Assembly (NCBI GenBank): GCA_951406725.2
Contig: OX597827.1
Span: 38,688,001 to 38,752,000, forward strand
Source: Octopus vulgaris
Lineage: Eukaryota
DNA length: 64,000 nucleotides
Direction: 5' to 3'
The position numbers were made by a program, and so were the translations under genes. Positions within the stretch are counted from its first letter, which is position 1, and each line of letters starts with the position of its first letter. A model generated the notes under the pieces. It saw nothing but the letters and a program-made list of their open reading frames with translations, had not been told where the DNA came from and made no database searches. Below are positions 1 to 64,000 of the stretch, piece by piece.

Positions 1-254
1 TTCTTTCTTTCATTGCTTAATATTTGTCTATCACATAAAGTCGTATATAATCACTACAGCACATGGGGGCAGGAGGGGGTTGACTCAAACTGAAGCAGGA
101 ATTTTCTACATAGTTACTTCACCTGCTCAACATAACAGTGAGGTCTTTATAAATAGGATCGCAAAAATGAAAGCAGGATTTTTTTAAAATTTGTTTTTTG
201 TTTTTATTTATATTGCTTGATCTTCTTGAGGCATAAGTAATAAACTAAGAGCAA

Positions 255-440
255 TAGAAAAGGCTGGAAAGGACAGAAATGAGAATGGTTTGGTGGATGA
301 GCAGAGTATCACTGGGAGAGAGGACAGCAGAGAATGATAGGAATAGTCAGTGATGGGTGCTGTGAAGAGAAATGGGATGATATGGCTGGGTCATGTGCTG
401 AGGAAGGATGACTGTGACTGGGTGAGAGGTAATGGAAGAG
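255..440 (+). mobile_element. RTE-clade LINE ORF2 3' fragment (degenerate)
   Basis: Translations RLERTEMRMVWWMSRVSL and WLGHVLRKDDCDWV are typical RTE C-terminal motifs; frameshifted. Confidence 0.7.
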
Positions 441-547
441 TTCATATAGCAAAATATTTGAAAAAGAACAAATGATGAGATAAAACATGCTTCAGTGTAT
501 TCTTTCTGTGTAATGGTGTAAAATGACTTACCGTTATATTATTTCAG

Positions 548-622
548 GCTACCGATAACATTTCCCAGAACACCATGCTAGAATATATTCTCATCAATTG
601 TGTCTTTGAATCCCTTATTTTG
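548..622 (+). CDS. ARMH3: ARMH3 exon ([25 protein letters not shown])
   Basis: ttcag/GTAAGT boundaries, phase 0-0. Confidence 0.93.
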
Positions 623-3600
623 GTAAGTTACTGACTACTACTACTACTACAACCATTAATGACTATTATAACTGTTTTATAATTAGTGAATTTCCTGGAT
701 TATATTCTGGAAGACACCAGAAGACAGAACTGCAATTTGACCAAAAAGAGAACAAGCATTTTCAGACATCCAAGACATGACGAATATGGAATGTCCTATT
801 GTTAATCATTGATTGGCATTATTCTTACTCTTTGCAGAAGGGCACTTCTCTACAGTGTGTGGATTCCCACCTCTGGATTAGTACATTAAGATATTTAGCA
901 GCATTAATTTTGTTAATTTTGAATTGTTTAATGAAATTTTACTCAGACTTTTCTTTTTTAAATGTCTAACATTACAGATTTTGGGCAATTCCATTTATCG
1001 ACCAACCCTTGGCTATGATGCTGTTTTGCTGCTAACGTTATTGGTGCAATACAGAAAATACGAGGTAAGTTAGACCAGCATCTAGCTATACTCCTATTTA
1101 TGTGACTAAGTGGACATCAAATATAATCATGCTGGCAGATTTCACTTATTTGTTATTTGTCCCCCACATTCCACCAATTGCTTTTCCCCTCAATCTATTT
1201 CTCTAGTTTGTTATTTTGTTATTTGTTTAATCACTCTTTACTAAATATTTTCTCCTCTTCCTTCAATTCATTGTCTTTCCCAAACTTTATCCCTTTGGAA
1301 CTCTCTCTCTCTCCCTCCCTCTCTCATATTCAAAGTGAACATGAATTTTTAAACATTTTCTTTGCACTAAACATTAATGACATACCAATGTATGTGTATG
1401 TACATGCTCAAAAACCTATATATGCAGGCATGGCTATGTGTTAAGAAGTTTGCTTCTTAACACACGAGGCGAGCTGGCAGAAATTTTAGCACGCCGGGCG
1501 AAATGCTTAGCAGTATATCGTCTGCCGCTACGTTCTGAGTTCAAATTCTGCCGAGGTCGACTTTGCCTTTCATCCTTTCAGAGTTGATTAAATAAGTACC
1601 AGTTATGCACTGGGGTCGATATAATCGACTTAATTCGTTTGTCTGTCCTTGTTTGTCCCCTCTGTGTGTAGCCCCTTGTGGGCAGTAAAGAAATAAGAAG
1701 TTTGCTTCCCAACCACATAGTTTCAAGTTCAGTACCACTGCATGGCACCTTAGGCAAGTGTCTTCTACTATAGCCTCCGGGTGACCAAAGCCTTATGAAT
1801 GGATTTGTCAGATGGAAACTGGAAGAAGCTCATTATATATACATGTGTGTTTGTCTTCAACCATTTTGACAACTGGTGTTGGTTTGTTTATGTTCTTGTA
1901 ACTTGAGTTCAAATTCTGCCAACACCTACTTTGCCTTTCATCCTTTTGGGGGTCAAGAAATAAAGAGTCAGTCAAATATTGAGGTTGATGATATCAACTT
2001 AACCCTCCCCTCAAAATCGGTGGCATTGTGTCTAAATTTGAATTCATCATATCAAAAGCTATGTTTTTCTCTTTCAGTCTGCTAATCCATACATTGTGAA
2101 ATTATCCATTCTAGACGATGAACTAGCTTTGACTGTAAGTATATATTTCCTCTCTATTTTCATTCCCTCCTCTTCTTCTTTAACTGCCACCAAACATTTG
2201 CTGAAAACAAATTTCTATGCTGTTGAATTGAAAATGTGTCTAAGGGAAGAAGGGGCTGAGAAAGATATTTAAGACAGAGTTTGGTGGGCTTGATGAGAAG
2301 TATGCTGGGATATGTCATAAAGCAATGAGTTAGCCGAATCATTAGGATATTGGACAAAATAACTTGTGGTATTTCTTATGGCTCTCTTTATTCTAATGCC
2401 ACATCCCCATGAAGTCAACTTTTTTCTTTTCAACTTTCTGGCGGGTTGATAAAATAAAGTATCCAAGTGGAACTGTTAGAGCAATGGACTCTTTACGAAT
2501 GTCCAGTCATGTATGCCAAACTTCTCAGCATCTAGCTTACGTGATGGAGTCTTTAAAAATACTCAAAGCAAGTGAAATGGAAACTGCCTTTGTAATTGTT
2601 TCATGAAAATTCCATGATAAATGCACAGCACTTGTTTTGAAAGTTACTAGGGATCTTACACAACCTTATAGTGCAGAAAGGTAAAATGACTGCACCGAAT
2701 GTGTTGTGTTCCCTTGGTTAGGTATAAAACAGTGTGTACCACATTGTAACTATCTCTCATAGCAGGTTCTAATCATATGTACATTATGTATGTGAGTGTC
2801 TTTATGTATGAATATGTATCTACATGTTATTATGCATGTGTGTTATTATCTTTGTTTTCTTGTAAATGTATCTGTACATTTGTGTAGGTAAATCTATATT
2901 GTCATCATCATCATTTAATGTCTGTTTTCTATGCTAGCCTAGCTTGGACGATTTTACAGGAGTTGGCAAGATGAAGGGCTCCACCAGGCTACAATTATCT
3001 GTTTTGGCATGGTTTTATGGCTGGATGCTCTCCTATAGAGTGCATTGGGTGCTTTTTATGTGGCACCAACATCAGTAGGGTTGCCAAGTAACTTGCAAGA
3101 CAAAACCTCTCAGCTAGGAGAGGGAGTGGAACTACAAGAAGTAGCTTTGTGCAAAGTAGAAAAGTTAGAATATATGTGTATATTTGTAAGCCTAGCTGTT
3201 GAATTTGAAAATTGAAAGAATTTTATTCAGTGGTGTGTTAACACGTAGAATGTCCTCCTTACCACTCTTATTGCCTGTCCTCACTCATCCTATCTTGCTT
3301 TTGTTGCAGGGTTATGCTCAGGTGGTTTCGTCATCTCTTACAGACTTCAACAGGTATAGTGGATAAATTCTATCTTAATTACTGGCTTATGTGCATGTTG
3401 TTATGTTGTGTTTATAGTTAAATTAGTTATTAACATATGCAATGTAATGAGTATTAAAAATTTAACTAGAAATATTCATATGTGAGAAAAAGAATAACAT
3501 TAATTCAATATCTAATATTACTTTAATCATTTAAACATCCATCCTTCCTTCCTTTCTTTCTTTCTTTCTTCATCACCATCATTTAATATCCATTTTCTAT

Positions 3601-6600
3601 ACTGGCATGGTTGGACAGTTTGACAGGAGCTGGCAAACCAGAAGACTGCTCCAAGGTCTGCTGTCTGCTTTGGCAGGGTTTCTTTGACTGGAAGCCCTTC
3701 CTAGTGTTAACCACTTTACAAAGTGAACTGAGTACTTTTTATGTGACACCGGCACCAATGAGGTCTCCAAGTAACTAGCAAGACATGACCCTTCAGCTGA
3801 TGGAAGAGTAGTATTAAGGGAGGTGGCATTGTGCCAAGTAATGATAGAGGGACAGAAGCAGGTGTCTTGCTGTAGAGGCAATACATGGCTACCCCAGTTT
3901 GAAAAGGAGAGAGAGAAGATGGTGAAAACGATGTGTTAGGGTATACCCTCAATTTACAGGGAGGCGTTCCATGCTTACTTATAAGAAATTGTAAAAACAA
4001 CATATGATGTGAAATAATCCGAACTTAATAAATGCTATTAATATTTCTATTTATTTTCACATTAATTCTTTTCTCTATCATATTTCTGCAGAGAATATCA
4101 GACTAAAAATTCTGAACCACAAACTGGATGGTTTTCTGCAATCGCTAACATGGTAAGTTTTATTTTTATACTTGACTCCCACTTTGATGGAATATAGATT
4201 TTTTTTTATAATGTGTGTGCATTTCTTTGGTAGCATGGCTGGGATGTTTTTTTTTGTTTTTTATCTGACTATTTTTGTTTAGATCTAGACACTTTCATAC
4301 ATTTAACTACTCAACCATGAAGTTGGGGGTGGAGTGAAAATGCATGTTTGTGTTTAATTGTGTGCCTGTGTTTGTGTATGTATCTGTAGTTGTGTCTGTG
4401 TGTGTATTGAATCATCCCAAAAATAATGCAGCTTTTTTATACTTCTTTCATTTTTCAAAATTAAGACAAAGTCCATTTTAATCTAAAATATACTCTCCTC
4501 CATTTTCTTCAATGTTCTTCCATCTATCTGGTGGACTTGCAAGGCTCCTCTTCTAAAATTCAGTTTTCTATGAAAAATACTCCTCCAGTACTGTTCTGAC
4601 TCTGTCTACAAAGTTCATATTTTTTCCGTCTAAATGATTTTGAAGACTGTGGAATAAATGATAATCAGGTGGAGCAATGTCTGGTGAATTATGTGGGTGG
4701 GGCATTATTTCCCATTCAAACTGCTTCAGCCTTTGGAATGTCATCCTGACTGTATGTGGCCGAGCATTATCCTGATGAAAGAACACCTTTTGTCTTGAAA
4801 CCAAAGATGGTGATTTTTCTTCTACCACTGGTTTAAGCCATTCAAGCTGGTCACAGTAGATCTCCATTTTGTTTGGGCTTAAATGTTCAAAGTGGACTAA
4901 ACCTTTTATATCCCACCAAACAAATAACAACACCTTACATGAGTGAAGTCCTTCTTTAGCCTTGGGTGCCTGTGTTTCTCCTTTCCCCACCCACAGTCTT
5001 TGGCACTTGACATTTTTATAGAGAACCCATTTCTCGTCACCAGTTACTATTTGGTCCAAAAAAAGTTCATTCATAAGATATAACAGCAAAGAAGAGCACA
5101 CATTCACTCTCTGATGCGATTAGACTTGGAAAGTTTGTGAGGAACTCATTGACTTTTCCGATGGCAATGAATGGTTGAATGACCAAATCCAAGCTTCTCT
5201 GTTAGTTCCTCAACAGTTACAATGGGATTTTGTTCTATCATGGTTTGCAGGACATCCTCATCAAGCTCTACAGATCTTCCAGGACAAGGCTCGTCTTCTA
5301 GGCTGTAGTTTCTGGCACCGCTACTGACACTGGCTTATGTTTATTGTCCAATCCCTATATACTGCATTAATATTCCTTGCACTTTCTGTTGCATTGTTGC
5401 CTTTATTGAAGTCATAAAGCAAAATATGCTTCTTTGTCATTTCTATTATAGCTTTGAATAAATAACTATCAAGACTGAACTGTTCTCTTCAAAACTTGCA
5501 CTAAGAATAAATACAAGGTAAAATTACTACCTGCTTTCATAGCAAATTGATGCAGGTAGCTAAACCCGCCCTCCAGCTTTTAGTTCATGCAATTGAAAAA
5601 ACTGCATTATTTATGGGATGACCAAATATATCACAATTTCACAAACTCCACACATCATGTCCGAAAGAAAGTTTTATAATAAAAAATAAGTGTATGTGTA
5701 GATTTATGTACAAATGAGTATATCATTTATAATCTATACACAACACAGAATAGCACTTTGTATCAAAGGAAGTTTTCTTTAGAGACTTTGTATGTTAAAA
5801 AGACAGCATGCTTGGAATGATGTAGATTTATATAGGCAGGGAGGGGGCAGCAAAATGAGTAATTTCTGATTTCTTGTTATTTTGTACTATTGTGTCATTG
5901 TTGGGAGTAAAAATTGGTCAGCATATTGTTGTTGAAGTTAAGAGAGTTTGAAACCTCATCAGATGACAGGTACTTTTCTTTTCAAGAAATTTTTCCACAA
6001 CTTTGACCTGATTTTAATTGAGGTTGCTAATAAAATACCTGGATAATTTTTGGTGTTTAAACTAATAATATTCTTACCTCTGTTGGATTCTAAGTCAATT
6101 TTTTTTCCCCACACTAATGTCTAATTTCATAATTTTTAATTTTCAAAAAATCATGTTTAAACCAAGGAAAATGAGTGACTAATTTCAATAATTTTTTTTC
6201 TCTTTAACTGCATGGTGTGTAAACATAATCATGATGAGGGACACTCCAGCATACTTTGAAGAAGCTATAGAGAATATTTTTATGTTGATTTTTTTTATAT
6301 AGTCAAATTTTGTTAATTTCATTTCATATGCCATTCTTCTATGATCCTCTTTCAATTTGACCTATATATTTTTAATTTTTGTTGCTGTATGCAAGGAATA
6401 TAATATTAAGCTTCACTATGTCGCCAAACATAAGTCACAAAACAATGAATTAAACGGAGAAAGAAGGAAGATGAAAATAGTTGAATTGAAGAAGAAGCTT
6501 AGTTCACAACAGAACAATTTCACAAAACATGTTGGGGAAACTGGTTTATGTACAAATGTTAGTCATTTAATAGCTGAAAAATTGGCTCAGAAGGGTAAGC

Positions 6601-9600
6601 CACTGATAGATGGCGAATTAATAAAAGAATATTGTAATTGCTTTTAATGATTATTGTCCCGAGAAGGTGAACTTATTCAATGAAACAAGTCTGTCACATC
6701 AGACAATTGGTAGAATTGATGACTTAGCTGACATTATTGTGAGTACATTGCAAACCCAGTTATCTAAATGTGTTCATTACAGTTTAGTATTGGGCAAAAG
6801 TACTGATCAAAGTGACACTGCACAGTTGGTTATTTCCATCAGGGGAAGTGATGTCAATTTTAATATCATTGAAGAAATGTTGGGTGTGTGTCATATGAAG
6901 AGTATGACGACTGGCAGGGGCATAACTGAGCATGTTAAATTTATCATTAGAAAAGTTCAATGTTGATAGAAATAAAATTAATTCGATTAGAACTGATTGT
7001 GCTCCTGCATTAACTGGTAAAGATAATGGGTTTATTACTTTATTCAAAGAAATAGTTGATCATGATATACTTAGCTATCATTGCTTGATTCATCAACAGC
7101 AATTATGTGCTCAAAAATTAAATATGAAACAGTTGATGACAGATATTGTGAACATTGTTAATTTTATCAGATCTCAGGGATTGAACCATTGTATATTTAC
7201 AATGGTTCAATTGTATATTGGTATAAGCATACATGGTAGAAATTGGCAGTGAGTATGAAGACGTTATTTATTTCTCAAAAGTCAGATTGCTCAGTCAAGT
7301 AGCAACTTTGAATAGATTTCAATTATTGTTGCCTGAAATAAAACAGTTCATGCAAAGCAAAATGCAAAATGTAGGTTTTTTATCAAATGAAGAATGGTTA
7401 AATGATCTGTCCTTAGGAGATATCACTGAAATTTAGCTGAACTTAATTTGCATTTACAAGGAAAAGACCAATTATGTTGTTCAATGTTTGAGCGAATAAC
7501 AAGTTTTACTAAGAAATTAGAACTTTTCATAATACAATTGGAGGGTGGAGAAATTGTACATTTTCAGAATTTATCTAAAAGATAAGAAGAGTTTCCTATG
7601 AACTTTGAAAAATACACTAAATTATGTGAAGCTTTGTTAGAAGATTTTACAACCAGATTTTCTGACTTCAGAAAGATAGAAACTGAACTAAAATTGTTGA
7701 GTGATCCATTTTCATTTATTTATGTGGAAGCACCAGCCAAATATCAGCTAGAACTCATTGAGCTTCAAAGTAGAGAACCTTTGAAAACTTATCATAGAGA
7801 ACCTGTCCTTCTTGACGTTTACAAGAAATTGCATTCTTTCAATGAATTTCATCAAATTGCCAATTTAGCTAGAAAACTATTGTGCATGTAAATTAGTATA
7901 TACTGCTGTGAACAATTCTTTTCGTGTGTGAAAAACATCAAAACTGCTGAAAGAAATAGGTCGAGTGATTGCCATTTAACACACATTCTTAGAGTAAAGA
8001 ATAGCACCATAATAGCATATATTGAGAATATCATAAAAGGAAAGCAATGCCTAAAATCACTTTGATTTTATTTTGGTTAAGTGTAATTTTATTTTTACTG
8101 TCAACAACATATTATTTTGTATTTATATTTGTTATCAAATAATTTGGTTAATGTTAAGTACCTCTGTGGCCCGGTGAATATACTTAAATTTATAATTTGG
8201 CCCGCTAGGAAAAAAGGTTGGACATCCCTACTCAAAAAGAATGGAGATAGTTTTCTGAAATTGTGTTCAGATTATGTTATAGTGGTGTTAGTGCATTTAG
8301 AGATGGTCGTTTGCTTAGCTGACATAGTTTTTGTAAGGTAGTGAAAATTTTGTGAAAAAAAATTGTTTTTTTCTCAGACAAAAATGCAGTAAATCTTACT
8401 TATTGTATCCCATCTACCCTTAACTTTAAAATAAGAACCAGTACTGAGGGTTATTTAACTGAAAATATCTTCCTCAAAATGTTTAGCCTTGTGAACAATA
8501 GCGTCGTTTCCAGCAAGCTAACCACTACTAAGTTCACTGACTAAATTGTCAAGCAATTCAGATGGAACAAATATCACAAGGTACTTTTCTTCGAAAGCGC
8601 CGGTTTTTCAATTTTCCCGAAAGATGTAATAATATATACTGCAATTTTTTTGCGTAGTAACCTATATCAGATTACAAATAGTGTTTTATTGTTTATAAAA
8701 TATACTATAAAACGATAATTAAGTCAATTTACTTGATCGCAGTATTCACAAGCTCCCTCATTGACCCATTATTAATTACACTCCACCTGTAGAATTCCCC
8801 AATGTCTAGAAAAATTATTCAGTGTGTTGTTTTTGTCTATAGAATATACCGTAAAACGCTCAGTTCTGTAAAATGATCGTTTATTTGAAGTTGAGTGGTA
8901 TATCTTTTCCATGTGGTAACTTCTACTACTTTTGACTGAACGTTGTTTACATATATATTCAATAACTTTATTTATAAGATTAGCTATGATGCTAAACTAC
9001 ATTCGGTAGTGGTGCGGAGGTAAAGAATACGTACACCACTCGTTTTCGGCGTAACTCTAAGTCCTAACCTTTAAACACCGCGTGTGCATATTCTTTACCT
9101 TCGCCCGGAAGTGGGAACCACCTCTTAACCACTTTGGACCCAAGTCTACTCAGACCCGGAGTAGTATTACCGGTCATGGTCCTGACTGTGGGTTAAATAG
9201 TGTGTAACCACATTGAAATCACGATATGCAAAATAGTGGATGTGAAGTGTTTCGGTCGATGAACGTATTGAATCAATTGTGAACCTACGTAGTCGTGGCG
9301 TGAGCAAATGAGCTATTTCAGCTAAGTGAAAGTCTGGTCAAAATAAATATTTATGCTTCGACGCTCTTTTGCAAAGAATTATATTAGCTCCGGTATCTAA
9401 AATAATCGGTTAGTAATCCTTCTAGGCTAATTCGGAGAATCAGACAGGGTGTCATGTCGTATGTCGTAACAAGGTTAACGGCGACATGTCTCACGTATCA
9501 GTACGTGATAACCCGATTCATCATTTCTTCTGAACTCAGAAGGATCGATTAGTGGTGTTTTGCGACTTTAACTTGTACATTTTATCTTATGATACATCAC

Positions 9601-12600
9601 GTGATATATCTTATTTGCATATTGTCAGCTGAAATTTCTTTGATTATTAATTTCTGAGGAATATTATTGGGATGACATAGGAGTGATGTTGTTTAAATTC
9701 GAAGTTTCAATTGTTTCTTACTTAATACATGAATTCATTTGAAATGTTGTAATGGAATTGTCTAATTACGTTTGTATGTCAGCGACTTGAAGAGTTGGAG
9801 GGTGGCGAGGAATCAGGGGAGATGACTGAGGCAATGTTTTTTTTTTTTATTTCTAATTCATAGTTGTTTGTTCCCAGGTCAATCTTGATCCAAGACATTT
9901 CAAAAGTGACCATCCGTTATTTTATCTTTTATTTTTATTTTCTTACAATGTGTCTTACCTTTGAAAAAAAAATTAAACATTAGATAATGAAGTCCTTAAT
10001 AATCTGTTAAGCTTTTTCTTACAACATTTCTGTTGTTTCAATTAATTTTGAAAATGATGAAGAATTTAGTAAAATTCTTTGTCATTATTAACTTGGTGTT
10101 TGGAACATAAAATAAAGTGAAATTTTGATAGAAATTTTTAATTTGAATCTCTTTAAAATACAAATTCCATATCAAAGAATAAGGGACAGTCTCAAGTGGT
10201 TTGGTATCAAAATCATTAAAAGGCAAAAATTGAAATTACATTTGATCAACTAGAAGTCAAAATTGTGGGTTAAATTTTGGTTTCTAACATTGTCACTTGT
10301 GGAATATTTTATTGAATTCATTTCAAAATAACAAATATTTGTTTATGTTATTTTTAGGTTGGTAACATGTTTGTTGCAGAAGAGAAGACAGTGGAATCAG
10401 TCAGGTAAATATCAAATGTTAAAAATTTTCTGGTGGGAGGTGCTGAAAATAATCTGTTTTATAATTATTTTTACTAATCCAGCAGGTCCTGTAATTAAAG
10501 GTACTTCAACTATGACTATTTGTCTTTCTTATTAGTCATAGTCTAATACATCTCAACCATCTTTTGCCTATGAGCCTCTTTGATTCCTATTTTACATGGG
10601 TGAACCTTCATAGCCATTCAGTGTTTAAAAAATCCTGTTATTATATTTTTATAATTAAACATTATTAGGAATTGTATTGTTTTGTATGTTTTCTTATATT
10701 TTCAGAGCCAATGATTCCATCTTACTGGCCCTTTATGAAGCTATTCACTTAAATCGTAATTTCATCACAGCTCTGACACATGTTAGTATTATCTGGAGTT
10801 TTCTTCATTTATTTTTCTTACACAATGTAAATTTCAACCAGATAGTTACATGAACTGAAAGAGAGAAAAATGAACAAACGCACGCACGGTAAACCACGAA
10901 TCCACATACATAGTACAATATAACAAGCTTTCCAGAGATGTGTAATCAGGCAATTATTCTTTCTCAGTCACTTATCACATCTTGAGTTCATTACTTATTT
11001 GGGCATCAACACACTAAAGTTTCAACATCTAGTAGCAGATTTAATAGAAACCCACAAAATTATCCACCATCTTTCCAAGTTGACTGTGTGGGGCACTAGC
11101 ATTATGCTAGGTGATGAAAGGTTAAAGTATGAAGGATGAGGCAAGGATAGGTTGTTTTTTTTTTGGGGGGGGGGTGCTGTAGAGGAGATACATGGCTACT
11201 TGCATTATACAAGAATGGATGGGATTAATTAAGGTGGAGCTGGAAATAGAGATAAAGATGATGGTGATGAGGTGCCAGGGTGGTTTTGAAGACAAAATAT
11301 CAGGAAGGGTGTTTATAGAGGTAGAAAAAACTGTAATAAATTAATATATTTCTATATCATCCATATATGAAGGCAATATGACTCCATAACTGCAGTCAAT
11401 GACTGAAGCCTGTAGAAGTTTATACATGTTATATTGTGATGAGATATTTGTGTATCATGAATACATGAGATGTATTGTTAGCTAATTCACTTATCAAGTT
11501 TTATAAACCATCATTCACTAGGCACACACACCATCTACACCAGCAACACCACCTGCGTCTCCAGCATTCCCTACCTCATTACCAACAGAAGAACAAGGTA
11601 AGTTTGCTTTTTTTCTTGCATTTTCATTGTCTTCTCAGTAACAACTTACTGCTGTAAGCAGTGGTAGCACTATGAAATTTACCAGCGTTCATTTAAAAGC
11701 TGTCTCATCATGTCTAGTTAAGACAGTCAATTCTCAAGTGCTTTAGTCCATTAGCAGGACATATGGATCATGGGATAGTACAGTCCACTTAGCTGTAAAT
11801 AGATCCACAGTTAAATAGTTTGCCTTACTGTAAATAGGTACATGAGAAAGTAAAGTCTGTACATATGTGCACTCCATTGCAGTGGTACAATTTATGCTAT
11901 ATCCATGGCCCAGTAGACCTGATTGCAAATAGGTGCCATTAGATGGTACATTTCATTCAACTATACACCATGTGGTGGCACAATCAATTTTTTTGTAAAT
12001 AGTTATCAGTTTGCTAGAGTCCACCTAGCTCTAAATAGCTACTGTAGTAGATGGTTTGAAAACTATTATTACTTCTTTCTAAAAAAAATTGAAATATTTC
12101 TGTCTACAATAAACATTTGTGGAGGTGTGTAGGTTAGGGTGTCAGCATCATGATCGTAGGTTTGTGGTTTTGATTCCTGGACCGGGCGACGCATTGTGTT
12201 CTTGAGCAAAACACTTCATTTCACGTTGCTCCAGTCCACTCAGCTGGCAAAAACGAGTAACGCTGTGATGGACTGTCGTCCCATCCAGCTGGGGAACACA
12301 TACGTCTGGGAAACCAGGTGTGTGTGTGTGTCCAGTTTTGTAGGACCCTGTTCCCCTGTCCCATCTCCTTGCCCTGCATGTTTCATGTTCCACCACTCTG
12401 TTCTGAGCTACGCCTCATTGCCTACCTTCCCACCTCATTGGTTCATATGCATCCTCATTGGTTCATATCCCACTCTGTGCCGCAAGTCTTTGTCTTATCT
12501 TCCATTTCTCTTTCCTGTCTAGTGTCACACCTCATTGACCTGTGTGCCACTTCTCTGTTTTCTGTCAGTTTTCTCTTCTCAGTTTTTATATCTCCACATC

Positions 12601-15600
12601 CATCTCACCTTGTCATTACATGTCAGATAATCTTATGTCACTGTCTGCAGTTTCAGATGCCACATTAAATCCAGATGAACCAACGAAACAGCCGACCAAC
12701 TTGTTGGTCACATTTCTAGAATACAGTTCCATTGTTATGCAGGACACAAAAGGTAAAGATTTTATCACAACAGACTGTTATCTTAGATTGGTACCCCATG
12801 GTACCTTGATACCTTTTATATCAGTGCTTCTCAAGCCAACAAGAAAGCCCCACGACTTTCTTGTCAGCTTCATCATCATCATCATCATCGTTTAACGTCC
12901 GCTTTCCATGCTAGCATGGGTTGGGCGATTTTGACTGAGGGCTGGTGAACCAGATAACTGCACCAGGCTCCAATCTTGATCTGGCAGAGTTTCTACAGCT
13001 GGATGCCCTTCCTAACGCCAGCCACTCCAAGAGTGTAGTGGGTGCTTTTTACGTGCCACAGGCACGGGGGCCAGTCAAATCTTTTTACACATGTCATCGG
13101 CACAGGTGCCAGTAAGGTGACGCTGCTAACGATCACACTCAAATGGTGCCCTTTTACATGCCACTGGCACAGAAGCCAGTTTGCCGCTCTAGCAACGATC
13201 ACGCTCGGATGGTGCTCTCTGGCAACAATCACACTCACATTTAATTCACTCAGTTGTATTTTTTAGTTTTTATAAAGTAAATCTGAATTGTGGTTGTTGT
13301 TAACTGTAAACTATATTTTAAATTCACTATGTTTTTGTTTATTTCAGATGAAACTAGATATAACAATGCTAAACTATGTTTAATAATACTCAATTGCATT
13401 GCTGAGGTAAGTAAAGATATGGAATTTTGTAAGCTAAAGAGATTCAATGTAGCCTGTAAGCTGTTTATGTGTATGTATGTCCATAACCATATGCTCATGT
13501 TGTGCAATATAGACACAAAGGAAATTAAAGAAAGGATACAAAAAATAAAGTCCCTTCTTGTTTTTTTACTAGTTTCAGTCATTTGACTGTGGTCAGGCTT
13601 GGGTACCGACATTTACAGTATATTTAGCTATATCAACTGGTACTTATTAGAATAATGTAGCTACAAAAATATCATATTTAATTCTGTCTTTCTTTTAAAA
13701 TGCAGTCATCAAAAGACAAAAGCTGATCCACAAAAATATTAATTTTTACCTATAATACAGTTGATAATCCTTTATCCAAAATCTGAAATTTTTGTGAGTG
13801 AGAAAAATGCAGCAAATAGGGAATTCCTCAAACACCTGAAAATGTTTAAGAAAAATGGTGGGTGGGAGTATAGGTGTTTGTGAAACAAAGGTATGAGAAG
13901 CAAAAGCAAAAACAATGTGGTGTTCTTATATGTAGTTTTGACGAGCTGAATTGAAACTGTGAGATTTGTTTTAGTGGACATTGAAACATTCCCAAAGTGA
14001 AATTGTTATGTATTGTACAAAATGGACTAGCACCAAAATTTATATAAAACTACTTTTATGTTATAAGCTGTATTACAAAATGTAAATGGATAATGTCTTT
14101 AGACTTGGAAACCAGGCTGTTGCATTTTACACATGTAATAATTCCAAAATCAAAAGAATATGTAATTTGAAACATTTTCAGTGCCTGGCATTGTTAGGTA
14201 AAGAATTATCAAGTGTATTTGCATATAATCAAAATAGATTATTGAAAATAACAAATAGCTAACAAAGTATTATTGTTGATCATGAATACCCAACATTACA
14301 TGTGGTTTACTAATATACCAGATCCAACCTCTCACACCTACCCTACAATGTCATTAAAAAAATATACAAATAAGCAATCTATTTGACAAAGAAACCTGAT
14401 TGCTAAAGGGTTAAACTGCTGTTTGGAACATAAATTAACATGAAATTTTGATAGAATGTTTAAATTCAAATCACTTTAAAACAACCAGGGGTGCCTCCAG
14501 GTTGGCCGGTTATCAAAAGAGTTAATATATTTACCAGCATAAAAATCAACATAGTATGTAGTGTGTAAGCATTCAAATGTTGCCATTATCATTCAAAATC
14601 TTGCTGCATTTCAGACAGAATTTTGGGCTGTAAATTTTGGACTGAAAAATTCAACTTGTATGCTAGAAATCATGGTAAACGTGAATGATGTATGTGTGAT
14701 TAAGGTCCCAAACTACTGCTGACATGGTCACATTTTAAATTTTAGTGTAGCCATTATGTTGTGTCCCTGACAAAGAAACATGGTCTTGCTTACTTTCATT
14801 TTCTGATAAACAATAAGACGGGAACTACTCCCACTTCATAGCTGTGTGGTCAAAAGTATAAAGGAAGTCATCCAGTTGCAAAGAATTAGCTGTAGTCTCT
14901 CAATTTCTCTTATTCTACTGTTGTTGGTGTGATAATATAGATGTTTGAAAACAGTAAATGCAATACTTTTTGGTGTTAACATTAATGTTGGTGTTTTGTC
15001 TGTAATTCCAGGATCAGTATGCCAATTCTTTAATGACCGATAATAATATGACATTTCGTGTTCCACTGCACAGAATGGTGAGTTTTATTTATCTATTTAC
15101 TTCTATGCATTTCTTTTTTCCAGTTAGGTTTGTTTGTAATTATTAATTCAAAAAAGACTCTGACACTTCTACTATATTGTTTTGTAGCCTATGCGACATC
15201 GGAAGGTTAATGTAGACCAATTTCCTATGTGTCGTCCGTTGGTCTGTGCACTTCTTGGTAAGTTGCTCTCATACATTTTTGTTGTTGCAGTTGATTTATC
15301 ATCTCGGATCAGCTTTGGTCCAGCCATCAGTAGACATAGTGTGCCTAGGACTACCTTATACAATGTGTTCTGGTAGTATTATTGAGCTACAGGTAACCCT
15401 GATGCAGATCTCTCTTTTAAGGTGGTAGGGTGTAATTTGAGGGTGATTTGGCTGATATTTCTAGTATGTCAAGTAACTACATTGAGACTCCCTTGTTGGC
15501 TTTGTATTACTGTTGCAGCTGCTGCTACTACTGTTTTTGTTTTCTTTTATTTATAGTGCTGAGTATATATGCCAAGCCCATAACCCATTGTCACTACTGT

Positions 15601-18600
15601 TCACTGGCACAGAAGGTTTTTAAATGGCACCAGTACCTGCGAGGTTGCAAGACTAGGACGTCTCATTTGAGAGAGGGAGTGGGGGCATGGCCATAAAGGA
15701 CATGCGTATATGTTTGGATGGCCACGATTTTACTTAGCTTGACGTATCTTCTCAAGCACAGCAAATCGCCAGAAGCTTTGATCCGTTGTCTCCTTTGTGG
15801 GGCCCAACCTCTGAAGGACCCTTCCCAGTGCCACGTAAAAGCACCCATGCCAGTGCCACATAGCAACATCTGTGCTAGTATCATGTAAAAAGCTCCCAGT
15901 ACACTTTGTAAAGTGGTTGTTGTTAGGAGGACATCCAGCTATAGAAACCATGCCAAAACAGACAATTGGAGCTCTCTGGCTGGCCAGCTCCTATCAAACC
16001 ACCAATTCATGCCAGCATGGAGAACAGACGTTAAATGATGATGAGGATGATGATCATAATGATGATTTAGTATGGCTTGAACAAAGTCAGTCTATCAATA
16101 CCTGCCTCCATCCATGCTATACTCACTGGAATTTGCTGAAATTAACAATACTACAGTCTGTCAAAATACTCATTAGTTATACATTATTCCTGCTGATTAT
16201 TTCAGTAATGATTTGTTTCTGTCCTTTTGAACTTGCTGAAAGTTAATTGTCATGACAACAGTTACATATCAATACAACTGGTTGACTATCAGCAACATTC
16301 TTCTTTGGGAACTAAAGCATGGGTTCACAAATGTGGATAGGCAGCATTGAACCTACATACAGCAACTGTGCAAGGACTCCAAGTGCACTTGAGAAGACCT
16401 ACCATGTGCAGTTGTCAGACCAAATAGACTAGAGAGAATGAGTCACGGTGATCCATGCAATATGCACAACCAGATGATGATGACACATAAACATTACATC
16501 AAGTGGCCATGGACTCTTTACTTGACTACAAAATAATTTCAAATATACACTCACTGATGTTATAAATATTTGGGTTTAATTTAAGATGGTAAAGTGACAA
16601 AAATATGAGCAAAATACTAAATACCAAGAGGTTCACTTATTCTATTAACACCACCACCTCCACTTGGCCCTTAAGGGTCTTTTGCAGAGTTCACTGTATT
16701 GCTAGCATTTCAACAAACTGGGTCTCTGGTATTAAGATAACTTTCTCCTTTCCTGCTACCCATCCCAAAAGCCTTGAAAAGGCTCATAGCTACTGCACTT
16801 CCTCCTCTGGAATTCTGAGTTCGAATCCATCCATGTTTGACTTTGTTTTAATTTCTCCTGGGTCTGTATATGATCTAAGAATGATGTACTTATGTCACTA
16901 TCATCAACTCTACTCCATTCTCTGATAAATGTGGGGCTCTGTACCTATGTAAAAAATAAAATCAATATTTTGGTTCATTAAGGCAACAAACTGTCAGAAC
17001 CATTAACACACTGGGCAAATTCTTAGCAACATTTCATCCCTCTTTAGGTTCTGAGTTCAAATTCCACTAAGGTCAACTTTGCTTTTCATCCTTTTAGTAG
17101 AGTTAATGAAATAAGTACCAGTTGAACACTGGGGTCAATGTAATTGACTCACCCTCCTCCTCTGAACTTGCTGGCCTTGTGCCAAAATTTGAAGCCTGTA
17201 TATAGTTTCAGCGCTCTACATTCTGATTTCAAGTTCTACTGGTACCAGTAATATTCTAGAGCAAACAGCTAGCCTTTTGCCTATATAAGAAATCATCTTC
17301 GTTATAATTTTATTATTTATGCCAAATGGTTAATGAAGAAATGACCATGTTATTGTAGCGTCCTAAATTAAATACTTTACAGTATTTGATTTTGCTTCTC
17401 TTGACCCTGAGTTCAAAATCTCTCAAGTCAATTTTCCTTTTCGCTCCCACTCGGGGCAGGGGGGGGGGACAACAAAAGGAAAATATTGACAATATTTTAG
17501 TAGATGAGGCAAGAGAGAGTGGATAATTCATCTCTCTTCCTTTCTCTCTCTCACTCTCACTCTCTCTCTCTCTCACACACACGTAAAAATTGTCCTTGTA
17601 CTTAATCTTGAATAAAGAACTGTTTTAAATTACAATGTCATTTGCTTTAAAAATCTTTTTCTAGATCTGATGGTGGAATTCATTCTCAGTCATTTAATGA
17701 AGAACTTTCCTTCTGAGTTGCATCTGTAAGTATTTGTTTTTGATATTTATTATTTGTTTTAGTTAATTGTTTTACATCCCTTTTCTTAGAGCTAGCAAAG
17801 TGGGAATAGATTTTGCCAATTTATGCTTGTGTGTGTGTGTAGGGTCAAGAAGTTCAAAACCATAGACAAGTGTTGCTTATAGTTCTATAGCTGACACCTC
17901 ATATCTAATGATTCAAATTTCATGTTCCCAATTATTAGACTGGACACATCATTTTGAATAACTAGATGTGAGGTGCCAGCTGCAATAGCTGCATGTGTGT
18001 ATATATGTGTTTATGTGTGTGTATTTGCATGCATATCTGTGTTTGTTTACGTCTGTGACTGCTTAATCAAAAGTACAGTGGGTGGTGTTTTCAATTTCAC
18101 CTGTCGATAGTTCACTCAGTCACATCACACCTTCAAAGCCATGTGGAGTTAAGACATCCCTCATTTGAAAAACAGGTAAGGGTTAGCATCAGGACAGCAT
18201 CCACCTGTAAAACAATGCCCCATATAACATATTCCTCTAGTCCCTGCAAGTATGGAAAAACAGATGTAACACAAATGGAAGATTGGTAAAGAACACAATA
18301 TTAGTAGTTGTTAAAATGACTCCATACTTTGTTTCATACATCTCTATTAATCAGTAGGAAAGAAAAAGAAAATTGTGTAATTTATAGTAGTTTGGGCAAA
18401 GGTATATTTTATAGAAAATATTTTTACATGTCTATAATATACAGCATGGCATGTATTACATATGATTAAAATAGTTTCTTCAAGGATATGAAATGATATT
18501 CATCAACTGTTCTGTTATAATCATGTGTGTTGTTTCACTTCATTTTGATCTATAGGAAAATGAAACTTTGGTTTGTGTTCTCACACAAAATTTATCATAA

Positions 18601-21600
18601 CCCAGAATATTGTAAATACAATGTGCATCATCAATATCATTGTCATCATTATACGTTCATTTTCCCTGCTATCAAGGCCAGGATCTGCACCACGTTCCAT
18701 AGTCTGTTTTTGGCATGGTTTCTACAGCTGGATGCTCTTCCTAACACCAACCACTTTACTGAGTGTACTGGGTGCATACAATTTTCCTTTTCTTCTTCTC
18801 CAGTTATGAGTATTAGATATTTAAAACCTTACATAATGTCTGGATCAATTTTAATTAGATAATTATAACATCTACTAATATTTAGACATACACAGATAAA
18901 GAATACTATTTTACACATACCTAAAATATGACTGTTATTCCATTCAATTTAAATTGTTTGGAATCCGTTTCAATTTCAAATTTTATTGATAGAATTTCCA
19001 TGTAGTTAACTTTTATCTAGTTCCTTTGGGTTTGTACTGTAGAATCTATGCCTTCTCTCTTTCCAATCGCTTTAATGGGAATGACCAAGTTTCAGAAGAA
19101 AAGTTTGAATGTTATAATTATTTTATACTTTTTCTGTTATAATAAAGCTCATTATTTCACCAATTCTCTAATTAAATTTTATTCACTCTCCAGGCGCTGT
19201 TTGGGAATCATTCATCGAGTGCTGTGTTACCAAAAGAAGTGCAGAGTGCGCTTACAGTATTCTTGGAAAGACCTCTGGACTGGTAAGGAGTGGAATATCA
19301 ATGGCTCTGTAGCTTTTGTAAAATGTAGGGCTGGTGAATAATGTTATTAGAGTTCACACAGTTAAAGCCAACTTCATCTTAGATATGGTGCAGTATGGTG
19401 TTAGTGTCAAGTCAGATTGGGTCAGAACACTGTTGATTCCGATCGTGTGTCAGTAACTTTTTGATGAGAAGTAACATTTTAGTATCTGTTACTCTACACT
19501 AGGATGCCAATTCTCAGTCAGTTGCATCAGTAGTAAGAATCAGAAATACCAGTCAATTAATAGTTTCTCTCAGGACATACAAGCTTCAAATCAACCTGCC
19601 ATTATTTTAAACCCTCAAATTATACCCTATCATCTTAAAAAAGGACCTATTAAATTATGTAGTCCTTTGATAAGTTGTCTAACCAAAGGATGGACTAGTA
19701 ACAGCTGGAAGGCCTTCAAACATGAATCTGTGTAATCTGGGACTAAACAACATCATCAGATTTGAACTCAGTACTACTGAGTAAATGGAACATTTATTAT
19801 CTAAGAGATTTGTTGTTTACACCCTGTGATACCTATAAGCATCTAGGTAGACTGGGTCAATACTTTAATTGTGTACACTGTACAGTGCAATGCAGGTTAT
19901 AAGGATACAAATAACTCATCTCTCTTATCTGATTGTCAAATATTTTGTTATTTATTAAATCACTGTTTTCCACCTTTCACCAGGCCTCAAACCTTTCTGT
20001 AAACAGAAACAACATCAACCCATTTGAATCATCTTCCACCACCATCCTCAACATCATCTTTATTATTATTAGGTTGTCCAGAAAGTTTTGAGCATTTTTT
20101 AATGATATTTGAATTTTCTTCAATTTTTGCCTTCAAAATATCTTCATCCAATTTTGAAGGTCTTCCACTGCAACTATCATCTTCCAAGCTAAACTCTCCA
20201 GCTTTAAATTTTGCAAACCACCTTTAAACATTTGATTCACCTACAGCACCATCACCATAAACTTGGTTTTGAAATTCTTTGCAGCACTTCCTCCTTTTTG
20301 AAAAAGAAAAGCATTACAGCACAAATATGAAATTTTGGGTTATCCATTTCAAATGTCAATAAAGGGTAACCAGAATGAAAGATAAATCTATTTTTAGTCA
20401 GGAACAAAAAATAGATGCACTACCACTTTAAGCAATGCCAAAGTTCTGTGTTACATTTCAGGTGTGTTCAATGAAGTGTTAAAAGTGTTAGCTTTAAAAC
20501 ACTCAGAACTTTCCAGACAACCTAATACTATCACTATCATCTCTTCATCAGTATCAACACCACTGCCACTACTACCTATCATCACTATATTTTCATCAAC
20601 TTTATGCTCCAATATCATCATTGCTATAAATTACATACACATACATGTACACATTCATAAAGACACACAAGCTCATGTGCACACATAAACACTCAGAGAT
20701 GCACTCAAACACATAAATGCATTCTTATATATATATAGGGCAAAAGGAAAAAGATTTCTATGCCAATACGCTGAGAATAGGCTTTAAATTGTCAATCACC
20801 ACATACAATATACATCACTATGAATACACGTCATGCTGAAAACAAGGAAGGCAAGCTGACAGAATTTTTTTTAAACGCGTTATCTCTGGCCACTTTGATG
20901 AAATTTTTGGAAAAATTCTATCCTATGTTAGAAGTATGTATGTGCGTATATATATATATAAATTAGAATAAAACCAACTTTCATCAATTCAATTAGGAAA
21001 AATTAAATTATACCATTTACAAAAATTAAATATTAAAGAAAAATTAAATATAAGATAATACATATAACAACGATTAAGTAATGTGTAAAATAATAAGTAA
21101 AACGTATATATTTGGTAGAATAACGACACATGTTTCGTGGCTATATTTAAGAAGTGATAATAGTAGTAGTAGTAAAATCACTTCAATATAAATATAGCCA
21201 CTATTCAGGTTAAAGATAACAACGATAAAATAATTAATTAGATAAATTAATAAATATACATAAATAATCTTGTAGTGAAATTTGATTTAGTATTTCTAAA
21301 TTGAATTTTTCCCTGTAAGTTTGGAATAATATTCCCTCATATTATTATTATTATCATATATGTGTATATAACAATAGAGGATGTTGGAAAATTTTGGGGT
21401 GTTCTTTATTCACTATTATACATGTTTCATTTACTAATAAGTATGACAAAGTTTTACATGTTGCATAAACATGTAAGAAATTTCCTGTCAGAAATTCTTC
21501 AGAGAATATATATGTGTATGCTTATGCATAAATAGAGAGACAGACTGACAGAGATGCTCATACACACACACAGCACACACTCTCTACAACTACCGCTACT

Positions 21601-23467
21601 GTCCACCACATATCACGTTTAATTCAAATTCACATACTGCTGTCACATGACTGTAGCCTCTGCTACTCTGGCATTTGGTTAATTACAGTTTCTTTTTGAT
21701 TTCCAGCTTTAATGAACCTGCTCAAGTTTGTTCTCAGCCATGAGTCCTATTTGGTGAAGAAACACAATATCTTTCATGTTGCATCAAAGGTACATTGGAG
21801 AAATACTTTTCTTCTAGTTTACTGAGTTACAAACAGACATGAATGAAAGCTTCCCCATCATCATCATCATTTAAAGAAAATAAATTTTTAGCTGTTAACT
21901 TCATGTTTAGCATTTTCTATGGATAAGCATACGCTCCACCTGGGCTCCTGAGCAAAAAAACAAAACAAATATATACAGCTTAAGAGTAATGATTGCAGGC
22001 AAACTAATGAACAGAATTGGTTGGCATCTTCTTTTTCTATGTGTTCTTCATTATCATTTTATTGGGAATCCAGCAGAGATGATGTTCAATCTATTCCCAC
22101 TATAGCAGGAACATGGTGTAACAGGATTAAATAACATAAGGCTTTTTATTTTTCTGTAATTCTATTCATTCTTACATTCACTGGCCTTAATTAAAATAAT
22201 TAGCTTAGATGCAAAACCAAAATATGGTAGAATCAATCTTTTACTTTATGTAACATCATTGTATGAGGATAAAGAAATTGCATTTTAAAATTTTCTTGTT
22301 TTTCATATTATAATGTTCTGATGCCATAATTTCTTACAGGTTGTTAACATCTTCAACTTATTTATCACCTATGGTGACACGTTCTTACCTAACCCAACCA
22401 GTTATGATGAACTCTATTATGAAATCATTCGAATGCACCAGGTCTTTGACAATGTTTATTCTATGGGTGAGTTGGTTTACTTGGTCCATTGGTCTGTTGG
22501 CTGATTGATCAGTCAGTTGGTTAGCTGGCTGGTTGGTTGGTTCTTTGGTTATCTGTTTGTTCGTTTGTTTCAAGAAAATAAAAAAAAATCTCATGTGATT
22601 ATGTTTGCATACATCTGAATGTGTGTGCAGGTGTGTGGCTGTGTGCATGTCAGTATGTATGTGTGAATATATATGTGTGAAGCTGGCAGAAATGTAAGCG
22701 TGCCGGGTGAAATGCTTAGCGGTATTTCCTCTGCCGTTACGTTCTGAGTTCAAATTCTGCCAAGGTCGACTTTACCTTTCATCCTTTCTGGCTCAATAAA
22801 TAAAGTACCAGTTACACACTGGGGTTGATGTGATCGACTTAATCCTTTTGTCTGTCCTTGTTTGTCCCGTCTATGTTTCGCCCCTTGTAGGCAATAAAGA
22901 AATACATATGTGTGTGAAGGCATTTGTGTGTGTATGTGCGTGCATAAACAGTAACTTCTTCCATGATCTTGTCTGAAGCACACTAACACCACCACTACTG
23001 CTACTGCTGCTACTACTATTACTACTACTACTACAATCTGATCAGCTAATCTCTCTGTTGTTTCTCTCACTCACCAGCTTTAAGGTACACCACCAATGAA
23101 GGGGAATGGAAAGACTCTGCAGCAAAATTGAAGAACCACCTTGGAAATATCAGGTAACTTCATACACCTACATGTATAGGAAGTGAGTTCAATTCCTGCC
23201 TAAAATTGCTTAACTGGAAGAAGTGAGTTTGTTGAGAATATGCTGTAGTCTGGTGTTAACTCTCTGATGGTCACTAAACAAGATCTCTCTCTGATCTCTG
23301 ATCCAGTTTCAATTCTGAATCAAAAACTATCTTATTTACACACCAGCAGCACTGTCGTTTATGAAGTCATATACACCCCAACTTCTCATAGTTTCCTTTC
23401 TGTAAATTTTTTTTCTTAATTTTTGCTATGTCCCAAACATTATATCTACATGAGGAATAGAATAGTA

Positions 23468-23503
<36 letters not shown>

Positions 23504-23768
23504 GGCAGTCTAGGTCTAAAAATATTGGTAGCCAGGAGACTAAGGGGGCCCACCCCCAACTAGAATGCTATCTTCTTTTTTTTTGTTCTTTTGTTAAAAG
23601 TATTCTTTCCAGCTGTCTACAAATACAGCCAGGCTGAAATAATTAATGCATTCTTCCAGGAGTGAATAAAAAGTTCTCATACTTGAGGGGATGGGCCCTC
23701 TATATGGATTCTAATGGCGCAGGAGCCCACTTGCCATCGGGCAAGCTGGCAATCTGGCCAGTCTGCCA

Positions 23769-23828
<60 letters not shown>

Positions 23829-26800
23829 ATATATATATATGAATTTTCAGAATGAGATAAAAATCCAAGGCTGTGAAAGATTTTAGAACATTTATAAATA
23901 GGTCTTACAGCTGTTTCTGGGATATTTTATATATCCCTTCAACGGAGACGGTATGAGAAAATGGTTAAGCAATTGTTACTTTAGATAAAATATGAAATAG
24001 AGAGTGAAGTGAAGGAATGAAAATAGACGTGAGATATGCAGGGATATTGCATCTGTAGATCTATTATTTAAGCAGAATAGTATACATATAAGATTCCATT
24101 ACCTTGTGAGTAAGTTTCAATAATATTTAAAATTGGTCATTCCAAGTACAGAGTTTATACACAGTATTATTGAATCGAGTGTTTTAAATAAATTTTGCTG
24201 CACACACCAACAGAATTTAGATACATGATAATGATTAAAGTTAAATTTGTCTTACAGAAGTTTTTTATTTCTTCTTGATTATAAATGGGTGTAGAGAAAA
24301 TTATATGCATATATGAGTGTGTCTTTACATAGAGAGAGAAAATTGAGATGTTATATAATGAAATGGAGGAGGAACAAGTCATAATTTGTCAACGGCATGA
24401 ACATACCATGATACAAGAGAGAGAGAGATATAATGAACAAAATAAAAAATTGTCCAGCCCATGCCAATATGAAAAAATTAACACTTAGCAAATAGAAGAA
24501 AGAGAATATACATACATACACACACGCACATACATACATACATAAATACATACATACATACAGACAGATAGATATTATACATACATGCATATAAATATTT
24601 AATTACCAGAAGTTAGTAAAGTGTCTCAAGAGCCGAGTTCCTTGCATAGCACAAGACTTTTGGCTCTTTAGTCACTTACATAACTTCTGAAAAGTAAAAA
24701 CATCTACTCCTATATTGAGTTGTAGTTATCCTCTATTTTCTACCAAATGTATGTACATAAATACACACACACTTGTGTGTATCTGGTATTGATATTGCTT
24801 TATTTCTTTGTCTTTCAGAGCCATTATTAACCATTTTTCCCCTAAAGTGGATTCTTGGGCTGCACAGAACCATTTATCATCTCTAACAGAGAAACAGGTA
24901 GAAACACTGTTGTATATTTTTATTTGCTAAGAAAGAAGTGTACAGAGCTGATGTATGTTTGGACATTGAGGAACAGAGCTCAGTTAGGGGGCCCCACTCA
25001 AAATCCTATTTGAGTCCTATCGGCAACCAACTATTGTGGATAATGTAGTCATAGATACACTGCATCTGAAAGAAAAGTAAAGGATGGTCTCAGCTGGAAA
25101 TCCTTTGAATACAACCTTACTGTATCAAAGCTTATCTGAGACTAAATCTCAACAATAACAATAAGCAAACAGAAACAGACCAGCCATTGGAAGAGAATAC
25201 AGAACATTCATCTCATCAGCGGTTCTCAACCATTTTTTACTTATGAACCCCCTTTGATTTCTACTTTGCTCTACTCACCCTCATAGCCATTCAATGTTTA
25301 AAAAAGCCTATTATATATATGTGTATATATATATATGTGGAGGCGCAATGGCCCAGTGGTTAGGGCAGTGGACTTGCAATCGTAGGATCGCAGTTTCGAT
25401 TCCCAGACCAGGCGTTGTGAGTGTTTATTGAGTGAAAATACTGAAAGCTCCACAATGCTCTAGCAGGGGGTGGTGGCGATTCCTGCTGTACTCTTTCGAC
25501 GCAACTTTCTCTCACTCTTTCTTCTGTTGGCCTGCTTGCTTAGCCAGCGGGGTGGTGTCATTTGAAGGCTAAAACAATGCGAAGCGCATTGTGACCGGCA
25601 ATGTGTAGCAACATCTGAAAGCCTGGTCAGTCACGTGATATATATATATATATAATTACATTTTGGAATTGTATTTTAAAAATTGTTAAAATATTTTGTG
25701 TACTATAAAAGTATAAGCAACTTATTGCACGTAAATTTTACCATAAAAACCTGATATGGATCCCCCAAGGACCATATGAACGCCTGTTGAGAACCACTGA
25801 TCTACATTGTTACACTACTTCTCATACAATTAGCATCATATATCCAAGTGTGCTGTAATGTCCTTAGCTGATTAGAAGCATTGTGTATCTAGAACAGTGG
25901 TTCTCAACCAGGGTCCGTATGAAATTTTTCGGAGTCCATGCAACAAAATAGTAAATTGGGTATCCACAATAGTATTTTAAGGGTCCCTGAAAAAATTTTG
26001 CATTAGATATATGTATTGGTATGTATTGCAAGAAATAGCTAGGTTTTTTTCTCTAACATTTTACATAGTCCAATCTACACGAGTTAATGTGTGAAAAGCA
26101 AAATGGGAATTTTTAAAGAAGTTTCTATAAACTATTAGTTAAACATCAAATCACCAGAATAAAATAATAATCAAAGGGGTCCTTAGGTAAAAAATGGTTG
26201 AGAACCCCTGGTCTAGAACAATAGATGATTTATGGATAAAACCTAGTCATTCAGCTAGATACCTGCATGCCATAGGTCTTTGAATTGACTTTGGATCACA
26301 CAGCAACAACATACTCTAGGCTGCAGCTCAGCCAGTAATGAAATAAGTAGTGAGTTGGCCAAAATGGTAGTGTTTTGTCATGAAATTCCTTACAATAGGG
26401 ACTCTCAAACTGACAAATACCAGAGTCCCACTCCCAAAAATTAATGAAATTTTTTTAATATTCCCCTTCCTCTTTCTTAATGAGGAAATGACAAAGTTTG
26501 CATGTATATTATTTTTCTATCTTCACCATTGTGTCAGGCAAGTTTAAAACCATCTTATTTTATTGGATTGGATCACCCATGTTCAGTCCACTGTCAGTTG
26601 AAGGCCTCAGCATATTCTCTCCACCAGAGACTGACTTGAGGTCATTCAGGTTTGTTGAGCCTACTCTGCCCACACTAGATCAACATGACTTTGCAGAGGG
26701 ATGCAGTTTTTCTACTCTTACCCAGGAGTAGTAAAGTTGATTGCATCAACTCCAGTGCTCTTATTGACCTTGAAAGGATGAAAGGCAAAGTAGACTTTGG

Positions 26801-28026
26801 CAGAATTTGAACGCAGAACATAAAGACAGATGAAATACCACTAAGCATTTCACCCAGCATGTTAACATTTTTGCCAGCTCACTCACCTAATTTTATTAAA
26901 CATGAAAATTTATCCAATCTTTTTATTCAAATCCTAGTCAAATCAACTTTGCTTTTTGTCCCAACATTGAAGTATGAAGTAACTAACAAAATGCTATATT
27001 TAATCTATTCAAAGGTTGGCCTTTTACCAATAATTTTCACTATCTTATATTTTGCAACCATTGAAGGTATTGGAAGTGGTACAGAGTAATTATGATACTC
27101 TCACACTTAAGTTACAAGACAGTTTGGATCAGTTTGACAGATATTCAGAGAAACCAAGAGAAGCTGCTTTCTTTACTCAACTTGTGAGTATTTCATTACC
27201 AATTTCTTAACCCAGTTTCTAAATATTCTGATAGAATAACTATCGTTAACATACTAGTGTCAAGGTGATTAATAATGATAATGGTAGTGATGCTTATTCT
27301 TGCAAGCCCAAGTACATTTGATTTAGTGCTATATGATGGTTAATTAATTTAAAAAAATAAACATATATATGTTGTCTCAATTTTACTGAGGGTTTTTTTC
27401 TTTTTGTTTTTGTGCCCTTTTAAAGCCTAGCCAGGCTCATGGGCCCGGTTTCCTGGTTTCAATGGCGTATGTGTTCCCCAGCTGGATGAGACACCAGTCC
27501 ATCGCAGCATTACTCATTTTTGCCAGCTGAGTGGACTGGAGCAACGTGAAATGAAGTGTTTTGCTCAAGAACACGAAGCGTCGCCCGGTCCAGAAATTGA
27601 AACCACAATCTTATGATCATGATGCCACACGCCTCCACGAAAGTGTATTACCATTATTAAAAGATTGGAAAATAACGAGCTATGTGGTTCTATCCGCTAG
27701 AAATAGCAGCCAAATCTCCCTCAAATCTAACCCTAGAAAGAATACATTGAATAATATAGTCATAAATATACAATATCTGACACACAAAAAAAATAAGCTA
27801 GTGACGAGTTGACTACTGTTGATGATAGATGATCTGGAGAGGGTTTAAATACAATTATAAGTACACACACATGCACTCATTGACAACTCAAAAACTAACT
27901 TTGCTTAATCTCTTTTCTCAAACCTTCCAGGTCCGCTCAATCACATGTGATGTACGCAAAAGTGGAACTAACCTGGCACCAATTCAACAGGAGAACCTTC
28001 TTTACCAATATCCAATGATATCTTGA
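548..28026 (+). CDS. ARMH3: Armadillo-like helical domain-containing protein 3 (C10orf76/UPF0668) ortholog, 3' 20 exons; 5' end lies upstream of the window
   Basis: Hand-spliced GT-AG exons 548-622, 978-1064, 2078-2134, 3310-3353, 4092-4152, 10358-10404, 10706-10781, 11522-11597, 12651-12752, 13348-13406, 15012-15077, 15188-15257, 17665-17725, 19194-19282, 21707-21789, 22340-22466, 23078-23153, 24819-24897, 27067-27183, 27931-28026 total 1548 nt (515 aa + TGA) with consistent phases. Peptides [86 protein letters not shown] match human C10orf76/ARMH3 as recalled. Confidence 0.95.
978..1064 (+). CDS. ARMH3: ARMH3 exon ([29 protein letters not shown])
   Basis: tacag/GTAAGT, phase 0-0. Confidence 0.93.
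1468..1697 (+). mobile_element. tRNA-derived SINE (ggcgagctggcagaa... family) nested inside a second SINE
   Basis: Many copies in the window (e.g. 22680-22903, ~36530-36680, ~48790-49000). Flanked by a duplication of TAAGAAGTTTGCTTC (1442-1456 and 1694-1708). Confidence 0.8.
2078..2134 (+). CDS. ARMH3: ARMH3 exon ([19 protein letters not shown])
   Basis: ttcag/GTAAGT, phase 0-0. Confidence 0.93.
3310..3353 (+). CDS. ARMH3: ARMH3 exon ([15 protein letters not shown])
   Basis: tgcag/GTATAG, phase 0-2. Confidence 0.88.
4092..4152 (+). CDS. ARMH3: ARMH3 exon ([20 protein letters not shown])
   Basis: tgcag/GTAAGT, phase 2-0. Confidence 0.9.
4407..5626 (-). mobile_element. Near full-length mariner (Tc1/mariner, D,D34D) DNA transposon, decayed
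   Basis: ~30-bp imperfect TIRs (ttgaatcatcccaaaaataatgcag / ctgcattatttatgggatgaccaaa) and TA TSDs at 4405-4406 and 5627-5628. ORF 4568..5107 has [14 protein letters not shown] and SPDIAPPDY motifs; the N-terminal half is frameshifted. Confidence 0.93.
6357..8230 (+). mobile_element. hAT (Charlie/SPIN, GTF2IRD2/EPM2AIP1-like) transposase remnant with right end
   Basis: Successive broken ORFs carry [47 protein letters not shown] and YCCEQFFS motifs. The right end tggcccgctaggaaaaaaggttggacatcccta finishes at 8230; no left TIR was found. Confidence 0.88.
9014..9104. repeat. Short foldback element: 23-bp inverted arms around a 45-nt spacer
   Basis: 9014-9036 gcggaggtaaagaatacgtacac versus the reverse complement of 9082-9104, gcgaaggtaaagaatatgcacac (20/23 match). 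Confidence 0.75.
9440..9546 (-). ncRNA. SNORD13: U13/SNORD13 box C/D snoRNA copy A (antisense within ARMH3 intron 5)
   Basis: Minus-strand sequence GATCCTTCTGAGTTCAGAAGAA-ATGATGA(box C)...AACCTTGTTACGAC...CTGA(box D). The 5' GATCCTTC..GTTCA and the internal AACCTTGTTACGAC are antisense to the 18S 3' end (GTCGTAACAAGGTT...TGAAC...GAAGGATC). Layout and length match vertebrate U13. Confidence 0.9.
10358..10404 (+). CDS. ARMH3: ARMH3 exon ([16 protein letters not shown])
   Basis: tttag/GTAAAT, phase 0-2. Confidence 0.9.
10706..10781 (+). CDS. ARMH3: ARMH3 exon ([25 protein letters not shown])
   Basis: ttcag/GTTAGT, phase 2-0. Confidence 0.93.
11522..11597 (+). CDS. ARMH3: ARMH3 exon ([25 protein letters not shown])
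   Basis: actag/GTAAGT, phase 0-1; Pro/Thr-rich linker as in the human protein. Confidence 0.85.
12651..12752 (+). CDS. ARMH3: ARMH3 exon ([33 protein letters not shown])
   Basis: tgcag/GTAAAG, phase 1-1; alternative in-frame acceptor 6 nt downstream. Confidence 0.9.
12871..13240 (-). mobile_element. SINE/RTE-related repeat with (GAT)n tail and internal gtgccac/ggcac subrepeats
   Basis: The catcatcatcgtttaacgtccgctttccatgctagcatgggttgg family recurs at ~2903, 3571, 15600-16050, 43565, 45650-45940, 49200-49550, 54057 and 62773. Confidence 0.7.
13348..13406 (+). CDS. ARMH3: ARMH3 exon ([20 protein letters not shown])
   Basis: ttcag/GTAAGT, phase 1-0. Confidence 0.93.
15012..15077 (+). CDS. 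ARMH3: ARMH3 exon ([22 protein letters not shown])
   Basis: tccag/GTGAGT, phase 0-0. Confidence 0.93.
15188..15257 (+). CDS. ARMH3: ARMH3 exon ([23 protein letters not shown])
   Basis: tgtag/GTAAGT, phase 0-1. Confidence 0.93.
16290..16485 (+). mobile_element. RTE LINE extreme 3' end fragment
   Basis: LLWELKHG...[10 protein letters not shown]...EDLP motif followed by a (GAT)n tail. Confidence 0.65.
17665..17725 (+). CDS. ARMH3: ARMH3 exon ([21 protein letters not shown])
   Basis: tctag/GTAAGT, phase 1-2. Confidence 0.93.
19194..19282 (+). CDS. ARMH3: ARMH3 exon ([29 protein letters not shown])
   Basis: tccag/GTAAGG, phase 2-1. Confidence 0.94.
20069..20525 (-). mobile_element. Internally deleted mariner (non-autonomous) element
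   Basis: TIRs ttaggttgtccagaaagttttgag / ctcagaactttccagacaacctaa with TA TSDs. The minus strand encodes the transposase N-terminal remnant [31 protein letters not shown]. Confidence 0.88.
21121..21212 (-). other. Degenerate type I hammerhead ribozyme motif (Penelope-like LTR remnant)
   Basis: Minus strand reads TAAC-CTGAATA-GTGGCTATATTTA...TAAATATAGCCAC-GAAAC-ATGT-GTC-GTTA: stem I 4 bp, stem II 13 bp perfect, core with G8>U. Confidence 0.65.
21707..21789 (+). CDS. ARMH3: ARMH3 exon ([28 protein letters not shown])
   Basis: tccag/GTACAT, phase 1-0. Confidence 0.92.
22340..22466 (+). CDS. ARMH3: ARMH3 exon ([42 protein letters not shown])
   Basis: tacag/GTGAGT, phase 0-1; highly conserved segment. 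Confidence 0.95.
23078..23153 (+). CDS. ARMH3: ARMH3 exon ([26 protein letters not shown])
   Basis: accag/GTAACT, phase 1-2. Confidence 0.92.
23772..23840. repeat. (TA)n microsatellite
   Basis: Direct read; similar tracts at ~23478-23500 and 57128-57180. Confidence 0.95.
23902..23949 (-). other. Degenerate minimal hammerhead motif (Penelope-like)
   Basis: Minus strand reads GTCT-CCGTTGA-AGGGATAT-ATAAA-ATATCCCA-GAAAC-AGCT-GTA-AGAC; two core substitutions. Confidence 0.55.
24819..24897 (+). CDS. ARMH3: ARMH3 exon ([26 protein letters not shown])
   Basis: ttcag/GTAGAA, phase 2-0. Confidence 0.93.
25217..25799. mobile_element. hAT-type MITE interrupted by a tRNA-SINE (25339-25640) in a TA tract
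   Basis: TIRs cagcggttctcaac / gttgagaaccactg; internal sequence shared with 39031-39676 and 10550-10680. Confidence 0.82.
25895..26210. mobile_element. hAT-type MITE
   Basis: TIRs cagtggttctcaacca / tggttgagaacccctg; 8-bp TSD atctagaa / gtctagaa. Confidence 0.88.
27067..27183 (+). CDS. ARMH3: ARMH3 exon ([39 protein letters not shown])
   Basis: tgaag (AAG acceptor)/GTGAGT, phase 0-0. Confidence 0.92.
27931..28026 (+). CDS. ARMH3: ARMH3 terminal coding exon ([31 protein letters not shown])
   Basis: tccag acceptor; TGA at 28024-28026; C-terminus resembles human VRSIS...STIS*. Confidence 0.92.
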   Translation, partial: VRSITCDVRKSGTNLAPIQQENLLYQYPMIS

Positions 28027-28287
28027 TGCCCTCTCTTTACTCTTACTCAGCAAGCATTAACACACCTGCTATTGCCATTGTTTGTAATTAGGTGGGGAAC
28101 TATTAACAGCCAACATCTTTCCGACCAGTTATTATTGAAATTAAATTATTTATTTCTCGTTAACTTCTCTCATTATTTCAACATAATGTGGACTGCAGAT
28201 GTATATTTACAGACTTACAATGCTGTTTGTCTTTCCTTTATTTTGGTCTCACTTCTTCATCCCCTCCCCATCCCCATGTAAATTTTA

Positions 28288-28319
28288 AATAAATATGTCT
28301 ACAAATTATATGCAATAAA
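28288..28319 (+). terminator. Candidate ARMH3 polyadenylation signals (two AATAAA)
   Basis: AATAAA at 28288-28293 and 28314-28319, followed by T-rich sequence, ~270 nt after the stop codon. Confidence 0.5.
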
Positions 28320-29078
28320 TGCAATTAATTTTTTTATTGTTTTTTCATTCTTATTATTATTCATACTTTGTTGGAGATATTTGTTTTTGCTTTCTTTTAA
28401 TTTTATATTTCTTCAGGTAATGGATTGGCAAAATTATTAGAATGCCATACAAAATGCCTGGTGGAATTTTTTTTAGCTACATTCCTTTGTTGAACTAAGA
28501 CCAAATGACATAAAATAGATACCAGTCAAGTACTGGTATCAGTTATTTAAATACAAGTAAAGTTCTGGGGATTGACAGCCTAACTTCCAAAAACATATGG
28601 TCTTATGCCTGTGTTAGAAATCATTATTATAATTATTATTTTATTGTTTTGTATCTTTACCTCGTTAACTGTGCAATTAGATTTCATAGTTATTCCAGTT
28701 AAAAACTGACATTTTGTTGGTTACAACAATGAGGGTTCCAGCTGACCTAATCAACGGAACATCCTGCTTGTGAAATTAACATTAAGTGGCTGAGCACTCC
28801 ACAGACACATGTAACCTTAATGTAGTTCCCAGGGAGAATCAGCATGACACAGAATGAGATAAGGCTGGCCCTTTTAAATACAGGTACTACTCATTTTTGC
28901 CAGCTGACTGGACTGGAGCAATGTGAAATAAAGTCTTGCTCAAGAACACAACACATTGCTGGGAATTGAACTCACAACCTTATGACTGTGTGTCAGATAC
29001 CTTAACCACTAAGTCATGCACATCTACCTAAAACTAGAACTGGTATTTTCTGCATGTCTTGTTGCCTCAATAAATTAA

Positions 29079-29455
29079 CAGGAGTGGCTGTGTGATAAGT
29101 AGCTTGCTTACCAACTACATGGTTCTGGGTTCAGTCCCACTGCGTGGCACCTTGGGCAAGTGTCTTCTACTATAGTCTCGGGCCAACCAAAGCCTTATGA
29201 GTTGGTAGACGGAAACTGAAAGAAGCCTGTCGTATATATGTATATATATAAGTGTGTGTGTGTGTGTCTGTCCCCCCAACATCGCTTGACAACCGATCCT
29301 GGTGTGTTTATGTCCTCATGACTTAGCAATTCAGCAAAAGAGACTGATAGAATAAATACTAGGCTTACAAAGATTAAGTCCTGGGATTGATTTGCTCGAC
29401 TAAAGGTGGTGCTCCAGCATGGCCACAGTCAAATGACTGAAACAAGTAAAAGAGT
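29079..29455 (+). mobile_element. tRNA-derived SINE (caggagtggctgtgtggtaag... family)
   Basis: Same family as 57181-57582 and 39157-39556 (-); ends in gactgaaacaagtaaaaga. Confidence 0.85.
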
Positions 29456-30249
29456 ATATACATATATATATATATATATATATTATATATACATACATAT
29501 ATTTAATTAGCAGAAGTTAGCAAAGTGCTTCAAGAGCCGAGTTCCTTGCATGGCACAAGACTTTAGTCACTTACATAACTTCGGTAAATGATTGAAGCAA
29601 ACAAAAGAATAAAAGAATGTCTCAACAGAAAATTGTTTCAAACCTGACATTCCTCACCAAAGATTGCTGTATTGAACTGCCTTCTGCAGTTAAGGATAAT
29701 AAAATTTTGTTATCAGATACAAAATGGATGTATCTGATTTCTGCAGTGAAAGGGTTAATACATTATAACATAAGCAATTTTCTGTGCCAAGTGAAGGCAA
29801 ATGATTGAATCTATAGGGTTACCATATAGCCATTCGAAAGGCCAACAGTTTGTATCCTTATCATCATCACTGAGTTGTGTCTTTGACTAAGATGGACAAG
29901 TCTTAATGGCACAGTCTTCCTTCTTTGTACCATTAACTCAATGAATGACTTGTAGCTTTTTTCACAAGTATATACTGCTTGTGGAATTTTCAAGAGAGAA
30001 TATGAAGGTAGTCTCTCATTCCCTAGATTCAGATTGTTTTTACAAGATAATATTTTGTCATTTATAGCCATTTCTGATGCAGAGGCACAGGTTTAACTGC
30101 AATAAGAAATTTGCTTCCCAACCACATGGTTGTGGGTTTGGCAAGTGTTTTCTACTATATCCCGAGGCTATCTAAAGCCTTGTGAGAGAGTAGATTTAGT
30201 AAATGGAAACCTAAAAAAACACTATATATCCAAATATATATACATATGG

Positions 30250-31830
30250 ATAATAATAATAATAATTAATTCTTTTATTGGCCACAAGGGCTAATATAAA
30301 TCAAAACATTAAAGGACAACCCAAGACGATATACAAAAGGTTTTGCAAAAAAAACATTTGTGTAAACATTTCATAACAATGTAACAAGTAAATAAACTCC
30401 CAATAGGAGAAGGTGCTTTAAAGGTTACTCGTGGAAAAAGCCACGGGTGCCTGATCAACAGGGCAAGAGCCCTTCTTTTATATTTTTATTTTTACAGGTG
30501 TATTTTCAGAATTGGCCTATCCATACTGGCCATTTTCCCGACATCCACCCATCTTTTGACAAATTTACTTGAAGACAACACTTCCCTCTCTACCATCACT
30601 TTCTTTTGTAAGTAGAACTCTCGGAAAAATTGATGAAGCCTTGGCCAAAGAAAAAAGTCTGACTTTAGCCCTTTTAAACGGGTCCACCATACTACTTCTT
30701 TCACTACAGCCACCAGACAATGAAAATTGCCTTCCCTCCTGGTTAAAGAAGGTGGGCGGGGCAATCTTCACTATGGATTCAGCTGATAGCCAGATTTGTC
30801 CTACACACGACAGCAGCTGGTCGGCAATACTCAGGCATTGGACAAGTGTTTGGTTTGGTGAATGGTTTGGTCACTGAGTGCACCTCGGGCAGGGCCAGCT
30901 GACAGCACTAACATGCCTGTAAAGTTTATTTCAAATAGGCAGCACCCCTTGGTAGTACTGCCAGGCAAGGGATATCCGGAAGCTATTTATAGGTCCCAGC
31001 CCAAAAGTTCTCACAAACAGACTGGTTAGTTGATAATCGTCAACACTTAGAGTTTCCCTGAGAACGTCACCACACTTTTCCTCCACTAACCCTCTATAGA
31101 ACGCTAGAGTGGAACTACTACTGATCGCATTGCCCCCCCGGGCGGAAGGTGAGTGCTTGACAGCTCTCAAGGTGCCAAATGCCCTTTCCCAGTCTACGCT
31201 TGATCCAAGATTGCAGCTCAGTCAAAAAGGCAAGCTGTGGAAATGCAAGTCTGACACACCTGCTCACTGCCAGGAAATGCTTGAGATGCCATAGCCTGAG
31301 TGCATGTCTACGCATCAGCAACAATGGCATGCCAAGGCCTCCATTCAGCTGATGGAGAGCCTGACCAGTGGAACCTACCTCTTCCACAGAAAGTGGAAGA
31401 GTAAGTGCACCAGTTTGGTCAACCAGCAGTTGGGACAAAGGACAATGGTCAAGCAGTAATAGATGACAGATACAATGTATGTGTTCACCACCTTGGCTCA
31501 ACCTTTCAGGGATAGAAAGACGTTCCCAGGAAAACCTCCAGACGCTTGAAGTAATCCAACCGCCCTGCCCCTGTCAGAGTATAGGCAGCCACCAGTCTGA
31601 AGGCACCACCATCGTTGCTGTTCATATCCAGAACCACCAGCTTACCTTCTGGATCCAGAAAGATTGTCTTCATTTTCAGATCCAGGCCTTTCCAGAAAAG
31701 CACCACCTCCTCCTCCCGGCCAAGATAGAAAAATTCCTTATCCATCAAAAAGAGTTGTGAGGTCCCGTAGGTCAGAAAGCCTTGTTTCACTATTGGCTAC
31801 TACATCCACACTGAAAGACCTCAGGTCATG
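30250..31830 (-). mobile_element. L1/Tx1-clade LINE remnant: endonuclease plus ORF2 C-terminus and 3' UTR/tail, RT apparently deleted
   Basis: ORF 31506..31790 has the APE-like DPEGKLVVLD...FRLVAAY; ORF 30492..30764 resembles the Tx1 ORF2 C-terminus; the minus strand ends aataaaag...(ATT)n near 30250. Confidence 0.7.
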
Positions 31831-32188
31831 TAAATAAGTAACATCCTTGTTACTTATTTACATTCTGTTCACCTAACTTGGAGCTGTGCAAACTATACTG
31901 AATTGGCAAGGTGCCTCAATTGAAGTACCTAATTCAACTGAATCTTAATTATGTTTTATATATGTGTATATATATATTGATCAATCGATTGATTATGATA
32001 CTGAGAATTCATTTGTGACATTTTTAATAAATTAAATTATTTTGTTTAAACTTCTAAGTATTCTGTGTTTAATATAAAAATTAAAATGAGGAAGAAAAAA
32101 TATGTGTAATAAGGCAAATTAATTTCCCTACGTAAAATTTCCATAACGGATGTACAAATGTAGTGTGTAGATTTTTTTTTCCTTTTTT

Positions 32189-32296
32189 GATCCTTCTGAG
32201 TTCAGAAGATATGATGAATTGGATAATCACGTACTTATACGTGAGACATGTCACCGTCACCTTGTTACGACTTATATGGCATGACATCTTGTCTGA
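32189..32296 (+). ncRNA. SNORD13: U13/SNORD13 box C/D snoRNA copy B (intergenic, between ARMH3 and BRD8)
   Basis: 5' guide GATCCTTCTGAGTTCA (32189-32204), box C ATGATGA (32211-32217), guide ACCTTGTTACGACTT (32259-32273, 15-nt complement of 18S AAGTCGTAACAAGGT), box D CTGA (32293-32296). Confidence 0.92.
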
Positions 32297-33589
32297 TTCT
32301 CAAAATATTCAAGAAGGATCAGAACCTTTACTTGATATTAAAAAAAAAAACCCCAAAACAGAACGAAAGGAGGGAATATTTTCGATAATTTAGACCCAGA
32401 TAAATAAGATTGGGAACCTCACGGTCTTAGTGTACTGTTGGTTATAGGTCTGCTAAATTGTAACTTGAACATGTCTTAACAATCTGCTTAAATACTTATC
32501 ACGAGCTAAGGAAGGATTATTTACGTGGTCGTCTGTTCTATAAAAAAAATGAAAGAAGCAGTCAAATATCCCTTCTGAAACCTAAACCCTGCTATACTTA
32601 AAAAGGGAAAGTAAAAATAGTATGCTATAGTATATATATATAGTATCTTATATGCCGATATATATATATTTAATTCTTTAATCAGAAATAAGAAGCCATA
32701 AGAAATATTAGCTTACTTTTCCATTCGAATATATATGGTTATTTTACTGTCGAAGCGATAACACTTTCTTTCTCATTCCCAAACGAAGTGCATCTCATGG
32801 TAAATTAAACTTATCGCGTTCATTCCTGTATGTGAAATACTTAAATATTTCACGCTTTTCGGTCACAACGCCTAACTAATATTTGAATAGTTATAAAAGA
32901 AAAAATTTGGAGGACATAATAGACGTTAACGCTTCACAGTGTGAATCCAAGACTAGGTCATCATCGAACCGACAATGTTGAAACGGACAATAAAATATTC
33001 AGATAGACTTGAAGTCTTAGTTCTAACATGAGACCTTTTCTGTATTCGAATGATGGAAAAAATATAATTTTATTGCAACTAAATTAATAATTAGAAAGAT
33101 CCGAAAGTATGTGCTAAGATTTGAATGTAAATGGTATAAGGGATCTTAGTTAACTAGAAATTGGGTTGAATTCTGTCTGTCTAAAGGAAAAGATCCGGTA
33201 TAAGATCTCAAGAAGCACCAATATGAGCTGGCATTCGAGAAGCTGCAGTTCAAGTCCATATTACATTTTTCTCTTTCGAATTGATATAATGTCTAATATT
33301 TTTATTAATAATAACTGAAAATCTAATTTATCACAAATGTTAACTTTAAAAAATATTATCAATTATCTTTTACTGGTACTATTCGTATATACCTTAAATT
33401 TTTTTTAGTCACTCACAAATTTTAATAATATATATTATCATTTATTAAAACACTTTGTTTCGTTTAATTCTATAATTTTGATGTCAAAGCTGGATATCGA
33501 GAAGACTATAAGAATGGACTTTTATGTGCAAGAGCTACAATGAAACCAAAAGGTGTACGTAATTCAAATTGGGTGGAAGAAAAGAGGGA

Positions 33590-33900
33590 GTGGAAGTGAA
33601 AGTATGAATATGGCGGCTACCAGCTCTGTACAACCGCCATATTAACAATTACCGGTTGTCACGTGACAAACACACTCCACTCGACTATACTGGGGAAACA
33701 ATCAGATCCCTTACACGATTAAAGCCTAAGAACGGTCGCGATCAAAACGGAAATAGAAACGCATCGCTCCTTCCTAAGTCGTTTAAAACAAAACACATAC
33801 TTGCACAAACAAAACCGAATTTGTTTGTTTTACATGCTTAATTAAAGTGATCGTGCGACTAGAACATTTCCATTCGGCTCGCAGACCCGAGTGTAACATG
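33590..33900 (+). promoter_or_regulatory. BRD8 promoter / 5' region, CpG-retaining, with ETS, paired YY1-like and E-box motifs
   Basis: GGAAGTG ~33592; AATATGGCGG 33607-33616 and its inverse CCGCCATATT 33634-33643; 14-bp palindrome TTGTCACGTGACAA 33656-33669; locally high CpG upstream of the ATG at 33898. Confidence 0.65.
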
Positions 33901-33913
33901 GCTACCGCTCCTA
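33898..33913 (+). CDS. BRD8: BRD8 coding exon 1 (MATAP)
   Basis: aacATGg Kozak context; GTGAGT donor; phase 1 joins exon 2 to give MATAPKHK (human MATGTGKHK). Confidence 0.8.
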
Positions 33914-36900
33914 GTGAGTAAACTCGCTCTATCTATCTTTGTATTTCTATATTCATATATATTTAGTTTGCATTTTCTCTAGTAGTGGTTTGTCAAAATT
34001 TAGATATCCGATTGAAATTTACGTCTTCCGCCCTTTATTACTGTGTCTATTGTACATAATCATCCTTTTATTGTAGTATATGTATGAGCGCTCATGTTTT
34101 TGTTTACCATTGAACGACCAAAATCCGCATGCATGCACGTCACTTACACACACATACACACACAGCTGAGTTTCGGAATAGCTATCACTACTTCGTGGAG
34201 AATGAAAAGGGTGAGGAATTAGAAGGAAGGGGAGGCAGAAGTATTTAAAAAAATTGAAATCTCTCGTTGAAAAAAATTCGACAATCACTTTCTTCGAAAG
34301 ATTACCAAAAATTCTTTCAGAATGGTTATTCCCGTTGCATAAAGCAAATAAGACATAAGGGCGATCTTTCGATATAAGATAAAAAGAAAAACAAACAACT
34401 CCTCCCAATTCCTTGCACTTTTCTGCATCTATGAAGTAAACTCCACCACACATTCACATACGTCCAATTGAAGAAAACTGCATTGCGCCGTTTACACACA
34501 GAAATGCGGGGATATTTGGATTGATAACTCGTATATTGTATTTATATAGACATTCAAATTTGATATTCCTTTATATATATTTATACATATTAAGAGAGTA
34601 GTTACTGGATTCAGTATTTCTGGCATTTATCTTTATATCAACTTCCCTCAGTGAAATGAAAAGCAAAAATCGAATCCGAACGCAATTTTAACTCAAAACA
34701 ATAAGGGACAAAACTCTTTCTTTCGGCGCAATGCAGTTTCCCTCTTCAATTTCAACACTCGAAACCAGAAGACTTTCGAATGAAAAACCTATGTTCATAT
34801 TAAAGAAAAATATGTATATCTTTAAAAAATGAGTCATACATTGTTTTAGTTAATGATAAAGTTTTCTTAGATACAACATAACAAAATATAAATTATGGAA
34901 TTTAGCTTTCGGCAACTGCGATTTGAAATCTCTACAAGCTGATGACGATGCCTCTATGCTGTTGTGTAATTACGTCAATCCCCGATTGAGTAATCTAGAG
35001 TCTTCGAACCATAGCCATCTGGTCTTTTTTTTTTCCAAACACTACCATAATCGAATGTCTGTCTTTTTTTCTCTGATGATAGAATATTATCTTAGTGACG
35101 GTTGGCTGCTATTCCTAGCAGATCGAGGAACCATGTAGGTTGTTTCTTAAATGAAACCCTTAAAAGAGGAGATATATTGTATTGTGTGGTTCTAAGTGAC
35201 TACTGAAAACTAAAATTTCATTTTTTCTGTTCGGTGGGGTCACAGCCAAATTGTTCCGGATTCGATCCCACTGCACGACATCTTATGAAGGACTTACACA
35301 TTGCGAGTGTAGTTAATTAAGCGATAACTGTTGTTGTTTGGCTCCTAAATCAATTTGATTGATTTGACTTATGGTCAAAGGCGTTCCAGCCTTTGATTAT
35401 TGGATCCTTTTAGGGTATGTAGGATTACATTGACCAATGTATTATTCCTTTTTTGACACAGTAGAGTGTGATTTGAGTGGATTTGGCTGATATTTCTAGC
35501 AGATCGAGGAATCTTATTGTTCTAGCTAGAGGTTGCTATAAACAGTAGAGTCGACACAATCGCATATAGTCCCCACTTACAAATTTGTGGTCTTGTGCTT
35601 TATTTATTTTAGAAATAACAGAATTGGTAGAGCTGGAGTAACATACAAGGAAACTTCTATGAGTGACTCTATCTGTTAGAAATAACAGCCAAGTCTCTTG
35701 CAAATTATACACCACTCCTGAAAATGGAAGGATTCAATAGATTGATATATTATAGTTGTTGATACACAATGCCATAAGTCTGATCTGTCAGAACTGAACT
35801 GTAACTCCCTGCCCTTTGAGGAATGAAGCACTGTATTGAGTGTTGTGGGATTTGAACTCAGAAGACATGACTGGTGTAAACTAAATGCAGCAAGGTGTTT
35901 AATCTAGTCTTTCTACTGTTTCTACCATTCCAATGATAACACTTGAACCTGCAGAAAGTGAAGGCTGACCTCAGGAGGCTGAACCATATGTAATTGATAA
36001 GGGCCCATCGCTAATGCTCATACTTTGTACTGAAGGAAATCTGTCTGATGTATGGAAGCATGGGAAAACATGTATAATGATGATGGTGATAATATTTATC
36101 TCTTGAGGCATCTGACTACAATTTTTTTTCACGAGAAGGAAGAAGAGGTTATATGGCATCTTTACTTTTCTCAAAAGTAATGTAACTGCTTTAATTAGGA
36201 ATCATAATTAACTTTGCACATTTATCTTCCCAGAAATTTATTATCTGCTGCTATTATTATTATTATTGAGTGAAAGTGACACTGGGGTAAAATATTATTA
36301 TTATTAAGACGGCAAGCTGCCAGACTTGTTACATGCTGTACAAAATGCCCAACAACATTTCTTCCTTCTTTATATTCTGAGTTCAAATGTTGCCAAGGTC
36401 CTTTCTTCCTTTTGGTCAGTGAAATAAGTACCAGCTGAGCATGGGTTGATGTAATTGACTTATGCCATCCCTTGAAATTGCTGGCCCTGTGCCAAAATTT
36501 GAAAAGAAGACAGCAAATTGACAAAATTTTTAGGACAGTGGACAAAATGCTTAGTGGCATTTTATCCATCTTTACATTCTGAGTTCAAATTCTGCCAAGG
36601 TTGACTTTGCCTTTCATCCTTTTAGGATTGATAAAATAAGTACTAGTTGAGTACTGGGGTCTATGTAATCGACCCCCTCCTCCCAAGTGTCAGTCATTTT
36701 GCCTTTAGTTGAAAGGATTATTATTATTAATAATAACAATGATAAAACAACAAAACTGTTTCTAGGCACAAGGTCAGTGATTTTGCGCAGAGAAGCTAGT
36801 TGATTGTATCAACAGTAGTACTTGACTAGTTCTTCATTTTATCACTCCTGGATGGATGAAAGGCAAAGTTGACCATGGCAGGATTTGAAATCAGAATGTA

Positions 36901-39900
36901 AAGAGCTGGGATATATAACATAAAGCATTGTGTCTGACACCTTAATGATTCTGCTAATCTGCCACCCTGGGTAAAAGGCCAGAAATTTGGAGGAGGAGAA
37001 TAGTTGATTATATTGATCCAAGTAATTAACTGGTACTTTATTTTGTCAAAACTGACATCAGCAGGATTTGAACTTATGATGTAAATAAATGTAACTAAAT
37101 ACACTGCAGCATATTGTATAATGTGTTACTGGTTCTTTTATCTGCTTTGACAATAATGTATGTAAATGATTTTATTTTTTGAAAATCTGGCTTTATTTCC
37201 AGAACACAAAGTGAAAACTGGTCAGTTAGACAAATGGTCAATCAAAGAACAACTTTCGCTGGCCTGTTCTGTTATGAAGAATGGTGACCAGAACTGGTAA
37301 AATTTTCTTCTTTTTTTATTTTTCTCCTGTGTGATCTCTCATTTGTCTGTGGCTGTCTGCGTTACGTCATTTTGGTGTGTCTGTCAACATTTCTCTGTGT
37401 ATGCTTTTACTAGCATCTCATATTGTGTTCTACATTCACCACTAAAAACTATCACACTTCTTATACATCTCATAGTCCTTGTTCACTGTCATATACCATT
37501 CATACTTTTTACACACTACAAACAGACCTCTACAGTCATTTATGTTTCACTACCATACACTATCACATGTCTTACATATGTCACTAATAGTCCTGTGTAT
37601 TCATTGCTCACATATCACTATTATTACCATACACACCTTGTAAGTGGGGTGGGGTTAAGACCCCCTTTAGTCATGAATGCCCATGGGATTGCAACTAGAA
37701 AGTTTCTTTCCAAGGCACAAGTCCACACAAGATTTTTGTGGAAGACCAACAGTCATTCATGCATACCAGTGTCTCCTCTCCATGCTACTGATGTTGTTCA
37801 AGGGAAAAGCAATAACCAATACAGCTTGGCACCAGTGACGTTGCAACTCATTTCTATAGCTGAGTGAACTGGAGCAACTTGAAATAAAGTGCCTTGTTTA
37901 AGAACACAACACATATAGCCCATCTGGGAATTGAACTCATAACCTCATGATTGTAAACTCTGAGCCATTCACCCATGTTACACTTAATATACTGCTCTAC
38001 ACTCACTGCTCATATATCACACACCATCACAAATCTTATATAACCGCATATAATCCTCTAAATTCATTGGCCTTTCTTTGCTCTTCATATAAAGAGAAAA
38101 ACTCATATACCATTTAATGTCAATACTGGCAACTGTACTCCAAATCTCTTTAATGGATTACAAAAAAAAAATTATTATTTTCTATTTAGGGTGTCTGTCA
38201 GTCGTGCAATTAAACCATTTGCTGAAGGAGGATCTCGACCTGCAGATTGGTTCTCTCAAAAGGTAAACTTGAACTTTGCACAATTTTTCGTTTTTTATGC
38301 ATATATATGTACACGCATACACACACACACATGCCAGCATAGAAAACTGACATTAGATGATGATGACTCCCTTCCTTCCATGTTATTGTATGAATGGGAG
38401 AAATTTTATGAACCTGTATGGTAAGAGGTTTGCTTCCCAACAACATGCTTCCAGGTTCAGTCCCACTGTGTGGTACCTTGGGTAAGTATCATCTACTGTA
38501 GCCACTGGGTTGACCAAAGCTTTGTGAGTGAATTTGGTAGACAGAAATTGAAAGAAACCTGTTGTATATATTTGTGTGTCTTTGTGTTTGCGCCTCTCTT
38601 TCTCTCTTCCCATCACCACCACCACCACTTGACAACTGCTGCTGGTTTATTTACATCTTCATAACTTAGCAGTTCAGTGAAAGAAAATGATAGACTAAGA
38701 ACCAGACTTCAAAAAAAAAATAAGCACCGAAGTTCATTCATTTGACTAAAACCCTTCAAAGTGGTGCCCCAGTATGGCCGCAGTCCAATTACTGAAACAA
38801 GTAAAAGATAAAAGATTAGAATAGTGTTAGAAATTATATTTACACTTACATGTCTATCTGCAAATCATTCAACTGTAAAGTTGAAGTGGAATCTGTTAGA
38901 TAGGCTGAGGTAAATAGGGCTATGTACATTCCCTCCATTGTTCCACAAAATCAGTGTCGGATTATTTGAACTTGCACCATTTCATATACACTGGGGATGA
39001 ATTTAGTTGAAATATACTGTTCCCCTATAATAGTAGTTCTCAACTATTTTTTGCTTATGGATCCCTTTGATTCCTATTTTACTTGAGGGGGCCTACATAA
39101 CCATTCCATGTTTAAAAAATCCTATTTATATTTTTATAATTAAATATTAGGAATTGCTTACTCTTTCACTTGTTTCAGTCATTTGACTGTGGCCATGCTG
39201 GAGCACTGCCTTTAGTTGAGCGTATCGATCCCAGGACTTATTCTTTGTAAGCCTAGTACTTATTCTATCGGTCTCTTTTGCCAAACCGCTAAGTTACGGG
39301 GACGTAAACACACCAGCATCAGTTGTCAAGCGATGTTGGGGGGACAAACACAGACATACAAACATATACACACACATACATATTTATATATATATATATA
39401 CGATGGGCTTCTTTCAGTTTCCGTCTACCAAATCCACTCAAGGCTTTGGTTGGCCCGAGGCTATAGTAGAAGACACTTGCCCAAGGTGCCACGCAGTGGG
39501 GTTGAACCCGGAACCATGTGGTTGGTAAGCAAGCTACTTACCACACAGCCACTCCTAATATTGTTAAAATATTTTCTGTATTGTAGAAGTGTAGCCAATT
39601 TATTGCACATAAACTTTAACAACAGAATCTTATATGGACCTGCAAGTGCCTTAAGGGCCCCAGTTGAGAACCACTGCCATATAAGATTGACATTATATTC
39701 AAAATCACATTTTTGTAAATCACATAGGTATAACTAAATAATTGGGTTGTCTGACTAAATAATTAACCATTTATTTAATCTCATCCTGCAATATTCTGAG
39801 TTGAAATCCTACAGTTGCATTTGCCTTTCATTTCTCTAGAGTGAATTACATAAGTACCAGTCGCATATTGTGGTTGATTTTGGCTGCACTGTAGTTTCAT

Positions 39901-42900
39901 ACAGTTCTGGTTGTGTAATAATGTAAGAAATCATTATCATGTTAGCATCTAATTTTGTCTCCTATCCTTCAGGATTACTGGCTTAATTTAATCATTAGTC
40001 AAACCTGTATCATGACTTTTTTTTTTACTTTTGTACATTTTTTTTAGTTTATTTTCCTTACATTTTTTTAAAAACACAAATTAACCTCCCAGCTGACATT
40101 AGCTATATAACTGTAATTTAATTTTGTTTGAACCATCATCATACATTTATGTTCCACACTGGCATGGGTTGGACTCCTGTTAACAATAATTAACAATATT
40201 ATTACAGAGTTTATAATGAAAAGAAACTGGTTTGTTTTACCAAAGACAGTATACACATACTTTTTTCGTATACAAAAAAAAAATTATAATAATTAATGTC
40301 TAATGGGTCTCACTTAATACCACATCCAGATGACATTGGTTGGGGTGAACAGTACAAAATAGGATATCCAAATGAACCCCTATTTTGTAAAGTGTACAGT
40401 TGCAAAGTAAAAAAAAAGTCATTATATTCAATATCAAGAAAACACTATGATTCTGGTAAGAATAAATGTTGTCTTTATTCCAGAATTGTGCCTTACAGTA
40501 TGCAGATTTATTGGAAAAAGTGGAAATCCCAAAGTATGTAAAAACTTCTGTAGTTATCCTTAACAAATGTTAGTTAAAATCATTACCACCTTCACTGTGT
40601 TTGTGTATATTCACAAAAGATATGGCCCTTGGCAAAAGAAATCTAACCCTTGTATTTTCTTTCTCAAGTTGCATGTGCACTTCCTCATTACTCTTAACAT
40701 TGTTAATGCAGTGAGCCAATGATTTGCCTGCAGGAAGTCTGTGACCTAAAATGCTATTGTATGCAAGATGTGATATATATTAAATATAAGTGTTATTAAC
40801 AACATGGCTTTGGGTTCAGTCCTATTGTATGACACCTTGAACAAGTGTCTTTTATAGCGCCAGGCTGACCAAAGTCTTGTGGGTGGATTTGGTATATGGA
40901 AACTAAAAGATGACCATCGTGTGTGTGTGTTGATATTACATGATAGATGTAAATGAGATGTCACTGTGATACAAGTGGTGCCCTTCATTTCCAGTCTTCT
41001 GTCCATGGGGAAATATAGCCTTACTCGGAAACAGGTGACAGTTAATGACAGGAAGGGGATCCATCCATGGAAAAATCTGCCTCAAGGAATTCTTTCTGAC
41101 CCATGCAAACATGGAAAAATGGTCATTAACCCTTTGGTGTTTAATCTGACCCTTCACACTATCCCGACAATATTACTCTAAAAATAAACTATCACATCAT
41201 CAAAATCTTGAAGCTATGAGATAATACATGATTAATTCAAAACAATGCAAACAAATGAGCATTACAATAATTTGAATGCTAAAGGGTTAAAGCAATGATG
41301 ATGATTGATGTTTGCTGCTAGAGGGTCAGTGTGAAGAGTGGAGATGGCAAGTGATTCATCAGAATTTTTAGGTTCAGAGAAGAGGTCATTGTTGTAACAA
41401 CAGAAGTGGGGAGAAAAGGCAGTTTCTGTAAACTAGTAATTGTAACTTAATGGTGGGAGTCAGGGTGGTGTTTAGTCTTTTGGCAGTCTGTCAAATGACT
41501 TTGTTTTGAATCTTGTCAAGGATGTTTATATGTGATCCCTGATATTTGAGCTGTATTCCACTGTATAAACTTAATAGAATAAATTATATTGCTTTGTTTT
41601 GTTTGTCTTTTTTTGACATTTTCCCTCTAGAAGAAAACGTAGTGATAAAGAAGCTAATGAAACTCCTGGTGAATTAATTGTACGCAAACTCACCATGGAT
41701 CGGCTTGAAGAATTGAAAAAAATTATCGTTGAAGAAGAAAACAGATACAGGTTTGTATAATATGGAAGTTTGTACTTTGTTTTTAACTCATGATCTGCTT
41801 ATAACTGTTGGCTAATTTACTTATTTAAATTATTGCTTGAATTGCTGAAACTTCAAATTTAATCAGAATTTTGGGTAAAATTTTCGTAAATGACTACTAA
41901 TTTAAGACAGAAAATGACAAAAAAGCTCCTTGTATTCCTTTGACTAATCCATAAAAATATCTTGTAGCCAGTCCCATTATTTCTTATTCCTTATAGTTAT
42001 ATGTGCCAATTAAAATGTAACTGTGTCAGTAATATTATTGCAAGCAAAGAGTGGTGATGGTGGAATGTTTGCAGACATTCGATATTTTTCACTAAGTATT
42101 ATCAGATACTATTTGTGTAAGAAACTTTTTTGTGGTACAAAAAAAGAGCATTCAGATGATGATATCTCCAAGAGAATTAAGGGCTTTTGAATGTGGATCA
42201 GTGCTAGCTCCAGTTTTATTGTACTTTACAAAGATGATACTGTGATCATATCTTCTTTTTGCTCTAGATATGACACCTGTCTATCACAGGCAGACTTTCC
42301 TAGCAGATCTGTTTTTATCCATTTGCAATAAACAATAAGCTGAACTGGAGCAATATAGAATAAAGTGTTCTATATTGTGACTGTCCAATACTCCATCCAC
42401 TTTACCATCTCCCATTTCTCTATCTCCCTATTGAAACTGTTAAGAACAATAGGTATTATATGTGAGTGGAGATATTAGGCAGGTGGCTACAGTGAGCCTT
42501 ATTTTTTGAAGGTTGGATACAGACGAAAATTATATGTAATATAGATAGAACCTTTATGTAATAAGTCATAGATGTTTTCTATATGTAATATGTGAAACTG
42601 TATAAGTGACTTATATGGAACCCATATTTAATAAAGACATAGTTGAGACGTAGGTTCAGTCCTACTGTGTGGCATTTTGGACAAGTGCCTTCTATTATAG
42701 CCCCAGGCCCAAGCCAACCAAAGCCTTGTTAATAGATTTAGTAGGCAGAAGGTGAAATAATCTTGTCATGTATATTATATATATGTAAATATATGTGTGG
42801 GTAAGTTGGTGTATCCTTGTCTGGACATTGCACAAGGTTGTTAACGAGCATGTTCATTTCTAGTTTTCCATGAGAAACATGTCTGGCCTTTGGGAAATAT

Positions 42901-45900
42901 TACCCTACTTGGAAACAGATGAGGGTTGGCAACAGGAATGAGAAGAGCATTTGGTCATAGAAAATCTGCCTCAACAAATGCTGTCTGACCCATGCAATCA
43001 TGGAAAAGTGGGCATTAAAACAATGATAATATAGTTGGGACTCATATTTAATAAGTTGGACATGGAGCCCATAAGTAATCTGTTCTAAAGATGAATCATC
43101 ACCATCATAGTTTTATGTCTGCTTTCCATGCTAGTATGGGTTAGATGGTGGGGAAACCACATCTTACTCGTGTATTTCATTTTTAGATTGGTTTCCGTGG
43201 TTGGGTGCCCTTCTTAACACCAGGCATTTTACAGTGTGATAGGTGCTTTTTTCATGGAACCAGTTATGTATTAAATTATACAGATGGAACTGGGATGCAA
43301 TGAGTTATATAGATGGAATCTTAAGATACTAATTGTTATTTTGTAGTTGTTTTTAAAAATATCAAACTATTGCATCACGTGTGTGCTATGGAATACTCAT
43401 TATTGACTCCTTCTATTTATATACCAGAAAGTTAAAACGAGAAATTGAATGCATAAAAAATGGCCAGTTTGATGACTGTATCCAAGAAGTATGGGAAGCC
43501 ATGGTCCAGTAAGTGATATTGTTGATTGACTTCTGTTAATTAGTGTATGTGTTTATGTGTGTGTCATCATTGTTGTTTAACATCTGCTTTTGGTACTAGA
43601 ATGAGTTGGATGGTTTGACTGAAGATTGGCAAGCCAGGAGGCTACTCCAAGCTCCAATCTGATTTGGCAAGATTTCTACAGCTGGATGTCCTTCCTAATG
43701 CCAACCACTCTGATAGTGTAGCGGATGCTTTTTACATGCCACTGGCATGGGAGCCAGTCAGGCAGCACTGGCATTGCCCACACTTGAATGGTGTTTTTTT
43801 ATGTGCCACTGGCACAGGTACCTGTCAGGCAGCACTGACATCAGCCACACTCGAATGGTGCTTTTTACATGCCACCGGCATTTTGTGTGTAAATTTATGT
43901 GTGAATGTCTGGCTTTAGTGTGCGTATTTGTGTTTGAGTTTGTGTTTTTATATATATTTGTGTGTATATTTGTATGTGAATGAGTGCATGTATTTTTGCA
44001 TCTATATATATGTGTTTTATGTCTGATTCTGTGGGTATATTTTGTGTGTTAACCATGCATTGATGGATATTTCTGGTCATGTAAAATGGTCAAGTAATTT
44101 CATAGACTCAAAGACTGGCCATGTTTTTTTTAACAAATTATTCAGAAGAGGATGAGAAGTAGAGCTCATGACATTTGCATGCCTTCTCAGACTGGTGAGA
44201 TTGATGCTGCTGTTGGCCATCTTAAGTAGCATCTGTAGTATTAGTGTAGGCAAGGAGAGAACCAGGGATTTCATTTCAGTGCTTGTCACAGAGCGAACTC
44301 TGCTAAAGGCACTCAAGAAAAAGCAGAGCATTTATTTGTTGTTATTTAGCCCCAGGTCAACTCTGATAAAGCAGACCAGTGTCCATATGTATTCTAGTCA
44401 TGATCAGCCTGTCTCTTTTGGGAGAATCTATGGTTAAAATATCTAACGTATCCTTTCCTTATTTAAGGTGGTAGGGTATAGTTTGATGGTGTGTGGCTTG
44501 GTGATGAGGGTATTCTGCTCCCAGTTGTGAGGTTGTGTGGCCGATTCCCAGAAATACGTTGTGACCTTGAGCAAGAAACTTTATTTCACATTGCTCCAGT
44601 TCACTCAGCTGGCAAAAGTGAGTTGTAGCTGTAATTCAAAAGAGCCAGCCAGCTTTGTCACATTCTGTCACACTGAATCTCCCTGAGAACTATGTTAAGG
44701 GTACACGTGTCTGTGGAGTGCCCAGTCACTTGCACATTAATCTCATGAACAGGCTCTTCCATTGATCAAATCAATGGAACTACTTGTAACTGAGAGGGAG
44801 CCAGGTCAGGATAAAGTTTGAGGGAGATTTTTTTTTTTTTTTTTTTTTACTGCTATTTCTAGCTGTTAGGTGACCATCTTAATCCTACACTCAAACTGCT
44901 TTTTCATCTTCTGCATTGTTTTCTATAATAAATGTTATTACTTTGCAAACTAATACTATGTCTTTCATGAAACTCATTCATTGTTTATAGGGAGAAGAAG
45001 GTAAAAGATGCCGCTGTCCAAGCTGCTGCTGCTGCTGCTGCTTCTCGGAAGACTGCAAGAACAGAAGGTTCTTTAGATCCTCACCGAACTTTAGCCTCAA
45101 TAGGTAAGACGTCATCATTATAATAATAATAATTATGTCTTGGTATAAAAGATGGGCTACAGGAAATATTCTGCTCAATACCACAGATTTGCTTGTCAGT
45201 TGTTTGACCTTAACCGGTTGAGCAAGTCCCTTAGTGGTTGATGATATGTGCATCTCCGATCGGGAGCAGAAGTAGTGGGGGAGCATCATAGCCATGTGCT
45301 GAGAGGAATTCTTTGGGGTTTGAATAATTCACCCTTGGAAATATGAGTGTTTCGTTCAACATCCTTAAACAACCCTTATTCAGGGACCTTTTGAGCATGA
45401 TGGGGCTAATCGACCTGAAGAAAATTCTAACTGGGCCCCACCACAAGGTCATGTGCTGTTTATCTTGATATGAAATCATGTCACGCACATATGATTGTGA
45501 TGCATGTGCCTAGTACACCCTTATCAGACAGTCATGATGGGTTTGCTGGGCTTCGTATATTTTACCCCAGTGTCACTTTGATAGCATGCGCTGCTCTCTC
45601 ACTCAATAATAATAATAATAATAATAATAATTATTATTATTATTAAAAGCAAGGTGCCATGTGAAAAGCATTGGTACTGGTGCCATGTTAAAAGCACTGC
45701 TGATGGCATCACATAAAAGACACTGCTGATTGTGCCATGTGAAATGCACTGCTGACGGTGTCACATAAAGAGCACAGCTGGTGGTGCCATGTATAACAGC
45801 ACCCAGTACACTCTGTAAAATGGTTGGCTTTAGGAAGAGCCAAAACTGACATTGGATCCTGGTGTGGGCCCTGGCCTTGCCAGCTCCTGTCAAGCTGTCC

Positions 45901-48900
45901 AACCCATGCCAGCATGCAAAACAGATGTCAAATGATGATGATAATGAGGTGAGCTGGCAGAATTGTTAGCACACTAGACAATGCTAAGTGGCGTTTCATC
46001 CATCTTTACATTCTGACCTTAAATGCCACTGGCAATTATTGGACAATTAAATTTAAGATATTTAGTTATGGGTTCTCATTACAGCATTTACCAATTCAGT
46101 ATTTTTTAAGAGATTGTTTTCACTTCTTTACTTCTTTTTTTAGGTTCCTTTAAAATAAAACGTCCGAATCCAAAACGTAGCCGACCACCATCATCAACAG
46201 ATGTGTTTGACGATAAAGATGATGAGCCCACAACAGAAACTTCAACAGCCGAGAAAATTACAGTAAATATAGTCTTATTAAAGTTCCTCATTTTTTGTTT
46301 TGTCTAGTCTTGCCTCAACATTCAAGGTCTTCTCTTATGAATGATTTAAATCCACTCTTTTGTTACTGTGAAGACACATGACTTAGTGGTTAGGATGTTG
46401 GATTCATGATTGTAGGATTGTGGATTTGATTCCTGGACCAGGTTATGTGTTGTGTGTTCTTGAGCAAAACAATTCATTTCATATTGTTCCATTCCACTCA
46501 GCTGATAAAATTGAGTAATCCTGCGATGGACCGGTGTCCCATCCAAGTAGAAATGTATACGCCAGACAAACTGAGAAACTGGCCTTGTTCTCCTTAAAGG
46601 AATAATGTGGACAAACTCCCCACTCCCTTGTAAATTGAACAAAATATCCTTAAATGGATGGGTCACTGAAGAAGTGGCAAGTTAGTAAGGTGAATCCTTT
46701 ATACACACACACACACACACATATATATGTGTGTGTGTGTGTGTGTATTCCTTTAATATTTAGACAGGCCATATCTGGCCAAAATATTCTGCTTATGTTC
46801 AAACTGGCCAGATCTGCCCTCTCACATCAACTCTGTATTATCATTCTAAAAATTAAGTTACCTCATCAAAATCTAGGCTGTAAGATAATGCAAGATTAAT
46901 TCAAAATCATGAGAATAAATATGCATTACTTTAGACAGAATAATGCAAATGCTAAAAGGATATAAATATATATATCTTGAGGTTATTAAATGTAGCTAGA
47001 AATACCATGTAAAATCAGTAATACATAATACTCTACCCTAAAGTCCCTTTACCATTAATATAAACTGACCAACTATGAAGGTTAGTTGAGCTTTTTGATT
47101 CTCCCTTCCCTCTATCTACTGCCTGTATGCTGTTTGCCGTCTCTCCTTTTTTTTTTTTTCAGTATGTTGCTTGCCACCAAATCATGCAATTCTCAAATTG
47201 CCCAACACACCTAACTGTGAATAGATACCATAGGATAGATAGATAGATACATAGATACAACTGTCTGCTCAAAGAAAGAACAGCAAGGGCACTGCAGCAA
47301 AAAAAAAAAAAAAAAAAATAGTTTTTGTAGCTCTCAGTTCAACACCTCCTGTAAGGTCTTGGAGAAAACAAAGAGAAACCATTTCATTGTAACATTCCAT
47401 AGAATTCACTTCACTGGAGTCATTATGTGAAGACTAGTTCTTGAGTCCTTGGATGCTTTAGCAGAGTTCATTCTGTTGCAATCATTCGGGTCAAGTCTCT
47501 GGTTTGAAGATATCTTTCCTTCTCTTGTTGTCCCTCCTGTTTAAGAATACTTTTCCTTCTCCTGTTGTCCTGCAGGCTTTCACATTGACATTGTTTGGAC
47601 TGCGGGGACTGAGGCCCTATAAAAAAGTCATGGGTGCTTTGTGCTTCTTTTCCCTCTTGGCTAAGTGATAAAATAAAAATAGGGACTCGGCAAACAACAC
47701 AATTACAGGACAAGCCAGTGAAGAAGCCCTTACGTTGTAGTCCAACCTGCAAGAAATAGCAACCAAATCTCTCAAATCATCTAATGTAATCTTAGATATG
47801 TTATGTCTGCAAAAAAGACAAAATGGTCATGGTTGGAAACCTTTAATTATATGTCTGCATGATCAGAGCTGACTTAGGATTTAAAAAATCTTTAGTCAAG
47901 TGTTTCAAGTTTTATCTTAGTCTTTTTTCTAATTTTCTTTCTGCAGGAAGCTGAAGACTTTGAACCTAGACACATAACGCCACAGGTGACCGAGCAGCCT
48001 GAGTTGGTTAATACTACTACTACTAGTAGTAGCAGTAGCAGCAGCAATAGTAGTAGTAGTAGCAGCAGTAGTAGTAAAGTGGTGCAAACTCAGGCAGCTG
48101 GTACATCTGCGCCGGTAGTGTCACAGGGATCATCACAGCAGCAACAACAACAGCAGCAGCAGCAACAGTTGCACTTGAAACAGTTACAACATATTCAGAT
48201 GCAACAGTTACAGCAGCTGCAACTACAACAACAGCAACAACAAAAACAACAGCAACAGCAGCAGCAGCAACAACTGAAGCAGCGTCAATCACAGCAGTCA
48301 CAACAATCACAACAACAGCAACTTCATACTTTGTCTCAACTGTCACAGCAACAACAACAACAACAACAGCAGCAGCAGCAACAAGCACAGCAGCAACAAC
48401 AACAAACTCAACCTCAACAACAACAACAACAGCAGCAGCAATCTGTACAACTACAACAACAGTTGCAACAGCTACCACCACAACCACCTCCTCCTCCACC
48501 ACAACAACAACAGCAACAACAACAACAACAGCAGCAGCAGCAGCAACTACAGCAGCAACAGCAACAGAAAACCAAACCAACCCCACCGTCGTCTCCACTG
48601 CTCTCTTCCTTATTACAGAGTAAATTAAAAAGTGCTGACAGCCTCCAGCAACTGAAGAAGGTTCGTCCTTTTCCGGTTTTTGAACCCTTTTTTGCAACCA
48701 TATTTCTGTTGAGATACACCGCCTTTGTTGCAATTAACTGAAAATAATCAAGATTTAATTAAATAACTTTGTCGTTATTAAGCTGGTGTAAGGTGGTGAG
48801 CTGGCAGAATCGTTAGCACGCTGGGGGAAATGCTTAGCAGCATTTTGTCTGTCTTTATGTTCTGAATTCAAATTCCGCTGAGGTCAACTTTGCTTTTCAT

Positions 48901-51900
48901 CTTTTTGGGATCAATGAAATTAGTGTTAGTTGAGCACTGGGGGTCGATGTAATTAATTTATCCCCTCCTCCAGACTTGCTGGCATTGTGCCAAAATTTGA
49001 AACTATTATTATTATTATTAATAAAGCAGCAAGTTGGCAGAATCATTAACTCACCAGGAAAAATGCTTGGCAGCATTTTATTCATCTTTATGTTCTGAGT
49101 TCAAATTCTACCAGGAGTCATCTTTACCTCTCATTTTTTCGGGGTCGATAAAATAAGTACCAGTTGAACACCGGACACTGAACCTTTCAGGCAAGATGAC
49201 AAAGGACCAAGATGTCTGGCATCTTGCTGTACTGAAGAAGACCCATGCTCTGCATCAGAAGTGTTAAGATTGGTGCCTCTAGTGGTGTAAAGTGCTTGTG
49301 ACAGTGCCATGTAAAGCACCCGTGCGTTGCCATGTAAAAGCACCCATATGGTGCCATGTAATAGTACCTGTGTGGTACCATGTAAAAGCACCCAGCACAC
49401 TCTGTAAAGTGTTTGGCATTAGGAGGGGCATCCAGCCACAGAAACCATGCCAGATCAGACAGGAGTCTGGTGCAGCTTGCTGGCTCTAGTCAAACTGTTC
49501 AACCCACATCAGTTTGGACAACAGATGTTAAGTGATGATGATGGTGATGATAAGTTGATAGAGATCTACCAGTGTACCCAATGTGGGATACTATCAGTAA
49601 AAACAACTGTTAGTATCTCCACTTGATGGTAGATTTATGGATGGACGTATTCATTAGAACATTGATTGTAACTAAATACTACTATGTAGTGATTAATCGC
49701 AGCCCTTTATGTTGGGTGTTGTTCAAACTCCAATGAACTTGACTTTGCTATTTATCTCTCTCTGGGTCTGGACAATTACTAAACAATGTATACCTATGAA
49801 AGCCTACAGGCACCACATCTAAAAAGATAAGAACCCATTGACACTGTGTTGTTCAGATAGAAAAGAAGATGCTAATTAAGATGCAGTTACATGTTAGTTA
49901 ATAAGCATGGCTGGTTATGAGGAAATCATGCTAGTGTTTTCTTCTGCTGTAATACCACTTGAAATGTAAGGATGCAATGTGCAAAAGTAGACATAACTGC
50001 TATATATACATATGTACACATGTATTGTTTCTATATTAACTACAAGCTGTTAATGTAACTAATAATTTTAACATAGCTCCTCTTTATCTATCCATTCATT
50101 CATCCATATTTACTTATATGCATGTATATGCTTGACCGCTAAATCTACAGGGGTTTTTTTTTTTCATTCTCTGTCTGTTTATTTTCTCTTCTTTTCTGTT
50201 GAAGAGCGTAGGCTCGAAACGTAAAAGAACTTTTCATTTCCCCAAGTATCAAACTAATACACCTGCTTCTTGTTCATACACCGTTTTCATCTTTTGTTTT
50301 TACACACACACACACACACTCTATTTTGTTGTATAGTGTTGTACATCAAATAATGTGTTTATTTATACAGCCATACCCATATATATCACAGCCTTATATA
50401 TTTTTATTTTTATGAATATTGACAGAACACCACCACCATCACCACCACAAGTAATAACAATATTAACAATTCTCTTTTAGGAAGCTGAACAGGAACACTC
50501 TGCTTTCCAGGCACTTCAACATTTGCAAGTTCCGGTCACACATTCTCTTCAATTGCCACTTTCCACTTCATCAGCGCTGACCGCAGTGGAATTACCAATT
50601 AATGTGACAACCAGCTCATCGAGCCTGAACGTATCCATTTCCAGTAAGCCAGTCTCCTCAAACAGTAACCACAGTTCACCTGTCACCACTCCACTGCCAG
50701 CTATTGCAACCCTCAGCACGTCTCAGCTATCAACTCTCTCTTCTTCCACTGCCAGCACTGTCACTTCTACACAACAACTGCCACCAATGACTGTCCTGGC
50801 AGCTTCAAAAGTCCTATCTTCAGCCACTCCCACAGTTCTTGGTGCACTCTCAGGTGACCTGCCTACAGTAATGAACAGGGTCTCTGTTGATAATACGTCC
50901 CCCTCTACCTGTAAGTTTCACCTTCAGATTTACAGCTTTTATAAATGCCATAAATTCTTTTGTAAGGAGCAAGAAAGGCTGTCTTTATTTTTGTTCTATT
51001 CTTCATTTAGCTATAAATAAAAAATATATAATTAAATTATTTAAGATCGTTACATCTTCAGCAAATAGAATTCCACCCTTTCCACCCACCCCCCTTTTCT
51101 CTTGCATGTGTCTGCTCTTCCTTTAAATTTCAGTTTCTCATTATTTGCACTGATGTTGTCAAAAATGATTTGTCATGATTTTGATATGAAGCTATTTGAT
51201 ATGTCACATATCTGGATGCAGGCATGGCTCCGTGGTAAAGCAGTTCATTTCAAAACCACACGATTCCGAGTTCAATCCCACTACAGGCACATCAGGCAAA
51301 TGCCTTCCGTCAGAGCCTTAGATTGAACAGTGCCTTGTGAGTGAAATTTGATGAACAGAGACTATAGTAGCCTGCCATTTATTTTTGTGTGTGTATATAT
51401 ATATATATGTATATATATATTAGTGGTGTTTGCTGCATGAATGCAAAGCATGCAATGCATGCCTATAATAATAGATAAATGAATGCAAATAACAAGCCTG
51501 ATTTTGATATAAATCTTTTATTTTTAAAAGAAACAACTTGAATAGAGAGTAAATATATTCTAAATGTACCCTGTTTCAAATGTATGGCTTTGATTTTTAA
51601 AATTGCATGCTCTGGCTCAAGTATCAGCAGTCACCCCCTAACATATCAGCAACATATATATATATATATATATATATATCTTTTACTGATGAATATTAGC
51701 AAAAGATGCAAAACATCACCAAGAAAATTTGTAAACCAGTATTCTTTGGAACTAAAATACCTTGCGGCATCTCTTCCACCCAGGTTATGCATGCATGCAC
51801 TCACTCACTCACTCCTTTGCCATTTCCTCCTTCATAAATGTCAGAAGCAAATGATTGTCCCTCTAGAAATCTGTAGCTAGTGGTACTATTGTTCACAAAA

Positions 51901-54900
51901 TGCTATATAAAATAAATGGATTTGCTCTAAATTAAGCAATGTCAGGACTTGGTAAGTTAAGCTGTCTTCTGTCTGTTACTTGTTTTAGTCATTAGACTCC
52001 AGCCATATTAGGACACTGCCTTGAAGGCTTTTTAGTCAATTGAATTGACCCCCAGGACTTATTTTTTAAAACCTTGTACTTATTCTATTGATATCTTTTG
52101 CTAAACCGTTAAGTTACTGGGATTTAAACACACCAACATTGGTTGTCAGTGATGGGGGAATAAACACAGATGCAAAGACATGCACACATAGATACATACA
52201 TACACATGTACATATATATATGTATGAGACTTCTTTCAATTTCCATCTACCAAATCCATTTACAAGGTTTTGGTCAGTCTGTGGCTTTAGTAGAAGACAC
52301 TTGCCCAAGGTGGCACAAATTAGGGCTGAACCTGAAACCATGTGGTTGGGAAGCAAATTCCTAACACAAAGTCATGCCTGCACCCTGTATTTAGCCTTGC
52401 TGTAGAGAGATTTTAAATTAAGACTAATATTATTAACAAAGTCTATATAGGAGGCAAATGAGTTCTTTTGGTGATGTGGGGATTTAATCCAAACATGTGT
52501 AGCAGACTATGTACATATGACTAAGTTTAATCTTAGGTTAGGTTTGAACAAGCAAACTTGGGATCACAAGCATTCCAACCTTTGCCATACTGCCCCCACC
52601 TTTTTTTTTTTTTTTTGACAATAAGGTAAGAAAGGAGCCTCTATGCTGTCTGTTGACTAGAGTGAGCTGTCATATCACGTTCAAAAGGCAAGCTTAACAT
52701 TTCACTAGCTGGTCCTTGAAAGCTTTTAGTGAAGTGTGCTTTGTTGTAAACATTTGGATGCAACCCTATGCTTCTCTTTCTAATCACATTATTGCTGCAG
52801 ATATTGACCTATAAATGTTATGAGATTGGACCTCAGTTGCATTTAACAGGTCTGAGAGGGCCTGCAAATATTTTTTTTTAAATCATACCCTAGCATCTTA
52901 AAAAAATAGGGCATTCTGGAAATATAATGTAGTCCTAGATACATTATGTTTGAAAAGAAACACAAGGCAGCCATAACTGAAATGCCTTTGATCATAGATC
53001 TGCTTGATCAGGACTGATCTGGGGATTAAACAGTATCGAGATGCATAGACATGGCTGTGGCAACCATGAGGCTTCGGGTTCAGTCCCACTGCACTGTCCT
53101 TGGGCAAGTGTCTTCTACTATAGTACTGGGTCAATCAATACTTTATGAGTGAATTTAGTAGGTGGAAACGGTGTGGAAGCCTAGCATGTGTTTGTGTATG
53201 TGTCCTGCTTGGCAACTAGTGTTGGTTTGTTTATGCTTTGTAATTTAGCAGTTTGGTAAAAGACCAATAGAATATGTACTAGAATCAATTTGTTCAATTA
53301 AACACTTAAGCTAGTGCCCCAGGATGGCCACAATCCAATGACTGAAACAAGTAAAATGACCCAGTAATATAAACAGATATACTGATGAGTTAGTATATGA
53401 TGTGATATGATTGTCAGAGCAGTTTACCAAGAATTTTCATTAGACAAAAATTTTACAAGAAATTTTTGACTTAGATTATTATTATTACCTGTTTAATTAA
53501 GGTGGTGGGTTGGCAGAAATGTTAGCACACCAGGCAAAATGTTTAGTGGCATTTTGTTTGTCTTCATGTTCTGAGTTCAAATTCTGCCACGGTCAACTTT
53601 GCTTTTCATTCTTTTGGGGTCAATAAAATAAATACCAGATGGTCACTGTTGTCGAAACCATTATTATCAGTTTAACTGAATCTCTAACTACTAACTTTAT
53701 GAATAAAACCCTACATTTCTGTACAGCTAAATTTCTAACTACTTACTGTGTTTATAAGTAAACCAATAGTTGTTTTGCCATTGTTTTAACATTCACTTTT
53801 CCATGCTTGCATAGGTTAGAGTTTATTGAAACACCTTTTCTATGATTAGATACCCTACCTGCCACCAACAAGTTTCCAAGCAGTGTTGTATTTGCCCATT
53901 GCCTGACATGCTTCCATGGAATATTGGATAGAGTCTGGCCTCTCTCCCTTGACCTGTTCAGTGTAGGAAACCCCACCAGAATGTTGTGCTTTGCTGGCAT
54001 AGCATTCAGGCAGACATACAAGCCACTCACCTGCAACAAGAACTGGACCTTGTAGTCATCATCATCATTTAATGTCCATTTTCCATGCTGGTATGGGTTA
54101 GACGGTTTGACTGGGACTGCTCAGCTGGAGAGCTGCATGAGGCTCCAGTCTATTTTGGCTTGGTTTCTATGACTGGATGCCCTTCTTAATGCAGAGTGTA
54201 CTGGGTGCCTGTCTATGTGGTGCTACATAAAAGCACCTGTGCAATGCCATATAAAAGTACCCATGTAGTGTAAAGTGGTTGCTTTTAGGAAGGGCATCCA
54301 GCTGTAGAAACCATGCCAAATTAGACTAGAGTCTGGTGCAGCTTGCCAGCTCTGGTCAAACCATCCAACCTATGCCAGCATGGACAACAGATGTTAAATG
54401 ATCATAATGATGGTACTGGTGCCTTTTACATGTCGCCAGCACAAGTTTCTCTTATGCATCACTGGCATGGGTGCTTCTTATATGTCAACACTGGCAGTGA
54501 CCACAATTCACTTAGCTTAGCATGTCTTCTCAAGCACAGCAAATTGCCAGAAGTCTTAGTCACTTGACATTTCCTCCAATCAGCCTGGCATTTATTCTTG
54601 AGCCTGTCTAGGAAGTAATATACTGCTTTACATTTATTTGTGTTTATCATTTAAAGTAAAGTACTGAACAAGTTATCAATTGCACTTTTCCTCAAAGTGT
54701 ACGACCTTGTATCTGAGTTAGAAATTATCAGTATTGTTGTTGTTGTTATTGTTATTATTCTGTTTCTTTTGTTGATACCAGCTGCTCCTACATTATCAAA
54801 ACTACTTGGCACACCTAACCAAACCAAAATACACCCTCTGGGCCTGGATTCTTCGCCGGGCCCTGCAGTCAGCCAAAGTTTAGAAAAAAAGGAAGTTGAA

Positions 54901-57124
54901 ATTGAAGATCCGCTAGCTGTGAAGGAAGAATCCATTGAAAGTACAACTACTCAGGCCACTGATCCTCAATCGGTGACGCAAGGTAACGGCAAATTTTTTG
55001 TTACACAGCATGAATGGACAAAAATAAAAGGTGGGCTGAGTGTCATTGCTTTTGTGTTATGTTTTGTTTTTCTATTGGTGCATGCATGGCTGTGTGGTTA
55101 AGAATCTTACTTTTTGCAACCATGTAGTTCCAGGTTCAGTCCCACTGCATGGCACCTTGGGCAACTATCTTCTACTATAGCCCTAGGCTGACCAATGTTT
55201 TGTGAGTAAATTCAGTAGATGGGACCTGTGCAGAAGCCCGTTGTATTTGTGTGTGTTTGTGTCTGTTCCCCTCCCCCACCATCACCACTCAATAACTGGT
55301 GTTTGTTTATATCACCTTATGTTAGCAGTTCAACAAAAAAAGCTGATAGAATAAATATGAGGGGCAGTTTGTTCAACTAAAATCCTTCAAGTAAAAGATA
55401 AAAGGAATTGGTGGGGTTGGTATTTTGCGTTTTGTTGCAGTGTTTTGATAGTTTTGTTTATAACTGTTGGATATTTGCATTCCCATACTGCTAACCACTG
55501 AATTGTCATGTAAGGGAAGGATGCTATTTGTGAACCAGACAGAAATAAGCTATGTGCTTGGGAACCCTTGATGCAATGAACTACCGGTAGCGGCTGCTGC
55601 TGCTGTTGGATGCCCTTTTTGACACCAACTACTTTTCAGTGTACTCTGGGTGCTTCTTTCATGCTACCTGTGCTAGTGAGATTGCAATGCAGCTTGCAAG
55701 ACTACAGACGTCTAGTGGGGATGGATAACTTTACATTTGGAGAGTAAGGAGTAGAGAAGGGCTAAGTATTAGTGGGGGAAAAGGGTCAAAGCAGAACAGG
55801 TTTCTTGCTGAAGAGGAGCTACATGAATACTCACATTTTAGAAGAAAGGGTTGGTGGGAAGCTGGAGTTTGATGACAAGGTGTAAGAGTGGACCTTTAAG
55901 GTGCAAATGAGTTTTCTGTTTCAGTTTTTAAAATCTATTTATTTTGCTTTTAGAAACTATTGAAGAGAAGATCCCAGCCCCAAACATCCAAGATGAGGAC
56001 ACATCATCGCTAGATTCACAAGCTAAAGAACCTGTGACTGTTGAGGATGTTAAACCAAAGGTGACGTTACACACTGCAACGAATGTTGACCTAGATGAGG
56101 AGGAAACGCAACAGGTTCCGGCTTTGTCACCAAAGACAGAAGGAGAAGACACTCACGGAGTCGCCACAACATTTGCCGAAACTGTGTCCTTGGAGTCGCT
56201 GCATAAATCAGAAACCCCAACTTCAACATTGACGACTCAAACTCAGCTTAAGATGGATGTAAGGGTGACTTTTGCTCACAGCTAAATTATTTTCACATAT
56301 TAGGAGGACTATTGTGTGTTGGACTATTAGTTGAAATGTTAATTTGCATGTATTTTTTCACAGAGTTAACCCTTTAACATTTAAACTAGCCATATCTGCA
56401 CTAGCATAGCTAGGGTGTGTGCTGCCTGGGACGACCCTTCAGTTTGCCACGCCCGGGCCCCCACAAAAAGTTACATATTGCCTACAGCAGACCCAAAAGT
56501 GGTGCCTCCTGGGATGAACCATACTATCTTTTACATGGACATAATGTATTTAGGACTGCATTTTACAATGTGTTGTTACATTTTTAAGGAGGTAGGCTGT
56601 GATTTCTAGAGAGTCAAGTGACCACATAGAGAGTTGCTCTTTCATTGGATTGTGTACTCCTGTTTGTAGGAAGGTGTACCACTTGTTTATTTGAGAGATT
56701 GCTCTCTTATTTTCTCAGGACAAAACGTATAAGCCAAATGATCAGTCTTCAACTACCAGGAGCTATAGGATCAGATGCTTTTAGGGACCATGTTGCTTTA
56801 GTCATTCAGATGTTTCCATTTGGAGTAAGGCAGCTTGCTGCCTTATCATCCAGTTTAATATTACCTCCTGACACATAGATACCCTTAGTGAAGGCCCTCT
56901 GTTGCATGCATTTGTGCCAGGTTTCAGGTCTGAGGATAAACTTCCTCTCTCCACTCTTGGAGGTCTTGAGAAGGGTCGTGAACTCTGCCTTTCCTCTCCT
57001 CACAAAACTATAAAAATAATATCATCATCATTTAACGTCAGTTTTCTATGCTGGTATGGATTGGATGGTTTCATAGAATTCAGTGAGCCACAGGTGCATC
57101 ATGCTCCACATCAGCTTTGGCATG

Positions 57125-57182
<58 letters not shown>

Positions 57183-60100
57183 CGCAGGAGTGGCTGTGGG
57201 GTAAGTAGCTTGCTTACCAACCACATGGCACCGGGTTCAGTCCCATTGCGTGGCACCTTGGGAAGTGTTTTCTACTATAGCCTCGGGCCGACCAAAGCCT
57301 TGTGAGTGGATTTGGTAGACGGAAACTGAAACAAGCCCGTCGTATATATATATATATATATGTGTGTTTGTGTGTCTGTGTTTGTCCCCCTAGCATTGCT
57401 TGACAACCGATGCTGGTGTGTTTATGTCCCCGTCACTTAGCGGTTCGGCAAAAGGGACCAATAGAATAAGTACTGGGCTTACAAAGAATAAGTCCCGGGG
57501 TTGAGTTGCTCGACTAAAGGCGGTGCTCCAGCATGGCCGCAGTCAAATGACTGAAACAAATAAAAGAAAAGAGAAAAAGAGTAATATATTTATTATGTAT
57601 TAAATGTCATGATGATATATATATTGTCTACATTGAACAGAAACTAAAGTAAGAGGTGAGGATTAGAGGGTCCCTGTTCTGTTGCTATAGCAACTTTGTC
57701 ATTTTTGTCTTTACATGTTTAATGTTCTTTTCTCTTATCTACCCCTTTTCTACAGGAAACCAGCAAAGACAGCAGTGATGATCAACCTATTACTGAAACA
57801 GAAGGTGTCGATTCACCTGCCATCAACTCCAAGTTCATCAGTGTCGACGAGGAAATCTCCATATCTATGAAAGATGAACCACCTTCCCCCTCCAGTAGTG
57901 TTTCTTCCAAATTGAGTGAACCTACCTCGAGTGCTGGCCGCCCAAGGGGTCGTGGAAGAGGTCAGTTCTTCATATTTAAAAAAAATATTTTATTTTGTTT
58001 TTTGTTTCTCTTTTTATGTACTGTGTTTATGAAAGATCTGTTACCCTGAATATGTTATGATGTTTAGTTTTGATGAAAACTTCATGTCTGTCCTGTTTGA
58101 CCTGTGTGGTTAAGAAACTTGCTTCTTAACCATATGGTCTTGGGTATGTCTTTGTCTCCCACCACCACTTAACTGGTGTTGGTGTGTTTTCATCCCTGTG
58201 ACTTAGCAGTTTGGCTAAAAAGACTCATAGAATAAATACCTGGCTTTACCAAAAAATAACAAATACTCGGGTGAATTTGTTCGACTATAGTTCTTCAAGG
58301 CAGTGCCCCAGCATGGCCACAGTCTAATGACTGGAGAACGTAAAAGATAAAAGATATCTTTCTGTGGCCAGAAAAAGTTTGGATTCATTCTTAACACAAA
58401 CCAGGACTTAACTGAAATGGCCAGTCTAATTTGTATAAAATTCCAAATTATCCAATGAATACTTTTATTTCCAATGTTTTGAGAAAACCTTCTCTGGCCT
58501 CGGGGAAATATTGCCTTGCTTGGAGACAAATAACAGTTGGCAACAGGAAGATTATCCAGCTGTAGATAAATTGCTTCAGTGAGTTCTGTCTGACCCATAC
58601 AAGCAAGGAAAAATGGTTGTTAAAATGGTGTTGACGATGATGATGATGATGATAATAATGATGAAGAAATTTATTGTGATTTTTTCAGCTTATTAACCTC
58701 AGTAGACTGAAAAATTGTATTTTCCATTGTTTTTTTTTAATGCTAATTTTTCTTCTTAATATATTTTCAGGCAGAAAAAAGGGGGGAATAAACAGACGAA
58801 ATGTCAAGAGGCAAATAATTGTGAGTTATATTTGTATTTATTTATTTATATATTTATTTTACTGTGTGGCATGACTTCCCATTTCTTAGTTGGTCTCTCT
58901 CTCTCTGCTGAGTGTCATAGGGCTGGCTCAAACATGAGTATGAAATTGTAAGACTGATCTGAAATCTGAAAGAAAAGACCTAATACTGACTTGAGACCCT
59001 GGGCAAAAGCAGAGCAAAGTTCTAAGGCTATAAAAAGTCTAAGAGAAGGGAAAGAAGTCCTAGAACTGGCTCAAGAACAGTGGCATAGCTACCCAGGGTT
59101 GTCCTTAAGTTTGCTGTTTTCTGCCCCCGCCTGCACTTACAGACTTATACAGTAGACTCGGATGTCATCTCCCCCCACCCCAGCTATGCTACCGCTTATG
59201 AACCAGAGGGTTGAAATTGTAGGACTGGTCTGACACATGTAGTGTGTACAGTTATAGGACTGGTTTGAAATTAGTTTGAAGTATAGTCATAGGACTGGCC
59301 TGAATGTAGAGTAAGGGCAGACCAAATAGCAGAACTAGCTTGAGATGTGGGAAGTGATTAAAGCCATACAGCTATGCTTGGGTGGTAAATTTTTATGGCT
59401 TTCCCAAATCCAAAGGTTATGGATTGAAGTCATAGTATTCTAAAAAAAAAAGTTTAACTTGAATTCTTCAGGCTATCTTCACAACTACCCCACACCTTTT
59501 TATGTAATTATCTTTCCTAGACTCTATTTTGACCCAGTTGAGTTTCCCAACTTAAAACTCAGTGCAGCAGAGACATATACACAAAAAGATGAAGCTGTTG
59601 AGAATCTGAAGAACTTGAAGTTTTTGTTGTAATTACTAATCTCAAAAATTACCTATATTCTTTTTCTCACTTCATTATTTCTAATTAGCTTTTTAATGCT
59701 GCCTCCATTAAAATATGCCAACACTCACTTAACTGTTGTATTTTTATATGGATGGTGTTCCTATAATTTATTCTTTAAAATATGCTTATTTTCTACAACA
59801 CGTGTACTATATTGCATACGTTTCTTTAATCATTCCCTCATCCTTATTTGGGCAAATACAGTTAGGTCTAAACTTATGTGAAGAGATCTAAGACATAAAT
59901 GCGTCTAGAGTTGTCTCCCATACTTGCTGAAATAATTAAATTATTTGACACTGACCGGCATTGTCTTTTCTTCACCACATAATTATTTCTAATTAACTTT
60001 CTAAATGTTTGCTTAATTTAATATGATAATGCTTACCGTAAATCCTCGAGTATAGTCCGCCCTTGAGTATAATACACAGGGGATTTTTAGGGGGTTATAC

Positions 60101-63100
60101 CTTTGAAAAACCTAAATCTTGTGTATAATATGCACCCCTTCTCTAACTTTCAGGCTTAGCTTAAGGTATTTTCGCTCCCGGCATCGCAAAATGCGTCTGA
60201 ATAAACATTGCCGGATAGCAAATAGAGACTTGAACATTGCTTAGAAAATAATTTTCATTTTTAACCTCGTGTATAATACACACTAGGGATTTTGACCTTT
60301 AAATTTTGGTTGGGAAATGCGGATTATACTCGAGGATTTACGGTACTTGGCTGTTGCTTTTGATGCTGATGGTGTCTTTGAAGCTTCAGCCCTTACCAGA
60401 TGGTAGAAAAAAGAAAACAAAGAAAAAATAAGAACAAAGAAACATATCCATATTGTTTATCTTTTAAAGGAAGATGAAAAGAAAGAAGATGGCAACAGTT
60501 CTAAACATAGTGAGGCTGAGCTGACTGAAGACGATTCAGCCAGAGAAAGTGATGATCCAACTAATGCCATGCTGCTTGCAAGATCCACATTATCAGGCGC
60601 CCTATCTGATTCCATTCCAAACAGTCCTGCCTCTTTGTCACATTAGTAAGTCCATTCTCTTTTTCACCATCTCCTGTATTTATCTTCTATTTTTAGTGAT
60701 TTATTTTGGTACTTTGTGTACTAAAAAATTTTTTTTTTATGATTAAATTAGAAGAAGTGGAGCAGTACCCTTGATATGTTCAGTTTTCATTTGAGATTTA
60801 TGGTATTGGCGTAGTTGATCTTCACTTTATGTAGCTTTATGGCTGTAGATTAAAATATAAGTCAGTAGGGAATTTCAGAGGGTTGATGTTCTACAAACAA
60901 GAGGATTGAGTGAAGTGATTAAGGTGGCACCTGTGGCTGAAACAATAATAATTATGAAATTATTGTATACAGTGCTCAGGTGCACCACAACTTGTCAAAA
61001 GTGCGTATAAAGCATATGCAGTAATGTACAAATGTCTGGAAAGTGAACAGTGTATGAGTCAGATACATGCTTGCGTGTGTATGGAGGGGAGAAAATCAGG
61101 TGTAGTGTTGGTGAATCTCAGGAAGCATGGAAGTTTTGATGGATGCAGTGCTCCGACAACTAACAACTGATGCTGGCAGTTTGTTCCATGCTTCAGCAAT
61201 TCTTAGCGTGAAAAAATGTTTTCAAAAGTCATGGGAGCTGTGCTGTTTTCTGACTTTGTAAACATGTCCACAGGTGTTAGACAGATGGAGTTTGAAAAGG
61301 TGCTCAGAGTTATTGTTAGTAAGATGGTTAATAATTTTATGGGTGTCTGCCAAGTCAGCTGCCAGACGTCGGAATTTCAATGCATCCATGCCCAGGGAAG
61401 TAAGGTGTTCAGAATATGGCAAATGCCTGATGGAGGGTATTCTCTTGGTTGCACGTCGCTGAACGGTTTCCAGACGATTAATATCCTGGGCAAGATAGGG
61501 GTTCCAGACTGGTGATGCAATATTGATGTTTACTAGAATATGGCCTCTTGAGCAGTTGAATCTTCACTAGTCTCAGTGATAGGTTTCTCCAAATCTAACA
61601 GTAACCTTGGTTAGACTAAGAAAAAACCTGAACCTAATTTTTTTTTAAATTCAAATTTACTGACAGTTTTATTCCATTTATCAACTTCCTCATTTTTATT
61701 TATCAGTTTCATTGCATTTATCAATTCTATTTGGTTCTGAGTTTTAATTATAATTTCATATTTTTGTTATTAAAATGAAAATTTTTCTTTCAATTTCAGT
61801 TTTTATTTGAACTTCAATTTGTGGAGTTTTCGAATTAAAAGCAAAAAGAAAATGGAGAATCAAAATTAATCCAAATTCTTATCACTGCTCTAGATTTAAT
61901 TTAGTATAATTTCTTTGCCATTCACTCTGCTATCCTTTGTGAAAGCACCACAGTCAAAAGGGTGGTAACCACTTGGCCAATCCAATCTCTGATTTGTATG
62001 GTTACTTTCACTGTACTTCACCATTTCAATACTAATTCACTTGAAACCACCTCTGTTTTTACAATATTAAGCATCTCACGTTAGTGTTCATGTCTAAATT
62101 AAACCTCAGGTTACTTCAGCTTAATATATCAATTAATAAAATAGTTAATTCCACTGAATTGATTAGTTTTAGAAATATATTTTTTAAACGAATAGGCAGT
62201 TTATTTTCATTAGAAATATGCTTATTATTTTTTTTGAGTATTGAAACTTTACTGTTAACTATTTTGATATAAAAACCTGCCTGAGATCATCTCTAGTTCT
62301 GATGATACAAAATTATTCATTTTTAAAGCATGTAGGCACTTTATTTCATTAAAATTACAGTGATGAGAAGAATCTTACTATAACCTGCAATCACTTAAGT
62401 CAATATCTTGTTGGAGAAAGAGTTATGAGACCACACCACACTTGTGCTTCACTCACAATATGAAAAGAGAAGAGTTTCAGAGTTGACCCAACATTTCATG
62501 GGTTATGGGATGTTTTCTCTTCTTTTTCTTTAATTTTTTAATTTGTTTGTTTGCTTTGTCATTTCTATTGCTAATGTCTCATCTGTCTCAGCAGTGACAC
62601 GGAAGATGAAAAAGCTTACCGCACTTGGAAGAAGTCCATCATGCTAGTATACCGGGCTGCTGCTACTCACAAGTTAGTGGGCTCTATTTTCCCTCTCTTT
62701 CTCTCTCGGTGCATATCTGTGAATTATTGTGGTTATATATGGATGACTGAACATTTATTGTGTGTGTGTGTATCATCATCATACATCTGTTTTCCATGCT
62801 GGCATGGGTTGGATGATTGGACAGGAGTTGGCAAGCCGAAAGCTACATTGGGCTCTATTTGTCTACTTTGGGATTGTTTCTATGACTGGATGCCCTTCCT
62901 AAAGCCAACTGCTTTACAGAGTGTACTGGGTGCTTTTTACATTTCACCAGCACAGATACTTTTTAAGTGGCACCAGTACAGATACTTTATAAGTGGCACC
63001 GGCATGGGTGTATTTTACATGGCACCAGCACAGGTGCTTTTTTTGTGACCCCAGTGAGGTTGCCAAGTAGCTTGCAAGAAAAACACCTCTCAACAGGGAG

Positions 63101-63874
63101 GGTGTTCCAGCCTCAGGAAGTGGCTGTGGGCCAGTTATGTGTTTGTGTGTGTGTGTGTGACTGGCTTGTTATTTGTGTGTGTGTGTGTGACTGGCTTGTT
63201 GTTTGTGAGTATCTGGGTGAACATATACATTTGTGTGTAAGAATCTATTAAAATAAACTTAATGCGTGCTGTTTGTAATATCACTTTGCCTCTATGTGAA
63301 GCATGACCAAATAGCTGGGCTATTATTGCCATTGTTTTTATTGTATGTTGTTTCCTTTATTACTCTAGGTATGCTAATGTATTTCTGCATCCTGTTCGAG
63401 AGGAGATAGCTCCAGGCTATCACAGTATAGTACACAGGTAACTATAAACACAATCTCTTTCTTCTCCATCTCTTGTATTTTTGGAGTTTCCTCATGTTGT
63501 TAATTACTAGTTTATACATCAGAGTAAGCATCTGGAATTCAATAGATACGAAGTTTAAGTTGTATTAGATGAGCTTCTTTTTCTGCCCTGTCCTGTCCCA
63601 TTTTTATTAGCCATCAAAAGTTAAGGAAATTTACACGAAAGAAAGCCACAAAAAAACTTTTTCATTTTTTTTACTCTCTTGTTTATATATTTTCAGACCA
63701 ATGGACTTAAGTGCCATTAAGAAGAATATTGAAAATGGTGTTATCCGCTCTACAACAGAGTTCCAACGTGATATGATGCTAATGTTTACTAATGCCATAA
63801 TGTACAACAGCTCTGACCACAATGTGTACAAGATGGCACGAGAGATGTACAATGATGTTATGCAACACATTGAG
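33898..63874 (+). CDS. BRD8: Bromodomain-containing protein 8 (NuA4/TIP60 subunit) ortholog; first 18 coding exons, continues beyond the window
   Basis: Hand-spliced exons 33898-33913, 37203-37296, 38190-38262, 40484-40533, 41631-41750, 43428-43508, 44991-45103, 46144-46262, 47947-48660, 50481-50910, 54782-54982, 55954-56258, 57756-57960, 58771-58820, 60470-60645, 62592-62672, 63369-63437, 63697-63874 total 3075 nt (1025 codons), in frame throughout. The N-terminus WSIKEQLSLACSVMKNGDQNWVSVSRAIKPF and the bromodomain WKKSIMLVYRAAATHKYANVFLHPV...PMDLSAIKKNIENGVIRSTTEFQRDMMLMFTNAIMYN match human BRD8 as recalled. Confidence 0.95.
37203..37296 (+). CDS. BRD8: BRD8 exon 2 (HKVKTGQLDKWSIKEQLSLACSVMKNGDQNW)
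   Basis: tccag/GTAAAA, phase 1-2. Confidence 0.93.
38190..38262 (+). CDS. BRD8: BRD8 exon 3 (VSVSRAIKPFAEGGSRPADWFSQK)
   Basis: tttag/GTAAAC, phase 2-0. Confidence 0.94.
39031..39676. mobile_element. hAT-type MITE with a nested minus-strand SINE (39157-39556)
   Basis: TIRs tagtagttctcaact / agttgagaaccactg; TSD ccctataa / ccatataa. Confidence 0.82.
40484..40533 (+). CDS. BRD8: BRD8 exon 4 (NCALQYADLLEKVEIPK)
   Basis: tccag/GTATGT, phase 0-2. Confidence 0.92.
41631..41750 (+). CDS. BRD8: BRD8 exon 5 (RKRSDKEANETPGELIVRKLTMDRLEELKKIIVEEENRYR)
   Basis: tctag/GTTTGT, phase 2-2. Confidence 0.93.
43428..43508 (+). CDS. BRD8: BRD8 exon 6 (KLKREIECIKNGQFDDCIQEVWEAMVQ)
   Basis: accag/GTAAGT, phase 2-2. 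Confidence 0.9.
44991..45103 (+). CDS. BRD8: BRD8 exon 7 (EKKVKDAAVQAAAAAAASRKTARTEGSLDPHRTLASI)
   Basis: tatag/GTAAGA, phase 2-1; (GCT)7 polyalanine. Confidence 0.85.
45130..45645. mobile_element. Interspersed repeat bounded by (AAT)n tracts (SINE/LINE 3' end, family not named)
   Basis: GC-richer block flanked by taa/aat microsatellites immediately after BRD8 exon 7. Confidence 0.5.
46144..46262 (+). CDS. BRD8: BRD8 exon 8 (GSFKIKRPNPKRSRPPSSTDVFDDKDDEPTTETSTAEKIT)
   Basis: tttag/GTAAAT, phase 1-0. Confidence 0.83.
47947..48660 (+). CDS. BRD8: BRD8 exon 9, polyS/polyQ/polyP low-complexity exon
   Basis: tgcag/GTTCGT, phase 0-0; 238 open codons; overlaps ORF 47986..48741. Confidence 0.85.
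50192..50227 (+). other. Minimal (dimer-type) hammerhead motif, Penelope-like, degenerate
   Basis: TTTT-CTGTTGA-A-GAGC-GTAG-GCTC-GAAAC-GTA-AAAG; loopless palindromic stem III (ACGT); core with A6>U. Confidence 0.5.
50481..50910 (+). CDS. BRD8: BRD8 exon 10, Ser/Thr-rich
   Basis: tttag/GTAAGT, phase 0-1; overlaps ORF 50523..51020. Confidence 0.87.
54782..54982 (+). CDS. BRD8: BRD8 exon 11 (SAPTLSKLLGTPN...TQ)
   Basis: accag/GTAACG, phase 1-1; APTLSKLL resembles the human APTLSRLL LxxLL motif. Confidence 0.9.
55954..56258 (+). CDS. BRD8: BRD8 exon 12, acidic
   Basis: tttag/GTAAGG, phase 1-0; overlaps ORF 55944..56285. Confidence 0.87.
57181..57582 (+). mobile_element. Young full-length tRNA-derived SINE inserted at a (TA)n tract
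   Basis: A-box-like tggctgtggggt and B-box-like ggttcagtccc; CpGs largely intact; A-rich tail. Confidence 0.88.
57756..57960 (+). CDS. BRD8: BRD8 exon 13 (ETSKDSSDDQP...AGRPRGRGR)
   Basis: tacag/GTCAGT, phase 0-1. Confidence 0.87.
58771..58820 (+). CDS. BRD8: BRD8 exon 14 (GRKKGGINRRNVKRQII)
   Basis: ttcag/GTGAGT, phase 1-0; needed to join the flanking phases. Confidence 0.8.
59078..59194. mobile_element. Small MITE (cagtggcatagct TIR family)
   Basis: cagtggcatagct / agctatgctaccg (11/13 match); possible 8-bp TSD ctcaagaa / cttatgaa. Confidence 0.6.
60036..60343. mobile_element. pogo/Tigger-like MITE
   Basis: Perfect 19-bp TIRs ccgtaaatcctcgagtata / tatactcgaggatttacgg; TA TSDs. Confidence 0.9.
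60470..60645 (+). CDS. BRD8: BRD8 exon 15 (EDEKKED...LSDSIPNSPASLSH)
   Basis: taaag/GTAAGT, phase 0-2; DSIPNSPAS resembles human DSIPSSPAS. Confidence 0.9.
60945..61515 (-). mobile_element. CR1-clade LINE 3' fragment (ORF2 C-terminus plus 3' UTR)
   Basis: PVWNPYLAQDINRLETVQRRATKRIP...LPYSEHL...RRLAADL...KHFFTLRIAEAWNKLPASVV; (ATT)n tail near 60945. Confidence 0.88.
62592..62672 (+). CDS. BRD8: BRD8 exon 16, bromodomain start (SDTEDEKAYRTWKKSIMLVYRAAATHK)
   Basis: ctcag (CAGCAG tandem acceptor)/GTTAGT, phase 2-2. Confidence 0.93.
63369..63437 (+). CDS. BRD8: BRD8 exon 17, bromodomain ZA loop (YANVFLHPVREEIAPGYHSIVHR)
   Basis: tctag/GTAACT, phase 2-2. Confidence 0.95.
63697..63874 (+). CDS. 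BRD8: BRD8 exon 18, bromodomain (PMDLSAIKKNIENG...NAIMYNSSDHNVYKMAREMYNDVMQHIE)
   Basis: ttcag/GTTTGT, phase 2-0; the acetyl-lysine-binding Asn in MYN is intact. Confidence 0.95.
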
Positions 63875-63973
63875 GTTTGTACTGTTCTTCTTTTATTACT
63901 TCATGTATATTTTTTTATACAATTACTAGGATGGAGGGGAGATAAGCGGAATTGGTAGTGCAACAAACTAAAT

Positions 63974-64000
63974 CAGTGTTTCCCAAACTTTTCGCGCCAA
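63974..64000 (+). mobile_element. Left end of a hAT-type element, truncated by the window edge
   Basis: cagtgtttcccaaactttt is a typical hAT TIR start. Confidence 0.5.

Follow-up and report, generated by a model that had tools for sequence, protein, structure and literature searches.

Two SNORD13 genes on opposite strands of the window

Two SNORD13/U13 genes were found on opposite strands of the window, the 64,000-nt stretch of Octopus vulgaris DNA analyzed here, with copy A on the minus strand (mature RNA at about 9438-9546) and copy B on the plus strand (mature RNA at 32189-~32299). Copy A matched the Rfam model RF01210 over 9545-9438 at 49.9 bits against a gathering cut-off of 46. Copy B scored under this cut-off (31.3 bits, E = 3e-4) and was assigned as a SNORD13 box C/D snoRNA gene from this match together with its identity to copy A (~85% over 131 nt) and its kept stems. 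We infer that the mature copy B RNA starts at G32189 or A32190, and its 3' end was placed in the same way. By eye, the mature sequence of copy A is identical to an Octopus sinensis entry in the supplement of PMC9226516, whose Supplementary Data 1 lists two octopus SNORD13 sequences without flanks. In the part of that supplement available to us, both octopus entries are of the A type and stop 4 nt past box D, and neither copy B nor the trailer described below is among them.

Boxes C and D were at the expected places in both copies. In copy B, box C lies at 32211-32217, as identified from the sequence and the Rfam alignment of copy A, and box D (CTGA) at 32293-32296. The 5' antisense leader of copy B (32189-32204) comprises 18S-A (32189-32198) and 18S-B (32200-32204) and is predicted to form a duplex with the 18S 3' end of this genome of -21.3 kcal/mol when the G is included and -16.8 kcal/mol from the A. 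The internal antisense elements 18S-C were also predicted to pair with the 18S end of this genome in both copies (-22.5 and -23.0 kcal/mol), the copy B element at 32259-32273 forming the -23.0 kcal/mol duplex with the helix 45 flank. Three internal stems kept all 18 of their 18 pairs between copies A and B, two through changes on both sides and two with a change on one side, in a comparison of only two sequences whose score was reached by 114 of 500 shuffles. Because all of these pairs are kept, two of them by both-side changes, copy B looks constrained, though with two sequences this is a weak indication.

Among the 32 of 73 window open reading frames scanned with Pfam, we found no host-gene exon, the only matches being one transposase fragment and one low-complexity hit. 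The transposase fragment (Transposase_1, PF01359) lies on the minus strand at window positions 4571-5119 (E = 2e-15).

A trailer complementary to the leader follows box D in both copies

In copy B, a 15-nt linker after box D (32297-32311) is followed by AGAAGGATCA (32312-32321), which is perfectly reverse-complementary to TGATCCTTCT (32188-32197). The original prediction of a trailer 15 nt past box D that exactly complements the 5' end of copy B thus agrees with the sequence, and it is supported by the chance estimates and U1/U2/U3 controls given below. Positions 32312-32320 pair with leader positions 32189-32197 and would form the outer 3' strand of a precursor stem (stem-V-like). The tenth pair needs T32188, a base that differs in copy A and that probably lies upstream of the transcription start and is absent from the RNA. 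Copy A carries AGAAGGATTA at 9423-9414 on the minus strand, 16 nt after box D, and complementarity of the trailer to 18S-A extends over nine of nine pairs in both copies, the G included. The proposal that the copy A trailer sits at nearly the same spacing behind a diverged linker held for the spacing (15 versus 16 nt) but only in part for the linker, which is still predicted to pair in both copies.

The 8-nt trailer core was identical between copies at 8 of 8 positions, compared with 6 of 11 columns in the preceding linker and 3 of 11 in the following flank. A single change beside the core converts a G-C pair to G-U, and with the leader invariant between the two octopus copies there is no both-side change in the trailer helix. 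The 8-mer AGAAGGAT occurs four times on the two strands of the window, where 1.36 occurrences are expected, and three of the four are at or near U13 trailers; its probability in a given 30-nt window is ~0.0007. Of 20,000 random 40-nt windows, 0.93% contained an 8-nt stretch complementary to some part of the first 18 leader nucleotides. Compared with 1000 shuffled extensions, the leader:extension duplex was significant for copy A (p = 0.003) and copy B (p = 0.001). As controls, we used 28 U1, U2, and U3 loci of this genome (10 of at least 42 U1 matches, 10 of at least 48 U2 matches, and 8 of at least 30 U3 matches), in which the same complementarity reached 3-5 nt at most in 27 loci and 7 nt in one. 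The trailer is real in both copies. A separate trailer-like 9-mer at 32511-32519 on the plus strand, ~190 nt downstream of the copy B trailer, was taken as a chance occurrence.

A real complementarity could still be functionless, either a chance match inherited through one duplication or the relic of a small inverted duplication. Copies A and B are paralogues and hence not independent, and 8/8 identity at 50% flank identity has a probability of ~0.004, which is not negligible after a post-hoc choice. We consider this the least probable of the explanations weighed here, because a predicted inner helix is kept in both copies in different registers, leader:trailer pairing is enriched in distant homologues, and a functional equivalent is described in the sections of PMC9670809 available to us.

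The precursor extension is predicted to sequester the leader

The predicted duplex between leader and extension had two parts in both copies, an outer helix of 8-9 bp and an inner helix of 4-5 bp on the 18S-B side, with energies of -14.9 kcal/mol for copy A and -17.0 kcal/mol for copy B. In copy B, the inner 3' strand (stem-IV-like) at 32307-32310 is predicted to pair with leader positions 32198-32201. The copy A extension spans 9415-9433 on the minus strand, with the inner strand at 9433-9429, the trailer at ~9424-9415, and a 4-nt bulge between them. The inner helices of the two copies use different registers and are so short that chance could produce one.

Folding was predicted for extensions of different lengths, using energy models without proteins or a kink-turn. 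With 3-20 nt past box D, the leader of both copies folded into a local 6-bp hairpin (probability 0.97-0.99), and with 25-30 nt, leader nucleotides 1-8 paired with the extension in both copies (0.93-1.00). At 40 nt, the predicted trailer stem had a probability of 0.81-0.85 for a start at the G; for a start at the A, it dropped to 0.20 in copy A and 0.01 in copy B, with the local hairpin winning. This hairpin, with a 4-nt loop, lies at 32193-32208 on the plus strand (-7.0 kcal/mol), and the same sequence is present in copy A at 9542-9527 on the minus strand. It spans most of 18S-A and is predicted to compete with both the trailer and 18S.

A similar hairpin appeared possible by eye in the Aplysia SNORD13 entry of the PMC9226516 supplement, and not clearly in the other mollusc entries in the part available to us. 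A 13-bp stem involving bases upstream of copy B was also considered and rejected, those bases being unconserved in copy A and probably untranscribed.

The trailer appears to follow the guide rather than the rRNA

Nine nucleotides of the trailer are identical to the 18S 3' end. The identity then breaks at an A in the trailer, where 26 of 27 rDNA-end matches carry a G. This A is the Watson-Crick partner of the U in the guide. The earlier observation that the trailer matches the 18S terminus is therefore correct for 9 nt and ends at the A. Because the trailer has an A where the 18S of this genome has a G, its sequence indicates that it tracks the guide and not the rRNA. The likeness to 18S would then be a by-product of guide complementarity that needs no separate explanation, because any complement of an antisense guide resembles the target of that guide.

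The trailer had also been proposed to be an 18S mimic or target decoy in its own right. As a true mimic, it would be rDNA-derived or kept rRNA-like, titrating or auto-inhibiting the guide as its own function, and both the 9-nt identity and the masking that is part of the published model (PMC9670809, in the sections available to us) would fit. We nonetheless regard a separate mimic function as highly improbable and did not retain that proposal, since the informative position follows the guide and the trailers of the ciliate-like homologues described below are unlike the 18S end. In addition, the strands of the inner helix are unlike 18S and unlike each other, and the leader:18S duplex (-21.3 kcal/mol) is stronger than the trailer duplexes (-14.9 and -17.0 kcal/mol) by about 4-6 kcal/mol.

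Matches to the 18S 3' end were found at 27 places on many contigs, including a tandem run on contig 20 with ~18.5-kb spacing, and some of the scattered matches carry substitutions in helix 45.

Transcription signals and the mature 3' end

An upstream motif at about -58 to -60 and a downstream motif rich in A/T are common to the U1, U2, and U3 genes of this genome. Compared by eye, a PSE-like element of copy A at -60 (9586-9605, minus strand) resembles the upstream motif in position and sequence, and a 3'-box-like element (9394-9414, minus strand) directly after the copy A trailer resembles the downstream motif of U3, U2, and U1. These motifs are suggestive of a precursor end just after the trailer in copy A. 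The promoter-like region upstream of copy B (32127-32160, plus strand) has diverged; it is partly conserved with copy A and matches the U1/U2/U3 motif weakly, and by eye both the promoter and the 3'-box likeness of copy B are weaker than those of copy A. From these signals we infer that the copies are transcribed independently as snRNA-type genes. The sections of PMC9226516 available to us report independent transcription of insect SNORD13, based on a TMG-cap pull-down, and those of PMC7610016 report that human SNORD13 is read through when INTS1 and CPSF73 are depleted together, implying snRNA-type transcription.

With an snRNA-type gene, the trailer could itself be a 3'-end signal akin to the 3' box, read as DNA or by a protein, with its complementarity to the leader being incidental. 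The trailer is purine-rich and located 16-25 nt after box D, in the position of the 3' boxes of snRNA-type genes. This explanation is the least improbable of the alternatives but remains very unlikely, given that the U1/U2/U3 downstream motif is different and A/T-rich, and that the copy A match to that motif begins only after the trailer. The trailer was present in none of the 28 U1/U2/U3 loci when their flanks were inspected by eye, nor does it match their shared motif. In distant homologues, moreover, trailer and leader vary in concert.

On contig 29, we found two truncated derivatives of copy A (L002:1501-1598 and L007:1501-1580), both of which begin at or inside the leader and lack the trailer. 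One of them, beginning at the leader A, continues into a microsatellite, and the other lies inside a short interspersed repeat, shows junction microhomology, and ends at box D. We found no truncated copies derived from copy B in this genome. The trailer-less sequences fit a mature RNA that lacks the trailer. Separately, this genome has at least 48 full-length matches to U2, and where the Rfam model ends the U2 genes carry a conserved short stretch able to form a hairpin.

Leader:trailer pairing recurs among distant U13-like loci

A motif scan of metagenome contigs yielded 119 loci (L039-L157). These were sorted by box D and an 18S-B motif, both outside the scan pattern, into 66 U13-like loci, 36 chance matches, and 17 ambiguous loci that were dropped. 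Removal of near-duplicates and of loci with less than 30 nt of flank left 32 U13-like loci and 28 chance matches. In Rfam, 25 of the 32 U13-like loci matched the U13 clan at E values up to 0.5, three of them over the cut-off.

The leader:extension duplex beat shuffled sequences (p<0.05) at 9 of 32 U13-like loci versus 1 of 28 chance matches (binomial 2e-5, Fisher 0.011), and a locus's own extension ranked in the top three at 9 of 32 loci (p = 0.002), with these p-values being optimistic since some loci are related. One of the nine significant loci, L079, has no Rfam match. The remaining 23 of 32 loci showed no significant leader:extension pairing. Over all 32 loci, own extensions did not differ significantly from cross-paired extensions (Wilcoxon p = 0.18), and raw duplex energies showed no difference between U13-like loci and chance matches (p = 0.90). 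At L049, L056, L080, L121, and L150, leader and trailer sequences vary between loci, yet they pair within each. In the ciliate-like homologues, the trailer pairs with the bases of the leader and is unlike the 18S end. Collectively, these comparisons suggest that leader:trailer pairing among distant U13-like loci is recurrent but not universal. Several of the U13-like loci (L044, L060, L077, and L129) have a classical short terminal stem adjoining boxes C and D.

SNORD13-like genes were present on nine telomere-capped contigs, with the telomere on the 3' side of L056, L065, L070, L072, L101, L111, and L155 and on the 5' side of L079 and L138. The repeats are of the G4T4 type, which we take to be spirotrich-ciliate-like, and the ciliate-type label of these nine contigs derives from the telomere repeat. 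An upstream motif near -50 to -60 is common to most of the telomere-capped loci. Six of them (L056, L065, L070, L072, L101, and L111) have a leader:trailer helix of nine perfect base pairs, with the telomere 29-31 nt after box D. In the sections available to us, PMC9226516 reports that no SNORD13 was found in algae or unicellular eukaryotes, and our literature search returned no paper on a ciliate U13 snoRNA.

The predicted octopus stem has a tested human counterpart

The original prediction raised the fold-back as possibly new for U13. It has already been published, and tested by mutation, for human pre-SNORD13 (PMC9670809; Thalalla Gamage et al. 2022), as the available sections of that paper make clear: the 3' extension of the precursor "masks its 5'-antisense region," and a region of ~15 nt beyond the mature 3' end is able to base-pair with human 18S-A and 18S-B, giving stems IV and V. 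Disruption of stem IV abolishes expression of human SNORD13 and compensatory changes rescue it, while stem V, which involves 18S-A, is not strictly required in human cells. A human 18S-B* mutant, in which a non-18S-like pair keeps the stem, is processed normally. Stems IV and V are described there as less conserved outside eutherians, yet "a recurrent feature," and Supplemental Fig. S3 surveys them across species and may already draw the octopus stem. The preprint of this work, in the part available to us, makes the same statements, and our literature search found nothing else on pre-SNORD13 and no paper on a pre-U13 extension; U13 is unmentioned in the available part of PMC3177221.

The octopus and human precursors belong to the same family. 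In human, the extension past box D pairs with 18S-A and 18S-B in an irregular two-part stem, for which the same sections of the human study propose a role in masking the guide and in helping the kink-turn to form or the 3' end to be defined; the octopus extension is predicted to pair in a similar way, the short inner helix on the 18S-B side being a candidate. The two precursors differ in their helices: the outer 18S-A helix (stem-V-like) is perfectly conserved in octopus, whereas stem V is dispensable in human, and the inner stem-IV-like helix shifts register between the octopus copies. The extension needed reaches ~25 nt past box D in octopus, compared with ~15 nt beyond the mature end for human SNORD13. 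A further difference is the competing local 6-bp hairpin predicted above for the octopus leader.

A similar arrangement is known for human pre-U8 (SNORD118), also a box C/D RNA with its own transcription, in which the functional 5' end and a 3' extension pair with each other. For this precursor, the available part of Badrock et al. (10.1101/2019.12.12.874594) reports that compensatory mutation rescues processing and proposes masking. U8 is nevertheless a different RNA, which acts in large-subunit processing and is linked to disease. No U8 match was found in the octopus genome, a negative result that is uninformative.

Discussion

We conclude, with a probability of roughly 0.88, that the trailer is the 3' strand of the known external stem (IV/V) of pre-SNORD13, which would mask the guide in the precursor until trimming. 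The proposal that a precursor stem masks the guide until 3' trimming, with a role in processing, corresponds to the published human model, and the predicted folds of both copies agree with it. Most likely, then, the octopus feature works as a stem in the precursor of a known snoRNA, the human version of which has already been described and tested.

The sequence of each copy contains box C, box D, the trailer, and three elements antisense to 18S. Each copy would be expressed as an snRNA-type Pol II gene whose transcript begins with the leader's G or A, and the precursor would be cut ~25-30 nt past box D, just before the 3'-box-like motif. The extension is predicted to form the two-part helix with the leader, its outer part 8-9 bp and its inner part 4-5 bp long, which would bring boxes C and D into proximity and may protect or time the 3' end. 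As shown in human, the stem would be needed for accumulation, and exonucleolytic trimming would then free the guide. In human, zebrafish, and fly, base pairing of mature SNORD13 to the 18S 3' end guides acetylation of a helix 45 cytidine by NAT10, and the octopus RNA would presumably act likewise.

The octopus feature, though real, is not novel: it amounts to re-discovering, in a mollusc, the pre-SNORD13 stem IV/V published in 2022. Its two paralogues provide a clean invertebrate case, with a hint that conservation in octopus lies in the outer helix, which human cells can do without. What may be new is this conservation of the outer helix, the competing hairpin of the mature leader, and the SNORD13-like genes on ciliate-type contigs. 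More speculatively, and with less than even odds, self-masking could be an ancient property of eukaryotic SNORD13 that has been repeatedly re-tuned, in octopus, ciliates, and other unicellular eukaryotes. The octopus guide might then pass through three states, a trailer duplex in the precursor, a local hairpin in the mature RNA, and a duplex with 18S, and never be free until NAT10 or the pre-ribosome opens it. The candidate SNORD13 genes on ciliate-type contigs would fill a gap named in the available sections of PMC9226516, and they would argue against guide-free 18S acetylation in those organisms.
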